Positions 1 through 64,000 of a DNA stretch of 64,000 bases are shown one piece after another. Source of the DNA: Longimicrobiales bacterium. GTDB lineage: Bacteria > Gemmatimonadota > Gemmatimonadetes > Longimicrobiales > Gaopeijiaceae. The notes under the pieces are model-generated. The model was not told where the DNA came from and ran no database searches. It saw nothing but the letters and a program-made list of their open reading frames with translations. Numbering within the stretch: the stretch's first letter is position 1; every line of letters starts with the position of its first letter. The DNA lies in the NCBI GenBank assembly GCA_965213665.1, contig CBDBZW010000002.1, positions 48,064-112,063 on the forward strand, given 5' to 3'. The position numbers and the translations under genes are program-made.

Positions 1-1728
1 AACGCTTCGGGCCTTTACCTGAACGTTCTTCGCGGCGACCGCGGCTACACCCCCGGCAACGACGATTCGCTGGTGCTCGAAAACCAGATCTTCACCTATC
101 TGGACCAGTACGTGACCGGACTCTCGGTCAACTGGGCGCCGAACACCCTCTTCTCGCACCGCCTGGCGCTGGGGCTCGACTACACCTCTTCGGACTTCAT
201 CGACTTCAAGGGCTGGGGCTTCTACGAAGAGGCGACCGGCGACCGCGAGGTGGACCAGCAGTTCGACCGCAACCTCACCTTCGACTACAGCGGAAACTTC
301 AACTACTCCCCGCTTGAGAACATCAGCTCGAACTTCGCATGGGGAGGCCAGTTGTACGAAGAGTTCAACTACACCATCAACGGCTTCGACGAGCTCTTCG
401 CCGGTCCGGGCGAGCAGATCCTCGGTGGCGGGAACAATCCGCGCGTCTTCGAGGGTCGCATCACCACGCGCAACGGCGGCTTCTTCGTGCAGGAGGTTCT
501 GGGGCTGAACGACAAGCTCTTCCTGACCGGCGGCATTCGCTGGGACGGCTTCAGCACCTTCGGCGAGGGCTTCGGTCTCGCGACCTATCCCAAGCTCCAG
601 GCGGCCTACACGATTTCAGACGAGGACTTCTTCCCCTTCGACTTCGCCGAAACCCTCAAGCTGCGCGCGGCCTGGGGCGAATCCGGCAAGGCTCCCGGCG
701 CATTTGCGGCGAAGCGGATCTACGAGGCGGTGTCGGCCGATGAACAGGTTCCCGCGGTGATTATCGCCAATCTGGGGAACGCCGATCTGGGTCCGGAAGT
801 CTCCTCCGAGATCGAATACGGGGTGGACGCAGTCTTCATGGGTGGACGCTTCAGCGTTGAGTTCACCGCCTACGACCAGACCACGCGCGACGCGCTTATC
901 GGAGTGCAGGAAGCGCCCTCGGGCGGAACCGAAGAGGCGACGCTGCGCAACCTGGGCGAGGTCCAGAACTGGGGAACCGAGACGGTGGTAAACTTCGTTC
1001 CGGTGCGAACCGAAGACGTCGAGTGGGACATCGGGGTCAACTACTCCACGAACGACAGCGAAATCACCGATCTGGGACCGCTCGAGGATCTGGGCACCAC
1101 TCGACAACTGGGCCTGCCCCTCTGGATCCAGTGGGACGACATCCTGCAGAATCCCGACGAACTCGGCGCCCTGCCGAGTTGGGAAAAGGGCTACATCGGC
1201 AACCTCTTCCCGACGCAGACGATCGGGATCAACTCCCGTCTGACGCTCTGGCACTCGCTGACGCTTGATGTGGTGGGCGAAGGCCAGTACGGAATGGTGC
1301 GGCCCATCGGGATTGCCTACCAGAATGTGCGGCGGCGGGTCTGGCCCGGAGATGGCTGTCCGGCGATTCAGGACCAGTATTACGCGCTGAGCGGGTCGGG
1401 GTCATCGCGGGTGGCGACCATGGGACTGCCGGCGTCGGACATCGCGCGCTGCATCGGGCCGTATTCGGACCAAAGCATGTGGACCGATCCCGCGGACTTC
1501 TTCAAGCTCCGTTCGGCGTCGCTCACCTACCGGCTCCCCGACGGTCTGGTTCCGGGCGCGCGCAACGCGCAGATCGGCGTTGCGGCCAAGAACCTGCTGA
1601 CCTTCACGGACTACCGCGGCCTGGATCCGGAGGCCAACGACAACGGCTTCGGCGACTCTACGCCAAACGAGTACTACAACATGGCGCCGCCGCGGATTCT
1701 GATCTTCAACCTGTCGCTCAACTTCTAG
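1..1728 (+). CDS. TonB-dependent outer-membrane receptor, SusC/RagA-like, C-terminal part (5' end lies outside the window)
   Basis: Frame 1 is open from nt 1, upstream of the listed ORF at 73. The sequence is beta-strand rich and ends in the barrel-closing motif ...LIFNLSLNF. A SusD-like lipoprotein gene follows 18 nt downstream. Confidence 0.8.
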   Translation, partial: NASGLYLNVLRGDRGYTPGNDDSLVLENQIFTYLDQYVTGLSVNWAPNTLFSHRLALGLDYTSSDFIDFKGWGFYEEATGDREVDQQFDRNLTFDYSGNFNYSPLENISSNFAWGGQLYEEFNYTINGFDELFAGPGEQILGGGNNPRVFEGRITTRNGGFFVQEVLGLNDKLFLTGGIRWDGFSTFGEGFGLATYPKLQAAYTISDEDFFPFDFAETLKLRAAWGESGKAPGAFAAKRIYEAVSADEQVPAVIIANLGNADLGPEVSSEIEYGVDAVFMGGRFSVEFTAYDQTTRDALIGVQEAPSGGTEEATLRNLGEVQNWGTETVVNFVPVRTEDVEWDIGVNYSTNDSEITDLGPLEDLGTTRQLGLPLWIQWDDILQNPDELGALPSWEKGYIGNLFPTQTIGINSRLTLWHSLTLDVVGEGQYGMVRPIGIAYQNVRRRVWPGDGCPAIQDQYYALSGSGSSRVATMGLPASDIARCIGPYSDQSMWTDPADFFKLRSASLTYRLPDGLVPGARNAQIGVAAKNLLTFTDYRGLDPEANDNGFGDSTPNEYYNMAPPRILIFNLSLNF

Positions 1729-1746
1729 CCGGGGAGGACTGAAACG

Positions 1747-3072
1747 ATGAAACGGACCAAGAAAACGGTCAGTGGCGTCGCGGCCTTCCTGGCGGCGTTT
1801 ACGCTCACGGCCTGCGACCTTGAGGTTCTCAACCCGGGTTCGATCCTGGACGAGGATCTCGTCACGCGGGACCTGATGCCGATCCTGGTGTCGGGCGTTT
1901 CCGCGGAGTTCAACGACATCGGCGATCTCTATGCCTTCAATGTCGCGCGCCTGACCGACGACCTGTCGGGCACGGGCAGCTACTTCACAACCGGCAAGTA
2001 CCGCCGGGGCGCCTTCGACAACGAGGACTCCGAGGGGTTCTGGGAGCAGACGCACGAAGCGGCGTGGGCCGCGGGCGGCGCCTGGGAGAGGCTTCAGGAG
2101 GTGCTTGAGGGCGAAGCGAATTCCTTCGACGGGTCGGCGCGCGTCTTCCTGCTGATGGGGCTGGCGCACCGCATTCTCGGCGAGAACTTCTGCGAGGTTG
2201 TCTACGACATCGGCCCGCTGCAGCCGCGCACGGCGTCGTTCGACAGCGCGATCGTGGCGCTCAACCAGGCGATCTCGATCGGTGGGTCCGCGGGGGCGAG
2301 CGACTTCGTGACCGCGGCGCACGGCGGCATCGCGCAGGCCAATGTGGGACTGGGCAACTGGTCGGCGGCGGCGCAGGCGGCCTCCATGGTGCCCACCGAC
2401 TTCGTGCACAACGCGATCTACCACCTGACGGCGAACAGCAACACCGTATGGAACGAATCGTGGGGACGGGCCGAGGTCGGGGTCTGGGCGACGCCGGCCC
2501 AAACCGTCTACGATGGCGATCCGCGCGCACCCTACACGATCTGCGGCTCCTGGAACGATCCCACCGATCCGACCAAGGGCGTCACGCCGACGGGCGTTTG
2601 CACCGGTCAGGGCAGCGGCGCGCACCAGGGGGCCGACGGACTCACCGCGCACTACCGGCAGGACAAGTACAACGAGTCCGGGAGCGACATACCGATTGTG
2701 AGCGGCACCGAGATGCGGCTGATCGAAGCCGAGGCGGCGCTGATCGGCGGCGATCTTGCGACCTTCACGGCGAAGGTGAACGAGGTTCGAGCCTTCTACG
2801 GCGCGGACCCGATCGAGCAGCCGGCCGCGGTGGGCGCCATGGAGTTCCCGAATGCGCTGGACGACGCGGCGTCGATTCTGGACCGCGAGCGCTACCTGAC
2901 GCTGTGGATCGAGGGGCGGCGGCTCTTTGATCTCGACCGCTGGAACCACCCCTTCCTCCAGGGCGGAACGCTGATCGGCCCGGGCGAGGAACCACGCATT
3001 TCGTGCATGCCGATCCCCGAGATCGAGTGCACGCTGAATCCCGAAATCCAGAACTCATCGGTTTGCACCTGA
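1747..3072 (+). CDS. SusD/RagB-family nutrient-binding outer-membrane lipoprotein
   Basis: Lipoprotein signal MKRTKK...AAFTLTAC. The C-terminal ERYLTLWIEGRRLFDLDRWN pattern is typical of SusD. It sits immediately downstream of the SusC-like gene. Confidence 0.75.
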   Translation: MKRTKKTVSGVAAFLAAFTLTACDLEVLNPGSILDEDLVTRDLMPILVSGVSAEFNDIGDLYAFNVARLTDDLSGTGSYFTTGKYRRGAFDNEDSEGFWEQTHEAAWAAGGAWERLQEVLEGEANSFDGSARVFLLMGLAHRILGENFCEVVYDIGPLQPRTASFDSAIVALNQAISIGGSAGASDFVTAAHGGIAQANVGLGNWSAAAQAASMVPTDFVHNAIYHLTANSNTVWNESWGRAEVGVWATPAQTVYDGDPRAPYTICGSWNDPTDPTKGVTPTGVCTGQGSGAHQGADGLTAHYRQDKYNESGSDIPIVSGTEMRLIEAEAALIGGDLATFTAKVNEVRAFYGADPIEQPAAVGAMEFPNALDDAASILDRERYLTLWIEGRRLFDLDRWNHPFLQGGTLIGPGEEPRISCMPIPEIECTLNPEIQNSSVCT

Positions 3073-3089
3073 GTTGACTGGAGCTTTGT

Positions 3090-3131
3090 GGTGGGGTCGG
3101 CGCCGCGCGGGAGCGCGGCGCCGACCCCACC
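3090..3131 (+). terminator. Perfect 19-bp stem / GGGA loop hairpin after the SusD-like gene
   Basis: GGTGGGGTCGGCGCCGCGC-GGGA-GCGCGGCGCCGACCCCACC starts 18 nt after the stop codon. There is no U-tract, so intrinsic-terminator function is inferred. Confidence 0.5.
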
Positions 3132-3232
3132 ATGCGTTGCCAGGCGGCGGGCTGGGATGATTCTGCGGGATCCAATTCCTCACAGTCCGGCGATGTCTTG
3201 AAATCTGAACATCCAATGTTCATATTTCATAG

Positions 3233-4390
3233 ATGTTTCTCCCCCGCCCCACCCATCTGGCCGAACTTCGGCGCAAGCTGAGCGACAATCCGGTCGTCGC
3301 GCTCCTCGGTGCGCGGCAGGTCGGCAAGACCACTCTGGCCCGTCAACTGGGGGCGGAGTTCGGTGCCCCGGCACACTTCGACCTTGAGGATCCGCGCGAC
3401 CTCGCGCGCCTCGACCAACCCACCCTCGCGCTGGAACCCCTTCGCGGCCTGGTCATCATCGACGAGATCCAGCATCGTCCGGATCTCTTCCCCATCCTGC
3501 GCGTCCTCGCGGACCGCCCCGCCCGTCCCGCCCGCTTTCTGGTTCTCGGCAGCGCTTCCCCAACCCTTCTGCGCCAGAGTTCGGAGTCGCTCGCCGGACG
3601 CCTCGGCTATCATGAACTGACCGGCTTCGACCTTCGCGAGACCGCCGGTGAACCGCATGAACGCCTCTGGCTCCGGGGCGGGTTTCCCCGTGCCTGGCTG
3701 GCCCGCGACGACGCCCGCAGCCTGGAATGGCGACGCGACTTCATCCGCACCTTCGTCGAGCGCGACCTTCCCGGCTTCGGCATCACCCTTCCCCCGAGGC
3801 TCCTGCACGATTTCTGGACGATGCTGGCCCACTATCACGGCCAGAGCTGGAACGGATCGGAGCTGGCGCGCGCATTCGGAGTTTCGCACACAACCGTGCG
3901 GCGCTACCTGGAGATCATGACCGGCGCCTATGTCGTGCGACAGCTTCGCCCCTGGTGGGAAAATATCGGCAAGCGGGTGGTCAAGGCGCCAAAGATGTAC
4001 ATCGCCGACAGCGGCCTGCTGCACGCCCTCCTGGACATCGAAAGCGACACCGATCTGGCCCGGCACCCCAAGGTCGGAGCCAGTTGGGAAGGATTCGGGC
4101 TTGCGCAGGTTGTCCGCCAACTGGGAGCGCACCCCGGGGAGTGCTACTTCTGGTCGGTTCATGGAGGAGCGGAGCTGGATCTGCTGGTGGTGCGCGGCCA
4201 GCGACGAATCGGCTTCGAGTTCAAGCGCACCGACGCCCCAAAAGTCACCCGCTCCATGCGGTCGGCGATCGACGCGCTACGGCTGGACAGCTTGGATGTG
4301 GTCCACCTGGGCAGCGAGAGCTGGCCAATGGGGAACGGAATCCGCGCGGTGGCCGGCCGGCGGATCCTCGCCGAGATTGCGCCGCTGTAG
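3233..4390 (+). CDS. AAA-type ATPase with a C-terminal DUF4143-like domain
   Basis: Walker A LLGARQVGKTTLA and Walker B GLVIIDEIQ. The C-terminal ...GGAELDLLVVRGQRRIGFEFKRTDAP pattern is typical of the AAA_14/DUF4143 family. Confidence 0.75.
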   Translation: MFLPRPTHLAELRRKLSDNPVVALLGARQVGKTTLARQLGAEFGAPAHFDLEDPRDLARLDQPTLALEPLRGLVIIDEIQHRPDLFPILRVLADRPARPARFLVLGSASPTLLRQSSESLAGRLGYHELTGFDLRETAGEPHERLWLRGGFPRAWLARDDARSLEWRRDFIRTFVERDLPGFGITLPPRLLHDFWTMLAHYHGQSWNGSELARAFGVSHTTVRRYLEIMTGAYVVRQLRPWWENIGKRVVKAPKMYIADSGLLHALLDIESDTDLARHPKVGASWEGFGLAQVVRQLGAHPGECYFWSVHGGAELDLLVVRGQRRIGFEFKRTDAPKVTRSMRSAIDALRLDSLDVVHLGSESWPMGNGIRAVAGRRILAEIAPL

Positions 4391-4486
4391 GGAACGGGGC
4401 CGACGCTTTCGGGCACCGCGTTCGCTGCCTGGGCAGAGAAGCACCCCACGACAGACCGGCGCTCGCTGGCCCCTGGCGACGCCGAA

Positions 4487-4909
4487 TCAGGAACCGATCG
4501 GCACCCCGTCCTGCGACTGCCCCGTAATCAGGAAAGTGACGACCACCAGCGCCCCCATGATCACGCCGCTGATCAGCACCGAGGTCCGGTTCCCGTCCAC
4601 CTCGCGCACCAGCAACCGCTCAATTTCCCCAATCGCAAACGACTGCGTGCTGATCTGGCCGTCCTCCGCCTCGCCCGGCGCGTGCAGAACGCCGCTGATC
4701 ACCAGCTCGTCGTTTGTCCAGCGGCTGGCGTGCACCTCCGAGAACTCGACGAGCCGGGTACCGTTTCCCTCGCGCAACACCACGCCGCGCACCTGGAGGG
4801 CGTCTCGCAGATCGGGTTCGGGCATTTCCACCTGCTGCACGCCGACGCATCCCTGAAGGAAGAACGCACAGGTGACGACGGCGGCCGCGAACGGTCCGGG
4901 CTTCCTCAT
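4487..4909 (-). CDS. Hypothetical lipoprotein
   Basis: ATG at 4909 is preceded by GGAGAGG. Signal peptide with lipobox FFLQGC. No recognisable domain. Confidence 0.5.
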   Translation of the reverse strand: MRKPGPFAAAVVTCAFFLQGCVGVQQVEMPEPDLRDALQVRGVVLREGNGTRLVEFSEVHASRWTNDELVISGVLHAPGEAEDGQISTQSFAIGEIERLLVREVDGNRTSVLISGVIMGALVVVTFLITGQSQDGVPIGS

Positions 4910-5025
4910 AACGGGCCTCTCCTCTAGCTTGAATGGCCGCGTCTTCAACGCTGCTGCGGCGGCGGGTGTCTGTTTGGGGTCCACAGAGAAGATACTACCC
5001 TCCGGCGGGTGAGCGAGGTAGGGCC

Positions 5026-5421
5026 ATGCCGAAAAAGGAATTCATCGGGGTGCTGCTCGCCGTGGTGCTTCTCCTGCCCGCGTGCGCGTCGCCGAGCGGA
5101 GGGGGAAGCTCGGTCGGCTCCCGCAATCTGCTCACCATGGAGGAACTCACGGAGGTGCCCTTCAGCACGGTCTTCGAGGCGGTGCGGGCGCTGAGGCCGA
5201 GGTGGTTGCAGGCCAGGAGCGTGGCGTCGCTGCGGAGCCCCCAACCCCAGACGGCGGTCGTGTACATCGACGGACAACAGCGCGGAGGGCTGAACGAGAT
5301 GTGGAATCTGATGCCGGCCGAGGTCAGCGAAATCCGCTTCATGAGCGCGTCGGACGCCACCACCCGCTTCGGCACCAACCACATCGCCGGGGCCATCGTC
5401 ATCACCACGAGGCGCCGATGA
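5026..5421 (+). CDS. Small secreted lipoprotein with a TonB-receptor plug-like C-terminal region (hypothetical)
   Basis: MPKKEFIGVLLAVVLLLPAC lipoprotein signal. The ...VYIDGQQRGGLNEMWNLMPAEVSEIRFMSASDATTRFGTNHIAGAIVITT pattern resembles the start of plug domains. Its stop overlaps the next start (ATGA). Confidence 0.5.
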   Translation: MPKKEFIGVLLAVVLLLPACASPSGGGSSVGSRNLLTMEELTEVPFSTVFEAVRALRPRWLQARSVASLRSPQPQTAVVYIDGQQRGGLNEMWNLMPAEVSEIRFMSASDATTRFGTNHIAGAIVITTRRR

Positions 5422-6752
5422 ATTTCCGGGCGAGGGCTGCAATCCTCGCGGTCCTCGCGACTCCAGCGGTCCTGGCCGGACCGGTTTCCGCGCAGCAGAC
5501 CCAAGGCATCAACGGCGATCGCCTCAGCGTCTTCCTCGACTGCGCCAGCCGCTTCTGCAACCAGACCTACTTCCGCACCGAGGTGAGCTGGGTGAACTGG
5601 GTGCGCATCCCCGAGGGCGCCGACATCCACCTCATCATGACCAGCCAGACCACCGGCGCGGGTGGCCAGCAGTACCAGATCGACTTCATCGGCCTGGGCG
5701 ACTTCGAGTACGAGGACCAGCTCAACTACCAGGCGCCGCCGACCGCCACCGACCGCGAACGGCTCGACGAGATTGCCCACACGATCGCAGTTGGGCTCCT
5801 TCACTTCGCGACGCACAACGGATTTCTCGAGTCGGCCGACATCTTCCGCGACGTTACCAATTCCATCAACCTCACCGGCGAGGGCGAGGTCGATCCGCAG
5901 GAACGCGTCGTCACCGGCGAAGAGGTCGAGGACCCGTGGGACTTCTGGGTCTTCCGGCTGGGCGGCCGCAGCGAGATCAACGGCGAGCAGACGCGCCAGA
6001 CCACCAACACCAACGGCAACTTCAGCGCCTCGCGCGTCACCCCCACCTGGAAGATGAATTTCCGCGGCAACATCAGCTACAACCGCCGCGACATCGATCT
6101 GACCGACGGCTCCACCTTCACCGATTCCCGAACCGACTGGGGCTTCAGCGAGCTGATCGCCTACTCGCTGGCGGAGCACTGGTCGGTCGGCGTTCAGGGC
6201 GAGGTGCGACGCATCGTGCGCTTCAACCAGGCCTTCCGCGCCGAGATCACCCCGGGAGTCGAATACAGCTTCTTCCCCTACGAAGAGGCCACGCGCCGGG
6301 CGCTGACGCTCTTCTACAAGATCGGCCCCGCCTACCGCGACTACATCGAAGAGACCGCCTACGGCCACATGGACGAAACGCGCTGGGAGCAATCGCTGGA
6401 GTTCGAGCTGTCGCAGCGCCAGCCCTGGGGCGACGCCTCGGTCGGAATGACGGGATCGCACTTCCTGCACGACGCCGGTCTCTACAACGTGCGGCTCGAC
6501 GGTGAAATCGACTTCCGCATCGCGCGCGGGCTCAGCATCAACGCCCAGGGCAACATCTCGTGGGTGAACGACCAGATCTACCTCTCCGCCGAGGGCGCCA
6601 CCGACGCCGAGGCGCTCCTCAACCTCCAGCAACGCGCGCAGGACTTCAACTACGGCCTGGAGTTCGGCTTCTCCTTCCAGTTCGGTTCGATCTACAACAA
6701 CGTCGTCAATAACCGCTTCGGCGGGGGTGGCGGCGGCGGATGGTGGCGGTAG
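5418..6752 (+). CDS. Secreted protein, probably an outer-membrane beta-barrel (hypothetical)
   Basis: Internal ATG at 5418 gives the signal peptide MNFRARAAILAVLATPAVLAGPVSAQQ. Alternating hydrophobic beta-pattern throughout, with a Gly-rich tail GGGGGGWWR. The upstream part of the listed ORF 5082.. overlaps the preceding gene. Confidence 0.5.
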   Translation: MNFRARAAILAVLATPAVLAGPVSAQQTQGINGDRLSVFLDCASRFCNQTYFRTEVSWVNWVRIPEGADIHLIMTSQTTGAGGQQYQIDFIGLGDFEYEDQLNYQAPPTATDRERLDEIAHTIAVGLLHFATHNGFLESADIFRDVTNSINLTGEGEVDPQERVVTGEEVEDPWDFWVFRLGGRSEINGEQTRQTTNTNGNFSASRVTPTWKMNFRGNISYNRRDIDLTDGSTFTDSRTDWGFSELIAYSLAEHWSVGVQGEVRRIVRFNQAFRAEITPGVEYSFFPYEEATRRALTLFYKIGPAYRDYIEETAYGHMDETRWEQSLEFELSQRQPWGDASVGMTGSHFLHDAGLYNVRLDGEIDFRIARGLSINAQGNISWVNDQIYLSAEGATDAEALLNLQQRAQDFNYGLEFGFSFQFGSIYNNVVNNRFGGGGGGGWWR

Positions 6753-6989
6753 GTAAGCCTTTGGCGGGAGCAGGGAGCCGCAGCCGGGAGCGCGTTCCTC
6801 ACAGCGGCGCGGAGTCGCCAGGAGCGGGAGGAGCAGAAGGGGAGTTGCGCGCGCACCTGTCGCACGCGGCCACCATCCGGGCCGGTCCGCGCAGGGGCCG
6901 GAGGAGCGGCCAACCGGGGCCATCTAAGCAATTCGCGGGGTTCGCGGCAACTATAGGGTAGAGGGCGGATCGGGTCGCTGGCGTTCCCC

Positions 6990-9914
6990 CTACGCCACCA
7001 GCCCCAACCTCCTCAGCGCGGCCCGAATCCTCTCCAGTTGCTCCCGTTGCGTTGCGGTGGGCGGGTGTAGCGTTCCCTGGCGCACGCCGCCGCCATTGAT
7101 TGCGCTGTAGAGCTGCATGAGCCCGCGGCGGTATCCGGCGGCCTCGCCCTGCGCGTCTTCAAGCTGGCGGCTCATCTCGAGGATCTCCAGCAGAAAGGCC
7201 TCGCGTTCGCGGTAGTCCTCGGCGGTGAGCGGCAGATCGGGGTCGCCCTCCACCGACAGGTGCCGGGTTACGCGCTGGCCGCGCGCGTCGAGCTCCAGGG
7301 TAAAGACTCCCGGCGAGACGAAGGGACCGCGCGTCTCGAGCGTTCGCGGCACCACGGCCGGGTCGTGCGGCGCCCAGTCGTCCGCCGCGTCGGGGGCCAT
7401 GCCGTGGCGCAGATCCCAGTTCACGCGGTGCAATCCGGGCCCCGAAGGCACCTGCAGCGTCCGCACCGCATCGCCCGCGCCGTTGCGCACCGTGAGGGTG
7501 GCCGGTCCCGAGCCGGGGCCGAGCCGGTAGGTGACGACCGTTCCGTCTACCGGGTTCTCTCCCGCGAAGAGTGCCTGCGCCCGGTACGAGGTGTCCTTCC
7601 AGTAGTTCATGATCGTACCGGGGCGGGGCGCGAAGAGGTGGACCGCGTCGGCCGTGGCGGCCGCGTGCCCGGCGAGGGGGCCGATGTCGTCCACGATGAT
7701 GATTGAGCGGCCGTGCGTGCCCAGGACCAGATCCTTCTCGCGGCCGTGGATCACCATGTCGTCGTAGGCGGTGGTGGGGAGCGTGGGAAAGCGCGCCCAG
7801 GATTCGCCGCGGTCGGTGCTGGCGAAGACGTGGTGCTCGGTGCCGACGAAAAGAACCTGCGCATTGTCCGGGTGCTCGACGATCGCATTGACCGACCCCG
7901 ACGGGAGGCCCGCGTGAAGCGCGATCCACCGCGCCCCGAAGTCCTCTGCGCGGTAGACAAAGGGCCGGAAATCTCCGTCGCGATGTGCGTCAAAGGTTAC
8001 ATAAGCGGTGCCGCGCAACTCCGACGAAGCGAGGACGCGGCTGACGTAGGCGCCGTCGGGCAGGCCGGGAGCACCGCCCGACACTTCATCCCAACTCCTG
8101 CCTGCGTCGCGCGTGACCTGAACGTTGCCATCGTCGGTGCCAACCCACAGCACCGAAGGGTTGTGCGGTGACTCGGCAATTGTGACAATCTCGCCATAGG
8201 ACGAGGTGCCGTCGTTGCGCGACAGAGCGATATCCGCGCCGCGCACGCCCATGATCGCCAGCGTGTCGCGGTCCACCTGCCGCGTGAGGTCCTCGGTGCG
8301 CTCGAAGCTGTCGCCCCGGTCGCGGGAGATGAAGAGGCGGTTGCCGCCCAGGTAGACGGTGTTGGGGTCGTGGCGCGAAATCAGGCTTGGGCTGACCCAA
8401 TCCCAGCGGTAGTCCTCCTCGCCCTCGGGAGCGGTCAGACGCAGGCTCATCATGTCGCCGGTGCGGTTGTCAAAGCGCGTCCAGCCGCCGTTTTGCGTGT
8501 TGATGTAAATGGTGCGGCCATCGGGGTCGGTCTGCTGGTACATTCCATCGCCGAAGCCGCTCTGCCGCCACTCGTCATCGACAATTCCCTCCCAGGAGCG
8601 CGTGGCCGAGGGGCCCATCCAGGAGTGGTTGTCCTGCATTCCGCCATAGATCCGGTAGGGGTCGCGATTGTCCACCGCGATGCCGTAGAACTGGCCGATG
8701 GGAAGGTTGTGAATGCGCCGGAAGGTGACGCCGCGGTCGTAGCTCTCGTGCAGTCCCGCATCGCCGGCAAGGTAGAGGTGGTCGGGGTTGGAGGGATTGA
8801 TCCACATGGTGTGGTGGTCGGCGTGAACGCCCACATCGTAGGTGGGACGCTCGGCGATCTCGGTGAAGGTGCGCCCGCCGTCCTCGCTGCGGTGCGACGA
8901 GGTGGCCAGGGTGTAGACGCGGTTCTCGTCGGTGGGGTCGATGAAGATGTGCGAATAGTACATGGGGCGGATGTTCTGGTCGCTCACCTTCTGCCAGGTG
9001 TCGCCGCCGTCGGTGGTGCGATAGCCGCCCGATTCCTCCGCGTGCTCGATCAGCGCGTTGAGGATGCGCGGGTTGGTCTCGGAGATTGCGATCCCGATGC
9101 GGCCCTTGTCGCCCGCGGGCAGTCCGTTGACGAGCTCGGTCCAGGTGTCGCCGCCGTCGGTGGTGCGGTAGATGCCGCCACCGGGGCCGCCGCCATTGAA
9201 TCCCCAGGTGCGGCGCTGGCGCTGATACATGGCCGCAAAGAGCACATTCGGGTTGGCCGGGTCGATAACGAGGTCGGTCGCGCCGGTGTGTTCGTCAATG
9301 TAGAGAACCTTTTCCCAACTTGCGCCGCCGTCGCGCGAACGATAGACGCCGCGGTCGGGGGAGGAGCGCCAGAGGTTGCCCAGCGCGGCCACATAGACGA
9401 TTTCGGGGTCTCCGGGGTGAACGCGCACGCGCCCGGTGTGACGGGTCTCGTCCAGCCCCAAATGGCGCCAGGTGGCCCCCGCGTCGTCGGAGCGGTAGAC
9501 GCCGTTGCCCCACGAAGTGCTCTGCCGGTTCTGCTGTTCGCCGGTGCCCGCGTAGAGGATGTCCGGATTCGAAGGCGCAATCGCCAGGTCGCCAAAGGTG
9601 CTGACCGGCATCCGCTCCCAGAGATTCGTCCAGGTGATGCCCCGGTTAACGCTCTTCCACAACCCCCCCGAAGCGGTCGCGACGTAGAGCGTAGAGGGAT
9701 CGAAGGGGAGCGCCTCGACATCGTGAATGCGGCCGCCGGTCACCGCCGGGCCCACATGGCGGACGCTGAAGGCGGCAAGGTCCGCGGAGGTGAGGGACTG
9801 CTGGGCCTGCGATTGCCGGGGGCCAAGTACCGTGGGAGCGGCGAGGGCCAGGGCAAGGCAGAGCGCGAGGGGGCGGGGAAAAGGACTCCTGGAGGGCTGA
9901 ATCGGTGCAGTCAT
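6990..9914 (-). CDS. Secreted BNR/Sortilin-Vps10-type repeat protein (glycosyl-hydrolase-like beta-propellers)
   Basis: Signal peptide after the internal ATG at 9914. Many SxDxGxTW-type repeats are present (SDDAGATW, SRDGGASW, TTDGGDTW, SEDGGRTF, TRDAGRSW, STDRGESW). Confidence 0.75.
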   Translation of the reverse strand: MTAPIQPSRSPFPRPLALCLALALAAPTVLGPRQSQAQQSLTSADLAAFSVRHVGPAVTGGRIHDVEALPFDPSTLYVATASGGLWKSVNRGITWTNLWERMPVSTFGDLAIAPSNPDILYAGTGEQQNRQSTSWGNGVYRSDDAGATWRHLGLDETRHTGRVRVHPGDPEIVYVAALGNLWRSSPDRGVYRSRDGGASWEKVLYIDEHTGATDLVIDPANPNVLFAAMYQRQRRTWGFNGGGPGGGIYRTTDGGDTWTELVNGLPAGDKGRIGIAISETNPRILNALIEHAEESGGYRTTDGGDTWQKVSDQNIRPMYYSHIFIDPTDENRVYTLATSSHRSEDGGRTFTEIAERPTYDVGVHADHHTMWINPSNPDHLYLAGDAGLHESYDRGVTFRRIHNLPIGQFYGIAVDNRDPYRIYGGMQDNHSWMGPSATRSWEGIVDDEWRQSGFGDGMYQQTDPDGRTIYINTQNGGWTRFDNRTGDMMSLRLTAPEGEEDYRWDWVSPSLISRHDPNTVYLGGNRLFISRDRGDSFERTEDLTRQVDRDTLAIMGVRGADIALSRNDGTSSYGEIVTIAESPHNPSVLWVGTDDGNVQVTRDAGRSWDEVSGGAPGLPDGAYVSRVLASSELRGTAYVTFDAHRDGDFRPFVYRAEDFGARWIALHAGLPSGSVNAIVEHPDNAQVLFVGTEHHVFASTDRGESWARFPTLPTTAYDDMVIHGREKDLVLGTHGRSIIIVDDIGPLAGHAAATADAVHLFAPRPGTIMNYWKDTSYRAQALFAGENPVDGTVVTYRLGPGSGPATLTVRNGAGDAVRTLQVPSGPGLHRVNWDLRHGMAPDAADDWAPHDPAVVPRTLETRGPFVSPGVFTLELDARGQRVTRHLSVEGDPDLPLTAEDYREREAFLLEILEMSRQLEDAQGEAAGYRRGLMQLYSAINGGGVRQGTLHPPTATQREQLERIRAALRRLGLVA

Positions 9915-10023
9915 CAGGTGTGGTTTCTCCTGGGTGCTTGGATGGCGTGCGGCGGGATGGCAGGAAGTTGCCAACAAGTCAACGGGGTCTGCACCTGTAA
10001 GTCAACCGGGGGACCGCCGTTCG

Positions 10024-10671
10024 CTACTGTTGCTCCGCCACGCCAAACACGCGCTGGAACCAGGCGACAAACCGCTCCGTGGCAACGCTGTCGACCCCGA
10101 AATAGCGAGCTTTGATCGCGATGCCGTACGGGCGCCCCGGCTCCCTCTGCCAAGCCAGCCACGTATGGAGCTCTGCCTTCCGGCTGTTTCCATCGGAGTA
10201 TTGGGCCCCGAGCTGCCTCGCCCGTCGTGCGGAGGCTTCAGCATGGGGAAGCAAGGGATCGCCCTCGCCGATCAGATCCCGCAGAAAGTCCTCCAATGCG
10301 CCCGTCTTCCGATTGTCCGGCATGAGCCACACGCCCACCCGGGCACCGTAGGTCGTCGATTCACCTGCAAAGCCAGACTCGGGAATCTCGTCCGGGGCTG
10401 GAATACCGACGTTGCTCAGTTGCGCGGTGACCGCCTTCCAGGTGTCTTGCGGACTGTTGTTGGCGTCCAACACAAAGCCGACCGACTGGCCGGTTCCAGC
10501 TTTGACGGCGACGGGGATGGCAGCAAGCACTTTCCGCTTGCCCCCCGCAACCCTGAAGTCCGGCAGGGCATGGCGATCGAATCCACACTGAATCAGCAAG
10601 TGGCCGATCGCGTGCTCGTCGTCCGAGCCCTCCACATACAGCAGGTGACTGTCCCCGGCGGGTCGAGTCAT
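10024..10671 (-). CDS. Small Toprim-like / DUF3226-like protein, partner of the upstream ABC ATPase
   Basis: ATG at 10671 shares one nt with the ATPase stop (TGATG); an alternative TTG lies at 10674. The N-terminus reads SHLLYVEGSDDEHAIGHLL, followed by FVLDANN and WLMPDN..GALEDF acidic motifs. The family assignment is from memory and has not been searched. Confidence 0.6.
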   Translation of the reverse strand: MTRPAGDSHLLYVEGSDDEHAIGHLLIQCGFDRHALPDFRVAGGKRKVLAAIPVAVKAGTGQSVGFVLDANNSPQDTWKAVTAQLSNVGIPAPDEIPESGFAGESTTYGARVGVWLMPDNRKTGALEDFLRDLIGEGDPLLPHAEASARRARQLGAQYSDGNSRKAELHTWLAWQREPGRPYGIAIKARYFGVDSVATERFVAWFQRVFGVAEQQ

Positions 10672-11741
10672 CAACGGAGCTCGATGCTGAGGTCGGCCGC
10701 GGTAACAATGTCTTCCGCACCGAAGCTCACGCTCTGATCCAGTTGTCGTTCGATCTTATGGACGGACACCGCCTCTCCCAGGTTCGGCTTCTTCCTGAGC
10801 AGCGCCGCAAGGCCGACGATGCAGTCCAGGCTATGCGTCGTGGCAAAGACCTGAATCGACGCTGCAACTGCCGCGTCAATGACGAGATTCCACATTTCCT
10901 CCATGATGGTCCAATGAAGTCCGGTGTCGATCTCGTCGATCAGGAGAAATCCCCCTGCGGTCCGTACCAACGAAAGCGACAGCGCAAGGAGACGACGCAT
11001 CCCGTCGCCGTGGCTGCCGATAGGAATGCGTGGACGGCCGTCCCGGAATCCAAGCAGGACGCCACCGAGACCACCGCCGCTTCCCGCAGAATCGCCGGTA
11101 AGAAAGTGTATCGATTGCAGATCCTTCTGGAGGATCCTCATGGTTTCGACCACTTCGAGTTCCCGCCCCTCGCGAATGACCCGGTTCCAGGAACCGGCCA
11201 TCTCACGGGTGTGCAGCGACTCGGCGGTAACGAACTGAACTGGGGGTTTCGTCGAGCGCATGCTCGCCGCGTGCCGCACCGCCCGTGCACTCCAATCAAG
11301 AGAACCGTTCTCGGTGAGGGGAAACCGGATAGGATCCTCGTCGCCTCCCGCCCGGATCGACAGAGCCAGGGGTTGACCGGTGAAGATATCGGCAGTTTCG
11401 CCGAGTTCACCTTCGACGATGCGAATCCGAACCCGACCAAACCCGTCACGTGAGGAGACGGCAAGAGAAACGCCGGGTTCTAGGGTGTGGCCGTGGAAAT
11501 GGTGGCGCAGGGGGTAGCGGACAACCCGTGCCCGGTCCTCTCCACTGTGCGACTCCGACCGACGCCGTGCCGATTCGACCAGAACACGAGGATCTCCCTG
11601 GGACACGAGGAGCTGAACGGCTTCCAGCACCGAGGTCTTCCCACAGTTGTTGGGACCGACGAGCAGGTTCACCGTGCCCAGTTCGCGAAGCCGGTACGCC
11701 TCAAAGCCCCGGTAGCTTTCCAGTTTGAGGGTGCGGATCAT
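10671..11741 (-). CDS. ABC-type (AAA_21/AAA_15-like) ATPase
   Basis: Walker A GPNNCGKTS, signature-like SHGDGMRRLLALS, Walker B FLLIDEIDTGLH, H-loop FATTHS. The start was chosen at MIRTLKLESYRGF, typical of this family; an upstream TTG at 11780 is possible. Confidence 0.8.
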   Translation of the reverse strand: MIRTLKLESYRGFEAYRLRELGTVNLLVGPNNCGKTSVLEAVQLLVSQGDPRVLVESARRRSESHSGEDRARVVRYPLRHHFHGHTLEPGVSLAVSSRDGFGRVRIRIVEGELGETADIFTGQPLALSIRAGGDEDPIRFPLTENGSLDWSARAVRHAASMRSTKPPVQFVTAESLHTREMAGSWNRVIREGRELEVVETMRILQKDLQSIHFLTGDSAGSGGGLGGVLLGFRDGRPRIPIGSHGDGMRRLLALSLSLVRTAGGFLLIDEIDTGLHWTIMEEMWNLVIDAAVAASIQVFATTHSLDCIVGLAALLRKKPNLGEAVSVHKIERQLDQSVSFGAEDIVTAADLSIELR

Positions 11742-11804
11742 AGCCAGGGTTCCAGGCTTGGGCGGGTCAGCATCTCGCAAGGGAGTCCGGTCACTCGTGA
11801 AGCC

Positions 11805-13550
11805 CTACTCGGCCGGATCCACCCGCAAGGTGACGATGTCGGTGTCCTGGTAGCGGTGGTGACGGACGGAGCTGGCGAGGTGGCGCAGCAGCCGCAGCGA
11901 GAACTCGTGCCGTTCGGGTTGGGCCGCCGCATGGCCGCCGATCACCGCGAGCTGGTCTTCGATATTGGCCTCCGCGCCCGACGCCAGAAACTCCAGCTCG
12001 GCGCCGCCGCCGTCGGCCACGACGGTCAGTCGCAGTCTGCGCAGCCGGGTGGGGGCGCCGTCCTCTTCGTCCTGCCCGGTGAGCAGCAGGAGCGTTTCTT
12101 CCGCAGCCTGGGTCAGACGGGTTGTCGTGCCGCCCGCCAGTCCCCGTGCACCGGCGAAGTCCTCCAGGAACCGACGGATGCGATCCAGTGAATCCACCTC
12201 CAGGGTGGTGTCGAGACGCTTGCGGCGCGGTCCCGAGAGCTCGACGAAGGTGGTCAGCAGGAGCGCGGTGAGTCCGCCCGAGGTCATGCCGTTCGAGAGC
12301 ATCTGTGCGAGGAAGGGCGAGAGTGCCTCGGTGGGGATCTGGCCGTTCTGGAAGCCGGCGCCGACCCAGAACGAGACGCCCACGATCGTGGCCTTGCGGT
12401 AGTCCATTCCGTCCTGCACCACGATCCGCGCGCCCAGCATGAAGAGGACGGCGATGATGACCATGATAAAGCCGCCGATCACCGGATTGGGGATGCTGAG
12501 CAACAGGGCGGCGAACTTGGGGAAGAACGCCAGGACGCAGAGGATGAGGCCGATGCAGAGGCCGACGCGCCGGGCCGCGATGCCGGTGATCTCGGCGATT
12601 GAGACGCTGCTCGAATAGGTGGTGTTGGGCACCGTGCTGAAGAGTCCCGACAGGAGATTGCCGAGGCCGTCCGCGGCGACCGCTCCCTGGACTGCGCGGT
12701 AGTCGGTGGCCCGCGGCTCGCGCCAGGAAACGCGCTGAATGGCGACCGAATCGCCGATGGTTTCGATTGCGCCGACCACGGTGACGAAGACGAAGCCGGG
12801 CAGGAGCGCCCAGAAGGCGGGGCCGAGGTCGAGGCCGAACCCGGGCCAACCGCCGGGAACGCCGAACCATGCCGCCTGCACAAGAGGGGCGCCGTCGAGG
12901 ATGCCGTAGTACCAGGCCGCGATGCAGCCCGCGCCGACGCCGATGAGCGGACCCCAGACGCGCGCAGGACCGGAGGAGCGCAGGAGCACCGCCAGCGTGA
13001 CGCCGAGGGTGGCCAAAGCGACCGCCGGACCCGCAACGGGATCGGCGCCGGCGGGGAGATCGCCCAGGAAGTCGAAGACGAAGGGCATCACATTGACCGC
13101 GATCAGCATGATGACCGTGCCCGCGACCGTCGGGGTTATGAGCCGCCGCAGCAGCGAAAGCCGTTGCGCAAGCACGAACTGGAAGAGCGACGAGACGACG
13201 ATCAGGGTGGCGAGGAGGAAGGGACCGCCCTCCTGCAGCGCGGTCACCGCCACCGCCATGAAGGCGGCCGAGGTGCCCATCATGAGGACATAGCCCGCGC
13301 CGAAGCGGCCGACGCGCACCGCCTGCACGACTGTGGTCAGGCCGCTGACCAGGAGCGCCGCGAAGGCCCCCCACGCCAGATAGTCCTCGCCGCCCCCCGC
13401 GCTGCGGATCACGATGGCAACGCTGAGCACCGTTCCCCCGACCGCGGTGATGCAGTACTGCGCCGCGAGTCCGGCCGACAGCGCCCACGCCGGCTTCTCG
13501 TCGGCCTGGTAACGAATGGCGGATTCCCTTCCGCCCGATGGTGCAGTCAT
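11805..13550 (-). CDS. Nucleobase:cation symporter (NCS2, xanthine/uracil permease family) with a roughly 150-aa cytoplasmic C-terminal extension
   Basis: Multi-TM protein with the NCS2-type segment ...AVQGAVAADGLGNLLSGLFSTVPNTTYSSSVSIAEITGIAARRVG. The soluble tail runs LDTTLEVDSLDRIRRFLEDFA...TVVADGGGAELEFL. The start ATG at 13550 overlaps the upstream stop (ATGA). Confidence 0.8.
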   Translation of the reverse strand: MTAPSGGRESAIRYQADEKPAWALSAGLAAQYCITAVGGTVLSVAIVIRSAGGGEDYLAWGAFAALLVSGLTTVVQAVRVGRFGAGYVLMMGTSAAFMAVAVTALQEGGPFLLATLIVVSSLFQFVLAQRLSLLRRLITPTVAGTVIMLIAVNVMPFVFDFLGDLPAGADPVAGPAVALATLGVTLAVLLRSSGPARVWGPLIGVGAGCIAAWYYGILDGAPLVQAAWFGVPGGWPGFGLDLGPAFWALLPGFVFVTVVGAIETIGDSVAIQRVSWREPRATDYRAVQGAVAADGLGNLLSGLFSTVPNTTYSSSVSIAEITGIAARRVGLCIGLILCVLAFFPKFAALLLSIPNPVIGGFIMVIIAVLFMLGARIVVQDGMDYRKATIVGVSFWVGAGFQNGQIPTEALSPFLAQMLSNGMTSGGLTALLLTTFVELSGPRRKRLDTTLEVDSLDRIRRFLEDFAGARGLAGGTTTRLTQAAEETLLLLTGQDEEDGAPTRLRRLRLTVVADGGGAELEFLASGAEANIEDQLAVIGGHAAAQPERHEFSLRLLRHLASSVRHHRYQDTDIVTLRVDPAE

Positions 13551-14425
13551 GGTTCTCTTCCTCCGGTTGCGGCCAGCGCCTCGTTCACCGCCGTCACCAC
13601 GGCAAGCGGCAGATCCTCGATCTTGTCCAGCATCCACTCCAGGTAATCGGGGTGCGCGGCCGCCACGGCGTCCAGCCGCTGATCCTTGTGCTTGCCCCGC
13701 TGGAAGACAAGTCCCCCCTGCGCCTCGCGGAACCAGCGCTCAATGGGGGTCGCGAAGGGCCTGATCCGGTCGCAGTAGGCGTGAAGTTCACCCATGTCGC
13801 CGGGCAGCCTGGAATAGCGCGCCAGTTGCGCAGCCAGCACCGCCGCGGTGATGCGCGTGTCCCCTTCGGCGCTGTGGGCGTCGTCGTGTTCGCGGTCGAG
13901 GTAGAAGCGAGCCGCCGCCGCCAGATTGCGCGGTTCCTCGTGGTGGAAAATCTGCTGCACATCGATGACGCGCCGGTCCTCCATGTGGAAGCGCACGCGC
14001 GCGCGGTCGAACTCGTTGAGGAGGAAGGGCAGATCGAAGCTGCGGATGTTGAATCCCGCCAGGTCGCAGGGCTCAAGCAGTGTGGCCAGCGCCTTCGCGC
14101 GTCTCTGAAAGGGCGCCTCGCCGGCCACGTCCTCGTCGCGAATCCCATGAATCCGCGATGCCTCGTCCGGAATCGGCATCTCGGGATTGAAGCGGCGCAC
14201 GCGGCTCACCTGTTCACCATCGGGCCGGACCAGGAGCACGGCCATCTCCACGATCCGGTCCTGGGCGGGGTTAAGTCCGGTCGTCTCCAGGTCGAAGAAG
14301 GCGAGCGGGCGGTCGAGCTTGAAGTCGAAGCTGGTTTCCACGGGGGGATTGGTCGGCTGGTGGGGGGACCGGTTGCTTGCCACGGGGGACCGGTTGGCTG
14401 GCCGGGGGGATTGGATGGCTTGCAT
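13547..14425 (-). CDS. DnaQ/epsilon-like DEDDh 3'-5' exonuclease
   Basis: Motifs FFDLETTGL, IHGIRDEDV, AGFNIRSFDLPFL and HSAEGDTR. The start is uncertain: ATG 14425, GTG 14341 (which would give METSFDFKLDRPLAFFDLETTG) or GTG 14500. Confidence 0.75.
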   Translation of the reverse strand: MQAIQSPRPANRSPVASNRSPHQPTNPPVETSFDFKLDRPLAFFDLETTGLNPAQDRIVEMAVLLVRPDGEQVSRVRRFNPEMPIPDEASRIHGIRDEDVAGEAPFQRRAKALATLLEPCDLAGFNIRSFDLPFLLNEFDRARVRFHMEDRRVIDVQQIFHHEEPRNLAAAARFYLDREHDDAHSAEGDTRITAAVLAAQLARYSRLPGDMGELHAYCDRIRPFATPIERWFREAQGGLVFQRGKHKDQRLDAVAAAHPDYLEWMLDKIEDLPLAVVTAVNEALAATGGREP

Positions 14426-14465
14426 GGGTGACCGGCTGGATTTCGCGGGGGTCCGCCTTGTCCAT
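14342..14465. repeat. Tandem array of six 19-22-nt units at or just upstream of the exonuclease start
   Basis: Units: ggggggattggtcggctggt / ggggggaccggttgcttgccac / gggggaccggttggctggcc / ggggggattggatggcttgcat / gggtgaccggctggatttcgc / gggggtccgccttgtccat. Unit lengths vary and are not all multiples of 3. Confidence 0.8.
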
Positions 14466-14514
14466 GGCCGGATAGTGTAGCGCAAGGCGGGCGGTTGCAC
14501 ACATATTGCGGGTC

Positions 14515-15561
14515 ATGCGCGCCATTGTCATCCCCGAGTTCGGCCCCCCGGAGGTGCTTCGCCCCGCCTCCCTGCCGAACCCCGTACCGTCCGCGAACGA
14601 GATCGTGGTGCGGGTGCGCGCATCGGGGGTGAACCGGGCCGATCTGCTGCAACGACGCGGGCTCTATCCGCCGCCGCCGGGCGTAACGGATGTGCCGGGG
14701 CTGGAGTTCGCGGGCGTGGTCGAAGAGCTTGGACGCGGGGCGGGGCGCTGGCGGGTCGGCGACCGGGTGATGGGGATCGTCGCGGGCGGGGGCTACGCCG
14801 AACGGGTGACGGTCGACGCCGGGGTCGCGCTTCCCATTCCGGCGGCCATGGCCATGGCCACGGCGGGCGCGATTCCCGAGATCTACATCACCGCGTGGGA
14901 TGCCGTCTTTCGACAGGTGGGGCTGCGGGCGGGCGAGACGCTGCTGATTCACGCGGTCGGCAGCGGCGTGGGAACGGCGGCGCTACAACTGGCGCGGCGA
15001 GTGGGGGCCCGCACGATCGGCACATCTCGCACCCCATGGAAGCTGGAACGCGCGCTGGAGATGGGGCTCGATGCGGCGCTGGCGGGCGAAGGCGACTGGG
15101 ACGCCGCCGTGCGGGAGGCGACGGGGGGGCGGGGGGCCGATGTGATCCTGGATCTGGTGGGTGGACCGTACCTGGCGCGCAACCAGGCCGCGATCGCGAA
15201 TCGGGGGCGGCATGTGGTGGTGGGGGTGCCGGGAGGGGTCCGCGAACAGATCGATCTGCGGCGGCTGATGGCAAGCCGCGCACGCATTTTCGGCACCGTG
15301 CTCAGGGCCCGAAGTGTGGGGGAGAAGCGCGACCTTGCGCGCGCATTCGAGGCCTCGGTGCTGGCCGGCTTCGTGGACGGCGCGCTTGAGCCTGCGATAG
15401 ACTGTACCTTTCCCGCATCCCGCGGCGCGGACGCGCACCGCCGCATGGAGGCCAACGAGAACTTCGGCAAGATCGTGCTGACCTGGCAGGATGGCGGCGG
15501 CGGAAGCCGCCGGGCAGGGCGGACGCGCGAGCGAATCCGGGAGGCGCCGGATCGTCGGTGA
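14515..15561 (+). CDS. qor: NAD(P)H:quinone oxidoreductase (zinc-type ADH superfamily, Qor/PIG3-like)
   Basis: MRAIVIPEFGPPEVLR...VRASGVNRADLLQRRGLYPPPPG and AVGSGVGTAALQLA Rossmann motif. Length is typical for the family. Confidence 0.8.
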   Translation: MRAIVIPEFGPPEVLRPASLPNPVPSANEIVVRVRASGVNRADLLQRRGLYPPPPGVTDVPGLEFAGVVEELGRGAGRWRVGDRVMGIVAGGGYAERVTVDAGVALPIPAAMAMATAGAIPEIYITAWDAVFRQVGLRAGETLLIHAVGSGVGTAALQLARRVGARTIGTSRTPWKLERALEMGLDAALAGEGDWDAAVREATGGRGADVILDLVGGPYLARNQAAIANRGRHVVVGVPGGVREQIDLRRLMASRARIFGTVLRARSVGEKRDLARAFEASVLAGFVDGALEPAIDCTFPASRGADAHRRMEANENFGKIVLTWQDGGGGSRRAGRTRERIREAPDRR

Positions 15562-15656
15562 ACCGGACTTGCCGCCAAACGGACTGGCCGACAACCGGAC
15601 TGGCCGACAACCGGACTTGCCGACAAAGGGACTCGGCGTTCACAGGCACTCGCGAC
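15561..15656. repeat. Tandem array of six 16-nt units between the qor stop and the next RBS
   Basis: Units: aaccggacttgccgcc / aaacggactggccgac / aaccggactggccgac / aaccggacttgccgac / aaagggactcggcgtt / cacaggcactcgcgac. A 16-nt period is incompatible with coding. Confidence 0.85.
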
Positions 15657-15672
15657 AAGAGGAGAGGGTGAA

Positions 15673-15852
15673 ATGGATTTACTTGACTTTGGGACGATCC
15701 GCGTTCTGGCCGGACTCGCGGCCATGGTGCAACTGGGGTTGCTGGTACTGCTGTTCGTGGTGGCCATCGAGATGATCAGGTTCCTGCGGGCCGCCAACCG
15801 GTTGTTGCCGCGGCTGCACCGGTGGCTCGACAGAGCGGAGGGTTCGCCGTGA
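15673..15852 (+). CDS. Small (59 aa) single-pass membrane protein; below the ORF-track size cutoff
   Basis: My own translation: MDLLDFGTIRVLAGLAAMVQLGLLVLLFVVAIEMIRFLRAANRLLPRLHRWLDRAEGSP. A strong RBS GGAGAGGG lies 5 nt upstream. Its stop overlaps a GTG of the next gene (GTGA). Confidence 0.45.
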   Translation: MDLLDFGTIRVLAGLAAMVQLGLLVLLFVVAIEMIRFLRAANRLLPRLHRWLDRAEGSP

Positions 15853-17279
15853 GGACGGCGCCGTCGCGCAGCGCTCCGGCGCGCAGGTTCCCCGCACCCC
15901 AACTCCCCGCCGTGGGGCCCCTTGCCGCGGCTGCGCTGGCCATGGCCGTCCTCCTTCCCCCCACCCTCTCGGCGCAGCCTCCACCCCAGACCGACCCGCG
16001 CATCTACGAGATCGTCGCCGCGTCGTCGCCCGGCCGCGTGGAGACCGACATTCGCGCTCTGGCCGGATTCGGCACCCGCAACACCTTCTCCGACACCCTC
16101 TCGGCCACGCGCGGAATCGGGGCTGCCCGGCGCTGGATCAAGGCCGAGTTCGAGCGCATCTCGGCGGCGTGCGGCGGCTGCTACGAGGTTGTCTACCAGC
16201 GCAATCTGGTCACATCCGAGGTCAGCCCGCGCATCCCGCACGACACCTGGGTGGTGAATGTTCTGGCGATCAAGCGCGGCACCGTCAACCCGAACCGGTA
16301 TGTCATCATGTCGGGCGATATCGATTCGCGGGCATCGAATGGTTCCGACGGCGAAACCGACGCTCCCGGCGCGAACGACAACGCATCCGGAATGGCGGGC
16401 GCAATCGAGGCGGCGCGGCTGCTGGCCAACCACGAGTTCGGCAATTCGGTCATCCTGGCAGGTCTCTCGGGCGAGGAACAGGGGCTTTGGGGCGGACGTC
16501 ACATGGCCCAGGTTGCGCGCGAGGAGGGCTGGGAGATCATCGGCGTCCTCAACAACGACATGATCGGCAACATCGAAGGGGTGGACGGGGTGATCGAGAA
16601 CAACACCTTTCGCGTCTTCTCGGAGCCGACCCCCGTCACCGACACCGAACAGGAACGCGCGCGCTACCGGGTCTTCGGGGGCGAAGTGGACGGTCCCTCG
16701 CGGCAGCTTGCCCGCTATGTGGCCGCCACCGCCGACGCCTACATTCCCAATCTCGACCCCATCATGATCTACCGCCTGGACCGCTTCGGGCGCGGCGGCC
16801 ATCACCGGCCCTTCAACGACGCCGGCTTTGCCGCGGTGCGGATCATGGAGACGCACGAGAACTACACGCGCCAGCACCAGGACATCCGGGTCGAAGACGG
16901 AATCGCGTACGGCGATGTGATCGAGGGGGTGGACTTCGACTACGCGGCAAAGATGACCGCGCTGAATGCGGCCGTGCTCGCGCGCCTGGCCTGGGCCCCG
17001 CCCGCGCCTGCGAATGTGATGATCGGGGGTGCGGTGCGGCCCTCCACGACGCTGGCCTGGGATGCGGTCGACGATGGGCGGGTGGCCGGTTACAAGGTCT
17101 ATTGGCGTGCCACGACGGCGCCGCAGTGGGAGCGTTCGCGCTGGGTGGGCGACGCGACCGAATTCACGCTCGAGGGACTGGTGATCGACAACTATCTGTT
17201 CGGGGTGGCGGCGGTGGGCCGCGATGGCAACGAGAGCGTGGTGGCCTTTCCGCAGGGCCAGATCCGGCGGAGAGAGTGA
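15822..17279 (+). CDS. M28-family aminopeptidase with a C-terminal fibronectin-III-like domain
   Basis: NDNASGMAGAIEAARLL and LSGEEQGLWGGRHMA metal-ligand regions. The C-terminal ...LAWDAVDDGRVAGYKVYWR... is FN3-like. Start is GTG 15822 or GTG 15849. Confidence 0.75.
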   Translation: MARQSGGFAVRTAPSRSAPARRFPAPQLPAVGPLAAAALAMAVLLPPTLSAQPPPQTDPRIYEIVAASSPGRVETDIRALAGFGTRNTFSDTLSATRGIGAARRWIKAEFERISAACGGCYEVVYQRNLVTSEVSPRIPHDTWVVNVLAIKRGTVNPNRYVIMSGDIDSRASNGSDGETDAPGANDNASGMAGAIEAARLLANHEFGNSVILAGLSGEEQGLWGGRHMAQVAREEGWEIIGVLNNDMIGNIEGVDGVIENNTFRVFSEPTPVTDTEQERARYRVFGGEVDGPSRQLARYVAATADAYIPNLDPIMIYRLDRFGRGGHHRPFNDAGFAAVRIMETHENYTRQHQDIRVEDGIAYGDVIEGVDFDYAAKMTALNAAVLARLAWAPPAPANVMIGGAVRPSTTLAWDAVDDGRVAGYKVYWRATTAPQWERSRWVGDATEFTLEGLVIDNYLFGVAAVGRDGNESVVAFPQGQIRRRE

Positions 17280-18578
17280 ATGACGGGGACGCTGAGCCGT
17301 CGCGCCCTGGTGCGTTCCGGGGTGGCATCGATGCTGGCCGCGCCGTGGGCGGAGCGGTGGGGAGCGCTGGCCGTGCCGGGGTGGGGCGGGGGGCGGGGGG
17401 CGCAGGAAGAGCCGATCGTGCTGGGCACCTCGGCGGCATTCTCGGGTCCGTCGCGCGCCCTGGGAACCGAGCTCTACCGCGGCGCCTGGGCCTACTTCAG
17501 TCATCTGAACCAGAGCGGGGGCGTCCATGGCCGCCCGATTGCGCTGCGCCTCTACGACGACGGATACCAGCCCGATCCCTGCGTCGAAAACACGATCCGT
17601 CTGATTCGCGATCCGGCCGTCTTCCTCCTCTTCGGCTATGTCGGTACCTCGACCGTAACCCGCGTCATGCCGCTCCTCAAGAAGTTCCGCGACGAGCGCG
17701 TCTATCTCTTCTTCCCCTTTACCGGCGCCGAACCCCAGCGCGAGCCTCCCTACGGCGAGTTCGCCTTCAATCTGCGTGCTTCCTACCGCCAGGAAACCGC
17801 CGGACTGGTGGATAATTTCATGCGAATCGGGCGGCGACGAATTGCGGTCTTCTACCAGAGCGACGCCTACGGCCGCAGCGGCTGGGCGGGTGTGCGCGAG
17901 GCGCTGGCAAGGCATGGGGAAACGATGGCGGGGGAAGCGACCTACAGCCGGGGAACACGCTTCAGCGCCAGCATGCGCGGACAGGTCGAAATCCTGAGTT
18001 CGCTTCAAGCCGACGCGGTCATCTGCGTCGGGGCCTATGCGGCCTGCGCGGCCTTCGCGCGCGATGCGGTCGATCTGGGGCTGCACATTCCGGTCGCCAA
18101 CGTCTCCTTTGTGGGAAGCGAAAACCTCCTGGGACTGCTGCAACAGGGAAGGGAGGATCCGAACTCGCATACGCGCTTTCTGGTCAACTCGCAGGTCGTT
18201 CCCAGCTACGAGGACACCTCACTGGCCGGTGTGCGCGAGTACCGCGAACTCATGGCCAGACACGATCCCTTTCCCCCCGAAAATGTGGAGCGACTCAACC
18301 CGGGCGAACCCTACGAGCCCCTTGCGCAGAGCTTCGTGAGTCTGGAGGGATTTCTGAATGCCAAGCTGATCGCCGAAGTCATCCGCCGCATGGGCGACGC
18401 GCCTTCGCGGTCGGGGCTGGAGGAGGCGATCTTTGCGGTGCGCAACTACGACATTGGCGTTGGCGAGATGGTTTCCTTCGGACCGAACCGCCGCCAGGGA
18501 ATGCAGCGCGTCCATTACACTGTCGTGGAGGGGAATCGCTTCGTTCCGCTCGGCGACTGGGGCGCGCGCTTCGGCTGA
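17280..18578 (+). CDS. Periplasmic substrate-binding protein, type I (LivJ / Peripla_BP_6-like), with a Tat-like signal
   Basis: N-terminus MTGTLSRRALVRSGV..., then IVLGTSAAFSGPSRALGTELYRGA...LRLYDDGYQPD, typical of branched-chain amino-acid/amide-binding SBPs. The ATG directly follows the upstream TGA. Confidence 0.7.
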   Translation: MTGTLSRRALVRSGVASMLAAPWAERWGALAVPGWGGGRGAQEEPIVLGTSAAFSGPSRALGTELYRGAWAYFSHLNQSGGVHGRPIALRLYDDGYQPDPCVENTIRLIRDPAVFLLFGYVGTSTVTRVMPLLKKFRDERVYLFFPFTGAEPQREPPYGEFAFNLRASYRQETAGLVDNFMRIGRRRIAVFYQSDAYGRSGWAGVREALARHGETMAGEATYSRGTRFSASMRGQVEILSSLQADAVICVGAYAACAAFARDAVDLGLHIPVANVSFVGSENLLGLLQQGREDPNSHTRFLVNSQVVPSYEDTSLAGVREYRELMARHDPFPPENVERLNPGEPYEPLAQSFVSLEGFLNAKLIAEVIRRMGDAPSRSGLEEAIFAVRNYDIGVGEMVSFGPNRRQGMQRVHYTVVEGNRFVPLGDWGARFG

Positions 18579-18600
18579 TGCAGAGAGCGAAGGAGTTGAA

Positions 18601-19332
18601 ATGAGCAGAGTTCGGGTCCACAGACTGTTTCGCAAGACGCGCTTCTTCTTCTTTGTGCTCTTCGGGCTGATGATGCTGTCGGTCTCGCTGCTTTCGATCG
18701 TGAGCGTGTCGCGCGAACTCTCCGACGAATACGAGAGCAACAGCCGCGCCATCGCCGAGAATATCGCCAACTCGAGCGTTGACATTCTGCTCAACCGCAA
18801 CCTGGCTACCCTGCAATCGCTGATCGACCAGTTTGCCGAGGTGCAGAGCATTCGCTACATCTACATCACCAGCGACACCGGCGAATACCTTGCGCATACC
18901 TTCGTTCCCGGCATTCCGGACGAAATCCTGGCGAGCGATCCCTTCGCAACCGAGACCGTGCAGCGCAGCCTTCCGGGGTTGGGCGACTTTATTGAGGTGG
19001 GCAGTCCGATTCTGTCGGGGGCGGCGGGCACCGTTCATGTAGGAATGGACCTGGAGCTGCTCGGGCTCAAGATTCAGCGCGCGATCGGGCAGCAGTTGGC
19101 GCTCCTGGGGATTATCTTTGTGATCGGCAGCCTCCTGACCTTCTGGTTCGTGAAACTGGCGTCGCGGCCGCTTGCGGACCTGCTTGTCTTTGCGGTGAAG
19201 GTGGCCGGGGGCAGGGAAGTCAGCGAAGATGACCCGGTTGTGGTTCGCGACGACGAGGCCGGCGAGCTGGCGCGTCTCTTTCTGCATGCGGCGCGGCGTT
19301 CGGCCGGTGCCGGTGGGGATTCCCGCAAATGA
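18601..19332 (+). CDS. Membrane sensor-like protein: TM, periplasmic (Cache-like?) domain, TM, HAMP; no output domain
   Basis: ATG at 18601 is preceded by GAAGGAG. TM1 is FFFFVLFGLMMLSVSLLSIV, followed by roughly 150 periplasmic residues, TM2 LALLGIIFVIGSLLTFWFV, then the HAMP-like RPLADLL...DEAGELARLF. The protein ends 20 aa later. Confidence 0.6.
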   Translation: MSRVRVHRLFRKTRFFFFVLFGLMMLSVSLLSIVSVSRELSDEYESNSRAIAENIANSSVDILLNRNLATLQSLIDQFAEVQSIRYIYITSDTGEYLAHTFVPGIPDEILASDPFATETVQRSLPGLGDFIEVGSPILSGAAGTVHVGMDLELLGLKIQRAIGQQLALLGIIFVIGSLLTFWFVKLASRPLADLLVFAVKVAGGREVSEDDPVVVRDDEAGELARLFLHAARRSAGAGGDSRK

Positions 19333-20735
19333 CCGCCTCGCGCGCGCGTCTCTCGGGAATGATTGTGGGGGCCTGTTGCACCTTCCTGCAGATGTGCCTG
19401 GGCACGGTCTACGCCTGGAGCTTTTTTCAGACCATGCTTGCGCGCCAGTACGGCTGGAACCACACGCAGACGGTCCTTTCCTTCAGCCTGGCGATCTTCT
19501 TCCTGGGCATTTCGGCCGGCTTTGCGGGCCAGATGCTGCCGCGCGTCGGTCCGCGGCGGCTTGCGCTTGCCGGCAGCGTGCTCTTTTCGGCCGGTTTTGT
19601 GATTGCGGCGCTTGCCTTGCAGCTCGGCTACATCCCCCTATTCTACCTTGGCTACGGCGTGATCGGCGGGATCGGAATCGGGCTGGGGTACGTGACTCCG
19701 GTGGTGACTGTGGCGAAGTGGTTTCCGCGGACGCGCGGCCTGGCCACCGGCATTGTGGTGATGGGATTCGGTGTGGGCGCGCTCCTGCTGAGCAAGGTCC
19801 TGGCGCCCTTTCTGGTTGCGCGTGCCGAGGGCGATCTGGCCATGGTGTTCATGTGGCTGGGGCTGGTCTTTGCGGTCACGCTGATTCCGTGCAGCCTGGT
19901 GTTGCGCAACCCGGTCCCGGGGGAGCTTCGCGCATTGAGTGACAGGGCCTTGAGTGGCAAGGCGTTGGGGGACAAGGCATCAGGGAGCGGGAAGCCGGGG
20001 CGAAAAACGGCAACGGCGGGTGCAGCGTCTCCAAGACCGGTCGGCGTCGGGGGCAGGTCGGCGCCCGTTGGGGAATCGGCCCGCCCGTACCTGTTGAGCG
20101 GTCGCTTTGCGGTCATGTGGATTGTCTTTTTCTTCAATATCGCGGCGGGCATTTCGGTGATCAGCTTTCAATCGGAGCTGCTGCAGGAGGTCTGGGGACA
20201 GTCCGATTCCTCGCTGGACCCGGTGGTGCTGGCCGAATACGGCGCCACCCTGATCGCCGTCAGCTCAATCTTCAATGGCCTGGGGCGCATCTTCTGGGCC
20301 TGGCTCTCCGACCGCTTCGGCCGCGTGGTGATCTTCCGCATCCTTCTCGCCAGCCAGATGATCGTCTTCGGCGTCCTCATGTCCGAAACCAATCCCTGGG
20401 TCTTCTCGGCGCTCGTCTGTTACGTTCTGTTGTGCTTCGGAGGCGGCTTCGCGACCATGCCCTCCTTTGTGCTGGATGTCTTCGGCTCGGTCAGGATGTC
20501 GCGCGTCTACGGCGCCATCCTCACGGCCTGGGCCGCCGCCGGCATCTGCGGCCCCCTCTTCGTGGGCTACCTCAAGGACGTCTACCCCGACCGCGCGGTC
20601 ATGTACTGCTTCCTCATCGGCATCGTGATGCTCGGCGCGGGCTACGTGTTCTCGTTCCTGCTCGACGACGCGCGCATGCGGCTGGGGAGGCCGACCTTGC
20701 GGCAGACGCTGAAGCGGTATGGGGTGGCGGGGTAG
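19329..20735 (+). CDS. MFS transporter, oxalate/formate antiporter (OFA) family-like
   Basis: N-terminal FLQMCLGTVYAWSFFQ motif and 12-TM layout, with a long Gly/Ser/Pro-rich central loop. The start overlaps the upstream stop (ATGA). Confidence 0.7.
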   Translation: MTASRARLSGMIVGACCTFLQMCLGTVYAWSFFQTMLARQYGWNHTQTVLSFSLAIFFLGISAGFAGQMLPRVGPRRLALAGSVLFSAGFVIAALALQLGYIPLFYLGYGVIGGIGIGLGYVTPVVTVAKWFPRTRGLATGIVVMGFGVGALLLSKVLAPFLVARAEGDLAMVFMWLGLVFAVTLIPCSLVLRNPVPGELRALSDRALSGKALGDKASGSGKPGRKTATAGAASPRPVGVGGRSAPVGESARPYLLSGRFAVMWIVFFFNIAAGISVISFQSELLQEVWGQSDSSLDPVVLAEYGATLIAVSSIFNGLGRIFWAWLSDRFGRVVIFRILLASQMIVFGVLMSETNPWVFSALVCYVLLCFGGGFATMPSFVLDVFGSVRMSRVYGAILTAWAAAGICGPLFVGYLKDVYPDRAVMYCFLIGIVMLGAGYVFSFLLDDARMRLGRPTLRQTLKRYGVAG

Positions 20736-20910
20736 GCCCAGCGATGTCGCCCAACCTTGCACGATTCCCGGCTTGTACTCATCCTGGATGCCGGAAAGAT
20801 CGGATCCTTCATCTGGATTGCTGATTTCCCGCCGTGATCCTGCCGGCGAAGTTCGCAGGATCGATTGCTGCTACCGAGGGAGACCGATCTACGCCTTCGA
20901 GCGCGTGCCG

Positions 20911-22161
20911 TCAGGAGACCTCCTCCACCCGGTGGCCCAGCTCCCGCAACCCGGCCACGATTGCCGCCACATGGTCGCGGCCGCGCGATTCGATCTTCAT
21001 CTCGATGCCCACCTTCCCCACCGCGATGTCGCCGAATGCGCGGGTATGCTCGATGTGGAGCACGTTGGCACCCTCGATTGCGACCACGGCGGTTACCTCG
21101 TTGAGGTAGCCGGGGCGGTCGCGCACGACAACGGACAAGCTTGCCAGACGGCCGTCGGCCCAGAGCCCCCGGTCGATGATGCGCGACACGATGTTCATGT
21201 CGATGTTGCCGCCGGAGAGGACGCACACGACGCGCTCGCCCGCGCGGATCGGCAACCGGCCTTCGAGCAGAGCGGCCACGCCCACCGCCCCCGCTCCCTC
21301 CACCACCAGCTTTTCGCGCTCCAGCAGGAAGAAGATTGCGCGGATGATCTCGTCTTCGTCCACCACCACCACGTCGTCCACCAGCGCCTGGATGTGGGGA
21401 AGGGTGAGCCGCCCGACCTGCTTGACCGCAATACCATCGGCCAGGGTGTCGGAGAGTTCGACATGCACCGGCCGCCCCGCCTCCAGCGAACGCACCGTAC
21501 CGGGTGCCGCCGCGGCCTCAACCCCGTAGATCCTCACGCCGGGACGCACGGCCTTCACCGCCGTTGCGATTCCCGAGATCATTCCCCCGCCGCCGATGGG
21601 AACCACAATCGCGTCCACATCCGGGATCTGTTCGGCAATCTCCAGCCCCATCGTCCCCTGCCCGGCCATCACCGCGCGGTCGTCGAAGGCGTGCACAAGG
21701 GTGAGCCCCTCCTCGCGGGCCAGTCGTTCCACCAACGCCATCCCGTCCGAGAGCGTTTCGCCTCGCTGAATGACCCTCGCCCCGCTTGCCTGCGTGTTGC
21801 TGACCTTGATCAGCGGCGCGGTGTCGGGCATGACAATTGTGCAGGGGATGTGCAGCCGCGCGGCGTGCCGGGCCAGAGCTTGTGCATGATTACCGGCGCT
21901 CGCGGCCACAACTCCCGTGCGACGCTGGTCGGGACCGAGCAACATCAGCCGGTTGAGTGAACCGCGGTCCTTGAAGGAGCCGGTGCGCTGGCGGAATTCG
22001 GCCTTGAGAAAGATGCGGCAGCCGGCCGTCTCGCCGATCGCGAAGGACTCCGGGCAGCCGGTGCGCACCACATGACGGGCGATTCGTTCGCGCGCGGTGG
22101 CCACCTCGCCAGGAGAAAGCAGGGGACCGGACCTTGACCCGTTTCCGCTCGTGCCGGTCAT
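20911..22161 (-). CDS. ilvA: Threonine ammonia-lyase (threonine dehydratase) with a single C-terminal ACT-like domain
   Basis: PLP-lysine motif GSFKDRGSLN, SAGNHAQ, and glycine loop PIGGGGMISG. Confidence 0.8.
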   Translation of the reverse strand: MTGTSGNGSRSGPLLSPGEVATARERIARHVVRTGCPESFAIGETAGCRIFLKAEFRQRTGSFKDRGSLNRLMLLGPDQRRTGVVAASAGNHAQALARHAARLHIPCTIVMPDTAPLIKVSNTQASGARVIQRGETLSDGMALVERLAREEGLTLVHAFDDRAVMAGQGTMGLEIAEQIPDVDAIVVPIGGGGMISGIATAVKAVRPGVRIYGVEAAAAPGTVRSLEAGRPVHVELSDTLADGIAVKQVGRLTLPHIQALVDDVVVVDEDEIIRAIFFLLEREKLVVEGAGAVGVAALLEGRLPIRAGERVVCVLSGGNIDMNIVSRIIDRGLWADGRLASLSVVVRDRPGYLNEVTAVVAIEGANVLHIEHTRAFGDIAVGKVGIEMKIESRGRDHVAAIVAGLRELGHRVEEVS

Positions 22162-22297
22162 TCGCGCACTCTCATTGCATTGCCGGCCAAGGGTTTGCCG
22201 GCCCGAGAGAGCACCTGCAGCGCGAATCGTGGCAAGAAGTCACGCACCCTGGTCGAGGCTCGGATGCGCAGCGCTGGCATGGCAAGGCCCGGCGGCG

Positions 22298-23134
22298 TCA
22301 GCCGAAGGTGCGGCGCAGTACGGATTCGTAGGCCCGGTCGCCGAACCACTTGCGGATGAACATCAGCGGACGGGCCGTCGCACCCTTGACGTACCGCCGC
22401 CGCGGCCGGGCGGTGGTTGCCGCCTCGACGAACACCCGGGCGAGCACCTTGGCGTCGGTCCCGCGGCTCGCGGCCCCGGGATCGGACATCATCGTGAAGA
22501 ACCGGTCCAGCCCGGACTTGTAGGCGCTGTCGCCATAGTACTTCTGAAGGCTCCCTCCCACGACATGGCCGAACTCGGTCTGGATGAGGCCGGGTTGGAT
22601 GAGGACAACCTGGATGTTGAACGGCGCGGTCTCGATGCGGAGGCAGTCCGACCAGCCTTCGAGCGCGTGCTTGGTCGCGTGGTACCAGGCCCCAAAGGGG
22701 GTGAAGATCCGGCCGCCCATCGAGGAGGTGTTGACGATCCGGCCCGCGCCCTGCGACCTCATGTGCGGCAGGACGAGTTGGGTGAGGTGGGCGAGGCCGA
22801 ACAGGTTCACCTCGAACTGGTACCGTGCGTCTTCGAGCGGGATGTCCTCGACCGGGCCGTAGAGGCCGAAGCCCGCGTTGTTGATCAGAACGTCGATGCG
22901 TCCCTCGGCGTCGACGATCCGGCGCACGGCCTGCTCGTTGTCCCCGCTCTTCGAGACATCCATCTCGACCGGAGTGATGCCGTGTTCGGACAGGTCCTGC
23001 ATGCGGTCCGCCCGGCGTGCGCCGGCGTAGACGGTGTGGCCCCCGCTCGCCAGGAGGATTGCCGCCTCCCGGCCCATGCCGGAAGAAGCTCCTGTTATCA
23101 GTATGACCTTGCCCAAGGCGCTATTCCTCTTCAT
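22298..23134 (-). CDS. Short-chain dehydrogenase/reductase (SDR)
   Basis: KVILITGASSGMG cofactor motif, NNAG, and catalytic YHATKHA. Confidence 0.8.
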   Translation of the reverse strand: MKRNSALGKVILITGASSGMGREAAILLASGGHTVYAGARRADRMQDLSEHGITPVEMDVSKSGDNEQAVRRIVDAEGRIDVLINNAGFGLYGPVEDIPLEDARYQFEVNLFGLAHLTQLVLPHMRSQGAGRIVNTSSMGGRIFTPFGAWYHATKHALEGWSDCLRIETAPFNIQVVLIQPGLIQTEFGHVVGGSLQKYYGDSAYKSGLDRFFTMMSDPGAASRGTDAKVLARVFVEAATTARPRRRYVKGATARPLMFIRKWFGDRAYESVLRRTFG

Positions 23135-23241
23135 TGGTGTTGCCCGCAAAATGTCCCAATCTAATGGCGACCGACCCGGGGTGGCATCCCAACGGGGGCG
23201 ATTGCCAAGCCGGTCCAGGGGCCGCAGTCTCGCTCGCGCCG

Positions 23242-23385
23242 CAGCGCTTTGAAAGTGGTGAGACGGTTCCCTTGGCGCAGGCCAGTCTCGCGGGAGCGGA
23301 CCGTGCGACGCTCTTCTTCCAACTGGTCAACAACCGGCACGGGCGCGCATCGACGGTGCTGACCTCGCACAGGCGGCACCGTTGG
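23242..23385 (+). pseudogene. Possible remnant of an IS21-family IstB-like helper ATPase (C-terminal fragment only)
   Basis: The translated stretch ...PLAQASLAGADRATLFFQLVNNRHGRASTVLTSHRRHRWPP resembles the IstB segment ...A.LLF.LI..RYE..S.I.T.N..F.EW. There is no start and no Walker motifs. It lies in the SDR/sucA intergenic gap. Confidence 0.25.
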
Positions 23386-23394
23386 CCGCCACCG

Positions 23395-26247
23395 TCACTC
23401 CTCCAGCGCCTTCGTCAGGATCTGCCGCTGCGTCTGGACATGGTTGCGCGGATTGCCCTCGGCCGGACTGGCGCGTTCGGGACGCGACAGGTGCCGCAGC
23501 CGCACCGACGAGGGGAGGACGGAGCGCAGACGCGGAAGGATATAGGTGAGCGCGCCCATGTTCATCGGCTCTTCCTGCACCCAGGTGACGGTCTCGACGT
23601 TGCGGTAGCGGTCGCAGAGCGCGCGGATCTCGTCGCCGGGGAAGGGATAGAGCGTCTCGGTGCGGACAATCGCGGTTGCGGTTGCGGCCTTGCGCTCCGC
23701 CGCTGCGGCCAGGTCGTAGTAGATCTTGCCGCTGCACAGGATCAGGCGGCGAATCCGGCCCGTGTCCCCCGCGTCCTCCAGCTCGGGATCGTCCATCACG
23801 CTCTGAAAGGCGCCTTCCGCCAGCTCGCGCACCGACGACCGCGCCGCAGGCAGCCGCAGGAGACTCTTCGGGGTCATGACGATCAGCGGTCGTTCGGGTT
23901 CGCTCATCGCCTGCAGACGCAAGAGGTGAAAGTACTGCGCGGGGGTGGAGGGATAGACGACGCGCATGTTGTCTTCGGCGCAGAGTTGCAAGAAGCGTTC
24001 AAGGCGTGCGCTGGAGTGCTCCGGACCCTGGCCCTCGTAGCCGTGCGGCAGGAGCAGGGTGAGCCGCGAACGCTGTCCCCATTTGGACCAGCCGGCCGAC
24101 AGGAACTGGTCGATCATCACCTGGGCGACATTCACGAAATCGCCGAACTGCGCCTCCCAGAGGACCAGATCGCGATCCGACGCCACCGTGGTTCCGTACT
24201 CGAAGCCGATTGTGGCGGCCTCGGTCAGCGGCGAGTTGTGGACCTCGAGGCGCGTCTCGGCCAACTGCGCCAGAGGCGTCCAGCGATCTCCGTTCCGGGC
24301 GTCGTTGAGGACCAGGTGGCGGTGGCTGAAGGTTCCCCGTTCGCTGTCCTGGCCGGTCAGCCGCACCGGAATTCCGTCCAGCAGCAGCGAACCGATTCCG
24401 AGCGACTCGGCGTGTCCCCAATCCACGCGGGTCTCGGCGCCGAAGTCGCGTCCCCGTCCCTCCAATTGGCGAACCAGCTTGGGGTGGGCGGTGAACCCCT
24501 CGGGAATCGCGGTCAGCGCGGTGTTGATTCGGTTCAGCCGTTCGAAATCGACTCCGGTCTCGAGCCTGAAGTCCTGGCCGACCGCCGTGTGGCTGGGATC
24601 CGCCCAAGAGGGTCCGACCCGCTTCTCGCCCTGCGGCCGCTCGTCCTTCACGCCGCGCAGCTCCTTCGCCACCGCGCTCACCCGTTCGTCCACCTGCGTT
24701 GCCGTGACCAACCCGCGCGCAACCAGCTCCGCCGCCCACTGCATGCGCGCCGTCGGGTGGGTGGCGATCCACTGGTAGAGGACGGGCTGCGTGTATCCCG
24801 GTTCGTCGGCCTCGTTGTGGCCGTGGCGCCGGTATCCCATCAGGTCGATGACGGTGTCGCCCCGAAAGCGCTCCCGGTAGGCCATGGCCAGCCGCACCGC
24901 CGCCAGACAGGCCTCGGGGGCATCGCCGTTGGCGTGAATGACCGGAATGTCGTAGCCCTTGGCGAGATCGCTGGAGTAGCGCGTCGAGCGCCCGTCGTGG
25001 GGACCGGTGGTGAAGCCGACCTGGTTGTTGCCGATGATGTGAATCGTTCCCCCGACTTCGTACCCCCGCAGCCGCGCCAGGTTGAGCGTTTCCGCCACCA
25101 CGCCCTCGGCCGCGAAGGCGGCGTCGCCGTGAATCAGAATCGGAACGACGAGCGAGCGATCCCGCTTGACCGTGCCGTCCCCGGTCTCCACATGCTGGCG
25201 CGCGCGGGCCATTCCCAGAACGACCGGATTGACGTATTCGAGGTGGCTGGGGTTGGGCGCCAGACTGATCCGCACCGTATCGCCCGAACGCAGCGTGTAG
25301 TCGCTCGCGGCCCCGTGGTGATACTTGACGTCGCCGGTACCGGGATCGGGAACCCAGAGCGCGCTTCCCGGCGAGGCGCCTTCCTCGAATTCGGCCAGGA
25401 TCTCGGGGTAGGAAACGCCCAGAATGTGCGTCAGGACATTGAGCCGTCCGCGGTGCGCCATTCCAATCACGACCTCGGTCGCGCCCGCCGCCGCCGCCAG
25501 CTCGATCGCCTCGTCGAGCATCGGGACCAGCATGTCGATTCCCTCGATCGAGAAGCGCTTCTGCCCCAGGTAGGTGCGGTGCAGGAACTGCTCGAAGCCC
25601 TCCACGCGCGTGAGCCGGTCCAGTGTGCGCTCGCGGTCGTCGTCGGTGAAGTCGGCGAAGTGGGTGCCGCGCTCCACCTGCTCCCAGAGCCAGGCCACCT
25701 TGGCGGGGTCCTCCAGGTGCTCGAACTCGTAGCCGAGATCGCCGCTGTAGGTGGCCATGAGACGGTCGAAGGTCACCGCCACCGGAGCGTCGCCACCGCC
25801 CGGAATGAGAACCGAGGTGGGGATCTCCTCGAGCTCGGCCATGGTGGTGCCGAAGTAGGCCGGGTCGAGCTGCGGATGACCGGGAGGCTCGCTTCCCAGC
25901 GGATCGAGCCGCGCAGCCTGGTGGCCGTGTTCGCGGAATGCCTGCAGGAGATTGGCGGCCCGCGCGACCAGGGGGAGGAGGCGTTCGAGGGAGGCGGCCG
26001 CGGTGGTGTCGGGGGTGGGGGATGGGGGGGTGCCCGGAGAAAGGAGAAGGGGGGCGCCGTGGGCTGCGGTGGCGGCCGATTGGCCGTTGCGATCGGAAAC
26101 GATGAGGCCGGCGTCGGCGAGGGGGCCGGGACCGCTCTCGAAGAAATCCCGCCACTGGCGCGGCACCCCGTCCGGGTTGCGCCTGAAGTCTTCGTAGAGC
26201 GCCTGCACGTAGGCGGCGTTCAGGCTGTCGAAGTGGGAGCTGCTCAT
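23395..26247 (-). CDS. sucA: 2-oxoglutarate dehydrogenase E1 component
   Basis: N-terminus MSSSHFDSLNAAYVQALYEDFRRNPDGVP, ThDP-region IIGNNQVGFTT, and LLLPHGYEGQGPEHSSARLERFLQL. Confidence 0.9.
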   Translation of the reverse strand: MSSSHFDSLNAAYVQALYEDFRRNPDGVPRQWRDFFESGPGPLADAGLIVSDRNGQSAATAAHGAPLLLSPGTPPSPTPDTTAAASLERLLPLVARAANLLQAFREHGHQAARLDPLGSEPPGHPQLDPAYFGTTMAELEEIPTSVLIPGGGDAPVAVTFDRLMATYSGDLGYEFEHLEDPAKVAWLWEQVERGTHFADFTDDDRERTLDRLTRVEGFEQFLHRTYLGQKRFSIEGIDMLVPMLDEAIELAAAAGATEVVIGMAHRGRLNVLTHILGVSYPEILAEFEEGASPGSALWVPDPGTGDVKYHHGAASDYTLRSGDTVRISLAPNPSHLEYVNPVVLGMARARQHVETGDGTVKRDRSLVVPILIHGDAAFAAEGVVAETLNLARLRGYEVGGTIHIIGNNQVGFTTGPHDGRSTRYSSDLAKGYDIPVIHANGDAPEACLAAVRLAMAYRERFRGDTVIDLMGYRRHGHNEADEPGYTQPVLYQWIATHPTARMQWAAELVARGLVTATQVDERVSAVAKELRGVKDERPQGEKRVGPSWADPSHTAVGQDFRLETGVDFERLNRINTALTAIPEGFTAHPKLVRQLEGRGRDFGAETRVDWGHAESLGIGSLLLDGIPVRLTGQDSERGTFSHRHLVLNDARNGDRWTPLAQLAETRLEVHNSPLTEAATIGFEYGTTVASDRDLVLWEAQFGDFVNVAQVMIDQFLSAGWSKWGQRSRLTLLLPHGYEGQGPEHSSARLERFLQLCAEDNMRVVYPSTPAQYFHLLRLQAMSEPERPLIVMTPKSLLRLPAARSSVRELAEGAFQSVMDDPELEDAGDTGRIRRLILCSGKIYYDLAAAAERKAATATAIVRTETLYPFPGDEIRALCDRYRNVETVTWVQEEPMNMGALTYILPRLRSVLPSSVRLRHLSRPERASPAEGNPRNHVQTQRQILTKALEE

Positions 26248-26344
26248 GGTGGGCCAGTTCTCGGTCTGGGCGTTTTTCGGCACCTCGTTGCAGTCCAGCC
26301 ACGGGGTGTCCGGGTCGTAATCGCAAACGACCTCAACTTCCCCA

Positions 26345-26372
26345 ATTGTAGCGGTTCCGAAAATCGGCGCAA
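26345..26372 (-). promoter_or_regulatory. Candidate sigma70-type promoter for sucA
   Basis: On the minus strand, TTGCGC - 16 nt - TACAAT lies about 95 nt upstream of the sucA ATG. This rests on pattern match only. Confidence 0.3.
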
Positions 26373-26770
26373 AGCAGATCGCAAGGAAGGTGCCTTCGTT
26401 TTCTCATTTTCCGGTCTTCCTCTCCCGTTGGAGCATCCAGTCCTCTCCATTGGAGCATTCAGTATCCCGCGTACCCCTTGCGAACCGCATCGGTTCCCCG
26501 ACACGATACACCGTTTGCGGCGAGTGCACACGGAGCGGCCTCATGACGCCCGGGCGTTCATGGGAATGCCGATTCGCAGTCCGGGATCGGAACGACCGAG
26601 GACAGGATCCTGACGCAGCGCGGGCCCACACCCGAACCGAGCCCTCAACCCAAGGCAGCCGGATCATCACCATGACGCGTGTCGGCGGGGGTTTTCGGAT
26701 GACTGCGGGTGGGGGACTTGACGGAGAGATGCGCACGAATGGGATTTCCGCGTGTGGTGGTGGCTTGCGC

Positions 26771-27661
26771 ATGACTCCGGTGCCGGATTGGGGACGCAGT
26801 CTGCCGTGGCTGTGGGCGGGAACCACGTGGCGGGTGGATGGATTCGTGGCCGGGGAGTGGCCGGGAAATGGGGACGAGGCCGTGGCGGCGGTGATCGAGC
26901 GGGGGATCGAGGGGAGGCCGCTGTCGCAAGAGCGCGAAGCTGACTCGGGTATTGTAGCCACCGAGCGGGAGGTTGGGGCCGGGGCGCGAGCGAACGACGG
27001 AGCGGAGGTCGGCGGCGGGGTCACCCAGCGGGAGATTGCGGCCGTGACGGAAGCGTTGCGCAAAGCGGGATGGGCGACGGTCGTGCGAAGCCGCCAGGTG
27101 CACGGTGCGCGCTGCCGCATTCACCGCGCCGACGGGCTGGTCGGCCAGAATCGCAACAAGCGTCTGCCCACGGGGGAATGCATGGCGGACGACGGCGATG
27201 GCCATGCTACGCGAGATCCGGGGGTTCTGCTTGCGGTCACGCTCGCCGATTGCGTTCCCGTCTTTGTGGCCGACCCGGTGAACTGCGCGGTGGGGATCTT
27301 TCATGCGGGGTGGCGGGGAACGGCGGCGGGTGTGGTCGAGAACGGGCTACGCGCGATGCGGGGAGCCTTCGGGAGCGAGGCTGCCGAGCTACGCCTTCAT
27401 CTGGGTCCCGCGATCTGCGGACGTTGTTACGAGGTGGGGCCCGAGGTCTTCGCCGCGCTCGGAGAGATTCCACCCCCCCGCCCCCACCACCTCGACCTTC
27501 GCCGCGTCATCCGTCGTCGCGTGTTGGCCACGGGCGTCCCGCCCGGCCACCTCACCACAAGCGCGGAGTGCACCCTTTGCGGTGACGGTCGCTACTACTC
27601 GTACCGGGGCGGCGACGGCGGCCGCCACCTTGGCCTCATCGGGATCGTGGCCGAACGGTGA
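26771..27661 (+). CDS. pgeF: Peptidoglycan editing factor PgeF (YfiH/DUF152, laccase-domain protein)
   Basis: RQVHG, DGHATRDPGVLLAVTLADCVPVF, IFHAGWRGTAAGV, CGRCYEVG and YSYRG motifs. The start is uncertain (ATG 26771 or 26672); the listed ORF start at 26390 is unlikely. Confidence 0.75.
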   Translation: MTPVPDWGRSLPWLWAGTTWRVDGFVAGEWPGNGDEAVAAVIERGIEGRPLSQEREADSGIVATEREVGAGARANDGAEVGGGVTQREIAAVTEALRKAGWATVVRSRQVHGARCRIHRADGLVGQNRNKRLPTGECMADDGDGHATRDPGVLLAVTLADCVPVFVADPVNCAVGIFHAGWRGTAAGVVENGLRAMRGAFGSEAAELRLHLGPAICGRCYEVGPEVFAALGEIPPPRPHHLDLRRVIRRRVLATGVPPGHLTTSAECTLCGDGRYYSYRGGDGGRHLGLIGIVAER

Positions 27662-29457
27662 CGCCCTCCATCTCTGCCGCCTGGGCGCTGGTTGGGCTTC
27701 ACGCGCTGGTCCTTGTCCTCCTGGTTCCCTTTGCGCTCCACCGTCTCCGCCTGGCCGTGCTTTCGCGCCGCGAGCCGCCCCCACCGCGCCAGACGCGCAT
27801 CCCCACGTCCCCGCCTCCGCCTCACCCGCCCGATGCCCGCGTCCCTCTCCCCCCGCTCACGCCTCACGAAGCCCATCACCACGCCGCCCTGCCGCGTGAA
27901 TCCACCCCGCCCCGCGTCACCATCCAGCTTCCTCTTCACAACGAACGCCACGTCGTCGAGCGCCTCATCGACGCCGCCTGCCGCCTCGAGCACCCGCCCG
28001 ACCGTCTCCAGATCCAGATCCTCGACGATTCGACCGACGACACCACCGCCCTCGCCGAACGCCGGGCCGTTCTGTGGCAACGGCGCGGAATCGACATCGC
28101 CGTTCTTCACCGCACCGTGCGCACCGGCTACAAGGCGGGCGCCCTGGCCGCGGGACTCGAAGCGGCGACTGGCGAGTTCATCCTCATCCTGGACGCCGAT
28201 TTTCTGCCCGCACCCTCGCTGCTACGCGAGCTCCTTTCCTCGATGGACGATCCTGCGGTGGGGATGGTGCAAGCCCGCTGGGACCACCTCAATGCGAGCG
28301 ATTCATGGCTGACGCGGGCACAGGCGCTTCTCCTCGACGGCCACTTCCTGGTGGAACAGCGGGGACGCTGCCGCGGCGAACGCTTCTTCAACTTCAATGG
28401 CACGGCCGGGCTCTGGCGGCGGCGCGCTCTGGTCGGGGCCGGAGGCTGGCGCGCCGACACCCTCACCGAGGATCTCGACATCAGCTACCGCGCGCAGATG
28501 GCGGGTTGGCGCTTCGTCATGCGTGACGACATCGGGGCTCTGGCCGAGCTTCCGGGTACGCGGGCATCCTTTCTGGTGCAGCAGCGGCGCTGGGCGCAGG
28601 GGGGCGTGCAGACCGCGCGCAAGATCCTTCCTTCGCTCATGCGCGGTCCCTTCCCGTGGGCCGTGAAGCGCGAAGCATTCCACCATCTGTGCGGCCACCT
28701 GACCCATCCCCTCACCTTCGTCCTATCCGTCCTCATCGTTCCCTCGGCGATTGCCCGCAAGACCCTCGGACTGGGTGCGCTCTGGTGGCTGGACCCGCTG
28801 GTCTTCCTCCTGGCCACCGTTCCCTTCGTAATCTTCTACGCGGTGGCGGCCCGCAGGCGTGCGCTGCTCGATCCCGGGCCCGGGCCAACCTCCCGCACCT
28901 TCCTCCGACGCACTCCGGCCCGCCGGCGCCAACGCATCCTCCACACCCTCCGCCACATTACCCTCACCCTGGCGGTCGGATGCGGTCTCTCGCTGCAGCT
29001 CACCGGCGCGGCGCTGCGCGGACTTGGCCGCTCGTCCGGTCCCTTCCGGCGCACGCCCAAATCGGGGGGCGCGGCCCGGTCCAGCTACGAGCGCTCCGGC
29101 GGCGGTTTCCCGGGTCGTCGGCTGGCGCGGACGGCGGGGCTTCTCATGGCGAACTCGGCGGTGGTGGCGGTGGCGACCGGACACTGGGGATCGCTTCCCT
29201 TTGTGGCGCTATTCGGTAGCGGTCACATTCTCTTCGGCTTTGGCCCCGGCCTGTTGCGTGCGCGGCGAACGCTGTCTCGCGAGCGAATCGACACCACGCG
29301 GAGAGGCCAGCTCGCGGATGGCGCCCGGGAGATCGCGAATCAGGAGCGCCCACACCGGAACCCAGAGCGCAAGCCGAACCACGACGGGCTGCGGCCAGAT
29401 TCCACTCTCCAGGTGCGAGGCCAGCCCCCAATAACCGAGGAATGCGAGGCCGCCTAG
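27658..29457 (+). CDS. Processive family-2 glycosyltransferase (cellulose-synthase/CslA-like, membrane-embedded)
   Basis: ILDDSTDDT, ILILDADF (DxD), TEDLDISYR and QQRRWAQGG (QxxRW) motifs, with N- and C-terminal TM helices. The GTG start overlaps the pgeF stop (GTGA). The 3' tail overlaps the convergent gene. Confidence 0.75.
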   Translation: MTPSISAAWALVGLHALVLVLLVPFALHRLRLAVLSRREPPPPRQTRIPTSPPPPHPPDARVPLPPLTPHEAHHHAALPRESTPPRVTIQLPLHNERHVVERLIDAACRLEHPPDRLQIQILDDSTDDTTALAERRAVLWQRRGIDIAVLHRTVRTGYKAGALAAGLEAATGEFILILDADFLPAPSLLRELLSSMDDPAVGMVQARWDHLNASDSWLTRAQALLLDGHFLVEQRGRCRGERFFNFNGTAGLWRRRALVGAGGWRADTLTEDLDISYRAQMAGWRFVMRDDIGALAELPGTRASFLVQQRRWAQGGVQTARKILPSLMRGPFPWAVKREAFHHLCGHLTHPLTFVLSVLIVPSAIARKTLGLGALWWLDPLVFLLATVPFVIFYAVAARRRALLDPGPGPTSRTFLRRTPARRRQRILHTLRHITLTLAVGCGLSLQLTGAALRGLGRSSGPFRRTPKSGGAARSSYERSGGGFPGRRLARTAGLLMANSAVVAVATGHWGSLPFVALFGSGHILFGFGPGLLRARRTLSRERIDTTRRGQLADGAREIANQERPHRNPERKPNHDGLRPDSTLQVRGQPPITEECEAA

Positions 29458-30912
29458 CAACAGGAAGGCGCGGTTGCCGCGGAGGGCTGCCATGGGAAGT
29501 GTCCAGAGGGTGTACCAGGGATGGACGGTCGGCGAGAGCAGAATTCCCGCCCCGATCGTCCAGAGCAGCGCGCGTTCGAGCGAGAAGGACCGCCATGTGG
29601 CCAACGCCACGACGCCAGCCACAGCGATGCCCGCCACAATCCGAGCGTGGACCGGATCCCCCAACAGCCGCTCGATCAGCGCGAAGGCACCCTCGTTGGC
29701 GGACCAGTGGCGCGCGTAGATGCGGAGTCCCGCAGTGAGGTCGGCCAGCCCCGATTCCAGAGAAGCAAGCCCCGCTCGCAGAGAAGCAAGCCCCGCTCGC
29801 AGAGAAGCAAGCCCCGCTCCCAGGGAGTCAGGTCCACCGCCCGAGCCCAGCCCCGTTTCACCAAAGCCCAGCCCCATTCCGGCAAAGGGAAGCACCAGCG
29901 CGGCGCACACACCCGCAAACGCCGCCAGCGCCCAGACCCCTTGCCACCGGAATGGAACCCCCTGCCGCTTGAGGAGAAGGGGAAGCACGACGGCCGGCGC
30001 GAACTTGACGAGCGTCGCGATCGCCAGCAACCCCCCCGAGAGGGCCGCACGGAGCGATTCTCGGGCGCGAACGATGTGGGCACGATCGACCGCCAGGATC
30101 AGCGCGGCGAGCAGAAAGAGACCCACGGAATCGAAGTGGGCGCTCCAGGAGGTCTCCACGATCAGCAGCGGCGACCAGAGATACCAGATGAGGACGGCAA
30201 GGACGGTTCGGCCACGGCGCCGCGCGATCAGCGCCAGGAGCATCCCGCAACCCAGATCGAAGAGGAGCCAGAGCGACTTGGAGAGGAGGATGAGCGTGGT
30301 GGTCGCGGACGGGCCAGGATCGGTTGGGGCCCGTTGGTTCGGAGTCGGCCGGTTCGGAGGAAGCCCGGAGTTGGCGGAATCGGTCTGGTCCCGCAGGACG
30401 GGGGTGCCCCCGTTCGCGACCGGATCGTTTGCGGCGGACTTGTTTGCGACAGGTCGGTCACCTTCGACGATCCGTCCCGCTCCCGCCACCGCGCCAAAGA
30501 GAAGCTGTGCGACGGGCGGATAGATGGTGGGGACTTCCGCGTGATTGATCCGGTCGTGCCAGGGGGTGACGAGCGCGGCCAGCGTGTCGTCGGCGGGGGC
30601 GTGGGCGTAGGGATTGATGCCCTGGGCGACGAGGTGGCCGTCCCGGAGGTAGCGGTAGACGTCGTCGGAGAGGAGGGGGGGAAGGGGAAGGAGGACGAGG
30701 CGGGCCAGGATCGCGACGGTCCAGACGATGGCGGTGGTGTGGGGGGCGGGGGAAGGGCGGAAGCGCTCGGCCGCGAAGCCCGCGCGGAGGTAACAGAGGA
30801 AGGCGGCGGCCGGAAGGAGGAGGCGGGGAAGGGGGAGGGGGATCTGGTCGAACCAGCCGAAGAGGGCGAGCAGAAGCGTGAGAAGGAGGCCGGGAAGGAG
30901 GAGTTGTGCCAC
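29209..30912 (-). CDS. Polytopic GT-C-type glycosyl/mannosyltransferase-like membrane protein (DUF2029/GT87-like)
   Basis: Many TM helices. Motifs LLSDDVYRYLRDGHLVAQGINPY and SPTVHPWYTLW are typical of this family. A GTG start at 30912 is proposed; the upstream part of the 879-aa ORF is antisense to the next gene. Confidence 0.6.
   Translation of the reverse strand: MAQLLLPGLLLTLLLALFGWFDQIPLPLPRLLLPAAAFLCYLRAGFAAERFRPSPAPHTTAIVWTVAILARLVLLPLPPLLSDDVYRYLRDGHLVAQGINPYAHAPADDTLAALVTPWHDRINHAEVPTIYPPVAQLLFGAVAGAGRIVEGDRPVANKSAANDPVANGGTPVLRDQTDSANSGLPPNRPTPNQRAPTDPGPSATTTLILLSKSLWLLFDLGCGMLLALIARRRGRTVLAVLIWYLWSPLLIVETSWSAHFDSVGLFLLAALILAVDRAHIVRARESLRAALSGGLLAIATLVKFAPAVVLPLLLKRQGVPFRWQGVWALAAFAGVCAALVLPFAGMGLGFGETGLGSGGGPDSLGAGLASLRAGLASLRAGLASLESGLADLTAGLRIYARHWSANEGAFALIERLLGDPVHARIVAGIAVAGVVALATWRSFSLERALLWTIGAGILLSPTVHPWYTLWTLPMAALRGNRAFLLLGGLAFLGYWGLASHLESGIWPQPVVVRLALWVPVWALLIRDLPGAIRELASPRGVDSLARQRSPRTQQAGAKAEENVTATE
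29748..29831. repeat. In-frame 21-nt tandem repeat inside the GT-C gene: three consecutive copies (two identical, the third with one substitution) plus one degenerate copy
   Basis: agagaagcaagccccgctcgc occurs at 29769 and 29790, and again at 29811 with one change. It encodes the heptad repeats AGLASLR / AGLASLR / AGLASLE. Confidence 0.85.
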
Positions 30913-31740
30913 GGGGCCGAAGGCTTTGCGGTCGCGGCTGGCCCGGTCACGCCCGGCACGGACCCACCCGGCGCGGGCGAGCCCCCCCGTGGTGCGAACC
31001 CGCCCGGAGCGATTGCCCCCCGCACGGCCACCCTGCTCGCGCGCACCGCCGTCCTGATTCCGGCGCTGAATGAAGAGGAAGCCCTCCCGGCCACCCTCGC
31101 CGCGCTTCCGGCCGCCGCCCTCGGCCCGGTCGTGGTTGTGGACAACGGCTCGACCGACCGCACGGCCGCCCTTGCCCGCGCGGCCGGCGCGATCGTCGTG
31201 CGGGAGAGCGAACGCGGCTACGGCGCTGCCTGCCTGGCCGGGATCCGGCATCTTTCCTCGTTGCGGCCGCGGCCTCGCGCGGTCGTCTTCGTGGACGCGG
31301 ACCACCCCGCCGACGCGGCGCGCATTCCCGTCATCGTTGGACCGCTGGCGCGCGGCGCCGATCTCGCGCTGGGGGTGCGCACCCTGTCCGGTGGCCGCAC
31401 AGGCAACCGCCACCCCCACGCGCGGTGGGGAAATCGTGCGGTGCTGGCCGTGGTCCGCCTGCTCTTTGGCCGCCATTTTCGCGATCTGCCGCCCTTTCGC
31501 GCAATAGGCATGGCCGCGCTCGCCAGGCTGAATCTCGACGATCGCAACTGGGGCTGGACGCTGCAGATGCAGTTGCGCGCGGTGGCCCATGGCCTCGCCA
31601 TCGTCGAGATCGGCTTGCCGCACGGGCGTCGCAGCGGTGGCCGCTCCAAGATTTCGGGCCGGGCCCTGATGACGGTGCGCGTGGGGGCGAAGATGCTGTG
31701 GACGGTGGCGCGGGAGTGGGGGTGGGGGGGAAAACCCTGA
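30904..31740 (+). CDS. Small family-2 glycosyltransferase (polyprenol-phosphate glycosyltransferase-like)
   Basis: VLIPALNEEEALPATL, VVVDNGSTDRT and VFVDADH motifs. Only the C-terminal ~280 aa of the 739-aa listed ORF look genuine. The only canonical in-frame start nearby is TTG 30904. Confidence 0.65.
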   Translation: MCHGAEGFAVAAGPVTPGTDPPGAGEPPRGANPPGAIAPRTATLLARTAVLIPALNEEEALPATLAALPAAALGPVVVVDNGSTDRTAALARAAGAIVVRESERGYGAACLAGIRHLSSLRPRPRAVVFVDADHPADAARIPVIVGPLARGADLALGVRTLSGGRTGNRHPHARWGNRAVLAVVRLLFGRHFRDLPPFRAIGMAALARLNLDDRNWGWTLQMQLRAVAHGLAIVEIGLPHGRRSGGRSKISGRALMTVRVGAKMLWTVAREWGWGGKP

Positions 31741-31768
31741 CGCGCGAAGGCCCGGGCCGCGGATCGCC

Positions 31769-34573
31769 TCAGGGGTTGGGCAGAGGAACGATCGCCGCGC
31801 CGCGGTCCTCCATTTCGGCCGCCATCGCCGGGTGGCAGGTGAAGACAAAAACCTGGCGCTCCTCGGCGAGCTGTTCCAGCAGATCCAGGGCGCCGTCGCG
31901 CCGCCAGGCGTCCCAGTTCACGAAGGCCTCGTCCATGAATATCGGCAGCGTCTCGTGGCCCGCATCCAGGTGGTTGACGATCGCAAGCCGGATCGCGAAG
32001 TACACCTGTTCGCGCGTCCCCTGCGACAGACATTCGTCCACGCGCACCCGGGGAAGGTCGTCGTCGCCGCCGGCCGGAGCTCCCACGGGCGAGCGGCGCA
32101 GGCGGAAGATCTCGTCGTCTTCGTCTCCCAGCTCGATGCGGTCGTAGCGTCCGGCGGTCACCTGACGCAGGTAGCGCTCGGCCCGCAGAACGAGTTCGGG
32201 TTGGTTCTCGTCGCGGAAGCGCCGATCGGCCGTGCGGATCAGGCGCGAAATGACCAGGGCGCGGTCGCGATCCTCTCTGGCGCGGCGCAGTCCTTCCTCC
32301 AGGACCGCAATGCGGCCGTCGATCGCGTCTACGGCGTCGCCCTCGCTCAACTGCCCGATTCGGGTTTCCAGCGTTGCGATCGTCGCCTGCAGCGTCTCGA
32401 CCCTGGCGGTCATGGCGTCGATCCGCTCCGCCACCTCGTCGATCCGCTCCCGTAGCCCCTCCCAGGATTCCCCATCGGCCTCCGCCCGCGCGATCTCCTC
32501 TTCGCGCTCCGCCAGGTCCTTGTGGCTCCGCTCGAGCTCGGAGCGAAGCGCCTTCGCCCGCTGCGCCGCCGCCATCCGTTCGGCCGCGACCCGCGCGCCC
32601 CGGTCCGCATTGCCACCGCCCAGCGGGGACAGCCGCTCCCGGAGCGCCGCCAGCTCCCTGCCGACGGCCTGGAACTCGCCCTCGTCCGCCTTTCGTTCCT
32701 CTGCCTCGCGCTCCTGGCTCCGGCGGGCCGCCTCCATCGCCTCGCGGGCCTGGCGCGCGGAATCCAGCAGCTCGCCCATGTCGGCATTCTTGCCGCTGTC
32801 GCGGGGCAGGATCGAGCGCAGCCCGACCTCCACCTCGCGAATGTCGCGGCGCACCTCCTCCACCACCGCCACGCGTGCATCCATCTCCTCGTTGGCCTCC
32901 ATGATTCTCCGTGCCAGGTCGCCCAGCTCGCCGACCTTCGCGACCAGTCCCGGGTCAAGTGTGGCCAGTTCACCCGGCGCGATCGACAGATCGCTGACCA
33001 ACTCCACGACCGCTGCGCGGGCATCCTCCTCGGCCTTCTCGCGCTTGGCGATTCTCCGCGCCCGCATCTGCTCGGCATCCGCCAGCGCGCGCTGGTAGCG
33101 GGAAAAGCGGGCCCCGCCCGCACGGTGCACGAGCAGCAGGATCACTCCCGCGATCCCCAGCACGACCGCCGCCGTGGCGCCCTGCACGGCTCCGATCTCG
33201 ATCCCGGCCGGCAACGGCAGCACGCTGTCGGGCCGCAGAATCGGCCAGGCGGCCAACCCCAGACCGGCGGCGAGGGCTGCGACCGCGCCCACGAACTGCA
33301 GGATGCTCGGGGGTTCAGCCCGGGGAACGCGCGTCAGCAGGGGGCGCTCGGCGTTCTCCCTCTCGATCTGCGTGGCGGCCTGCGCGCGCTCGTACACCCC
33401 CAGCCGCCGCATCATGTCGACGCGTGGCACGGCGGCCAGGACGCTCAGCGGAACCCGCTTCCAGGGCACCACGAAGAACGACTGTCCCGCCTCTTCGCCC
33501 TCGGCGATCAGTCCATCCACCTTTTCGCGCGCAACCTGGGCGTCGGCGTCCAGCCGAATCAGCGACTTCCGCCGGTCGATCGCTTCGATCACCCGCTCCT
33601 CGGCTCCCAGAACGACCGGGTGATGACTGTGCCCGTACGCCTCGATGGCTTCGCGGCAGGTTGCCTCGCGGCGCTTGCGGTCCTCGATCCGGATCCCCAC
33701 CTCGGAGTGACGCCTCCGCAGCTCCTCCAGCCGCGCGGCCGGGTCGCCGGGGAGTCCGTCGATCTCCTGCCGCGCCCCGGACTGCTCGCGCAGCTCGGCG
33801 ATCCGCACCAGCACCTCGCGCACCGGCTGCAGACGGGCCAGGCGATCCTCCAGCATCGTCCGGAAATCCCGCTTGTCGGCGAGACGCCGCCGCACCTCGG
33901 CGCGTTCTTCTTCCGCGCTGCGCTTCCCGGCCATGGCCCCGCGCAGACTCTCGTCGCGTTCCACCGCCTCGCGCCGCCCCTCCCGCACGATCGCCAGCTC
34001 TTTCCTCAGAGTCCGGGCAAGCGGCTTGCCCCGCCGGTCGGATCTCCAGAGACGATTTGCTTCGACGACGAGTGCAGCGGCCACCTTGCGCGGCGGACGC
34101 AGACCCTTCATTCCCAATGCCGCCACCAGCCTGTCCTGCACCAGCGCCCAGCTTTCGCCCTCAAGCGAGGCCAGCTCGCGCAGCGTCAACGCATAGACCT
34201 GGCGGAAGATCCCGCGGCCCACATGCTGGACGGCCGGGAACGCGCGGTTGCGAAGCTCCTCGGTGCGGTCCCCATCCGATGCCGAACCCTGCCCCGAAGC
34301 GCCGAGACGACGTTGGAGCTCGATGACCGTCCCCTCGTCCAGGCGAATGCGCGCGCTGCCCTCGGGGTCGCCGCTACCGGACCAGGGGGTGCGTGGATGA
34401 CGCTCGCGCGAGGCCGGGCTGAAGCCGTACAGAAGGTCGGTGAGGAAGGAAAAGAAGGTGGATTTGCCGCTCTCGTTCGGCCCCAGCACCACGACAACCG
34501 ACGACAGCGGGGAGGCGGTCTCCAGCTTCTCCAGACACCCGTAGCGGGCGATGTGCACGGATTCGATTCTCAC
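31769..34573 (-). CDS. SMC/SbcC-like AAA ATPase of the YhaN type, with long coiled coils and a central TM hairpin
   Basis: GTG start gives MRIESVHIARYGCLE...VLGPNESGKST (Walker A). C-terminal PIFMDEAFVNWD (Walker B). Mid-protein hydrophobic pair FVGAVAALAAGLGLAAWPIL / AAVVLGIAGVILLLV. The start overlaps the upstream stop (GTGA). Confidence 0.75.
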   Translation of the reverse strand: MRIESVHIARYGCLEKLETASPLSSVVVVLGPNESGKSTFFSFLTDLLYGFSPASRERHPRTPWSGSGDPEGSARIRLDEGTVIELQRRLGASGQGSASDGDRTEELRNRAFPAVQHVGRGIFRQVYALTLRELASLEGESWALVQDRLVAALGMKGLRPPRKVAAALVVEANRLWRSDRRGKPLARTLRKELAIVREGRREAVERDESLRGAMAGKRSAEEERAEVRRRLADKRDFRTMLEDRLARLQPVREVLVRIAELREQSGARQEIDGLPGDPAARLEELRRRHSEVGIRIEDRKRREATCREAIEAYGHSHHPVVLGAEERVIEAIDRRKSLIRLDADAQVAREKVDGLIAEGEEAGQSFFVVPWKRVPLSVLAAVPRVDMMRRLGVYERAQAATQIERENAERPLLTRVPRAEPPSILQFVGAVAALAAGLGLAAWPILRPDSVLPLPAGIEIGAVQGATAAVVLGIAGVILLLVHRAGGARFSRYQRALADAEQMRARRIAKREKAEEDARAAVVELVSDLSIAPGELATLDPGLVAKVGELGDLARRIMEANEEMDARVAVVEEVRRDIREVEVGLRSILPRDSGKNADMGELLDSARQAREAMEAARRSQEREAEERKADEGEFQAVGRELAALRERLSPLGGGNADRGARVAAERMAAAQRAKALRSELERSHKDLAEREEEIARAEADGESWEGLRERIDEVAERIDAMTARVETLQATIATLETRIGQLSEGDAVDAIDGRIAVLEEGLRRAREDRDRALVISRLIRTADRRFRDENQPELVLRAERYLRQVTAGRYDRIELGDEDDEIFRLRRSPVGAPAGGDDDLPRVRVDECLSQGTREQVYFAIRLAIVNHLDAGHETLPIFMDEAFVNWDAWRRDGALDLLEQLAEERQVFVFTCHPAMAAEMEDRGAAIVPLPNP

Positions 34574-35889
34574 TCGGCAATCTCCTCGGGGTCGAGCATG
34601 CGCACGACGATCTCTTCTTCCGCACCGGCGAGAATACGCGCCAGGTAGGCGGCTACGGTGCCGTCGCGGCCGGGATCGAAACCGGCCAGGTCCTCCTCGC
34701 CGATTCCCGCTGGTTCGGCGCCCGTGGCCACCTTGCGGACCAGGCGCAGGGCGGAACCGAGCACATCGGGGCGTTCGGCGTACTCCTCTACGCGCACCGG
34801 GGGACGGACTCCGGCGGCGCTCACCTCGGCGCCCGCAAGACCGAGCCGTGCCGCCACCTCTTCGGCCATGGTGTCGAGCTCGGACGCGTTGCGAAGCTGC
34901 TGCCAGAGCGGCGACGGTCCCGCAAGTTCCGCCGCCAGAATCCACTCGGTCCCCGGGGTGCCCGGATCGGTCTGCCGCGCCGCCTTCCACGCCTCTTCGA
35001 CCACCCGGACCGCGTCGTCCAGGGAACGGGCCTCGGCCAGGGCGGCCACCGCCAGCTTCTCCCACCGGAGCGGAGCGAACTCGCGGAACTCCACAACGGG
35101 GGCGTCCGGCTTCGCCAGATCGACAAGCAGTCCTCCGCGCGGCCCGGTTTCTCCCGGACTCCGGCCCTGAATGCTGCCGCTGTAGTGAACCGCGGGCCGC
35201 GCCGAGAGCTCCTGGCGGTTGTGGACATGACCCAGCGCCCAGTAGTGGAAACCGGCGGATCGCAAAGAGTCCAGCGAAGACGGGGCGTAGGGTCTGTGAA
35301 CCCCCCCGGAGGAAGATGAAACGACCTGCGTGTGGAGGAGCGCCACCTGCGGCAGGCCGGTCCCGGGCACCGGTTGCAGAAGCCCGGCAAGATTGCGGGT
35401 TTCCGCCGCCGCGGCGTGCCCGATTCCCGTTACGTATCCCACCGTGCCGTGGTCGCTCCCGGTCTGCGCCGCCGTCTGGGCCGGGATCCGCTCCGCCCCC
35501 CCCTCCCCCCCTCCCCCACTCCGCGCCCCTATGGCCACGGTCGCCGGTTCGTCGGCCGCGATGACCGTTACGGTGGCGGGCCAGTCGAGGCTGCGGGTGC
35601 GGCGGCTGTCGCCGGGGTCGTGGTTGCCGGTTGCATAGACGGTCCGGATCCCTGCCTCGTGCAGCCGCGCCAACTGCCCGAGCAGGAAGCGTTCGCTGTC
35701 GAAGGAAAGGAAATCGCCGTCGAAGAGGTCGCCCGCGATCAGCAGCGCGTCCACCCCTTCGGCCAGGGCGGTGTCCACGCAGCGGGTGAGCGCGGTGCGG
35801 GTGGCGGCACGCAGGCGCGACCTGAGTGCATCCGAGCGGCCGGCGAAGGGCGTGTCCAGATGAAGGTCGGCAATGTGGAGAAAGCGCAA
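34570..35889 (-). CDS. Metallophosphoesterase, SbcD/Mre11/YhaO-like DNA exonuclease
   Basis: TTG start with GGAG 8 nt upstream gives MRFLHIADLHLD. Also GDLFD, GNHD and ALGHVH motifs. Confidence 0.75.
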   Translation of the reverse strand: MRFLHIADLHLDTPFAGRSDALRSRLRAATRTALTRCVDTALAEGVDALLIAGDLFDGDFLSFDSERFLLGQLARLHEAGIRTVYATGNHDPGDSRRTRSLDWPATVTVIAADEPATVAIGARSGGGGEGGAERIPAQTAAQTGSDHGTVGYVTGIGHAAAAETRNLAGLLQPVPGTGLPQVALLHTQVVSSSSGGVHRPYAPSSLDSLRSAGFHYWALGHVHNRQELSARPAVHYSGSIQGRSPGETGPRGGLLVDLAKPDAPVVEFREFAPLRWEKLAVAALAEARSLDDAVRVVEEAWKAARQTDPGTPGTEWILAAELAGPSPLWQQLRNASELDTMAEEVAARLGLAGAEVSAAGVRPPVRVEEYAERPDVLGSALRLVRKVATGAEPAGIGEEDLAGFDPGRDGTVAAYLARILAGAEEEIVVRMLDPEEIAE

Positions 35890-36170
35890 AGCAGAAACTC
35901 CTCGGGGGAAGGGTGAACCCGGCGGCCCCGGGGCTGGTCCGGACGACCCGCGTCTCGGGCGGAGAGTTTCCCGGCGACGGCCCGGGACTCCGGCGACAGG
36001 CTTCCGTCGATAAGGTAACCCGCATCTTGCGCGCGGGGGCGGTGGCGCCCCTTCCCGGCCCGGGGACGAAGCGCGTGTCGCGCGTCTGGCGGCGGCGGTG
36101 GCCCGTGGGTAAGCTACTGGCCCACTCCGCCGCGTCCGTTCCGGCAAACCAGGCAGGGAGCCCATTCGCC

Positions 36171-39100
36171 ATGGCCGTAAAGTCGCTGGGCGACTTCGAG
36201 CAGTCCGCCGCCCCCCCCGCTCCCGGGGTCGATTCCCCCGAGAAGCAGCGCGCCATCGGACAGGTCCTCGATGCGTTGCGCGGCCAGCTCTCCGACGATC
36301 GCTTCCGGCTGCTCGAGAAGTTCGTGCCCTTCTTTCTCGGCAAGGCCCCCATGGACTTCATCGAGGATCGCGGCGCTGCGGACCTGGGCCGGATCTGCCT
36401 CGAGTCCTTCCGCTTCCTCGACCGCAGCCGCCCCGACCGCGTCGACGTCGAGGTTCTGAGTCCCCCGCGCGAGGCGACCGGGGGATACGCGCCCGTCACC
36501 GTGGTGCGCACGAACGTCTCGGAGCGTCCTTTCATCATCGACACGATCCGCGAGTTCCTCCACTCCGTCGACCACAAGATTCACCACCTGGTCTATCCGC
36601 TCATGTCGGTGGTGCGCGACGCCGAGGACAGGATTGTGGATCTGGCGCCACCGGGCGAGCGCGACCGCACCGAGTCGCTGGTCTACTGCGAGGTATCGCG
36701 CGTGGTTGAACCCGAACGGCTGGCTTCGCTCCGTGACCAGGCCGCGCGCAGGCTCCGCGACGTGGTCCGCGCCACCGACGATTTCGGGCTCATGGTCGAC
36801 AAGATCGGCGATGTGGTGTCGGAGCTGGGCTTCCGCATGCGCGATCTGCGCGACCGCCGCGAGGAGTTCCGCGAAATCCAGGCCTTTCTGCGCTGGCTGC
36901 GCGATGGCGGTTTCGTCTTTCTGGGGTATCGCTGCTACACCTTCCGGCCCACCGAAGCCACGGACGAACTCTGCGTGCAGGTGGAGCGGGGATCGGGGCT
37001 GGGGGTTCTCCAGGACGAGGACCGGTCGGCCTTCGCCAAGCCGGTTCCCGTCAGCGAGCTGCCCCCGGGAATGCTCGAACGCGCCTTCTCGGGCCCGGTC
37101 CTCATCATCAGCAAGACCAATGCCGAATCGACCGTCCACCGCCGTGCGCGCATGGACTACATCGGTGTCAAGAAGCTGCGCCACGACGGTTCGGTCGGCG
37201 GCGAGCACCGCTTCCTGGGACTCTTCACCTCGCAGGCCTATTCGGAGCCCGCCCAGGACATTCCGATTCTGCGCCAGAAGCTGGAAACGATCCTGGCCCG
37301 CGCCGGACTGGCCGAAGGTTCGTACGACTACAAGGAAGTGATCACGATCTTCGGCACGCTCCCCAAGGAGGAGCTCTTCCTGGCCTCGGCCGACGAGATT
37401 GCCAAGGACATCCGCACGATCCTGATTCGCTACAACACGGCCGAGGTCTTTGTATCGGTGCGCCGCGACGTGCTGGGGCGCGGGGTGTCGATCATGGTGG
37501 TGCTGCCGCGCAGCCGCTTCTCGGGCAGCTTCCGGCGCGAGTTCGAGGCCTGGCTGGGAACCCGCTACGCCGCCGAAATCCTCAACTACCACCTCACCAT
37601 GAGCGCCGGCGACCAGGCCCGGCTCCACTTCTATCTGGGCGGGGCGTCGGATATGCTGGCCCAGGTGGACGCCGAGGAGCTGCGCGCGACCGTCTCCGAC
37701 CTCACCCGCTCCTGGTTCGACGAGGTGCGCGACCGGCTGGCCGAGGAGCACGGACCCGAACGCGCCCGCCGCCTGGCCCGCTTCTACGGACAGACCTTCG
37801 CCCCCGAATACCGGGCCGCGAACGAACCCGGGGTGGCGATTCGCGACATCCACGAGCTGGAGGCGATGCGCGCCGAGGACAGGGCCGAATCGGTGCGCTT
37901 CTTCGACGACCGCCCCGGCGCCGACCGCTGCGAGCTCAAGGTCTATCTGCGGCGCCACCCGATCATTCTGTCGGACTTCATGCCGGTGCTGGAAAACTGC
38001 GGGCTGCGGGTGATTGCCGTCTCGCCCTTCGAGCTGCGCGAAGAGGGGGAGGAAGACTCCTTCATCTACAGCTTCGATGTGCAGACCGGCGATGGCCGTT
38101 CCGTCGATGTGGAGGAACGGGGGGAGGCGGTCTCGCGGACGATCCTGGCGGTGCGCGCCGGAGACGCCACCAACGACCGCTTCAACCGTCTGGTGCAGCG
38201 AACCGGAATGGTGTGGCGCGAGGTCGATGTGCTGCGCGCCTATGCCAGCTACGCCTTCCAGGCCGGCGCGGTTCCCAGCCGCGAGGTGCTTCCTACCGCG
38301 CTCGACCGCTACCCCGCGATCGCCCGGCTTCTCTTCCGGCTCTTCGAGCTTCGCTTCGATCCCGGCCTGCCCGATTCCGCGGAGGAACGCGAGCGCAGGG
38401 AAGCCGCCCTCCGCTCGGATCTCTCCCGCGAGCTCGTCGGTGTGGAATCGCTTGCCCACGACCGGGCGCTACGCGCCTTCCAGACGGTGATTCTCGCCAC
38501 GGTGCGCACCAACTACTACCGCAACGGCGGAGCCAACCCGACGCGGCGTTCGGGTGGCGTGCCCTACCTCTCCTTCAAGTTTGACTCCGAGGAGCTGCAG
38601 GCGGTCGCAAAGACCCGGCTTCTCTACGAGGTGTGGGTGCGTTCGTCGCGCATGGAGGGCATTCATCTGCGCGGAGCTTCGGTGGCCCGCGGGGGAATCC
38701 GCCACTCCGACCGACCCGACGACTTCCGCACCGAGGTCATGGGACTCGTCAACACGCAGGTGGTCAAGAATGCGGTGATCGTGCCGAGCGGATCGAAGGG
38801 GGGATTCGTTTGTCTGCGGCACTTCGCCGAACGCGAGGCCATGGGCGAAGAAGCGCGGGACCAGTACCGGACGCTGATTCGCGGCCTGCTCGACATCACC
38901 GACAACCTTGCTCCCGAGCGCACCCGGCCCGAAGGCGTGGTCCATCGCGACGGGTTCGACCCCTACCTGGTGGTGGCGGCCGACAAGGGCACGGCCCCCT
39001 TCTCCGATACGGCCAACGCGGTGGCCGCCGAATACGACTTCTGGCTCGACGACGCCTTCGCATCGGGCGGTTCCAACGGCTACGACCACAAGGGAGTCGG

Positions 39101-41075
39101 GATTACCGCGCGGGGCGCCTGGGAATCGGTCAAGCGCCACTTCCGCGAAATGGGCCGCGATATCCAGCAGTCCTCCTTCACCGTGGTGGGAATCGGCGAC
39201 ATGAGCGGCGATGTCTTCGGCAACGGCATGCTCCTGTCCCCCCACATCCGGCTCGTCGCGGCCTTCGACCACCGCCACGTCTTCATCGATCCCGATCCCG
39301 ACCCCGAGTCCACCTTCGCGGAGCGTCTGCGCATCTTCCGGCTCTCCCGTTCCTCCTGGGACGACTACGACCGCTCGCTCCTTTCGCCCGGTGGCCTGAT
39401 CGTCTCGCGGGGGGTGAAGTCGATCGAGCTCGGCGCGGAGGCGAAGGCGGCCCTGGGCCTCGATCCCGGGAGCGGCCCGCTTGACGGCGAAAGTCTGATC
39501 CGGGCGGTGCTCCGGGCGCCGGTCGATCTGCTCTGGAACGGGGGCATCGGCACCTACGTCAAGGCCGGCCACGAAACCCACGCCGACGCGGGCGATACCA
39601 CCAACGATCCGGTGCGGGTGGACGCAGACGATCTGCGGGCGCGGGTGGTGGGCGAAGGCGGCAATCTGGGCCTCACGCAGGCGGCGCGGGTCGAATATGC
39701 GCTGGCGGGCGGCAAGATTAACACCGACGCGCTCGACAACTCCGGCGGGGTGAACCTCTCCGATCGCGAGGTCAACCTCAAGATTCTGTTGAACGAGGTG
39801 CTGGCCGCGGGCGAGCTGACGCGCGACGAACGCAACGATCTGCTGCGGCGGCTGACCGACGCGGTGGCGGCGCTGGTCGTGGAGGACAACGAATCGCAGT
39901 GCACGGCGGTGTCCTACGACGAATACCGGGCGCGGCGCGACACCGACCAGTTCTGGGTGCTGATGACCGAGCTGACTCGTTCCGGGCTGCTGGACCGCGA
40001 CGCCGAGGGACTGCCTTCGTGGGAGCAGTTGCGGGCGCGGAAGGAGGCCAACCAGTCGCTCTCCCGTCCCGAGCTCGCCGTGCTTCAGTCCTACGCGAAG
40101 CTGAGTCTGAAGGCCGCATTGCTGGACTCGGACCTCCCCGACGATCCGATCGCCGCCGACTACTTCCTGGACTACTTCCCCTTTGAGGCGATCCGCACCG
40201 TCGGGCGTGCGCGCGCGTGGAACCACCGTCTGCGTCGCCAAATTGTCGTCAGTCAACTGACCAACGACCTGGTCGACATGATGGGGTCCACATTCATACA
40301 CCGGCTTGCGCGCGAGACCGGCCGCGAAAAGTGGGAGATTGCTCGCGCCTGGCTCGTCGCCGCCCGCCTGACGCAGCACCAGATCCTGGTCAACGAAATC
40401 CGCTCGCGCGAAGGAATCGTGCCGACCGCGGTGATCTATCGCTGGACCCTGCAGCTCTCGCGGGTCCTGGAGCGCACGACGCGCTGGGTGCTCACCAACT
40501 ACGACGCCGAGGCCTCGACCGCCACGCTGATCGAGGACAGCCTGGAAGGACTGGGAGCGCTGCGGCGGAAGTTCCACGAGATCGTGGCCGGCGAGGACCG
40601 CGACGACTTCTTGCGGCGGGTGCGCGAGGGCATGACCGCAGTGGACGACGAGCCCTTCGTCCGCAACCTGGTGGCGCTCCGCTTCCTCGACCACCTGCTG
40701 GAGATTCTGCGGCTGGCGCGGACCACCGAAACCGATCCCGTGCGGGCGGCGCGCGTCTATTACTGGGTGACCGAGGAGCTGCGCATTCCGTGGTTGGCGC
40801 GCTCAATCGAGTTGGCCGCAACGGGCACAACCCGCTGGCAGAAGCGTTGGGCGCTGGGACTGGTGCAGGATCTGGGCGCAATCCGCCGCAACCTGACCGA
40901 GAGCGCACTAAGCGGCGAGTCGATGCTGGCGGACAGCCTGGGGTATGACGGGAAGGGCGCGCGCATCGAACGCCTCCACGAAGTCCTGGCCGAGGTGGAG
41001 GCCGAAGAGACGATCAGCCTGGCCGGGCTCTCGGTGGCGGTGCAGGAGATTCGGCCGTTGGCGCTGCGGGGGTAG
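36171..41075 (+). CDS. gdhB: NAD-specific glutamate dehydrogenase, large (~180 kDa) class
   Basis: 1634 aa. The catalytic core reads ...GGIRHSDRPDDFRTEVMGLVNTQVVKNAVIVPSGSKGGF...AADKGTA...GGSNGYDHKGVGITARG...GDMSGDVFGNGML. Confidence 0.9.
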   Translation: MAVKSLGDFEQSAAPPAPGVDSPEKQRAIGQVLDALRGQLSDDRFRLLEKFVPFFLGKAPMDFIEDRGAADLGRICLESFRFLDRSRPDRVDVEVLSPPREATGGYAPVTVVRTNVSERPFIIDTIREFLHSVDHKIHHLVYPLMSVVRDAEDRIVDLAPPGERDRTESLVYCEVSRVVEPERLASLRDQAARRLRDVVRATDDFGLMVDKIGDVVSELGFRMRDLRDRREEFREIQAFLRWLRDGGFVFLGYRCYTFRPTEATDELCVQVERGSGLGVLQDEDRSAFAKPVPVSELPPGMLERAFSGPVLIISKTNAESTVHRRARMDYIGVKKLRHDGSVGGEHRFLGLFTSQAYSEPAQDIPILRQKLETILARAGLAEGSYDYKEVITIFGTLPKEELFLASADEIAKDIRTILIRYNTAEVFVSVRRDVLGRGVSIMVVLPRSRFSGSFRREFEAWLGTRYAAEILNYHLTMSAGDQARLHFYLGGASDMLAQVDAEELRATVSDLTRSWFDEVRDRLAEEHGPERARRLARFYGQTFAPEYRAANEPGVAIRDIHELEAMRAEDRAESVRFFDDRPGADRCELKVYLRRHPIILSDFMPVLENCGLRVIAVSPFELREEGEEDSFIYSFDVQTGDGRSVDVEERGEAVSRTILAVRAGDATNDRFNRLVQRTGMVWREVDVLRAYASYAFQAGAVPSREVLPTALDRYPAIARLLFRLFELRFDPGLPDSAEERERREAALRSDLSRELVGVESLAHDRALRAFQTVILATVRTNYYRNGGANPTRRSGGVPYLSFKFDSEELQAVAKTRLLYEVWVRSSRMEGIHLRGASVARGGIRHSDRPDDFRTEVMGLVNTQVVKNAVIVPSGSKGGFVCLRHFAEREAMGEEARDQYRTLIRGLLDITDNLAPERTRPEGVVHRDGFDPYLVVAADKGTAPFSDTANAVAAEYDFWLDDAFASGGSNGYDHKGVGITARGAWESVKRHFREMGRDIQQSSFTVVGIGDMSGDVFGNGMLLSPHIRLVAAFDHRHVFIDPDPDPESTFAERLRIFRLSRSSWDDYDRSLLSPGGLIVSRGVKSIELGAEAKAALGLDPGSGPLDGESLIRAVLRAPVDLLWNGGIGTYVKAGHETHADAGDTTNDPVRVDADDLRARVVGEGGNLGLTQAARVEYALAGGKINTDALDNSGGVNLSDREVNLKILLNEVLAAGELTRDERNDLLRRLTDAVAALVVEDNESQCTAVSYDEYRARRDTDQFWVLMTELTRSGLLDRDAEGLPSWEQLRARKEANQSLSRPELAVLQSYAKLSLKAALLDSDLPDDPIAADYFLDYFPFEAIRTVGRARAWNHRLRRQIVVSQLTNDLVDMMGSTFIHRLARETGREKWEIARAWLVAARLTQHQILVNEIRSREGIVPTAVIYRWTLQLSRVLERTTRWVLTNYDAEASTATLIEDSLEGLGALRRKFHEIVAGEDRDDFLRRVREGMTAVDDEPFVRNLVALRFLDHLLEILRLARTTETDPVRAARVYYWVTEELRIPWLARSIELAATGTTRWQKRWALGLVQDLGAIRRNLTESALSGESMLADSLGYDGKGARIERLHEVLAEVEAEETISLAGLSVAVQEIRPLALRG

Positions 41076-41096
41076 CGGGGGGAAGCAGCGTCCTCA

Positions 41097-41501
41097 TTAC
41101 CAATACTCGACGGGGAGGCCATCGACCCGGTGGAAGCTCCGGCGGTCGCGGGTTGCAACCACAAGACCATGGCGTACGGCCGTGGCGGCGATCATCAAAT
41201 CGTGACTTCCGATCGGCGTGCCGGCCGACTTGAGTTCCGCACCCAGTGCGGCATGGACCCGCGCGACCTCCAGGTCAAACGGAAGCACCCGCAAGGCTCG
41301 CAACCAAACACTGATCAACGATTCCATTTGTGCGCGTCGGACGCCCTGCGCACGGTGCATGCCGTGAAGGATCTCGGAGGCGGTAATGGCCGCGACCGCC
41401 AGGGGCCTGTTGGTTCTCGCGTCATTCGCCCCGAGTTGGTGCGCATCCAGCGTACCGCGCTCCGAGGCGATGAGGACGCTCGTGTCGATCAGGAATCCCA
41501 C
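41097..41501 (-). CDS. vapC: PIN-domain toxin VapC
   Basis: MGFLIDTSVLI... with conserved acidic residues; 134 aa. It overlaps the upstream antitoxin gene by 13 nt. Confidence 0.8.
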   Translation of the reverse strand: MGFLIDTSVLIASERGTLDAHQLGANDARTNRPLAVAAITASEILHGMHRAQGVRRAQMESLISVWLRALRVLPFDLEVARVHAALGAELKSAGTPIGSHDLMIAATAVRHGLVVATRDRRSFHRVDGLPVEYW

Positions 41502-41791
41502 GGCGAGACCGGAACTACCGGGCGATTGAGGAATTCGATTCCTTCCTGGACCGCTCGCACGTAGCCATCATCCACGCGGGATGATCGGTCGGCGAGCATC
41601 TCCGCGAACTGACCCAGGGTCAGCGTCCGTTCCTCCGCAGGGCTGATCCGCACGACGGGTTTGCCGCGTCGTTCCACCACATAGACCGCTCGGCTTTCTC
41701 GCACCTGTGCTACGATGGCACCGAAGTTCTTCGCGGCTTCCGTGGCCGTGATCCGGCGACCGTCCACTCGTGAGTACGGTAGCTTGCTCAT
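41489..41791 (-). CDS. Phd/YefM-type antitoxin
   Basis: 100 aa. ITATEAAKNFGAIVAQVRESRAVYVVERRGKPVVRISP is typical of Phd/YefM antitoxins. It lies upstream of vapC and overlaps it. Confidence 0.75.
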   Translation of the reverse strand: MSKLPYSRVDGRRITATEAAKNFGAIVAQVRESRAVYVVERRGKPVVRISPAEERTLTLGQFAEMLADRSSRVDDGYVRAVQEGIEFLNRPVVPVSPWDS

Positions 41792-41867
41792 GGCTACAAG
41801 TTACGGAAGTTACGGAAAACTTGCAAATCTGTCCGTCGCCCGGTGCAAAGACTCCCCCGGCCGCGCA

Positions 41868-42932
41868 TCACTCGGGGTGAGAATACGGAATCGCCTCTCC
41901 CCGCCTGGGCCAGGCGCGCCGGATGAATACGGCGAGGATCGGAAGCGAGACGGCCAGCAGTCCCACACCCCACCAAACCTCGTCTTGCAGCGCCTGGATC
42001 TCGGTGGCGAGGTCGAACGGCTCTTCGCCGTCCATGAAGAGGAAGAACAGCGTCGGGATGAGATTGTTGACCGCGTGGAAGAGGATCGGCACAAGAAGAT
42101 TGCGCGTCTGGATGTAGAGGAGCGCCATGACCAGTCCCACCATGACGATTCCGACCGGATTGACGGGGTGCAGGATCCCGAAGGCAAGCGACGAAACGAC
42201 CGCCCCGGTCCCGAGACTCCATTTGGTTCCCCAGCGATTGACCAGCATGCCGCGAAAGAAGGCTTCCTCGAAGAGGGGCGCGGCGATAACGGTCACCGCG
42301 GCAAGGGCCAGCCAGCCACCCACTCCGCTCCCGGGCGGTTCGATCCCGGTTTCCAGGACGACCCCCACCAGATCGGGCGATGCGATTGAGACGAGGTAAA
42401 GGAAGACCATCCCCGCACCGAAGGAGAAGGCCATGGCCACGGCGAGCAATCCGAGCAGGCGAAGCCCGAAGGACGGCAATCCCCGCCGGACGATCCGCTC
42501 CGGAAGCGAACCGAAGAAACCGCGCAGCCCGATTCCGTGGTAGCGGAAAGCCCAGAGGATCCACAGTCCGAATGCCCCGTAGAACGCGAAGCTTCCTGCA
42601 ATGAGCTCCATGCCGGGACTGTCGGCGTCGATACCGAGGGCGCGGCTCACCCCCATCGCGATCAGCCCCAGGCCGAACAGGCCCCCGATCACCCACAGGA
42701 TCGCCCAGCGCGCGCGCAATTCGGCAAAGGGATTTCGGGGCGCGGCCTCTTCGTCGCCGGGGAGCTCGCCGCCGGACCCGGTCCCCAGGTCCCCCGCGTC
42801 CCCCGCACCCGGCGCCTCCCCAACCGCCGACGCACTCCCATCATCCGCCGCTTCCCCAACCGTCGGCCGACCGAACTCGCCTGCCCCAGCTATCCCGTCT
42901 CGCTCCCGGCTGTCTCCCTCGCCTTCCGTCAA
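41868..42932 (-). CDS. CPBP-family intramembrane glutamic endopeptidase (CAAX protease / Abi family)
   Basis: Motifs PLFEEAFFRGML, FGILH and FHAVNN, with multiple TM helices. An acidic N-terminal tail is present. The only start reaching TM1 is TTG 42932, which overlaps the upstream stop. Confidence 0.7.
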   Translation of the reverse strand: MTEGEGDSRERDGIAGAGEFGRPTVGEAADDGSASAVGEAPGAGDAGDLGTGSGGELPGDEEAAPRNPFAELRARWAILWVIGGLFGLGLIAMGVSRALGIDADSPGMELIAGSFAFYGAFGLWILWAFRYHGIGLRGFFGSLPERIVRRGLPSFGLRLLGLLAVAMAFSFGAGMVFLYLVSIASPDLVGVVLETGIEPPGSGVGGWLALAAVTVIAAPLFEEAFFRGMLVNRWGTKWSLGTGAVVSSLAFGILHPVNPVGIVMVGLVMALLYIQTRNLLVPILFHAVNNLIPTLFFLFMDGEEPFDLATEIQALQDEVWWGVGLLAVSLPILAVFIRRAWPRRGEAIPYSHPE

Positions 42933-45757
42933 CTGACCGGCCTCCTCTCGGCGGCCCCGTAGTGAATCCCGTTAAAGAGAAGGGGGAAGGTGCCGTGCGG
43001 CTGCGCGCGGAAGGTGATCTTGGGCCCGAAGAGGAAGAGTTTGCCCGCCCCGACGTCGGCCTCGATCATCGATGTGCCGCCCTCGAGATTTTCCTGTCCC
43101 CACGCCCACCCGCTCACCAGCGGCTCCGGGGTGTCGTACCAGGCCAGCCGCCGCACATTGGCCGCGCCGTCTTCGATCCGGTAGACCGGGCTGTGGCTGT
43201 GCAGAATGTGCAGACGTTCGCCCAGTCCGTGCGTGATCGGGCTGCCGTGCTCGACACGGACATTGTGGATCGAACCCGGGGTAAAGTAGTCTCCGCGGCT
43301 GAGCGGCTGGCCGTCGTCGCCGACCATGTAGTTGGCCAGCGGGAGCCCCAGCTCCGGTCCCAACGCGGTTGAGCTGCCGATCGCGACGACCGCGCCCCCG
43401 TGTTCGATGAACTCCCGCAGCACGGGAACGCTCCGGTCAGTGGAAAGTGTGCCGACCCGCGCCCGCAGCGAATCCGGCAGACTGGCCAGGAAATCGTCGC
43501 TCGGTCCGCCGAACCGTCCGCCGAATCCGCCCGGACCCAGCGCGCCATCGGGCAGCACGATCACGTCGAAGCGCTCATTCAGATCGCCCGCGTCGATCCC
43601 GGGGGGATAGACGACCTCGAAGTCGAACTCGAAATCCTCCAGCACGTACCGGATCCAACCCGAAGGCATGGAGCCACCGTACCGGTCCCAGAGCCCGACT
43701 CGGGCAGGCCGCAGAGCCATGACATCGGCGGGAGCCGTCGCGACGCCGTACACCGAAACCCCCAGTTGGGCGGCCCATTCTTCCAGTTGGGACCGCGTGG
43801 CGGCGCCAGCAGGAATAAAGAAGGCGCCCGGTGCGAGCGAGATCCCGGCCTGGTCGAACGTCCCTTGAATCCAATGCACATCACCGCCCCCGGCAAGTAC
43901 CCGGTTGACGACTGTGAAGGCCTCGTTGACATGATCGATCACGTAGCCCACGGGCGAATCGACCCCGGCCACAGCTCCCGGAACCGGCTCCGCCAGCCAC
44001 TCGATCTCGGCGAAGGGCCCGCTGAAGCCGTCCAGAATGCGATCGAACTCGACCCCCATCTGCAGCGCGAGCGTCCACCCGGCGTTGTCGTAGGGCGCGA
44101 TCGGCGGACCGCCCGGATACTGGAAATCGTTCGGATGATTCTGCGGCTCGAACATGTCGATGACATGCGGACGGAAGGCCTGCGCCGCGGAGACCATGTA
44201 CGAACCCGCGCCATAATCCTTGCCGCCCACCTGGAAGTCGTCGGTTGCGCGGTGGACCTTGACCCCGTTCATCAGCAATGTGTTGACAAAGCGGGTTGCG
44301 GTGGCAAAATCGCGCTGGCCGGCGGGCAGAATATAGCCTCGTGCGTCGCGCTTGTCCGGATCGCGCAGGTGGGACTCGTAGGCCTCCAGCGACCCGCGCT
44401 GGCCCACCTCGTCGGCCACGCCATCGATCCACTTGGGCAGAATTGTCCAGGAATCGCGGCTGCCGCGCTCGATCGAGTTCATCCCCATGCGCCAGATATT
44501 GAAGAGCAGGTGCTCGCGGTTGCGCGATGCATAGTCCAGAACGGCCCGGTTGGCGGTCTGCGAATAGTCCACCGACTGGCGAAAGTGCCAGGGCCCAGGC
44601 GACACCGGCAGCGGCAGGTCGGCGTGGGTGATCTGCCGGTTGGGCAGGAAGGGAATCTCGATGGGGGTGGGATGGCCGATCGTTTCGGTCAGAAGCCCGA
44701 TCATGTTCTTGAAGTAGGGCGTTGTGCGCAAGCCACCGTTCCACCAGGTCGAATAGCTGGCGCCGCGCCGCATTGTGGTTCCGCCCTTTCCCTCGACCAC
44801 CATGCGATGATGCATCGCCGAGCCCACCTGGTCAAGGCTCGTTATGATGATCGGATCGAGATTGTGGTTCGGCGGATCGCGGAAGGGCGGCGCGAACATC
44901 ACCGTTCCCTGCGGCCCCGTCTGATGATGATTGTACACGATCTGCGGGAACCATTCCCGGTACATTACCCGGTTCATGTTGCGCGATTCGGCGAGCGCGG
45001 CCATGTAGAAATCGCGATTGTTGTCATGTCCGGCGTACTTGTTGTACAATACCGGAACCCCCTGGGTTGTGCGTTCCAGCGGATCGTCGTGGCGCATGTA
45101 CCAGTTGGCGACCAGCGCATGACCGTCGGGGTTGGCGTGCACAACCAGCAGAATTACGTCGTCCAGCAAGCGTATCGTCTCGGCGTCGTCGCGGCTGACC
45201 ATCTGCCAGACCAGCTCCATCAACTGCTGCGCCCCCAGGACTTCGGTCGCGTGCAATCCCCCATCGATCCACACCACCGCCTTCCCCTCGGCGGCCAGCG
45301 CGCGCGCGTCTTCCTCGGTCAGCCCCTCCGCGTGGGCCAGCCGCCCGGCAATCTCCTTGTAACGCTGAAGGTTGGGCCGGTTCGCGGGCGAAGTAATCGT
45401 GGCCATCCACTGCTCGCGCCCCTCGGAGGTGCGCCCGATCGACTCCACCGTCATGCGATCGGACTCCTCGGCGAGAAGGTGCCAATAATCGGTCAGCCCC
45501 TGGTAGTTGACAAGCTGGTAGTCGGTGCCAAGCCGGTAGCCGAACTGCTCCTCCGGCGTGGTGGGCTGCGCCGAGGCGGGGGGTGCGGCAAGGCCGGGAA
45601 CGAGGAGGAGGGAGAGGAGGGCGGCGGTGGCCGTGGCGGCCGCGCGGCGGGCGCGTGGGGCGGCCCTGTGGAGTGCGGGACGGGGCGGCGAGAACGCCGC
45701 GGGGGCGGCGTTGACGCCGGTGGCGGCGACGGAATCGGAGAGGTGGCGAGCGGTCAT
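42929..45757 (-). CDS. Large secreted M14-family zinc carboxypeptidase
   Basis: Start at MTARH... with signal ...LLSLLLVPGLAAPPASAQ. Contains GGLHATE (HxxE), VVHANPDG and IVYNHHQ. Confidence 0.7.
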   Translation of the reverse strand: MTARHLSDSVAATGVNAAPAAFSPPRPALHRAAPRARRAAATATAALLSLLLVPGLAAPPASAQPTTPEEQFGYRLGTDYQLVNYQGLTDYWHLLAEESDRMTVESIGRTSEGREQWMATITSPANRPNLQRYKEIAGRLAHAEGLTEEDARALAAEGKAVVWIDGGLHATEVLGAQQLMELVWQMVSRDDAETIRLLDDVILLVVHANPDGHALVANWYMRHDDPLERTTQGVPVLYNKYAGHDNNRDFYMAALAESRNMNRVMYREWFPQIVYNHHQTGPQGTVMFAPPFRDPPNHNLDPIIITSLDQVGSAMHHRMVVEGKGGTTMRRGASYSTWWNGGLRTTPYFKNMIGLLTETIGHPTPIEIPFLPNRQITHADLPLPVSPGPWHFRQSVDYSQTANRAVLDYASRNREHLLFNIWRMGMNSIERGSRDSWTILPKWIDGVADEVGQRGSLEAYESHLRDPDKRDARGYILPAGQRDFATATRFVNTLLMNGVKVHRATDDFQVGGKDYGAGSYMVSAAQAFRPHVIDMFEPQNHPNDFQYPGGPPIAPYDNAGWTLALQMGVEFDRILDGFSGPFAEIEWLAEPVPGAVAGVDSPVGYVIDHVNEAFTVVNRVLAGGGDVHWIQGTFDQAGISLAPGAFFIPAGAATRSQLEEWAAQLGVSVYGVATAPADVMALRPARVGLWDRYGGSMPSGWIRYVLEDFEFDFEVVYPPGIDAGDLNERFDVIVLPDGALGPGGFGGRFGGPSDDFLASLPDSLRARVGTLSTDRSVPVLREFIEHGGAVVAIGSSTALGPELGLPLANYMVGDDGQPLSRGDYFTPGSIHNVRVEHGSPITHGLGERLHILHSHSPVYRIEDGAANVRRLAWYDTPEPLVSGWAWGQENLEGGTSMIEADVGAGKLFLFGPKITFRAQPHGTFPLLFNGIHYGAAERRPVS

Positions 45758-46010
45758 GGCGGCCTCGTGAAATGGGGGCATGGGGGGCGGGTCCCGGGCG
45801 CCGGATCCGCACGGGTGTCGTGCCGTGCCGAGGTGCCCGGGGGGGCCGTGGGCGCGAGAAATCGTCCCGTGGAGAATGGGGGTGCGGGGGGGCGAGGGGC
45901 AAGGGGGGCGCCAACGACGCCGACTGAACGAAATCTGCTCAATACGTGCGACACCGAGGGGGCACGGTTGAAGCCGGTGGCTGCGGAGAGGGTGGAGAGA
46001 TGGCAGTGGG

Positions 46011-46460
46011 TCATGGTGGTTGTGGGTCTCGGGCCGTTCGCAGCGCGTCCTCCAGCGCATCGAAGGGCAGCACCGCACACCGAATCCGGCTGGGAAAGCG
46101 GCGAACGCCCACCAACGCGCGCAAGTCCCCCATCTCCTTTCCCAAGGGAGCCGCGCCGGGGCCCAATCCCTCCACAAAGCGCCGCCGCAACGCCGCAACT
46201 TCCCCCGCTTCCCTGTCCCTGACTACCCCGGTGAGCATCGATGCCGCCGCCTGCGAGATCGCACATCCCCGCCCGTCGAAGCCGACCTCCACGATCCGGC
46301 CTTCCTCCACCCGGGCCCACACCACGACCGTATCGCCGCAGAATCGGTTGTGAGCCCTTCCCTCGCGCGCGTCCCCCGCCAGCGCGCCACGGTTCCGGGG
46401 CCGCCGAAAGTGATCGCGAATCAGAGCCTGGTGGAGTTCGTCGGTGTCGCGTGCCGCCAA
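46011..46460 (-). CDS. sufU: SufU/IscU-like Fe-S cluster scaffold protein
   Basis: Contains NRFCGDTV, GRGCAISQAAASML and RIRCAVLPF cysteine motifs. A TTG start at 46460 is proposed, since there is no ATG upstream of the domain. Confidence 0.7.
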   Translation of the reverse strand: MAARDTDELHQALIRDHFRRPRNRGALAGDAREGRAHNRFCGDTVVVWARVEEGRIVEVGFDGRGCAISQAAASMLTGVVRDREAGEVAALRRRFVEGLGPGAAPLGKEMGDLRALVGVRRFPSRIRCAVLPFDALEDALRTARDPQPP

Positions 46461-46578
46461 AGTCTTCCCCCGTCGGTTGACTTGTGAGATGGAATCCCAA
46501 CGCAGGAACACGAACGCAGATCCCGTCCTGGCGCAAGCCGTGCGCTGGCTGGATGAGGGTCGAACGATCGCGCTGGCG
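46395..46578. repeat. Direct repeat copy A (184 nt) covering the sufU 5' end, the divergent promoter region and an xdhC-N 5' stub
   Basis: By-eye alignment to 48078-48300 shows one substitution, one 1-nt indel and a 38-nt segment absent here. Confidence 0.9.
46489..46578 (+). pseudogene. Truncated duplicate of the xdhC-N 5' end (first 30 codons)
   Basis: MESQRRNTNADPVLAQAVRWLDEGRTIALA is identical to the start of the gene at 48211. After the repeat boundary the reading frame continues into unrelated sequence. Confidence 0.7.
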
Positions 46579-46904
46579 GCCGAAGCCGCCGACGCCGTGA
46601 CCGGCATCGGCGCGCGCGTCGCTCCGGTCACCCTTGAGGCCCGTATCGCCACGTCCGCGGGTTCACGCTCGGCCGCACCCCCCAAGGAGTCCGAGCCGCG
46701 CGGCTCTTCGGCTGCTACTGGACGCAGAGGCCGGGGCGGCCAAAGGCACCCGGAACGGCGACCAACGGACGGCGGCGGTGTCCGCCGAATTACGCTGTTG
46801 CAGAAAACCCCTCAGGTCAACGAGGCGCTCGCCCCAGGTCCGAACCGTCGCGTCTCAATTGCGCGAGCTCGAGGTGCGAGCTTCGCCAAGGGGGGTCAGC
46901 GCCT

Positions 46905-47363
46905 TCAAGTCCGAGGATCACTGAGGTAATTTCTGCACTCGCCGCCCGCGCCGCCTGGTCTTCCGGCAAGGCGGTAGATGTCGCCATGGATATAGTCCGC
47001 TTCGTTCAAGGCCTCGTGGAAGACCGTGCGGCCAAGATCATCGGATGCGGAATTGATCCGGATTCTGTTCCGAAATGGCCAAGTTAGAGAACTCCACAAG
47101 CCATTCACTTCACGTCCTCGGTAGGTGAGACCGGGAGTCGTGCCAATCTGTGCGCTACCCAGGCCGCCGGCGGCATCCGAGAAAGCCTGGGCGCATGTGG
47201 TGTCGCCAGCGAAGTCGGCTAAACTCACCGCGCCCTCCATCGCCTCAATCCAGTCGTTGATTTCCTCGTTGGTCCACCACTCTGTTGCCTGCCCCTGCCC
47301 GGGGGAAGGAGCCAGGCACAGACAAATGAGGACCGCGCAAGCCGTGCGCGCGAGCCCTCTCAT
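46905..47363 (-). CDS. Secreted hypothetical protein (cargo of the insertion)
   Basis: Signal peptide MRGLARTACAVLICLCLAPSPG. No recognisable domain. The start overlaps the upstream stop (ATGA). Composition looks less GC-rich than the surroundings. Confidence 0.55.
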   Translation of the reverse strand: MRGLARTACAVLICLCLAPSPGQGQATEWWTNEEINDWIEAMEGAVSLADFAGDTTCAQAFSDAAGGLGSAQIGTTPGLTYRGREVNGLWSSLTWPFRNRIRINSASDDLGRTVFHEALNEADYIHGDIYRLAGRPGGAGGECRNYLSDPRT

Positions 47364-47911
47364 TTCTTCCGCACACCTTCCTCGTTCCGGCTCCTCATGT
47401 ATTGCTCTTCGTCCGCCATGACGGACTCAACCATCGTCTCTGGAGGATCGACGAAGTCGACATACCCCACCCCGTCCGATGTACGAAACTCCAGCTTGCC
47501 ATTCTGGAGCCAGACACTCACGGCGACCGTCGGGCAGCAGTCGGCTCGATCCTCCGTGTTGTAAACCGCAAAAAGCACACCCGACTCGTCTGCGTGGCCG
47601 GAGCTCAACAGCCACGGCGCTTCAGGCGAATCTTCCATCATCTCCTCTTCCAGTCCCCGCAGGGCGGTTGCCAGCCGGTGGCTCCACTCCGTATTCGCAT
47701 CGGCGATGTACTGCCAGTCTCCCATGACCAACCTCGCCGGGCGCAGACTGTTCATGTGGGCAGCGTGGACGTCTAACGCTGCTTGCACCATCGCTTCCGC
47801 CGCTTTGCGATCCGCCGCCACTTTCTCGTCGTCGGACAAAGTCGTGCAGGCTGCCAGCACGGTGGCCAGTCCCAGCACGGCAGCCAAGCCCGCATGTTCC
47901 GGGTGCTTCAT
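47360..47911 (-). CDS. Hypothetical lipoprotein (cargo of the insertion)
   Basis: MKHPEHAGLAAVLGLATVLAAC lipobox and an acidic mature protein. No recognisable domain. Confidence 0.55.
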   Translation of the reverse strand: MKHPEHAGLAAVLGLATVLAACTTLSDDEKVAADRKAAEAMVQAALDVHAAHMNSLRPARLVMGDWQYIADANTEWSHRLATALRGLEEEMMEDSPEAPWLLSSGHADESGVLFAVYNTEDRADCCPTVAVSVWLQNGKLEFRTSDGVGYVDFVDPPETMVESVMADEEQYMRSRNEEGVRKK

Positions 47912-48077
47912 GGATCCTTCTCCGCTTGGTGTGGTGTGGGTGGGCTTCTCACGCTCTCATCAATATCGAAGGGTCAGGCGGCCCCGCAAGAAGCAATGAT
48001 CCCTGAGCATCGGACGTGGAATCAGGAGATGCCTGCCAGACGCCGCTGTGGGCGTTCATCGCTTCCTCCGCGGTCCG

Positions 48078-48300
48078 CCGGGGCCGCCGAAAGTGATCGC
48101 GAATCAGAGCCTGGTGGAGTTCGTCGGTGCCGCGTGCCGCCAAAGGTCTTCCCCCGTCGGTTGAGCCGCTCGCCCGTTGCGTCCGCCGCCGGTTGCGGTA
48201 GACTTGTGAGATGGAATCCCAACGCAGGAACACGAACGCAGATCCCGTCCTGGCGCAAGCCGTGCGCTGGCTGGATGAGGGTCGAACGATCGCGCTGGCG
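48078..48300. repeat. Direct repeat copy B (223 nt) covering a sufU 5' stub, the promoter region and the xdhC-N 5' end
   Basis: Same sequence as 46395-46578, plus an extra 38 nt (gccgctcgcccgttgcgtccgccgccggttgcggtaga) in the intergenic part. Confidence 0.9.
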
Positions 48301-48618
48301 ACGGTGACGCGCACCTGGGGTTCGGCGCCGCGCCGTGCCGGAAGCCACATGGTGATTGCCGAAGATGGCGACTTTGAGGGATCGGTTTCGGGCGGCTGCA
48401 TCGAGGGGGCGGTGATTCAGGCCGCGCTCGAGGTGATGGAATCGGGGGCGCCGCGCACACTGGAGTTCGGCGTCACCAACGAGATGGCGTGGGAGGTGGG
48501 ACTGGCCTGCGGAGGACGGGTGCATTTGTTTGTGGAGCCGGTGCCGTTGGATCCGCCGGGACGAGGCGCTGACGCGGGCGCGGGCGGTTCCCGCAATGAC
48601 GGCACTTCATCAACATGA
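48211..48618 (+). CDS. XdhC/CoxI-family N-terminal domain protein (molybdenum-hydroxylase maturation factor, split form)
   Basis: ATVTRTWGSAPRRAGSHMVIAEDGDFEGSVSGGCIEGAV is typical of the XdhC_CoxI domain. Confidence 0.7.
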   Translation: MESQRRNTNADPVLAQAVRWLDEGRTIALATVTRTWGSAPRRAGSHMVIAEDGDFEGSVSGGCIEGAVIQAALEVMESGAPRTLEFGVTNEMAWEVGLACGGRVHLFVEPVPLDPPGRGADAGAGGSRNDGTSST

Positions 48619-48629
48619 GGGAGTAGAAG

Positions 48630-49025
48630 ATGGCCGAAGAATCGCGAATCACATTTCTGAACTCGAACTATGTCGGCAACCCGGTGCGCATCGGGACTTC
48701 GCGGGAACGCTACGAGGGCTTCCTGATGGAGGGCGAGCGCGTGCGGATGGAGTTCAAGGGAATGCGGGACGCTCTGATCTTCACCGATGTGCGGATGATT
48801 GTGATCGATCCGCAGGGAATCCGGGGCAGGAAGGTAGCGTTGGCGTCGATTCCGTGGCGCTCGGTGACGGCGTTTTCGGTCGAGAACTCGGGAACGCTCG
48901 ATCTGGACACGGAGCTGAAGGTCTGCGGGTCCGGATTCGATGTCTGCGAGGTGCGATTTGCGAAGAGCACGGATATGCGGGCGGTCAATGCATTCCTGAA
49001 CGAGAGGATTTTCCGCGCGGGCTGA
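48630..49025 (+). CDS. Bacterial PH-domain protein (YokE/bPH_1-like)
   Basis: 131 aa. ...GERVRMEFKGMRDALIFTDVRMIVIDPQGIRGRKVALASIPWRSVTAFSVENSG... matches the bacterial PH-domain pattern from memory. Confidence 0.55.
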   Translation: MAEESRITFLNSNYVGNPVRIGTSRERYEGFLMEGERVRMEFKGMRDALIFTDVRMIVIDPQGIRGRKVALASIPWRSVTAFSVENSGTLDLDTELKVCGSGFDVCEVRFAKSTDMRAVNAFLNERIFRAG

Positions 49026-49036
49026 TCTCCGCGTGT

Positions 49037-49160
49037 GGCTGACTTGTTCCCCAACGAAGGCTGGCTTGTCCCCATAAAGGCTGAATTGTTCCCATGAAAG
49101 GGCTGATTTGTCCCCATGAAGGCTGACTTGTCCCTATGAAGGATGGCTTGTCCCTATGAA
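49037..49160 (+). repeat. Tandem array of six 20-22-nt units ending at the xdhC-C start codon, forming overlapping mini-ORFs
   Basis: Units: ggctgacttgttccccaacgaa / ggctggcttgtccccataaa / ggctgaattgttcccatgaaa / gggctgatttgtccccatgaa / ggctgacttgtccctatgaa / ggatggcttgtccctatgaa. ATGs occur at 49094, 49116, 49136 and 49156. Confidence 0.9.
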
Positions 49161-49911
49161 GGCTGAACTATTGCGCGGGATTGTCGAGGCGCAGCGCGCG
49201 GGCCGTGACGTTGTGCTGGCGACGCGGCTGGGCGATGGCGCGCAGGTGTTGCTCGTGCCCGGGGACTTTGCGCCCGGAGACTTCGCGCCGGGGCGGGATT
49301 CCCTGGAGCAGGGCTTGCGGGTGCCGGAGTTGCCCCGACGGCCTGGGGCGCTCCCCGGACTGGACGACCACGCGATTGCTGCGGTTGTGCGGGGCGCCGC
49401 TCCCCGCACGATCGACACCGCGGAGGGGCCGGTCTTTCTGCGGCCGTACCTTCAACCGGCCCACCTGATCGTGATCGGAGCGGTGCACATTGCGCAGGCG
49501 CTGGCGCCGATGGCGAAGATTGCCGGATTTCGCGTCACGGTGCTCGATCCGCGCGAGGGATTTGCGACGGCGAAGCGTTTTCCCGGGGCGGCGCTGGTGT
49601 GCGAGTGGCCCGACCGTGCGATGGATTCGCTGGTCCCCGGTCGGCGCACGGCGGTGGTGGCGCTTACCCACGACCCCAGGATCGACGATCCGGCGCTGGT
49701 TGCGGCGCTCCGCAGCGAGGCCTTCTATATTGGCGCGCTCGGCAGCCGCAAGACGCAGGCGGCCCGGCGGGAGCGGTTGGGTGCGGCCGGATTCGCCACT
49801 TCCGACCTGGAGCGCATTCATGGTCCGGTGGGGCTCCCGATCGGCGCGCGCACCCCGGAAGAGATCGCGGTTGCGGTGCTGGCGCAGGTGATCGGGGCGC
49901 TGCGCGGGTAG
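49156..49911 (+). CDS. XdhC-family C-terminal Rossmann-like domain protein (split form)
   Basis: HLIVIGAVHIAQALAPMAKIAGFRVTVLDPRE...VALTHDPRIDDPAL...YIGALGSRKT...HGPVGLPIGARTPEEIAVAVLAQVI. Confidence 0.75.
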   Translation: MKAELLRGIVEAQRAGRDVVLATRLGDGAQVLLVPGDFAPGDFAPGRDSLEQGLRVPELPRRPGALPGLDDHAIAAVVRGAAPRTIDTAEGPVFLRPYLQPAHLIVIGAVHIAQALAPMAKIAGFRVTVLDPREGFATAKRFPGAALVCEWPDRAMDSLVPGRRTAVVALTHDPRIDDPALVAALRSEAFYIGALGSRKTQAARRERLGAAGFATSDLERIHGPVGLPIGARTPEEIAVAVLAQVIGALRG

Positions 49912-50043
49912 CCGATTTCGCTCGGGGCGGTGTTACTGGGTCGGTGGTGGGGCTGCGGTGCGGGATCGCAGGCGGCGGGCCGGAACGGAGCAGGCCGAAG
50001 CCGGACGGGGAGAGCCGGAGCGCGTTGGGGGAGGGGCCAGCCG

Positions 50044-51492
50044 TCAGAGTCGCGGCGGCGTCCCGAGTCGTTCCAGGTTGGTGCCCAGAACCTCTTCCAC
50101 CGCAACGGCGCGGTCGAGCAGGGCGTGGTCGCCATGGCTTCGCCCGATGAGTTGCAAACCCACAGGCATGCGCGCGTCGTCCAGGCCGGTCGGCAGACTC
50201 ACCGCGCACATGTCGAGCATGCTCGCCGGACCGGTTCGCGAGAGCATGGCCTGGTTGACGGCGCGGTAGGCGTCGAGTTCGGCCAGGGAAGCCAGCGTCG
50301 GTGGGGTGAGGGGCAGGGTGGGCGCGGCCAGCAACTCGATTCGGTGGGTGGCCATGCGGTTCTGCAGCCGCGCCGAGAGACGTTGCCGCAGACGAAGCAC
50401 GCCGATGTAGTCGACGGCGGTCACGGTGGGCGCGGCCTCGAGGCGCTTCCCGACGGTCGCGTCCAGCACTGTGCTCACCCCGGGCAGATCGCGCTCCAGC
50501 GATTCGAATCGTTCCGGCTGAACCAGAATCCCGTTCAGGTAGCGCTCCCCGGCCTCGCGCAGCTCGGGCGCCTCGAAATCGATCAGCTCGGCCCCGGCTT
50601 CCTCCAGCTCGGCCAGCGCGCGCTCCAGCACCGCGACGATGTCCCCCTGCACATCGTGCCAGATTCCCGCGCGGGGAACGCCGATGCGCAGTCCGGTCAG
50701 CGTCCGGGTCGGTGAAGGGTGCGCGTGGTCCGGGTGCGGCCCCGCCCGCCTGGCCATTGCCTCGCCCGCCAGCGCGTCAACCAGAGCGAAGACGTGGCGC
50801 GAATCGGCGGCGGTGCGCGTCAGCAGTCCCACCGTGTCCAGAGTGGTCGACAGGGGAACCACGCCGGTGGTGGGCCAGCGTCCCGTGGTATGGCGGTGAC
50901 CCACGACCCCCGTCGCCGACGCCGGAATGCGGACCGATCCCCCGGTGTCGCTTCCCAGTGCGATCAGCGCCGATCCTTCCCACAGACTCACGCCCGCCCC
51001 CGACGACGATCCGCCCGGGGCGCGGTGCTCGGCCGGGTCCCACGGATTGACCGGCGTTCCCGTGTTGGGGTTGAGTCCCACGCCACCAAAGGCCAGCTCG
51101 ACCGTGTGCGTCTTGCCGACGATCACCGCGCCCAGATCCCGCAGCGCGCGCACCAGAAAACCCTCGTGTTGCCAGCGTGCGGGCAGCTCCCGCCTGGTTC
51201 CCGCACGGATGGGGAGGCCCTGGACGCCGTAGAGATCCTTGACCGAAACGGTGATTCCGGCGAGCGGGCCGGGGTCGATTCCCCGCGCGACCGAAGCATC
51301 GATGGCATCGGCCTGGGCGAGCGCACCCTCCGCGTCGAAGACGATGTAGGCGTCGAGGCTGGTCCCGTCGTGACGCGCGGCGTTGTGGCGTGCGATGGCG
51401 TCCGCAGCGAGGGAACGGGCGGTGACGGCACCCTCGCGAACGGACTCGGCGATTTGCGCGATCGGGGGCCGGGCAATGGCTGAATGGGTCAT
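50044..51492 (-). CDS. Amidase-signature family enzyme
   Basis: GGSSSGAGVS amidase signature. Start chosen at MTHSAIARPP...; the upstream part of the listed ORF is unlikely to be coding. Confidence 0.8.
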   Translation of the reverse strand: MTHSAIARPPIAQIAESVREGAVTARSLAADAIARHNAARHDGTSLDAYIVFDAEGALAQADAIDASVARGIDPGPLAGITVSVKDLYGVQGLPIRAGTRRELPARWQHEGFLVRALRDLGAVIVGKTHTVELAFGGVGLNPNTGTPVNPWDPAEHRAPGGSSSGAGVSLWEGSALIALGSDTGGSVRIPASATGVVGHRHTTGRWPTTGVVPLSTTLDTVGLLTRTAADSRHVFALVDALAGEAMARRAGPHPDHAHPSPTRTLTGLRIGVPRAGIWHDVQGDIVAVLERALAELEEAGAELIDFEAPELREAGERYLNGILVQPERFESLERDLPGVSTVLDATVGKRLEAAPTVTAVDYIGVLRLRQRLSARLQNRMATHRIELLAAPTLPLTPPTLASLAELDAYRAVNQAMLSRTGPASMLDMCAVSLPTGLDDARMPVGLQLIGRSHGDHALLDRAVAVEEVLGTNLERLGTPPRL

Positions 51493-51743
51493 CCTGGGGA
51501 ATCCCGGGTTAGGGGTCAGGGGATGTACGAGGCGGGCTGGAGACCGGACCCAGAGCGGCCAACTCGTAGCTGCCAGGCGGGGATAGTCCCAATATGGGGG
51601 AATTTGTCGTCCGGCTGGGCGACGCGCCCGATCTCTCCCGAACCCGTAGCTTTCAACGCGGGTCCGGACGACGCACCCACAACCCGTCTCGATCCCCGGG
51701 CTTCGAATCCACCTTAGCCGCCGCGCGAAGGAATCCACGCATC

Positions 51744-52973
51744 GTGACCCGTTCAATCCCCGATCCTGCGAACGCTTCTCGTGGTCCCAGAGAGACCGGC
51801 GCGCCCCTCTTCCCCCGGCCGATTGTCGTCGTCAGCGAGTGTCTTGAGTTCGAGCCCTGTCGCTACAATGGCGCAACGATTCGCTTTGACCTGATCCGCG
51901 CACTGGAGCCCTTTGTCGAATACCGGCGCGTCTGTCCCGAAGTGGGAATCGGGCTGGGAATTCCGCGCGATCCGATCCGAATTGTGGCCCGGGAGGGTGG
52001 GCGGCGTCTGGTGCAGCCGGCGACGGGACGCGATCTCACAGCGGCGATGGAGCGCTTTGCGGCCGAGTTCGTGAGTAGCGTAGGCGAGGTAGACGGGTTC
52101 ATTCTGAAGTCGCGCAGTCCGAGTTGCGGGCTGGCCGGAGTGAAGGTGTTGGCCGGGCCGGAATCGGGACGGGTGGTGGAGCGGGGGGCGGGGTTCTTCG
52201 CGGCGGCGGTGGCGGCGCGATTTGGCGATCTGGCGATTGCGGACGAGGCCCAGCTCCGCGACGAGCGAATCCGGGAGCACCTTCTGACACAGCTCTTTGC
52301 CTTTGCCCGGCTGCGTCAGGTTGCGGCGGGCGGAACAATGGCCGATCTGGTCCGGTTTCATGCCTCGCACAAGTTCCTGCTCCTGGCCAGCGACGAACGG
52401 CGTTACCGAGAGTTGGGAAGGATTGTGGGCGGAGACGCGGGCTCGCGCGGAGGAATCACGGCGAGAAGAGCTACGGCCCAGCGGATCGGGGGCGAGCCCA
52501 CTGCGGCTATGAAACATGGACAGGCGGAGGACTTTCTGGCCATTGCGGCGGGTTACCGAACGCTCTTCCACCGGGCGCTGCAAGATCCGCCACGGAACGG
52601 TCCGCTCGTCAACGCCTTCGAGCACATCTTCGGTTTTCTGAGCCAGGGACTATCCGCCGCCGAGCGCATCCGTTATCGCACGCGGCTGGAGGGGTTTCGG
52701 ACGGGGGAACTTCCAGAGAGCGAGGTCACCTCCCTGCTGCGATCGTGGGCGCGGCGGCTCGGTTCCGACTACATATTGGGCCAGGCGATCCTGACGCCTT
52801 TTCCTCCGGCGCTCGCGCGGCCGCCCCTTCCTCCGACACGTAGCGGCCATGGTCCGGCAAGCAAGCCTTCGCCCGGCCAAATCCGGGTTCCGCGAGTGAC
52901 CCGAGACGAACCACGCGCAGGACATCGGCGTCCGACTTCTGGTAGATCGGCGACAACTCCGGCTGTCGGATGA
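51744..52973 (+). CDS. DUF523-DUF1722 fusion protein (YbgA-like)
   Basis: PIVVVSECLEFEPCRYNG...ILKSRSPSCG (DUF523), then ...FHASHKFLLLASDERRYRELG...LLRSWARRLGSDYILGQ (DUF1722). GTG 51744 is proposed as start. A long Pro/Arg-rich tail may be read-through. Confidence 0.65.
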   Translation: MTRSIPDPANASRGPRETGAPLFPRPIVVVSECLEFEPCRYNGATIRFDLIRALEPFVEYRRVCPEVGIGLGIPRDPIRIVAREGGRRLVQPATGRDLTAAMERFAAEFVSSVGEVDGFILKSRSPSCGLAGVKVLAGPESGRVVERGAGFFAAAVAARFGDLAIADEAQLRDERIREHLLTQLFAFARLRQVAAGGTMADLVRFHASHKFLLLASDERRYRELGRIVGGDAGSRGGITARRATAQRIGGEPTAAMKHGQAEDFLAIAAGYRTLFHRALQDPPRNGPLVNAFEHIFGFLSQGLSAAERIRYRTRLEGFRTGELPESEVTSLLRSWARRLGSDYILGQAILTPFPPALARPPLPPTRSGHGPASKPSPGQIRVPRVTRDEPRAGHRRPTSGRSATTPAVG

Positions 52974-53242
52974 CAGCTCCGGTGGTCGGCCCACTCGCCA
53001 CTCAACGTCATCCCCGGCGGGCGGGCCAGGAACGGCGTGGAGCGGCCGGCGCCCGTTGCAATCCCTCCACCGATCTTGCGCCACCGGCTCCCTGGCCGAA
53101 GACTGTTCCCAAGGCGATACGACTCCACGGCGATACGACCGTTCTCACCGATGCCGCCCCGCAATCGCAGTCGGTCATTCGCGGTCCGCCTTCACTCCTC
53201 AACGCGCCTTCACTCTTCATGCGCCCCTACCGGACGAACGCA

Positions 53243-54391
53243 ATGAATCCCACCCGCCGCACCTTCCTCGCCACCTCCGCCGCAACTGCGGGAGCCGCCG
53301 CCTTCGGATCCGCGCCCGCGCTGGCCAGCCCCGCCCCACCCCGCCACCCCTTTCCCCCGACTCCGTCCCCAATCCCCCCGCCCTACCCCGACCCCGCCCC
53401 ACCCCGCCCCCTCGACATCCTCATCCTGGGCGGCACCGGGTTCATCGGGCCCCATCAGGTGCGGTACGCCATGTATCGCGGCCACCAGGTCAGCATCTTC
53501 AACCGCGGCCGCACCGCCCCCGATCTCTTCCCCGGCGTCGAGACGCTGATCGGCGACCGCGACGGCCAGCTCGACGCCCTGCGCGGCCGCACCTGGGACG
53601 CCGTCATCGACAACAGCGGCTACGTGCCCCGTCATGTGCGCGATTCCGCCCAACTCCTGCGCGATTCCGTGGGCCGCTACCTCTTCACCTCCACCGGATC
53701 GGTCTACAGCTTCGACCAGGACGAGATCACCGAGGACGGCGAGCTGCTTCCCATCGAGGACCCCGAGAGCGAGGACGCCAACCGCTACTACGGTCCGCTC
53801 AAGATCCTTTGCGAGAACGCGGTCACCGACACCTTCCGCGAGCGCGGCACCGTCTTCCGCCTGCATGTCGTGGCGGGTCCCGGCGACACCACCGACCGCT
53901 TCACCTGGTGGCCCGTCCGGATCGACCACGGCGGCGAAATCATCGCGCCCGGCAGCCCGGACACCCCCGTCCAATTTATCGATGTGCGCGACCTGGCCGA
54001 GTTCATGATCCTGGCGCTCGAGCGCGACATCGGCGGCACCTTCAACACGGCCGGCCCCGCGCTCGACCCCACCTCCATGGCCGAATTCCTCTACGGCGTC
54101 CGCGCTATCACCAGCGCCCAGCTCAGCTTCACCTGGGTGGACGAGCAGTTCCTGATGGACAGGGAGGCGCGCTTCCAGTTGTGGTATCCACCGGCCGACG
54201 GTCCTGCTCGGGGAATTTCAAATGTCCGGTCGCACAAAGCCGTCGCCGCCGGACTCAAGTTCCGGCCCCTGGCGGTCACCGCGCGCGATACCCTGGACTG
54301 GTTCAACGCCCAGCCCGAGGAACGACGCAATCAGCTTCAGCTCAACCTGGAGCGCGACCGACAGATCCTGGAGGAGTGGAAGGCACGCTGA
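53243..54391 (+). CDS. NAD-dependent epimerase/dehydratase-family protein with a Tat signal
   Basis: Tat-type signal MNPTRRTFLATSAATAGAAAF, a Pro-rich linker, then ILILGGTGFIGPH Rossmann motif. An alternative ATG lies at 53219. Confidence 0.7.
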   Translation: MNPTRRTFLATSAATAGAAAFGSAPALASPAPPRHPFPPTPSPIPPPYPDPAPPRPLDILILGGTGFIGPHQVRYAMYRGHQVSIFNRGRTAPDLFPGVETLIGDRDGQLDALRGRTWDAVIDNSGYVPRHVRDSAQLLRDSVGRYLFTSTGSVYSFDQDEITEDGELLPIEDPESEDANRYYGPLKILCENAVTDTFRERGTVFRLHVVAGPGDTTDRFTWWPVRIDHGGEIIAPGSPDTPVQFIDVRDLAEFMILALERDIGGTFNTAGPALDPTSMAEFLYGVRAITSAQLSFTWVDEQFLMDREARFQLWYPPADGPARGISNVRSHKAVAAGLKFRPLAVTARDTLDWFNAQPEERRNQLQLNLERDRQILEEWKAR

Positions 54392-54533
54392 CTTGACATA
54401 ACGCGTTCCACCCTGGTCACTCCACCCGATGCCCTGAACACGCGTCGACAAGAACCCACAGCTTGACATAACACCCGCGCCGTGCTGGGCCCATCCGCCA
54501 ACCTCATGACCGGCTTCACGAAACAGGCGCCCC

Positions 54534-56357
54534 CTACGGCACCCCCAGCGGGTCCCCATAAAACCGCCACTCCGCCCGAAAATCCCGCCCCGGCGGCTCG
54601 CCCAGCAACCGCGCCCGCACCATTTCGACCGGCATCCGCCCGCCCCGCAGAATCGTGTCGTGAAACTCGCGCTCGGTCATCTCGCCGCCCCCGACCAACT
54701 GCTCCTGCAGCGCGCGAAACTGAAGTCCCCCAAGCATGTACGCGGCCTGGTACAGCGGCGAATAGCTCCCGTTGAAGGAACGCCGCACCTCGGCCGTCGC
54801 ATTCGCGCTCTCGTGCCCCACCCGCTCCACCAGGAAGGCAATCGCCTCGTCCGGCGTCATTTCCCCCAGGTGAAAGCTCAGCGAAAAGATGATCCGCGCC
54901 GCCCGGTGCATTCGCCAGAAGAGCATCCCCACACGGTCTTCGGGCGTTGCGGGAAAGCCCATGTCCCACAACCGCATCTCCCAGTAGAGCGCCCAGCCCT
55001 CGCCCCAGAAGGGAGTCGTGAAGAGATCGCGGTGCGAGTTGTAGCGGTCGGTCATGAAGCCCTGCAGGTGATGGCCCGGAATCAGCTCATGGTGCACCGT
55101 CGCGCGCGAGAAGTGGATGTTGTTGCCGCGCATGCTCATCCGTTTTTCGTCGTGCGTCATCTCGTCGGTCGGAAAGGACACCCGGATCACCTCGCCGCCC
55201 AGAAAGAAGGGACTCACCCGCTGCCGCTCCGGCGACATCATCTCCAGCCGCCAGACCTCCTTTGCCAGCGGCGGAATCGTCAGCAGATCGCGCGCCTCCA
55301 CAAAGTCGATCGCCTCCTGGGCCAGCTCGATCACCAGCTCCGGCTGGCGCCCCGGCTCCACATGCAACGTCTTCACCCTCTCCAGCGCCGAGCGCCAGTC
55401 CTCGCCGAATCCCATCTCCCGCGACGCCTTCAGCATCTCCGCCTCGCACCAGGCGAACTCGCGCTCCGCAATCGCAATCAGCTCAGCCGGCGTGTACGGA
55501 ATCATTGCCCGCGCCAGATCCGCCGTCATCCCGTCCGCGCCGATCGGATTCCCCACAATCGGTTCCTCCGCCCCCTGGGGCCAACCCACAATCCGCTCCC
55601 GCAGCGTCGCCAGGTAACGGTCCAGCGCCGCGTCCACCTCGCCAAAGGGTTGTTCGGCCCACCAGCCAAAGATCGGGTCGTACCCCGCATAGTGACGGTA
55701 CCAACTGCGAAGGGCGCTTTGGTAGGAAGAGAGCAGCCTCACGGCCCGGAGCCCGGTGATCGGCGTCGGGGTTGACTGCCCCCCGCCCCCCTCGCCAGCC
55801 CCCCCGGCGGCTGCCCGGGAGTTCATCGCGCGGTCGGCTTCGTTCACCGCCCCGGCCAGATCCGCCAACCGCCCCGCGATCTCGTCTCCGGCCACCTCGC
55901 GGCGAAAGTGGCGAATGTCCAGCAGGGCCACGATCTCGTCGGCGAAGGGGAGCAGCGGCAGCACGTCGGCCACCGTTCGTTCCTCGCGGCCGAGCAGTTC
56001 GCGGCGGTAGCGCACCTCGCTCGACAGCAGCGCAAGGTCAATGCTACCCTCCAGGTCGTCCGGCGCGACCTTGAGCGTCTCCAGCTCCGCGGCCCACCCC
56101 GCCAGAAAATCGTCCAGGCGGGCCTGCCGCGCCGCCGACCAGGGAACATCTTGCCAACGACGCTGCAGCGCTCCCAGGTCTTCCGCGAAGCGCTCCACCA
56201 CTCCGGCCAGGCCGGATTCCTGGAAGGCGGCGATCCCGGTCAGATCGGGTGCGGGCGGCGCGGCCTGAGCGGCTGTGCGCCCGACGCCGGGGGCCAGCGC
56301 GGCGGCCGCAGCCACCAGAGCGGCCAGCGCGGTCGCCAGCGCACCGCAGTCGCGCAC
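54534..56357 (-). CDS. DUF885-family protein (putative secreted metallopeptidase-like)
   Basis: The VHHELIPGHHLQ motif is characteristic of DUF885. GTG 56357 gives the signal-like N-terminus VRDCGALATALAALVAAAAALAPG. Using the ATGs at 56600/56603 would leave only 6 nt to rtcB. Confidence 0.7.
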   Translation of the reverse strand: MRDCGALATALAALVAAAAALAPGVGRTAAQAAPPAPDLTGIAAFQESGLAGVVERFAEDLGALQRRWQDVPWSAARQARLDDFLAGWAAELETLKVAPDDLEGSIDLALLSSEVRYRRELLGREERTVADVLPLLPFADEIVALLDIRHFRREVAGDEIAGRLADLAGAVNEADRAMNSRAAAGGAGEGGGGQSTPTPITGLRAVRLLSSYQSALRSWYRHYAGYDPIFGWWAEQPFGEVDAALDRYLATLRERIVGWPQGAEEPIVGNPIGADGMTADLARAMIPYTPAELIAIAEREFAWCEAEMLKASREMGFGEDWRSALERVKTLHVEPGRQPELVIELAQEAIDFVEARDLLTIPPLAKEVWRLEMMSPERQRVSPFFLGGEVIRVSFPTDEMTHDEKRMSMRGNNIHFSRATVHHELIPGHHLQGFMTDRYNSHRDLFTTPFWGEGWALYWEMRLWDMGFPATPEDRVGMLFWRMHRAARIIFSLSFHLGEMTPDEAIAFLVERVGHESANATAEVRRSFNGSYSPLYQAAYMLGGLQFRALQEQLVGGGEMTEREFHDTILRGGRMPVEMVRARLLGEPPGRDFRAEWRFYGDPLGVP

Positions 56358-56609
56358 GGAGCCAGGGATGCTCCCGGGACGGCAACTTCCCACCCGGCGC
56401 CGGTTCCCCGTGCGGCGGCAAGGTTCGCTGGAGCGGCGATCATTCAGTGGGCGGCGAGCTGGTCTGCTGGGCGTCTTCGTCACGGCATGCAATCCCTTCG
56501 CGGAGCGGTTCCTGGCGCGGCGGCGCGCAAGCCGGGCTGATACATTGGCTGTCCGCGCGGCGGCCCGGGACCGGCGGCGGCACCTGTTTCCATCCACCAT
56601 CATGGACCC

Positions 56610-57818
56610 ATGCAGGTATTCGGACAACACGACCCCGCCACCCTGGAGCAGCTCGCTCGCGTCGCCCGGCGCGCAGATCACGCGGCGCTCATGGCCGATG
56701 GGCACCTCGGCTACATCATGCCGATCGGGGGCGTGGCGGCGTACCGCAACCAGGTGAGCGTGGCGGGGGTGGGCTTCGACATTGCCTGCGGGAACGCCGC
56801 CATTCGGACCGATCTCGCGCTGAACGACGTGGCGGATCGTCCCGGCGGGCTGCGCAACCACCTCTCCGGCCTCGCCGACGAGATCCGCGACACGCTCAGC
56901 TTCGGGGTCGGCGGCGTCAACCGCGCCCCGGATGCGCCCACCGATCACTCCCTCTTCGCGGATTCGGCCTGGGAGGCGGTGCCGGCGCGGCATCGTGCGG
57001 CGCTCCTGGACCGGGCGCGCAGACAGCTTGGCAGCGTCGGTTCCGGCAATCACTACGTGGACATCTTCGCCGACGAACGCGACCGCATCTGGGTGGGCGT
57101 GCACTTCGGTTCGCGCGGCTTCGGACACACCGTCGCCTCGTCGTTCCTCGCCATCGGGCAGGGTGCCGAGTGGGGCACGCGCGTCCCGGAAGCCGAGGTC
57201 ATCTTCGATCTGGACACGCCCGCCGGCCACGACTACTGGCGCCTCATGAAGCTGGCCGGGCGCTACGCCTACGCCGGGCGCGAGTGGGCGGCGCGCAAGA
57301 CGGCCAAGATCATCGGCGGCCGCGAGCGCGAAATCGTCCACAACCACCACAACTTCGCCTGGGAAGAGGAGCACTTCGGGCGGACGTTCGTGGTGGTGCG
57401 CAAGGGGGCGACTCCGGCGTTCCCCGGTCAGAAGGGGTTCGTGGGCGGCTCGATGGGTGACAATTCGGTGATCCTGGAAGGCACGCGCGGCGCGCCGGCC
57501 GCGTCACCCGCCGGCGAGCTGCAGGCGACGGCGCTCTACTCCACCGTCCATGGCGCCGGCCGCGTCATGAGCCGCACCGCCGCAAGGGGGAAGCGCCACG
57601 GCCGCACCGGCAAGGTACTCAGGCGCGGCAAGGTGTCCCGCGAGATGATGAGGGACTGGGTCGACAGCAAGGGCGTGGTGCTTCGCGGCGGCGGTCTGGA
57701 CGAGAGCCCCCACGTGTACCGGAGGCTGCCCGACGTGTTGGCCGCTCAGGGGGACACGATCACCGTGCTGCACACGCTGCGGCCGCTGGTTGTGGTGATG
57801 GCGGAGCCGAGGCGGTAG
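56610..57818 (+). CDS. rtcB: RNA ligase RtcB
   Basis: Motifs ADGHLGYIMPIGGV, GFDIACGN, GSGNHYVD and HNHHN. Confidence 0.85.
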   Translation: MQVFGQHDPATLEQLARVARRADHAALMADGHLGYIMPIGGVAAYRNQVSVAGVGFDIACGNAAIRTDLALNDVADRPGGLRNHLSGLADEIRDTLSFGVGGVNRAPDAPTDHSLFADSAWEAVPARHRAALLDRARRQLGSVGSGNHYVDIFADERDRIWVGVHFGSRGFGHTVASSFLAIGQGAEWGTRVPEAEVIFDLDTPAGHDYWRLMKLAGRYAYAGREWAARKTAKIIGGREREIVHNHHNFAWEEEHFGRTFVVVRKGATPAFPGQKGFVGGSMGDNSVILEGTRGAPAASPAGELQATALYSTVHGAGRVMSRTAARGKRHGRTGKVLRRGKVSREMMRDWVDSKGVVLRGGGLDESPHVYRRLPDVLAAQGDTITVLHTLRPLVVVMAEPRR

Positions 57819-57840
57819 TCGGCGCGGCTTCTCCTCACGC

Positions 57841-59097
57841 CTACCGAATCGATTCGTTGACCGCCGCCTCGCCTTCCCATTTGGCCACCACCGCCGCCGC
57901 GCAGGAGTCGCTGTAGACGTTGACGGCGGTTCGTGCCATGTCGAGTGGCCGGTCGATGGAGAGCATCGCGCCCACGATCAGCAATGCCTGGGGATTGTCG
58001 CCGATGCCGATCACGTTGAGGATGATGAAGATTACCACCAGCCCCGCCGAAGGAACCGCAGCCGCGCCGATCGAGGCCAGAAGCGCGGTCAGAACCACGG
58101 CGATCTGGGTCGTGAACCCGATGTCCGCTCCCAGCGCCTGAGCGATAAAGAGCGCACCGACGCACTCCATCACCGCCGTTCCGTCCATGTTCACGGTGGC
58201 GCCCATGGGCAGCGTAAAGGACGAGACCCGGTTCGACACGCCGACCTTTTCGCGCACGGCAGTCAGGGTAACCGGCAACGTCGCCGCCGAGGAGCTGGTC
58301 GAGAAGGCCACCAGGAGCGGCTCGCGCATGTTCATGGCGTGCTTCCACGGCGATACGCGCGCCCAGAAGTACAGCAGTAGCGGCAGGGTGACCACGAAGT
58401 GGATGAGGAGGCCCGACCCCAGCGCCGCGACGTACTGGGCGAGGTTGCCGAAAGCCTGCAGTCCGGACTGGCCGGTCAGGGTGACCATCAGTCCGAAAAC
58501 ACCGATCGGCAGGAGCTTGATGATGCCCGAGGTCAGCGTCATCATCGCCTTGAAGAGTGCGTTCACAAGGCTGGTGATCGTGGTGCGCGGGCCATCGGGC
58601 ATGGTCGAAACCGCGACTCCGAAGACGATGCAGAAGAAGATGACGCCCAGCATGTCGCCGGCCGAGGCAGCGTCCAGGAAGTTGATCGGTACGATGTCGA
58701 GGAGCAGTTGGGTGAAGGAATCGGGGGTCGCGAGGTCCGGGGTCGCGACGTTGGCGGGGACCGGGTAGCCGCGACCGGGATTGAAGAGATTGAAGAGGAG
58801 CAGCCCGATCGAGGCGGCCAGGAGGCTCGAGACCAGGTAGTAGCTCATGGTCTTCCCGAAGAGCCGCCCAACGGTGCGCCCGCCGCCGGCCGACGCCACC
58901 CCGGAGATGATCGAAGTCATCACCAGCGGGACGATCACCATCCGAAGCAACCGCATGAAAAGCGTCCCGAGCGGACCGACGACCTCCGCGATGGAACTCC
59001 CGCCCGGCCCCATGCCGATCAGGATGCCCGCGAACATCGCGGCGAAGACCTGCCAGTGCAGACGGCGGTACCAGGGAAGCTCGGGGCGGTATTCCAT
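57841..59097 (-). CDS. Dicarboxylate/amino acid:cation symporter (DAACS family)
   Basis: ATG 59097 with GGAG upstream. Motifs FSTSSSAATLPVT and TLPMGATVNMDGTA. Confidence 0.8.
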   Translation of the reverse strand: MEYRPELPWYRRLHWQVFAAMFAGILIGMGPGGSSIAEVVGPLGTLFMRLLRMVIVPLVMTSIISGVASAGGGRTVGRLFGKTMSYYLVSSLLAASIGLLLFNLFNPGRGYPVPANVATPDLATPDSFTQLLLDIVPINFLDAASAGDMLGVIFFCIVFGVAVSTMPDGPRTTITSLVNALFKAMMTLTSGIIKLLPIGVFGLMVTLTGQSGLQAFGNLAQYVAALGSGLLIHFVVTLPLLLYFWARVSPWKHAMNMREPLLVAFSTSSSAATLPVTLTAVREKVGVSNRVSSFTLPMGATVNMDGTAVMECVGALFIAQALGADIGFTTQIAVVLTALLASIGAAAVPSAGLVVIFIILNVIGIGDNPQALLIVGAMLSIDRPLDMARTAVNVYSDSCAAAVVAKWEGEAAVNESIR

Positions 59098-59479
59098 GTG
59101 TACGATCTCCTTTGTGCGGGCAGCGAACGCCGGGGAACCGAACGATCGGGTCCGCGAGTCTCCTCGCGGCGGGGGACATGATGGTGCGCCGGTCCCGCTA
59201 TTGCAAGTTCGCCGCGGTTGCGGGGACGCGCACGCAGCGCCAGGATGGGGACTCCGCCCACGCGCCCTCCCCAGCGAATCGACACCCAGATGGCCGCCCC
59301 TGGTCAGGCGCGCGAAAATCTGCCGGATCCCGCACCTGGCCGGATCCACGACCCGAGTCCTCTCCATGGGGCGGCGACCTGCGACTCCTCGATCCCGGAC
59401 ACCGGCTGGCGCGATCCGGGACAGCCCCACGACCTTTAAGCAGACCGACATCCATCACAAGTACACCGAGACGTTCCCC

Positions 59480-61090
59480 ATGACCCGAAAAATCACTAAA
59501 GGAGTCCTCTGCGTCCTGGCGCTCTCCGCCTGCGCCGTGGCCTGGGAGGAAGATTCCGAGAACGGCCGCCGCGTCCGGATCGGGGCCATCGATGCGCCCC
59601 AACGGCTTCGCTTCGCCGTGGCCCGCTTCCAGCACGAGACCTGCACCTTCTGTCCCGGCGGCGACACCGAAATCGAAGATTGGCTGCGGGCCAGCGAGCC
59701 GCTCTCGGGCGAGGATCTGCTGTCATCGGGGGGCTATGTGGGCGGCTTCGTGCAGCGGGCGCGAGAGTTCGGCGATGTCGAGCTGGTGCCGCTCACCTCG
59801 CCGGTCGGGGTCTACGGCGGGTCGTCCAGGAGCTGGAACACGAAGGAGACCTTCGACCATTTCCTCGGGATCATGCTGGCCGAGCTCGAGGCGCAACTGC
59901 CCGTCGACGCGGTCTACCTGGCGCTTCACGGCGCGATGGCCGTTCGCGAGGTTCCGCGCCCCGAGGCCGAGATTGCGCGACGCTTTCGCGAGGTGGTCGG
60001 GCCCGGCGTGCCGATCGCGGCCACCTTCGACCTGCACGGCAACGAGGACGCCGAGTTCCTCGAACACGCCGACTTCGCGTTCGTGACCAAGCGCTACCCC
60101 CACTACGACGGGTACATCCAGGGCGAGCGGGCGGCGCGGGCGCTGCGGCTGTCGGCGCTGGGCCAATACCGCTCCACGACCGCCACGCGCAAGCCGGGAA
60201 TCATTACCGCGACTGTTCTGCAGTGGACCGGCCAGTCGCCGTCGATGGAGATCATGGAGCGGGCGCGGCGCTGGGAGGCGCGCGAGAACGACGCATATGT
60301 GAGCGTCTTCTACGGCTATCCGTGGTCCGATGTGCCCGATGTGGGCGCGACCGTGCACGTCATGACCAACGACGACCCGGCGCTCGCCGGCCGCATTGCC
60401 GACGACATGAACGACTTTATCTGGCGGGTGCGCGAGGACTTTGCCGTGGGCGGCTATCCCGGTCCCGGCGAGGCGGCGCGGATTGTGGCCGAAGCCGTGG
60501 CGAGCGGCCAGACCCCTGTAGCGGTGGGAGATCACAGCGACCGGCCCGGGGACGCCACCTACATCCTGAACGCGTTCGAGGCCGAAGGGATTGATCACGT
60601 CCTGTACGGGACCATTTCATCCCCCCACACCATTGACGAACTTGCAACGAGCGGGGCACAGGCGGGCGATGCCTTCGACATGGAAATTGGCGGCTTCACC
60701 CCGTCGGGCGGTTCGCCGCGGCGCATTGTGGGCACGCTGGAATACCTGGGCGAGGGTTTGGGCCACGAGCGAATTGCGGCGGTGTCGTTCGGCAATAGCA
60801 ATCTGGTCATTCTGACGCCGGCCTACGAGCAGGTGCTCTATCCCGAGGCGTTTCGGATTGGGCCGGTCGAGCCGGAGGACTACGATGTCTTTGTGGTGAA
60901 GTCGCGCGTACACTTCCGGCGCGGCTTCGACGAGACCGGGTACGCGCGCACGATCGTGGTGGTCGAGGCGCCGGAGCCGCATGTGGGCACGACCTTCCTG
61001 GATGCGCTACCGTACGAGAACGTGGATTTGAGCGCCCTGTATCCGTACGGGACGCCGGATCCGTACCAGCGACCGGACCTTCAGCCATGA
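59480..61090 (+). CDS. M81-family metallopeptidase (MlrC-like)
   Basis: Lipoprotein-like signal ...LCVLALSAC. The N-terminal RFAVARFQHETCTF motif and overall length fit MlrC-type proteins. Confidence 0.7.
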   Translation: MTRKITKGVLCVLALSACAVAWEEDSENGRRVRIGAIDAPQRLRFAVARFQHETCTFCPGGDTEIEDWLRASEPLSGEDLLSSGGYVGGFVQRAREFGDVELVPLTSPVGVYGGSSRSWNTKETFDHFLGIMLAELEAQLPVDAVYLALHGAMAVREVPRPEAEIARRFREVVGPGVPIAATFDLHGNEDAEFLEHADFAFVTKRYPHYDGYIQGERAARALRLSALGQYRSTTATRKPGIITATVLQWTGQSPSMEIMERARRWEARENDAYVSVFYGYPWSDVPDVGATVHVMTNDDPALAGRIADDMNDFIWRVREDFAVGGYPGPGEAARIVAEAVASGQTPVAVGDHSDRPGDATYILNAFEAEGIDHVLYGTISSPHTIDELATSGAQAGDAFDMEIGGFTPSGGSPRRIVGTLEYLGEGLGHERIAAVSFGNSNLVILTPAYEQVLYPEAFRIGPVEPEDYDVFVVKSRVHFRRGFDETGYARTIVVVEAPEPHVGTTFLDALPYENVDLSALYPYGTPDPYQRPDLQP

Positions 61091-62112
61091 AGCCAGACCG
61101 AGAACAAGTCCAACACTGGAAGCGAGTCCTCGCCCCCTACTTCGGCCCGGACGACAAGCGAAGCGCCTGGCAGATGGGGTACACCGCCGTGCTCTTCGCC
61201 GCAGCGTGGGCGCTGATGTACTGGAGCCTCGGCGTGGGGTACTGGCTTACGCTGCTCATTGCTGTCCCGGCGGCCGGGCTCATCATGCGACTCTTCATGT
61301 TCCAGCACGACTGCGGGCACGGGTCGTACTTCAGATCGCGCAGACTGGCGTGCGTGACGGGCTCGTTGATCGGGGTGCTCACCCTCACCCCATACCATTA
61401 CTGGCGGAAGACGCACGCGCTCCACCACGCGCACTCGGGCAATCTGGATCTGCGTTCGTTCGGCGACATCACCACGATGACGGTCGATGAATACGAGGCG
61501 CTGTCCTTCCGGCAACGGCTCGGTTACCGGCTCTATCGCAACCCGTTCGTGCTCTTCGGTGTCGGCGCGGCCTTTCAGTTCATCGTCAAGCACCGCTTCC
61601 CCTGGGATGTGCCGCGCGCCTGGAAGCGGGAGTGGCACTCCGTGTGGTGGACGAACGGAGCGCTGGTGGCGGTCCTGGCGGGGGCGTGGCTCACGATCGG
61701 GATCGGACCCTTCCTGATGATTCAGCTTCCCATCACTCTCATGGCGTGCGCGATGGGTGTGTGGCTCTTCTACGTGCAGCACCAGTTCGAGGACGCGTAC
61801 TGGCACTGGCACGAGGAGTGGAACTACTACGACGCGGGTCTGCACGGCTCGTCCTTCCTGAAGCTCCCGAAGGTCTTGCAGTGGTTTACCGCCAATATCG
61901 GCCTTCACCACGTGCACCATCTGAGCGCCCGCATCCCCAACTACCGGCTCCAGCGTTGCCATGACGAGAACCCGGAGCTGTGGGTCGCGCCCCACATGGG
62001 CATGCGGGACGGGATGAGGGCCCTGCGGCATTCGCTGTGGGACGAAGGGCGCCGCAAGCTGATCTCGTTCCGCCAGTACCGGCGGTTCAAGGTGGATGCG
62101 GAGACGGCCTGA
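61087..62112 (+). CDS. Membrane fatty-acid desaturase
   Basis: Three histidine boxes (HDCGHGS, HALHHAH, HHVHH). The start overlaps the upstream stop (ATGA). Confidence 0.8.
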   Translation: MKPDREQVQHWKRVLAPYFGPDDKRSAWQMGYTAVLFAAAWALMYWSLGVGYWLTLLIAVPAAGLIMRLFMFQHDCGHGSYFRSRRLACVTGSLIGVLTLTPYHYWRKTHALHHAHSGNLDLRSFGDITTMTVDEYEALSFRQRLGYRLYRNPFVLFGVGAAFQFIVKHRFPWDVPRAWKREWHSVWWTNGALVAVLAGAWLTIGIGPFLMIQLPITLMACAMGVWLFYVQHQFEDAYWHWHEEWNYYDAGLHGSSFLKLPKVLQWFTANIGLHHVHHLSARIPNYRLQRCHDENPELWVAPHMGMRDGMRALRHSLWDEGRRKLISFRQYRRFKVDAETA

Positions 62113-62188
62113 CATGTCGTCGCCAGCGCCGAGGAGGATGGCGAAGACGAGGGCGTGGCGGAGACCCTGGGCGAAGCGGTCGATTGAG

Positions 62189-63433
62189 ATGTGGACGGCG
62201 AAGGTTGTGGCCGTTGTGCTCGCGGTCGTGCTTGCGGGCGCGGCGTTGGGGTGTCAGGGCGGCGGCGAAGGAGTGGCATCCGGGCGCGTTGAGGTACGCG
62301 ACAGCGCCGGGGTGCGGATCGTGGAGAATGCGCCGCCCGCGGACGATGCCCGGTTGCCCTGGACGATTGGGCCGGAGCCGTTGGTGACGATCGGCGTGGT
62401 CGAGGGCGACGATCCCTATATGCTCAGCCAGGTGACCGATGCCGCGCGCCTGCCGGACGGACGGATTGTGATTGCCAATCTGGGCACGAACGAGCTGCGG
62501 GTCTTCGACGCCACCGGGCGCTGGCTGGCGAGCTGGGGAGGCGCGGGCGAAGGACCCGGCGAGTTTCAGGGGCTGCTTGCGGTTGAGCGCTGGCCGGGGG
62601 ATTCGATTGCCGCCTGGTACGGACCTCGCCGGGGCGTTTCGATCTTCGACGACGAGGGCAACTTCGGGCGCAGCGTTGTACTTGAGCGCGATTCCGGCGA
62701 CCCTTTGGCGGTGGCCATTCGCCCGATTGCGGCGCGGCGCGACGGCACAATTCTGGCGGGTCACGACACGCACCAAACCGACCCCGTGACGGTCGAGATT
62801 CGCGATGCCGAGGGGCGGTTGGCCGGGTCGCTTGGGGAGCACGCGGGGCACGAGCGTCATCTGGTGGAAAACAGGGGCGACTTTGTGAGGGCATACGAAC
62901 CGGTCTTCGGCGCGAAAGCCGTTCAGTTGGCGTGGGGCGATCTCGTTGTGCACAGCCTCAACAACCGCAACGAAATCAGAGCCTTTGCGGGGGACGGGAC
63001 CCTGGCGCGCATCGTGCGTTGGGGCGAGCTGCCGCCGGAGCCGACCCGGGAGCAGATCGAAGCCTGGATCGAAGAGCGCGTGTGCGAGTATCCGTCGTGG
63101 GTGACGCCCGAAGAGATCGAGGACTATACGGCCCAGCGGCGCAGGGAATACATGTCCGTGCCCGTTGCGGAACGTCTGCCCGCCTTCGCGGCCGCGATCG
63201 TCGACCGCCTCGGCCACCTCTGGGTGGAGGACTACCTGGTGCCGGGAGACTGCGGGCCGGAACCGGGTACGCCCTGGACGGTCTTCGACCCGGAGGGGCT
63301 TCTGCTTGGGCGGGTGGCGCTTCCGGCGGCCGGCCGGGAAATCTTCGAGATCGGCGCCGACTACATTCTTGTACTGGCCTGGGACGATCTCGGAGTGGAG
63401 CGGGTGGAGATGTGGGGGGTGGAACGGCGGTGA
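62189..63433 (+). CDS. Lipoprotein, probably a 6-bladed beta-propeller (hypothetical)
   Basis: MWTAKVVAVVLAVVLAGAALGC lipobox. Repeated ...DGRIVIAN.....LRVFD..G... blade-like segments. Confidence 0.55.
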   Translation: MWTAKVVAVVLAVVLAGAALGCQGGGEGVASGRVEVRDSAGVRIVENAPPADDARLPWTIGPEPLVTIGVVEGDDPYMLSQVTDAARLPDGRIVIANLGTNELRVFDATGRWLASWGGAGEGPGEFQGLLAVERWPGDSIAAWYGPRRGVSIFDDEGNFGRSVVLERDSGDPLAVAIRPIAARRDGTILAGHDTHQTDPVTVEIRDAEGRLAGSLGEHAGHERHLVENRGDFVRAYEPVFGAKAVQLAWGDLVVHSLNNRNEIRAFAGDGTLARIVRWGELPPEPTREQIEAWIEERVCEYPSWVTPEEIEDYTAQRRREYMSVPVAERLPAFAAAIVDRLGHLWVEDYLVPGDCGPEPGTPWTVFDPEGLLLGRVALPAAGREIFEIGADYILVLAWDDLGVERVEMWGVERR

Positions 63434-63505
63434 GGGAGGGCGGGGGCGTTGCGGTGAGGGAGCGGGCCGTATAGCGTTTGTGCGCCCCGTTCCCGGAGAG
63501 ATTCC

Positions 63506-64000
63506 ATGCCGCAGCCCCCGAGCGTCGCCTCGCTGGTCGAGCAGTTCAAGCTGAAGGAGCGCGGCCGGGATCGCGGACGGCAGAATCTTCCCTCGTCCCA
63601 ATCGCCCCGGCTGGACATCCCCGAGACCGAGGTCGTCGCGCACTGCGAGGACCTCTTCACCGAGCGCCAGACCGAGTATAACCGCCACCGCGTCGGATTC
63701 GAGGAGCGGATGCGGATGCCGGCCGAAACGGGGGGCGGCGATGAGGTCGCGGAGCAGGCCTGCCTGGACATGAAGGAAGCGGTGGATGAGGAACGGGCAG
63801 AGCTGGAAAATCTGGCCCGGACGGCGCAACAGGCGATCGGCGACTACCATCAATTCCGGCGCGAAGAGGGGCTCAAGCGCGACGCCGACTACCCCGAAAG
63901 CCGAATCCTCCACATCGGGCTCCTCCTGGGGCTGATCGCGATCGAAACGCTGGTGAACGGGCTCTTCTTCGGCGCCAACGTCGAGGGCGGACTCTTCGCC
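63506..64000 (+). CDS. Hypothetical protein, N-terminal part (runs off the window)
   Basis: My own translation from ATG 63506, open to the window end: MPQPPSVASLVEQFKLKERGRDRG...EERAELENLARTAQQAIGDYHQFRREEGLKRDADYPESRILHIGLLLGLIAIETLVNGLFFGANVEGGLFA. It comprises a charged helical region followed by a TM segment. It is absent from the ORF track because it has no stop. Confidence 0.5.
   Translation, partial: MPQPPSVASLVEQFKLKERGRDRGRQNLPSSQSPRLDIPETEVVAHCEDLFTERQTEYNRHRVGFEERMRMPAETGGGDEVAEQACLDMKEAVDEERAELENLARTAQQAIGDYHQFRREEGLKRDADYPESRILHIGLLLGLIAIETLVNGLFFGANVEGGLFA

Follow-up and report, generated by a model that had tools for sequence, protein, structure and literature searches.

The window, by which we mean the whole 64,000-nucleotide stretch of Longimicrobiales DNA that was analysed, holds on its minus strand two adjacent genes, A and B, which encode an ABC-type ATPase and a small DUF3226 protein, respectively. 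The genes, their motifs and their surroundings are as follows.

6990-9977, minus strand: Sortilin/BNR protein, neighbour of the pair.
9950..11770 (approximate), no strand: segment absent from the syntenic relative L088.
10024..10674, minus strand: open reading frame B, 216 aa if the start is TTG, 215 aa if it is the ATG at 10671.
10024..10671, minus strand: gene B, a 215-aa DUF3226 protein (PADLOC PDC-M38B), predicted two-metal nuclease of Toprim-like type whose C-terminal part is helical; presumed effector.
10123..10182, minus strand: start of the C-terminal helical region of B, (R)KAELHTWLAWQREPGRPYG, conserved, with K165 inside.
10285..10326, minus strand: acidic cluster LMPDN....GALEDF (D119, E127) after strand b4; candidate second-metal ligands.
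10456..10476, minus strand: DxD-type motif FVLDANN (D69-A-N71), B residues 66-72, at the end of strand b3.
10594..10644, minus strand: putative Toprim motif 1, LLYVEGSDDEHAIGHLL, B residues 10-26, with E14 after strand b1 and D18 at E+4.
10671..11780, minus strand: open reading frame A, 369 aa if the start is TTG, 356 aa if it is the ATG at 11741.
10671..11741, minus strand: gene A, a 356-aa ABC-type ATPase (AAA_21/AAA_15, PADLOC PDC-M38A); presumed sensor or regulator.
10830..10844, minus strand: H-loop ATTHS, A residues 300-304.
10914..10949, minus strand: Walker B and D-loop, FLLIDEIDTGLH, A residues 265-276.
10992..11015, minus strand: ABC signature-like motif SHGDGMRR, A residues 243-250.
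11631..11657, minus strand: Walker A (P-loop) GPNNCGKTS, A residues 29-37.
11805-13637, minus strand: Xan_ur_permease (NCS2), neighbour of the pair.

A first-pass annotation made from the letters of the DNA had described a pair of 356 and 215 residues in which the stop of A overlaps the start of B (TGATG), and both reading frames were recovered as described. The ATG start of gene A is confirmed by a database twin (P0391) that is also 356 aa long and by the family consensus of the protein, which starts MIRTL; an exact-protein lookup of the window's own protein B gave no record. The junction reads ...cgtTGATGact..., an overlap of one base, and gene B is translationally coupled to gene A. Scanning the locus for promoters and terminators gave nothing convincing, the single promoter-like and terminator-like matches lying inside genes.

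Protein A matched Pfam AAA_21 (9e-20) and AAA_15 (1.5e-18) far beyond chance, and its top match among 114 PADLOC families was the PDC-M38A model PDLC04611 (7e-61). The next-best defence models in PADLOC were AbiLi (9e-39) and AriA (2e-24), then GajA, with weaker matches to NsnB (5e-14) and mad3 (7e-11). All four ABC motifs quoted in the first-pass annotation were located, and their key residues are strongly conserved among 52 homologues: G29, N31, G34 and T36 of Walker A, S243, G245, G247 and R250 of the signature-like motif, D269, G274 and H276 of Walker B and the D-loop, and A300, T301 and H303 of the H-loop are invariant, while K35 and E270 are each kept in at least 90%. Judged by these motifs, the product of gene A is a catalytically complete ABC ATPase. 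Its AF2 model (pLDDT 85.5) lacks a long coiled coil, since what separates Walker A from the signature is a short, mostly beta insert, and in Foldseek the model was closest (E 1e-13 to 1e-10) to PtuA, the heads of SMC/Rad50, Thermus scotoductus OLD and GajA. In an NCBIfam search neither A nor B rose above any model's cut-off.

Protein B had been called DUF3226-like and is literally DUF3226: it matched Pfam PF11536 at 8.6e-51 (173.1 bits versus a cut-off of 27, covering 2-207 of the 208 profile positions), as did 77 of 77 of its divergent relatives. Its only PADLOC matches were the PDC-M38B models PDLC04624 (3.5e-38) and PDLC04623 (2.6e-26), and it matched none of the AriB, AbiLii/RloB, DUF4435 and DUF4276 models in Pfam and PADLOC. 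The Pfam and PADLOC searches proposed for the pair thus gave each protein both a domain and a candidate system. We found no mention of DUF3226 or PF11536 in main-text literature.

What kind of protein is a DUF3226 protein? The AF2 model of B (pLDDT 87.6, pTM 0.83) has the predicted order b1-a1-b2-a2-b3-a3, an extra strand at 101-105, and then b4, with b1 at residues 10-13, b3 at 63-69, b4 at 110-117 and helices over 141-209, an order that fits a Toprim-type core. When this model was compared with known structures, a check suggested at the outset, OLD C-terminal regions made up six of the eight top PDB matches in Foldseek (probability 0.84-0.98, TM 0.37-0.49), with a best E of 5e-3 and none at or below 1e-3. 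At the level of sequence, E14 is kept in 77 of 77 family members, at residue 18 there are 73 with D and 4 with E, and D69 is present in 76 of 77; at residue 71, N occurs in 38 of 44 close relatives and D in 60 of 77 members family-wide, so that DxN in place of DxD is the state of the clade to which the window's B belongs. In the acidic cluster (LMPDN at residues 116-120, LEDF at 126-129), G124 is found in all 77 members and P118, N120 and E127 in 76 each, while D119 itself is kept in 59 and replaced by N in 13. The helical region is similarly constrained, with K165 in 75 members, W171 in 77 and W174 in 76.

In the active-site template of OLD, metal A is held by E and DxD and metal B by the acidic residue at E+4 and residues after b4, with K or R completing the site (PMC7049728). 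The E/E+4 spacing is E400/E404 in the Burkholderia pseudomallei (Bp) enzyme and E377/D381 in that of Thermus scotoductus (Ts) (PMC7049728). From their positions, E14, D18, D69-x-N/D71, D119/E127 and K165 of B appear to map onto this two-metal template, K165 being a possible counterpart, by analogy, of K562 of Bp OLD (PMC7049728). This mapping gives DUF3226 a concrete active-site hypothesis: E14, D18, D69/N71, D119/E127 and K165. The Toprim-like spacing claimed in the first-pass annotation has support in that the quoted motifs are present, E14 and D69 are conserved and OLD folds come first, although the fold E-values are 5e-3 or above and the motif of the window's B is DxN. Pfam Toprim models did not match the window's B; PF20469 (OLD-like_TOPRIM) gave weak matches in 9 of 77 divergent relatives (best E 0.0017), and DUF4435 matched 2 of 77 at E of 0.27 or above. 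The DUF3226 family profile against PDB gave sub-threshold matches that include AriB twice, over the E...DxD region (E 0.69 and 1.1), and B alone against PDB gave nothing significant, the best being Ure2 and acetylcholinesterase at E of about 0.3. We tentatively read B as a two-metal Toprim nuclease of the OLD-like kind that ends in a helical region; its invariant residues and predicted fold fit this, with fold and sequence scores that are non-significant.

The pair lies between the Sortilin/BNR gene and the NCS2 permease gene, wedged between unrelated housekeeping genes as first described. That it looked less GC-rich by eye was borne out by computation: windowed GC is 0.60-0.64 in the pair versus 0.65-0.72 in the flanks, and GC at third codon positions (GC3) is 0.686 in A and 0.75 in B versus 0.822 +/- 0.045 (minimum 0.70) in the other 32 genes of the window, so that A lies 3 SD lower than the genes of its host. 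Across 65 loci, 97% show a pair with lower GC than its flanks. A closely related genome, L088, has the same gene order and no pair between the permease and BNR genes, 104 nt separating the permease stop from the BNR start. Similarity to L088 includes the permease stop and starts again some 40 nt ahead of the BNR ATG at 9914, and in tblastx about 9837-11747 is without a counterpart. Terminal inverted repeats and target duplications were not found at the borders of the cassette. The pair is foreign to its host in composition and was horizontally acquired. The empty site is unusually clean evidence of a pair moving as a bare 1.8-kb cassette without recombinase, repeats or a third gene.

These observations weigh against the idea that A and B serve housekeeping DNA repair in the manner of RecF, an ABC ATPase, and RecR, a Toprim protein. 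RecR does act with an ABC-type ATPase, a precedent for the partnership, and the N-terminus of A weakly matches the recF model TIGR00611 (8.5e-8). That match, however, covers the N-terminus only and scores 31.7 bits where the cut-off is 172, and a repair role sits poorly with an empty site in a close relative, a composition foreign to the host, a patchy distribution among phyla, identities to other sequences that peak at 71-75%, carriage on small plasmids, and conservation of the full catalytic acidic set, which points to a nuclease. We regard this explanation as highly improbable.

The two genes form a unit well beyond the window. Among 80 species-level loci from many phyla, the ATPase gene lies directly upstream of B in 78, mostly with an overlap of 1 or 4 nt, and pairwise distances of A and B are correlated (r = 0.85, equalled in 0 of 999 permutations). 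No third gene is conserved among the 80 loci, the commonest neighbour occurring in 6. A and B are thus inherited together and move between genomes and plasmids without a third partner, as expected of the autonomous module first proposed. In about 8-10 of the 80 loci the B frame is broken or truncated beside the ATPase gene; many of these are long-read metagenome-assembled genomes (MAGs), and the breaks may be sequencing errors. An apparent A-B fusion (L037) was rejected as evidence of physical interaction, because its ATPase part ends at model position 280 of 383 and frameshift or decay is likelier.

The family is large (2,243 clusters at 50% identity), with hosts in many phyla, among which those of sponge symbionts and soil carry it commonly. 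In ColE1-type plasmids of 3.8-4.2 kb, distant relatives make up the whole cargo apart from genes for replication and mobilisation, and they recur as sole cargo in about 136 small Klebsiella plasmids. B is 25% identical to the protein of the Klebsiella plasmid pKpn114, whose pair lies at 560-2307 of NC_011640.1 and which we found in the literature in plasmid lists only. A relative on an Acinetobacter plasmid adjoins a BrnT/BrnA toxin-antitoxin pair. Viral collections held one relative, 25% identical, in 2.9 M IMG/VR contigs and none in 50,697 phage records, and nothing matched in a viral structure library; given this near-absence we rejected a viral origin of the pair.

Could the pair then be a selfish addiction or stability module, akin to a toxin-antitoxin system, in which the ATPase restrains a nuclease toxin, loss of the module kills the cell or competing plasmids are excluded, and phage protection is not the function? 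Its place as sole plasmid cargo, the BrnT/BrnA pair beside the Acinetobacter copy, and its occurrence as single insertions into housekeeping surroundings instead of defence islands would all suit such a role, as would the Pfam entry for AAA_21, which reads 'putative AbiEii toxin, Type IV TA system'. True defence systems are also common on small plasmids, however, so that the plasmid context discriminates neither reading, and the nearest characterised architectures (PARIS, Septu and OLD) are phage-triggered. The broken B frames, with the same caution over sequencing errors, are also counted against addiction, which would predict that loss of the toxin is tolerated and loss of the antidote lethal. 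We consider an addiction module unlikely. The same plasmids, together with the rarity of the family in viral collections, bear on a further possibility, a module against plasmids or transforming DNA in which DNA ends or topology would be sensed by the ABC ATPase, in the manner of SMC-like systems, and the foreign DNA would be cut by the Toprim protein. The fold of A is as near to SMC/Rad50 heads as to defence ATPases, and the Toprim partners of ABC ATPases include DNA cleavers, those of Wadjet and OLD (bioRxiv 10.1101/2024.01.29.577857). SMC-type loop extrusion or DNA entrapment is nevertheless unlikely for a protein of 356 aa without a long coiled coil in its model, and neither a kleisin gene nor any other partner is conserved, which makes this reading quite unlikely.

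We favour a role in defence. ABC-ATPase and Toprim pairs are a proven defence architecture (PMC11464382; PMC10568477), and the first-pass annotation had placed the pair in the PARIS/AbiL/OLD-type class with a different small subunit. PADLOC already models exactly A plus B as PDC-M38, a candidate system that is one of 145 PDCs and was nominated because its cassettes occur lodged within loci for BREX, DISARM or type I R-M (Payne et al., bioRxiv 10.1101/2024.01.29.577857). Apart from this source paper, we found no mention of PDC-M38 in main-text literature. The window's genes match the A model and the B model and are adjacent on one strand with A before B, and a standard PADLOC run would label them PDC-M38. 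By its model matches, then, the pair is a new member of a catalogued candidate system and its architecture is not unrecognised; the class of ABC ATPases with Toprim-like nucleases is already well populated. The likeness to PDC-M38 extends from the scores of both proteins against their own models (A 7e-61, B 3.5e-38), the gene order and the count of two genes to the relatives on a viral contig, a Plesiomonas replicon and Klebsiella plasmids, which match the same models. Two differences stand out: the window's B scores well below those of L087 (4.5e-76) and L095 (1.3e-52), indicating a divergent branch, and the window's pair lies outside BREX, DISARM and R-M loci, alone between housekeeping genes. 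HEC-01, also a two-gene candidate of ABC ATPase and TOPRIM, gave no defence in assays (bioRxiv 10.1101/2024.01.29.577857).

Enrichment beside defence genes, a check proposed at the outset, was run on the census. Nearest neighbours are mostly ordinary metabolic genes; defence-type genes account for at least about 11 of 138 (one of them a displaced A homologue of L049) versus at least about 6-8 of 150 distant control neighbours, so that an excess exists but is slight and unconvincing. Some homologues adjoin an MmeI-type R-M system, transposases, a second AAA_21 ATPase or P2-like prophage tail genes.

Of the class assigned to the pair at first, the combination of an ABC ATPase with a different small subunit, DUF3226, stood, but the pair belongs to none of PARIS, AbiL and OLD. 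AbiL, counted among the ABC-ATPase/TOPRIM systems by the PARIS paper (PMC11464382), is nearest by sequence, AbiLi being the best named relative of A (9e-39) and the two systems sharing two genes of similar sizes for an ABC ATPase and a small Toprim-like protein. B, however, is DUF3226 and has no AbiLii/RloB match in PADLOC or Pfam at E of 1 or below, and with no RloB-type AbiLii partner found, membership was rejected. Similarly, PARIS (AriA and AriB; OLD class 4) has its ABC ATPase and Toprim-type nuclease in separate, adjacent, co-evolving genes, and A matches AriA models at 2e-24, but AriB is a DUF4435 protein of about 35 kDa whereas B is a 215-aa DUF3226, and A is about 39 kDa against 53-55 kDa for AriA; we rejected PARIS membership for want of an AriB or DUF4435 match in B. 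The C-terminal regions of class 2 OLD (Burkholderia and Xanthomonas; PDB 6NK8, 6NJW) are the best folds, aligned along full-length B, Toprim core and helical region alike (E 5e-3 to 6e-2, TM 0.37-0.49), and share the E, the acidic E+4, the DxD (DxN in the window's clade), the acidic positions that follow b4 and a helical-region lysine. In class 2, however, ATPase and Toprim are in one chain with a UvrD-like helicase adjacent, whereas here there are two genes and no helicase. Membership of OLD classes 1-3 was rejected on account of the separate genes and of the permease and BNR neighbours (class 2 has a helicase, class 3 a reverse transcriptase). DUF4276 of MADS Mad3-Mad4 and of Menshen NsnB/NsnC-DUF4276 is another small 'DUF' recently recognised as Toprim and paired with an ABC ATPase (PMC12065111), and A matches mad3 (7e-11) and NsnB (5e-14). 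B has no DUF4276/mad4 match, though, and no methyltransferase or other MADS/Menshen genes are adjacent; MADS Mad3-Mad4 was rejected, DUF4276 (Mad4) and methylation genes not having been found at the locus. Finally, PtuA of Septu and retron PtuA-PtuB is the closest fold to A (E 3e-13), and there too an ABC ATPase controls a separately encoded nuclease, but PtuB is an HNH nuclease and not Toprim-like, and PtuA is larger, with helical inserts.

We conclude that the pair, a horizontally acquired, self-contained PDC-M38 cassette, probably, though far from certainly, acts as an abortive-type defence module of the ABC-ATPase and Toprim class, the defence function being what we infer from its characterised relatives. 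By analogy with PARIS AriA-AriB, Septu PtuA-PtuB and OLD, dimers or oligomers of the ATPase would keep nuclease B inactive until a trigger of phage origin, be it a protein or a nucleic-acid structure of aberrant form, altered the state of A; nuclease B would then be released or opened and would cut nucleic acid, either host tRNA or DNA, and growth of the infected cell would stop. Beyond this, we see an even chance that DUF3226 represents a so far unrecognised branch of the two-metal Toprim nucleases related to OLD that, together with an AbiLi-like ABC ATPase of minimal size (about 360 aa) and without a coiled-coil insert, makes up a genuinely new family of abortive defence or plasmid competition. 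The ColE1-type plasmids, common in clinical Klebsiella pneumoniae, offer an easy experimental system for the family, and the status of the pair as their sole cargo raises the question: do these 'cryptic' Klebsiella plasmids affect susceptibility to phage therapy?

The observation made in the first-pass annotation was real and rightly read, yet ordinary, because PADLOC already catalogues PDC-M38 as a candidate anti-phage system; the locus is a further, divergent member of that family within a well-known architectural class, with an ABC ATPase encoded by gene A and a small DUF3226 partner by gene B.

The pair and its flanking genes
11741 (ATG) to 10671 (stop), minus strand: gene A, ABC ATPase, 356 aa
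10671 (ATG) to 10024 (stop), minus strand: gene B, DUF3226 partner, 215 aa
6990-9977, minus strand: flanking Sortilin/BNR-repeat gene, true start probably the ATG at 9914
11805-13637, minus strand: flanking xanthine/uracil-type (NCS2) permease gene

Much of what had been read from the sequence alone held up: the ORF listing returned both frames at these positions on the minus strand, every quoted motif was found in its place, annotation of the neighbors gave the BNR-repeat protein and the NCS2 permease as flanks, and the junction (cgtTGATGact) contains the proposed TGATG overlap, a single base being common to the stop of A and the start of B. Gene A has an alternative in-frame TTG 13 codons 5′ of its ATG, but we place the start at 11741 because of a 356-aa database twin and a family consensus starting MIRTL.

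Protein A matches Pfam AAA_21 (9e-20) and AAA_15 (1.5e-18), and among PADLOC models PDC-M38A best (7e-61), followed by AbiLi (9e-39), AriA (2e-24) and GajA (6e-15); no NCBIfam model exceeded its cut-off. Its predicted model is a standard ABC head (pLDDT 85.5) with a short, mostly-beta insert and no coiled coil between Walker A and the signature, and its nearest solved structures are PtuA (Septu, retrons), SMC/Rad50 heads, Thermus OLD and GajA (E 1e-13 to 1e-10). The Walker A, signature, Walker B and H-loop residues show little or no variation across 52 homologues, so the protein should be a catalytically competent ATPase.

Protein B is a full-length DUF3226 protein (Pfam, 8.6e-51, profile positions 2-207 of 208) whose only PADLOC match is PDC-M38B (3.5e-38). 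Its confident model (pLDDT 87.6, pTM 0.83) runs b1(10-13)-a1-b2-a2-b3(63-69)-a3, then has one more strand (101-105) before b4(110-117), and ends in a helical C-terminal region (residues 126-209). Conservation was counted over 77 relatives, with identity down to 33%.

Conserved residues of protein B among 77 relatives
E14: 77/77
D18: D in 73, E in 4
D69: 76/77
P118: 76/77
N120: 76/77
E127: 76/77
K165: 75/77
D119: D in 59, N in 13

Position 71 is D in 60/77 relatives, and N in the window and in 38/44 close relatives. In OLD nucleases, metal A is held by a glutamate after b1 and a DxD motif, metal B by an acidic residue four positions past that glutamate and by residues after b4, and the site is completed by a lysine or arginine, which in class 2 OLD comes from the C-terminal helical domain (PMC7049728). 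Mapped from sequence and predicted secondary structure, E14, D18 (E+4), D69-x-71, D119/E127 and K165 of B appear to match this template position by position, with the reservation that residue 71 is N in the window's B. The Toprim-type fold proposed for B at first pass is in keeping with this conserved acidic site. Foldseek against the PDB returned nothing at E <= 1e-3. Among its top matches, all of E > 1e-3, 6/8 were Toprim-containing OLD C-terminal regions (6NK8, 6P74, 6NJW/X/V), with probability 0.84-0.98, TM 0.37-0.49 and alignments spanning the full protein. Two fainter sequence signals point the same way as the residue mapping: sub-threshold matches to PF20469 (OLD-like_TOPRIM) occurred in 9/77 relatives (best E 0.0017), no other secondary family being seen in more than three, and the DUF3226 family profile picked up AriB two times in the PDB, likewise below threshold, along the E...DxD region. 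Residue conservation is a stronger argument for a Toprim-type B than the Foldseek matches.

The published list of ABC-ATPase-plus-Toprim systems comprises OLD classes 1-4, Gabija and PARIS among them, as well as AbiL with RloB as partner and MADS3-4 with DUF4276, and does not name DUF3226 (PMC11464382), of which we found no mention in the literature searched. The suggestion of a PARIS/AbiL/OLD-type module therefore stands for the architectural class and not for membership: OLD classes 1-3 fuse the two domains, with an adjacent helicase in class 2, whereas here there are two separate genes and no helicase; PARIS has a DUF4435/AriB effector, AbiL an AbiLii/RloB partner and MADS a DUF4276 partner, all absent here. 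The pair belongs instead to DUF3226 and PDC-M38, and the different small subunit that had been foreseen is indeed neither RloB, DUF4276 nor DUF4435. Protein A is not a RecF either, and we regard a RecF/RecR-like repair pair as very improbable.

The two genes form an obligate unit. In 78/80 species-representative loci carrying a B homologue, the gene just upstream, in the same orientation, is an A homologue, and the two mostly overlap by 1 or 4 nt; of the remaining two loci, L062 is at a contig edge and L070 has no detected A homologue. Pairwise distances of A and B are correlated (r = 0.85, a value reached by 0/999 permutations). No third gene is conserved with the pair: 621/825 neighboring proteins are singletons and the commonest neighbor cluster occurs in 6/80 loci, in keeping with the autonomous module first envisaged. 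The B family (2,243 clusters at 50% identity, E <= 1e-3) consists nearly entirely of stand-alone proteins of ~215 aa.

In ~8-10/80 loci the DUF3226 frame is split or truncated and the ATPase intact (L010, L014, L028, L032, L049, L053, L058, L060, L063 and L082; B homologue near position 10000). These could be sequencing errors instead of real nuclease-gene decay, many of the loci being long-read MAGs. In L037, one 574-aa ORF (7619-9343) aligns with the ATPase over model positions 1-280 of 383 and with DUF3226 as well; as its ATPase part lacks the C-terminus, we consider a frameshift artefact more likely than a true fusion.

The pair is foreign to its host genome and mobile. Permease relatives in Gemmatimonadota MAGs are 71-79% identical, and the closest, in locus L088, shares with the window the order periplasmic binding protein, M28 peptidase, zinc dehydrogenase, RNase_T exonuclease, permease and BNR protein, with SusD further on. 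In L088, only 104 nt and no gene separate the permease stop from the BNR start; the missing segment corresponds to ~9950-11770 of the window by DNA alignment, and by tblastx ~9837-11747 has no counterpart. GC3 is 0.686 for gene A and 0.75 for gene B, against a mean of 0.822 +/- 0.045 (minimum 0.70) for the window's other 32 genes. Overall GC is 0.60-0.64 against 0.65-0.72 in the surroundings, in line with the lower GC judged by eye. The bias is a general one: across 65 loci, the GC content of the pair is below that of the flanks in 97%, by a mean of 6 points. The best non-self homologues (B 71%, A 75% identity) are scattered over phyla, including Bryobacterales, Bacteroidota and Gemmatimonadota, and the hosts of the 80 loci include Longimicrobiales, Latescibacterota, Vicinamibacterales, Spirochaetia, Rhodothermales, Planctomycetota, Entotheonella, Poriferihabitaceae and sponge cyanobacteria.

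At the borders of the pair we found no terminal repeats, target duplications or recombinase, and no promoter or terminator signals. The spacer that separates gene B from the BNR gene holds a 12-nt direct repeat (9976-9987 and 9999-10010; minus-strand copies CCCCGTTGACTT and CCCGGTTGACTT), each copy with a -35-like TTGACT. This repeat is not in the matching spacer of the L088 empty site and may be a promoter or operator brought by the cassette and now ahead of the BNR gene.

Elsewhere in the window, an AAA_14 + DUF4143 ATPase gene (3233-4390, plus strand, within ~3070-4480; PADLOC candidate PDC-S01, 1.1e-78) is, like the pair, missing from the equivalent position in L088, and so appears to be another, independent insertion of one gene, 5.6 kb away from the pair; this family is also the commonest neighbor of the pair in other genomes (6/80 loci). 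The RNase_T/DEDDh exonuclease (13547-14500, minus strand; PDC-S48 6e-28, Cas-associated DEDDh model 3e-27) is probably housekeeping, as its synteny is kept in L088. Many of the closest homologues have sponge-associated hosts (Entotheonella, Poriferihabitaceae, Candidatus Synechococcus spongiarum and Aphanocapsa feldmannii; L028, L038, L041, L061, L062, L066 and others), and sponge symbionts may carry the family particularly often.

PDC-M38 is an entry in the supplementary decision table of Payne et al., who nominated 145 "phage defence candidates" on the ground that their cassettes are found within BREX, DISARM or type I R-M loci; in that study an ATPase-TOPRIM fusion, HEC-04, gave phage protection and a two-gene ATPase-plus-TOPRIM candidate, HEC-01, no defence (bioRxiv 10.1101/2024.01.29.577857). 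Of the 138 nearest neighbors of the pair in our own census, most were metabolic and at least ~11 were of defence type (PDC-S01, type II methylases and other AAA_15/21 ATPases, one of these ATPases being the displaced A homologue of L049), against at least ~6-8/150 among control genes 4-6 positions away. The enrichment beside defence genes proposed as a check at first pass is thus not convincing.

With a competent ATPase, a coupled DUF3226 protein whose OLD-like acidic site is conserved, and the mobility and obligate pairing of the two genes established, we predict by analogy that the pair is rather probably a phage-triggered ATPase/nuclease defence module. As in PARIS, Septu and OLD, an ATPase oligomer would keep the nuclease inactive until a phage-derived cue altered the ATPase, which would then free or open the nuclease to cut nucleic acid and arrest the cell. 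The target might be DNA or tRNA: AriB and P2 OLD cut tRNA, and Gabija and Vibrio OLD nick DNA.

A distant branch, annotated as "ATP-binding protein" and "DUF3226 domain-containing protein", has a B 25% identical to that of the window (PDC-M38B 3.9e-11) and an A that matches AbiLi best (1.9e-58), then PDC-M38A (7.9e-44). In Salmonella, E. coli and Klebsiella pneumoniae (pKpn114), this branch forms the sole cargo of ColE1-type plasmids 3.8-4.2 kb in size, with ~136 matching Klebsiella plasmid records; plasmid loci with the pair include L096 (NC_011640.1, pKpn114), L097 and L093. Such small plasmids are common in clinical K. pneumoniae, and the literature lists them with no function; the single review that names pKpn114 gives it none. 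Of the alternative readings of the pair, we think a plasmid-addiction module unlikely and rate an anti-plasmid or anti-DNA system a little lower still; phage-triggered defence remains our preferred reading. Viruses are rare carriers. On an Acinetobacter plasmid the pair adjoins BrnT/BrnA, and in another carrier the neighboring region encodes transposases, a PD-(D/E)XK protein and a further AAA_21 ATPase. In a Bacteroidota MAG (L001/L002, 11745-18975) the next genes after it encode a 1,388-aa protein, with an MqsA-antitoxin domain as its sole match, and then a 956-aa MmeI-type R-M enzyme. In Plesiomonas (L095, NZ_CP027853.1, 36-9600) P2-like tail genes (tape measure, tail protein X, gpD-like) lie a few kb upstream of it, a position that may resemble the defence hotspots in P2-like prophages.
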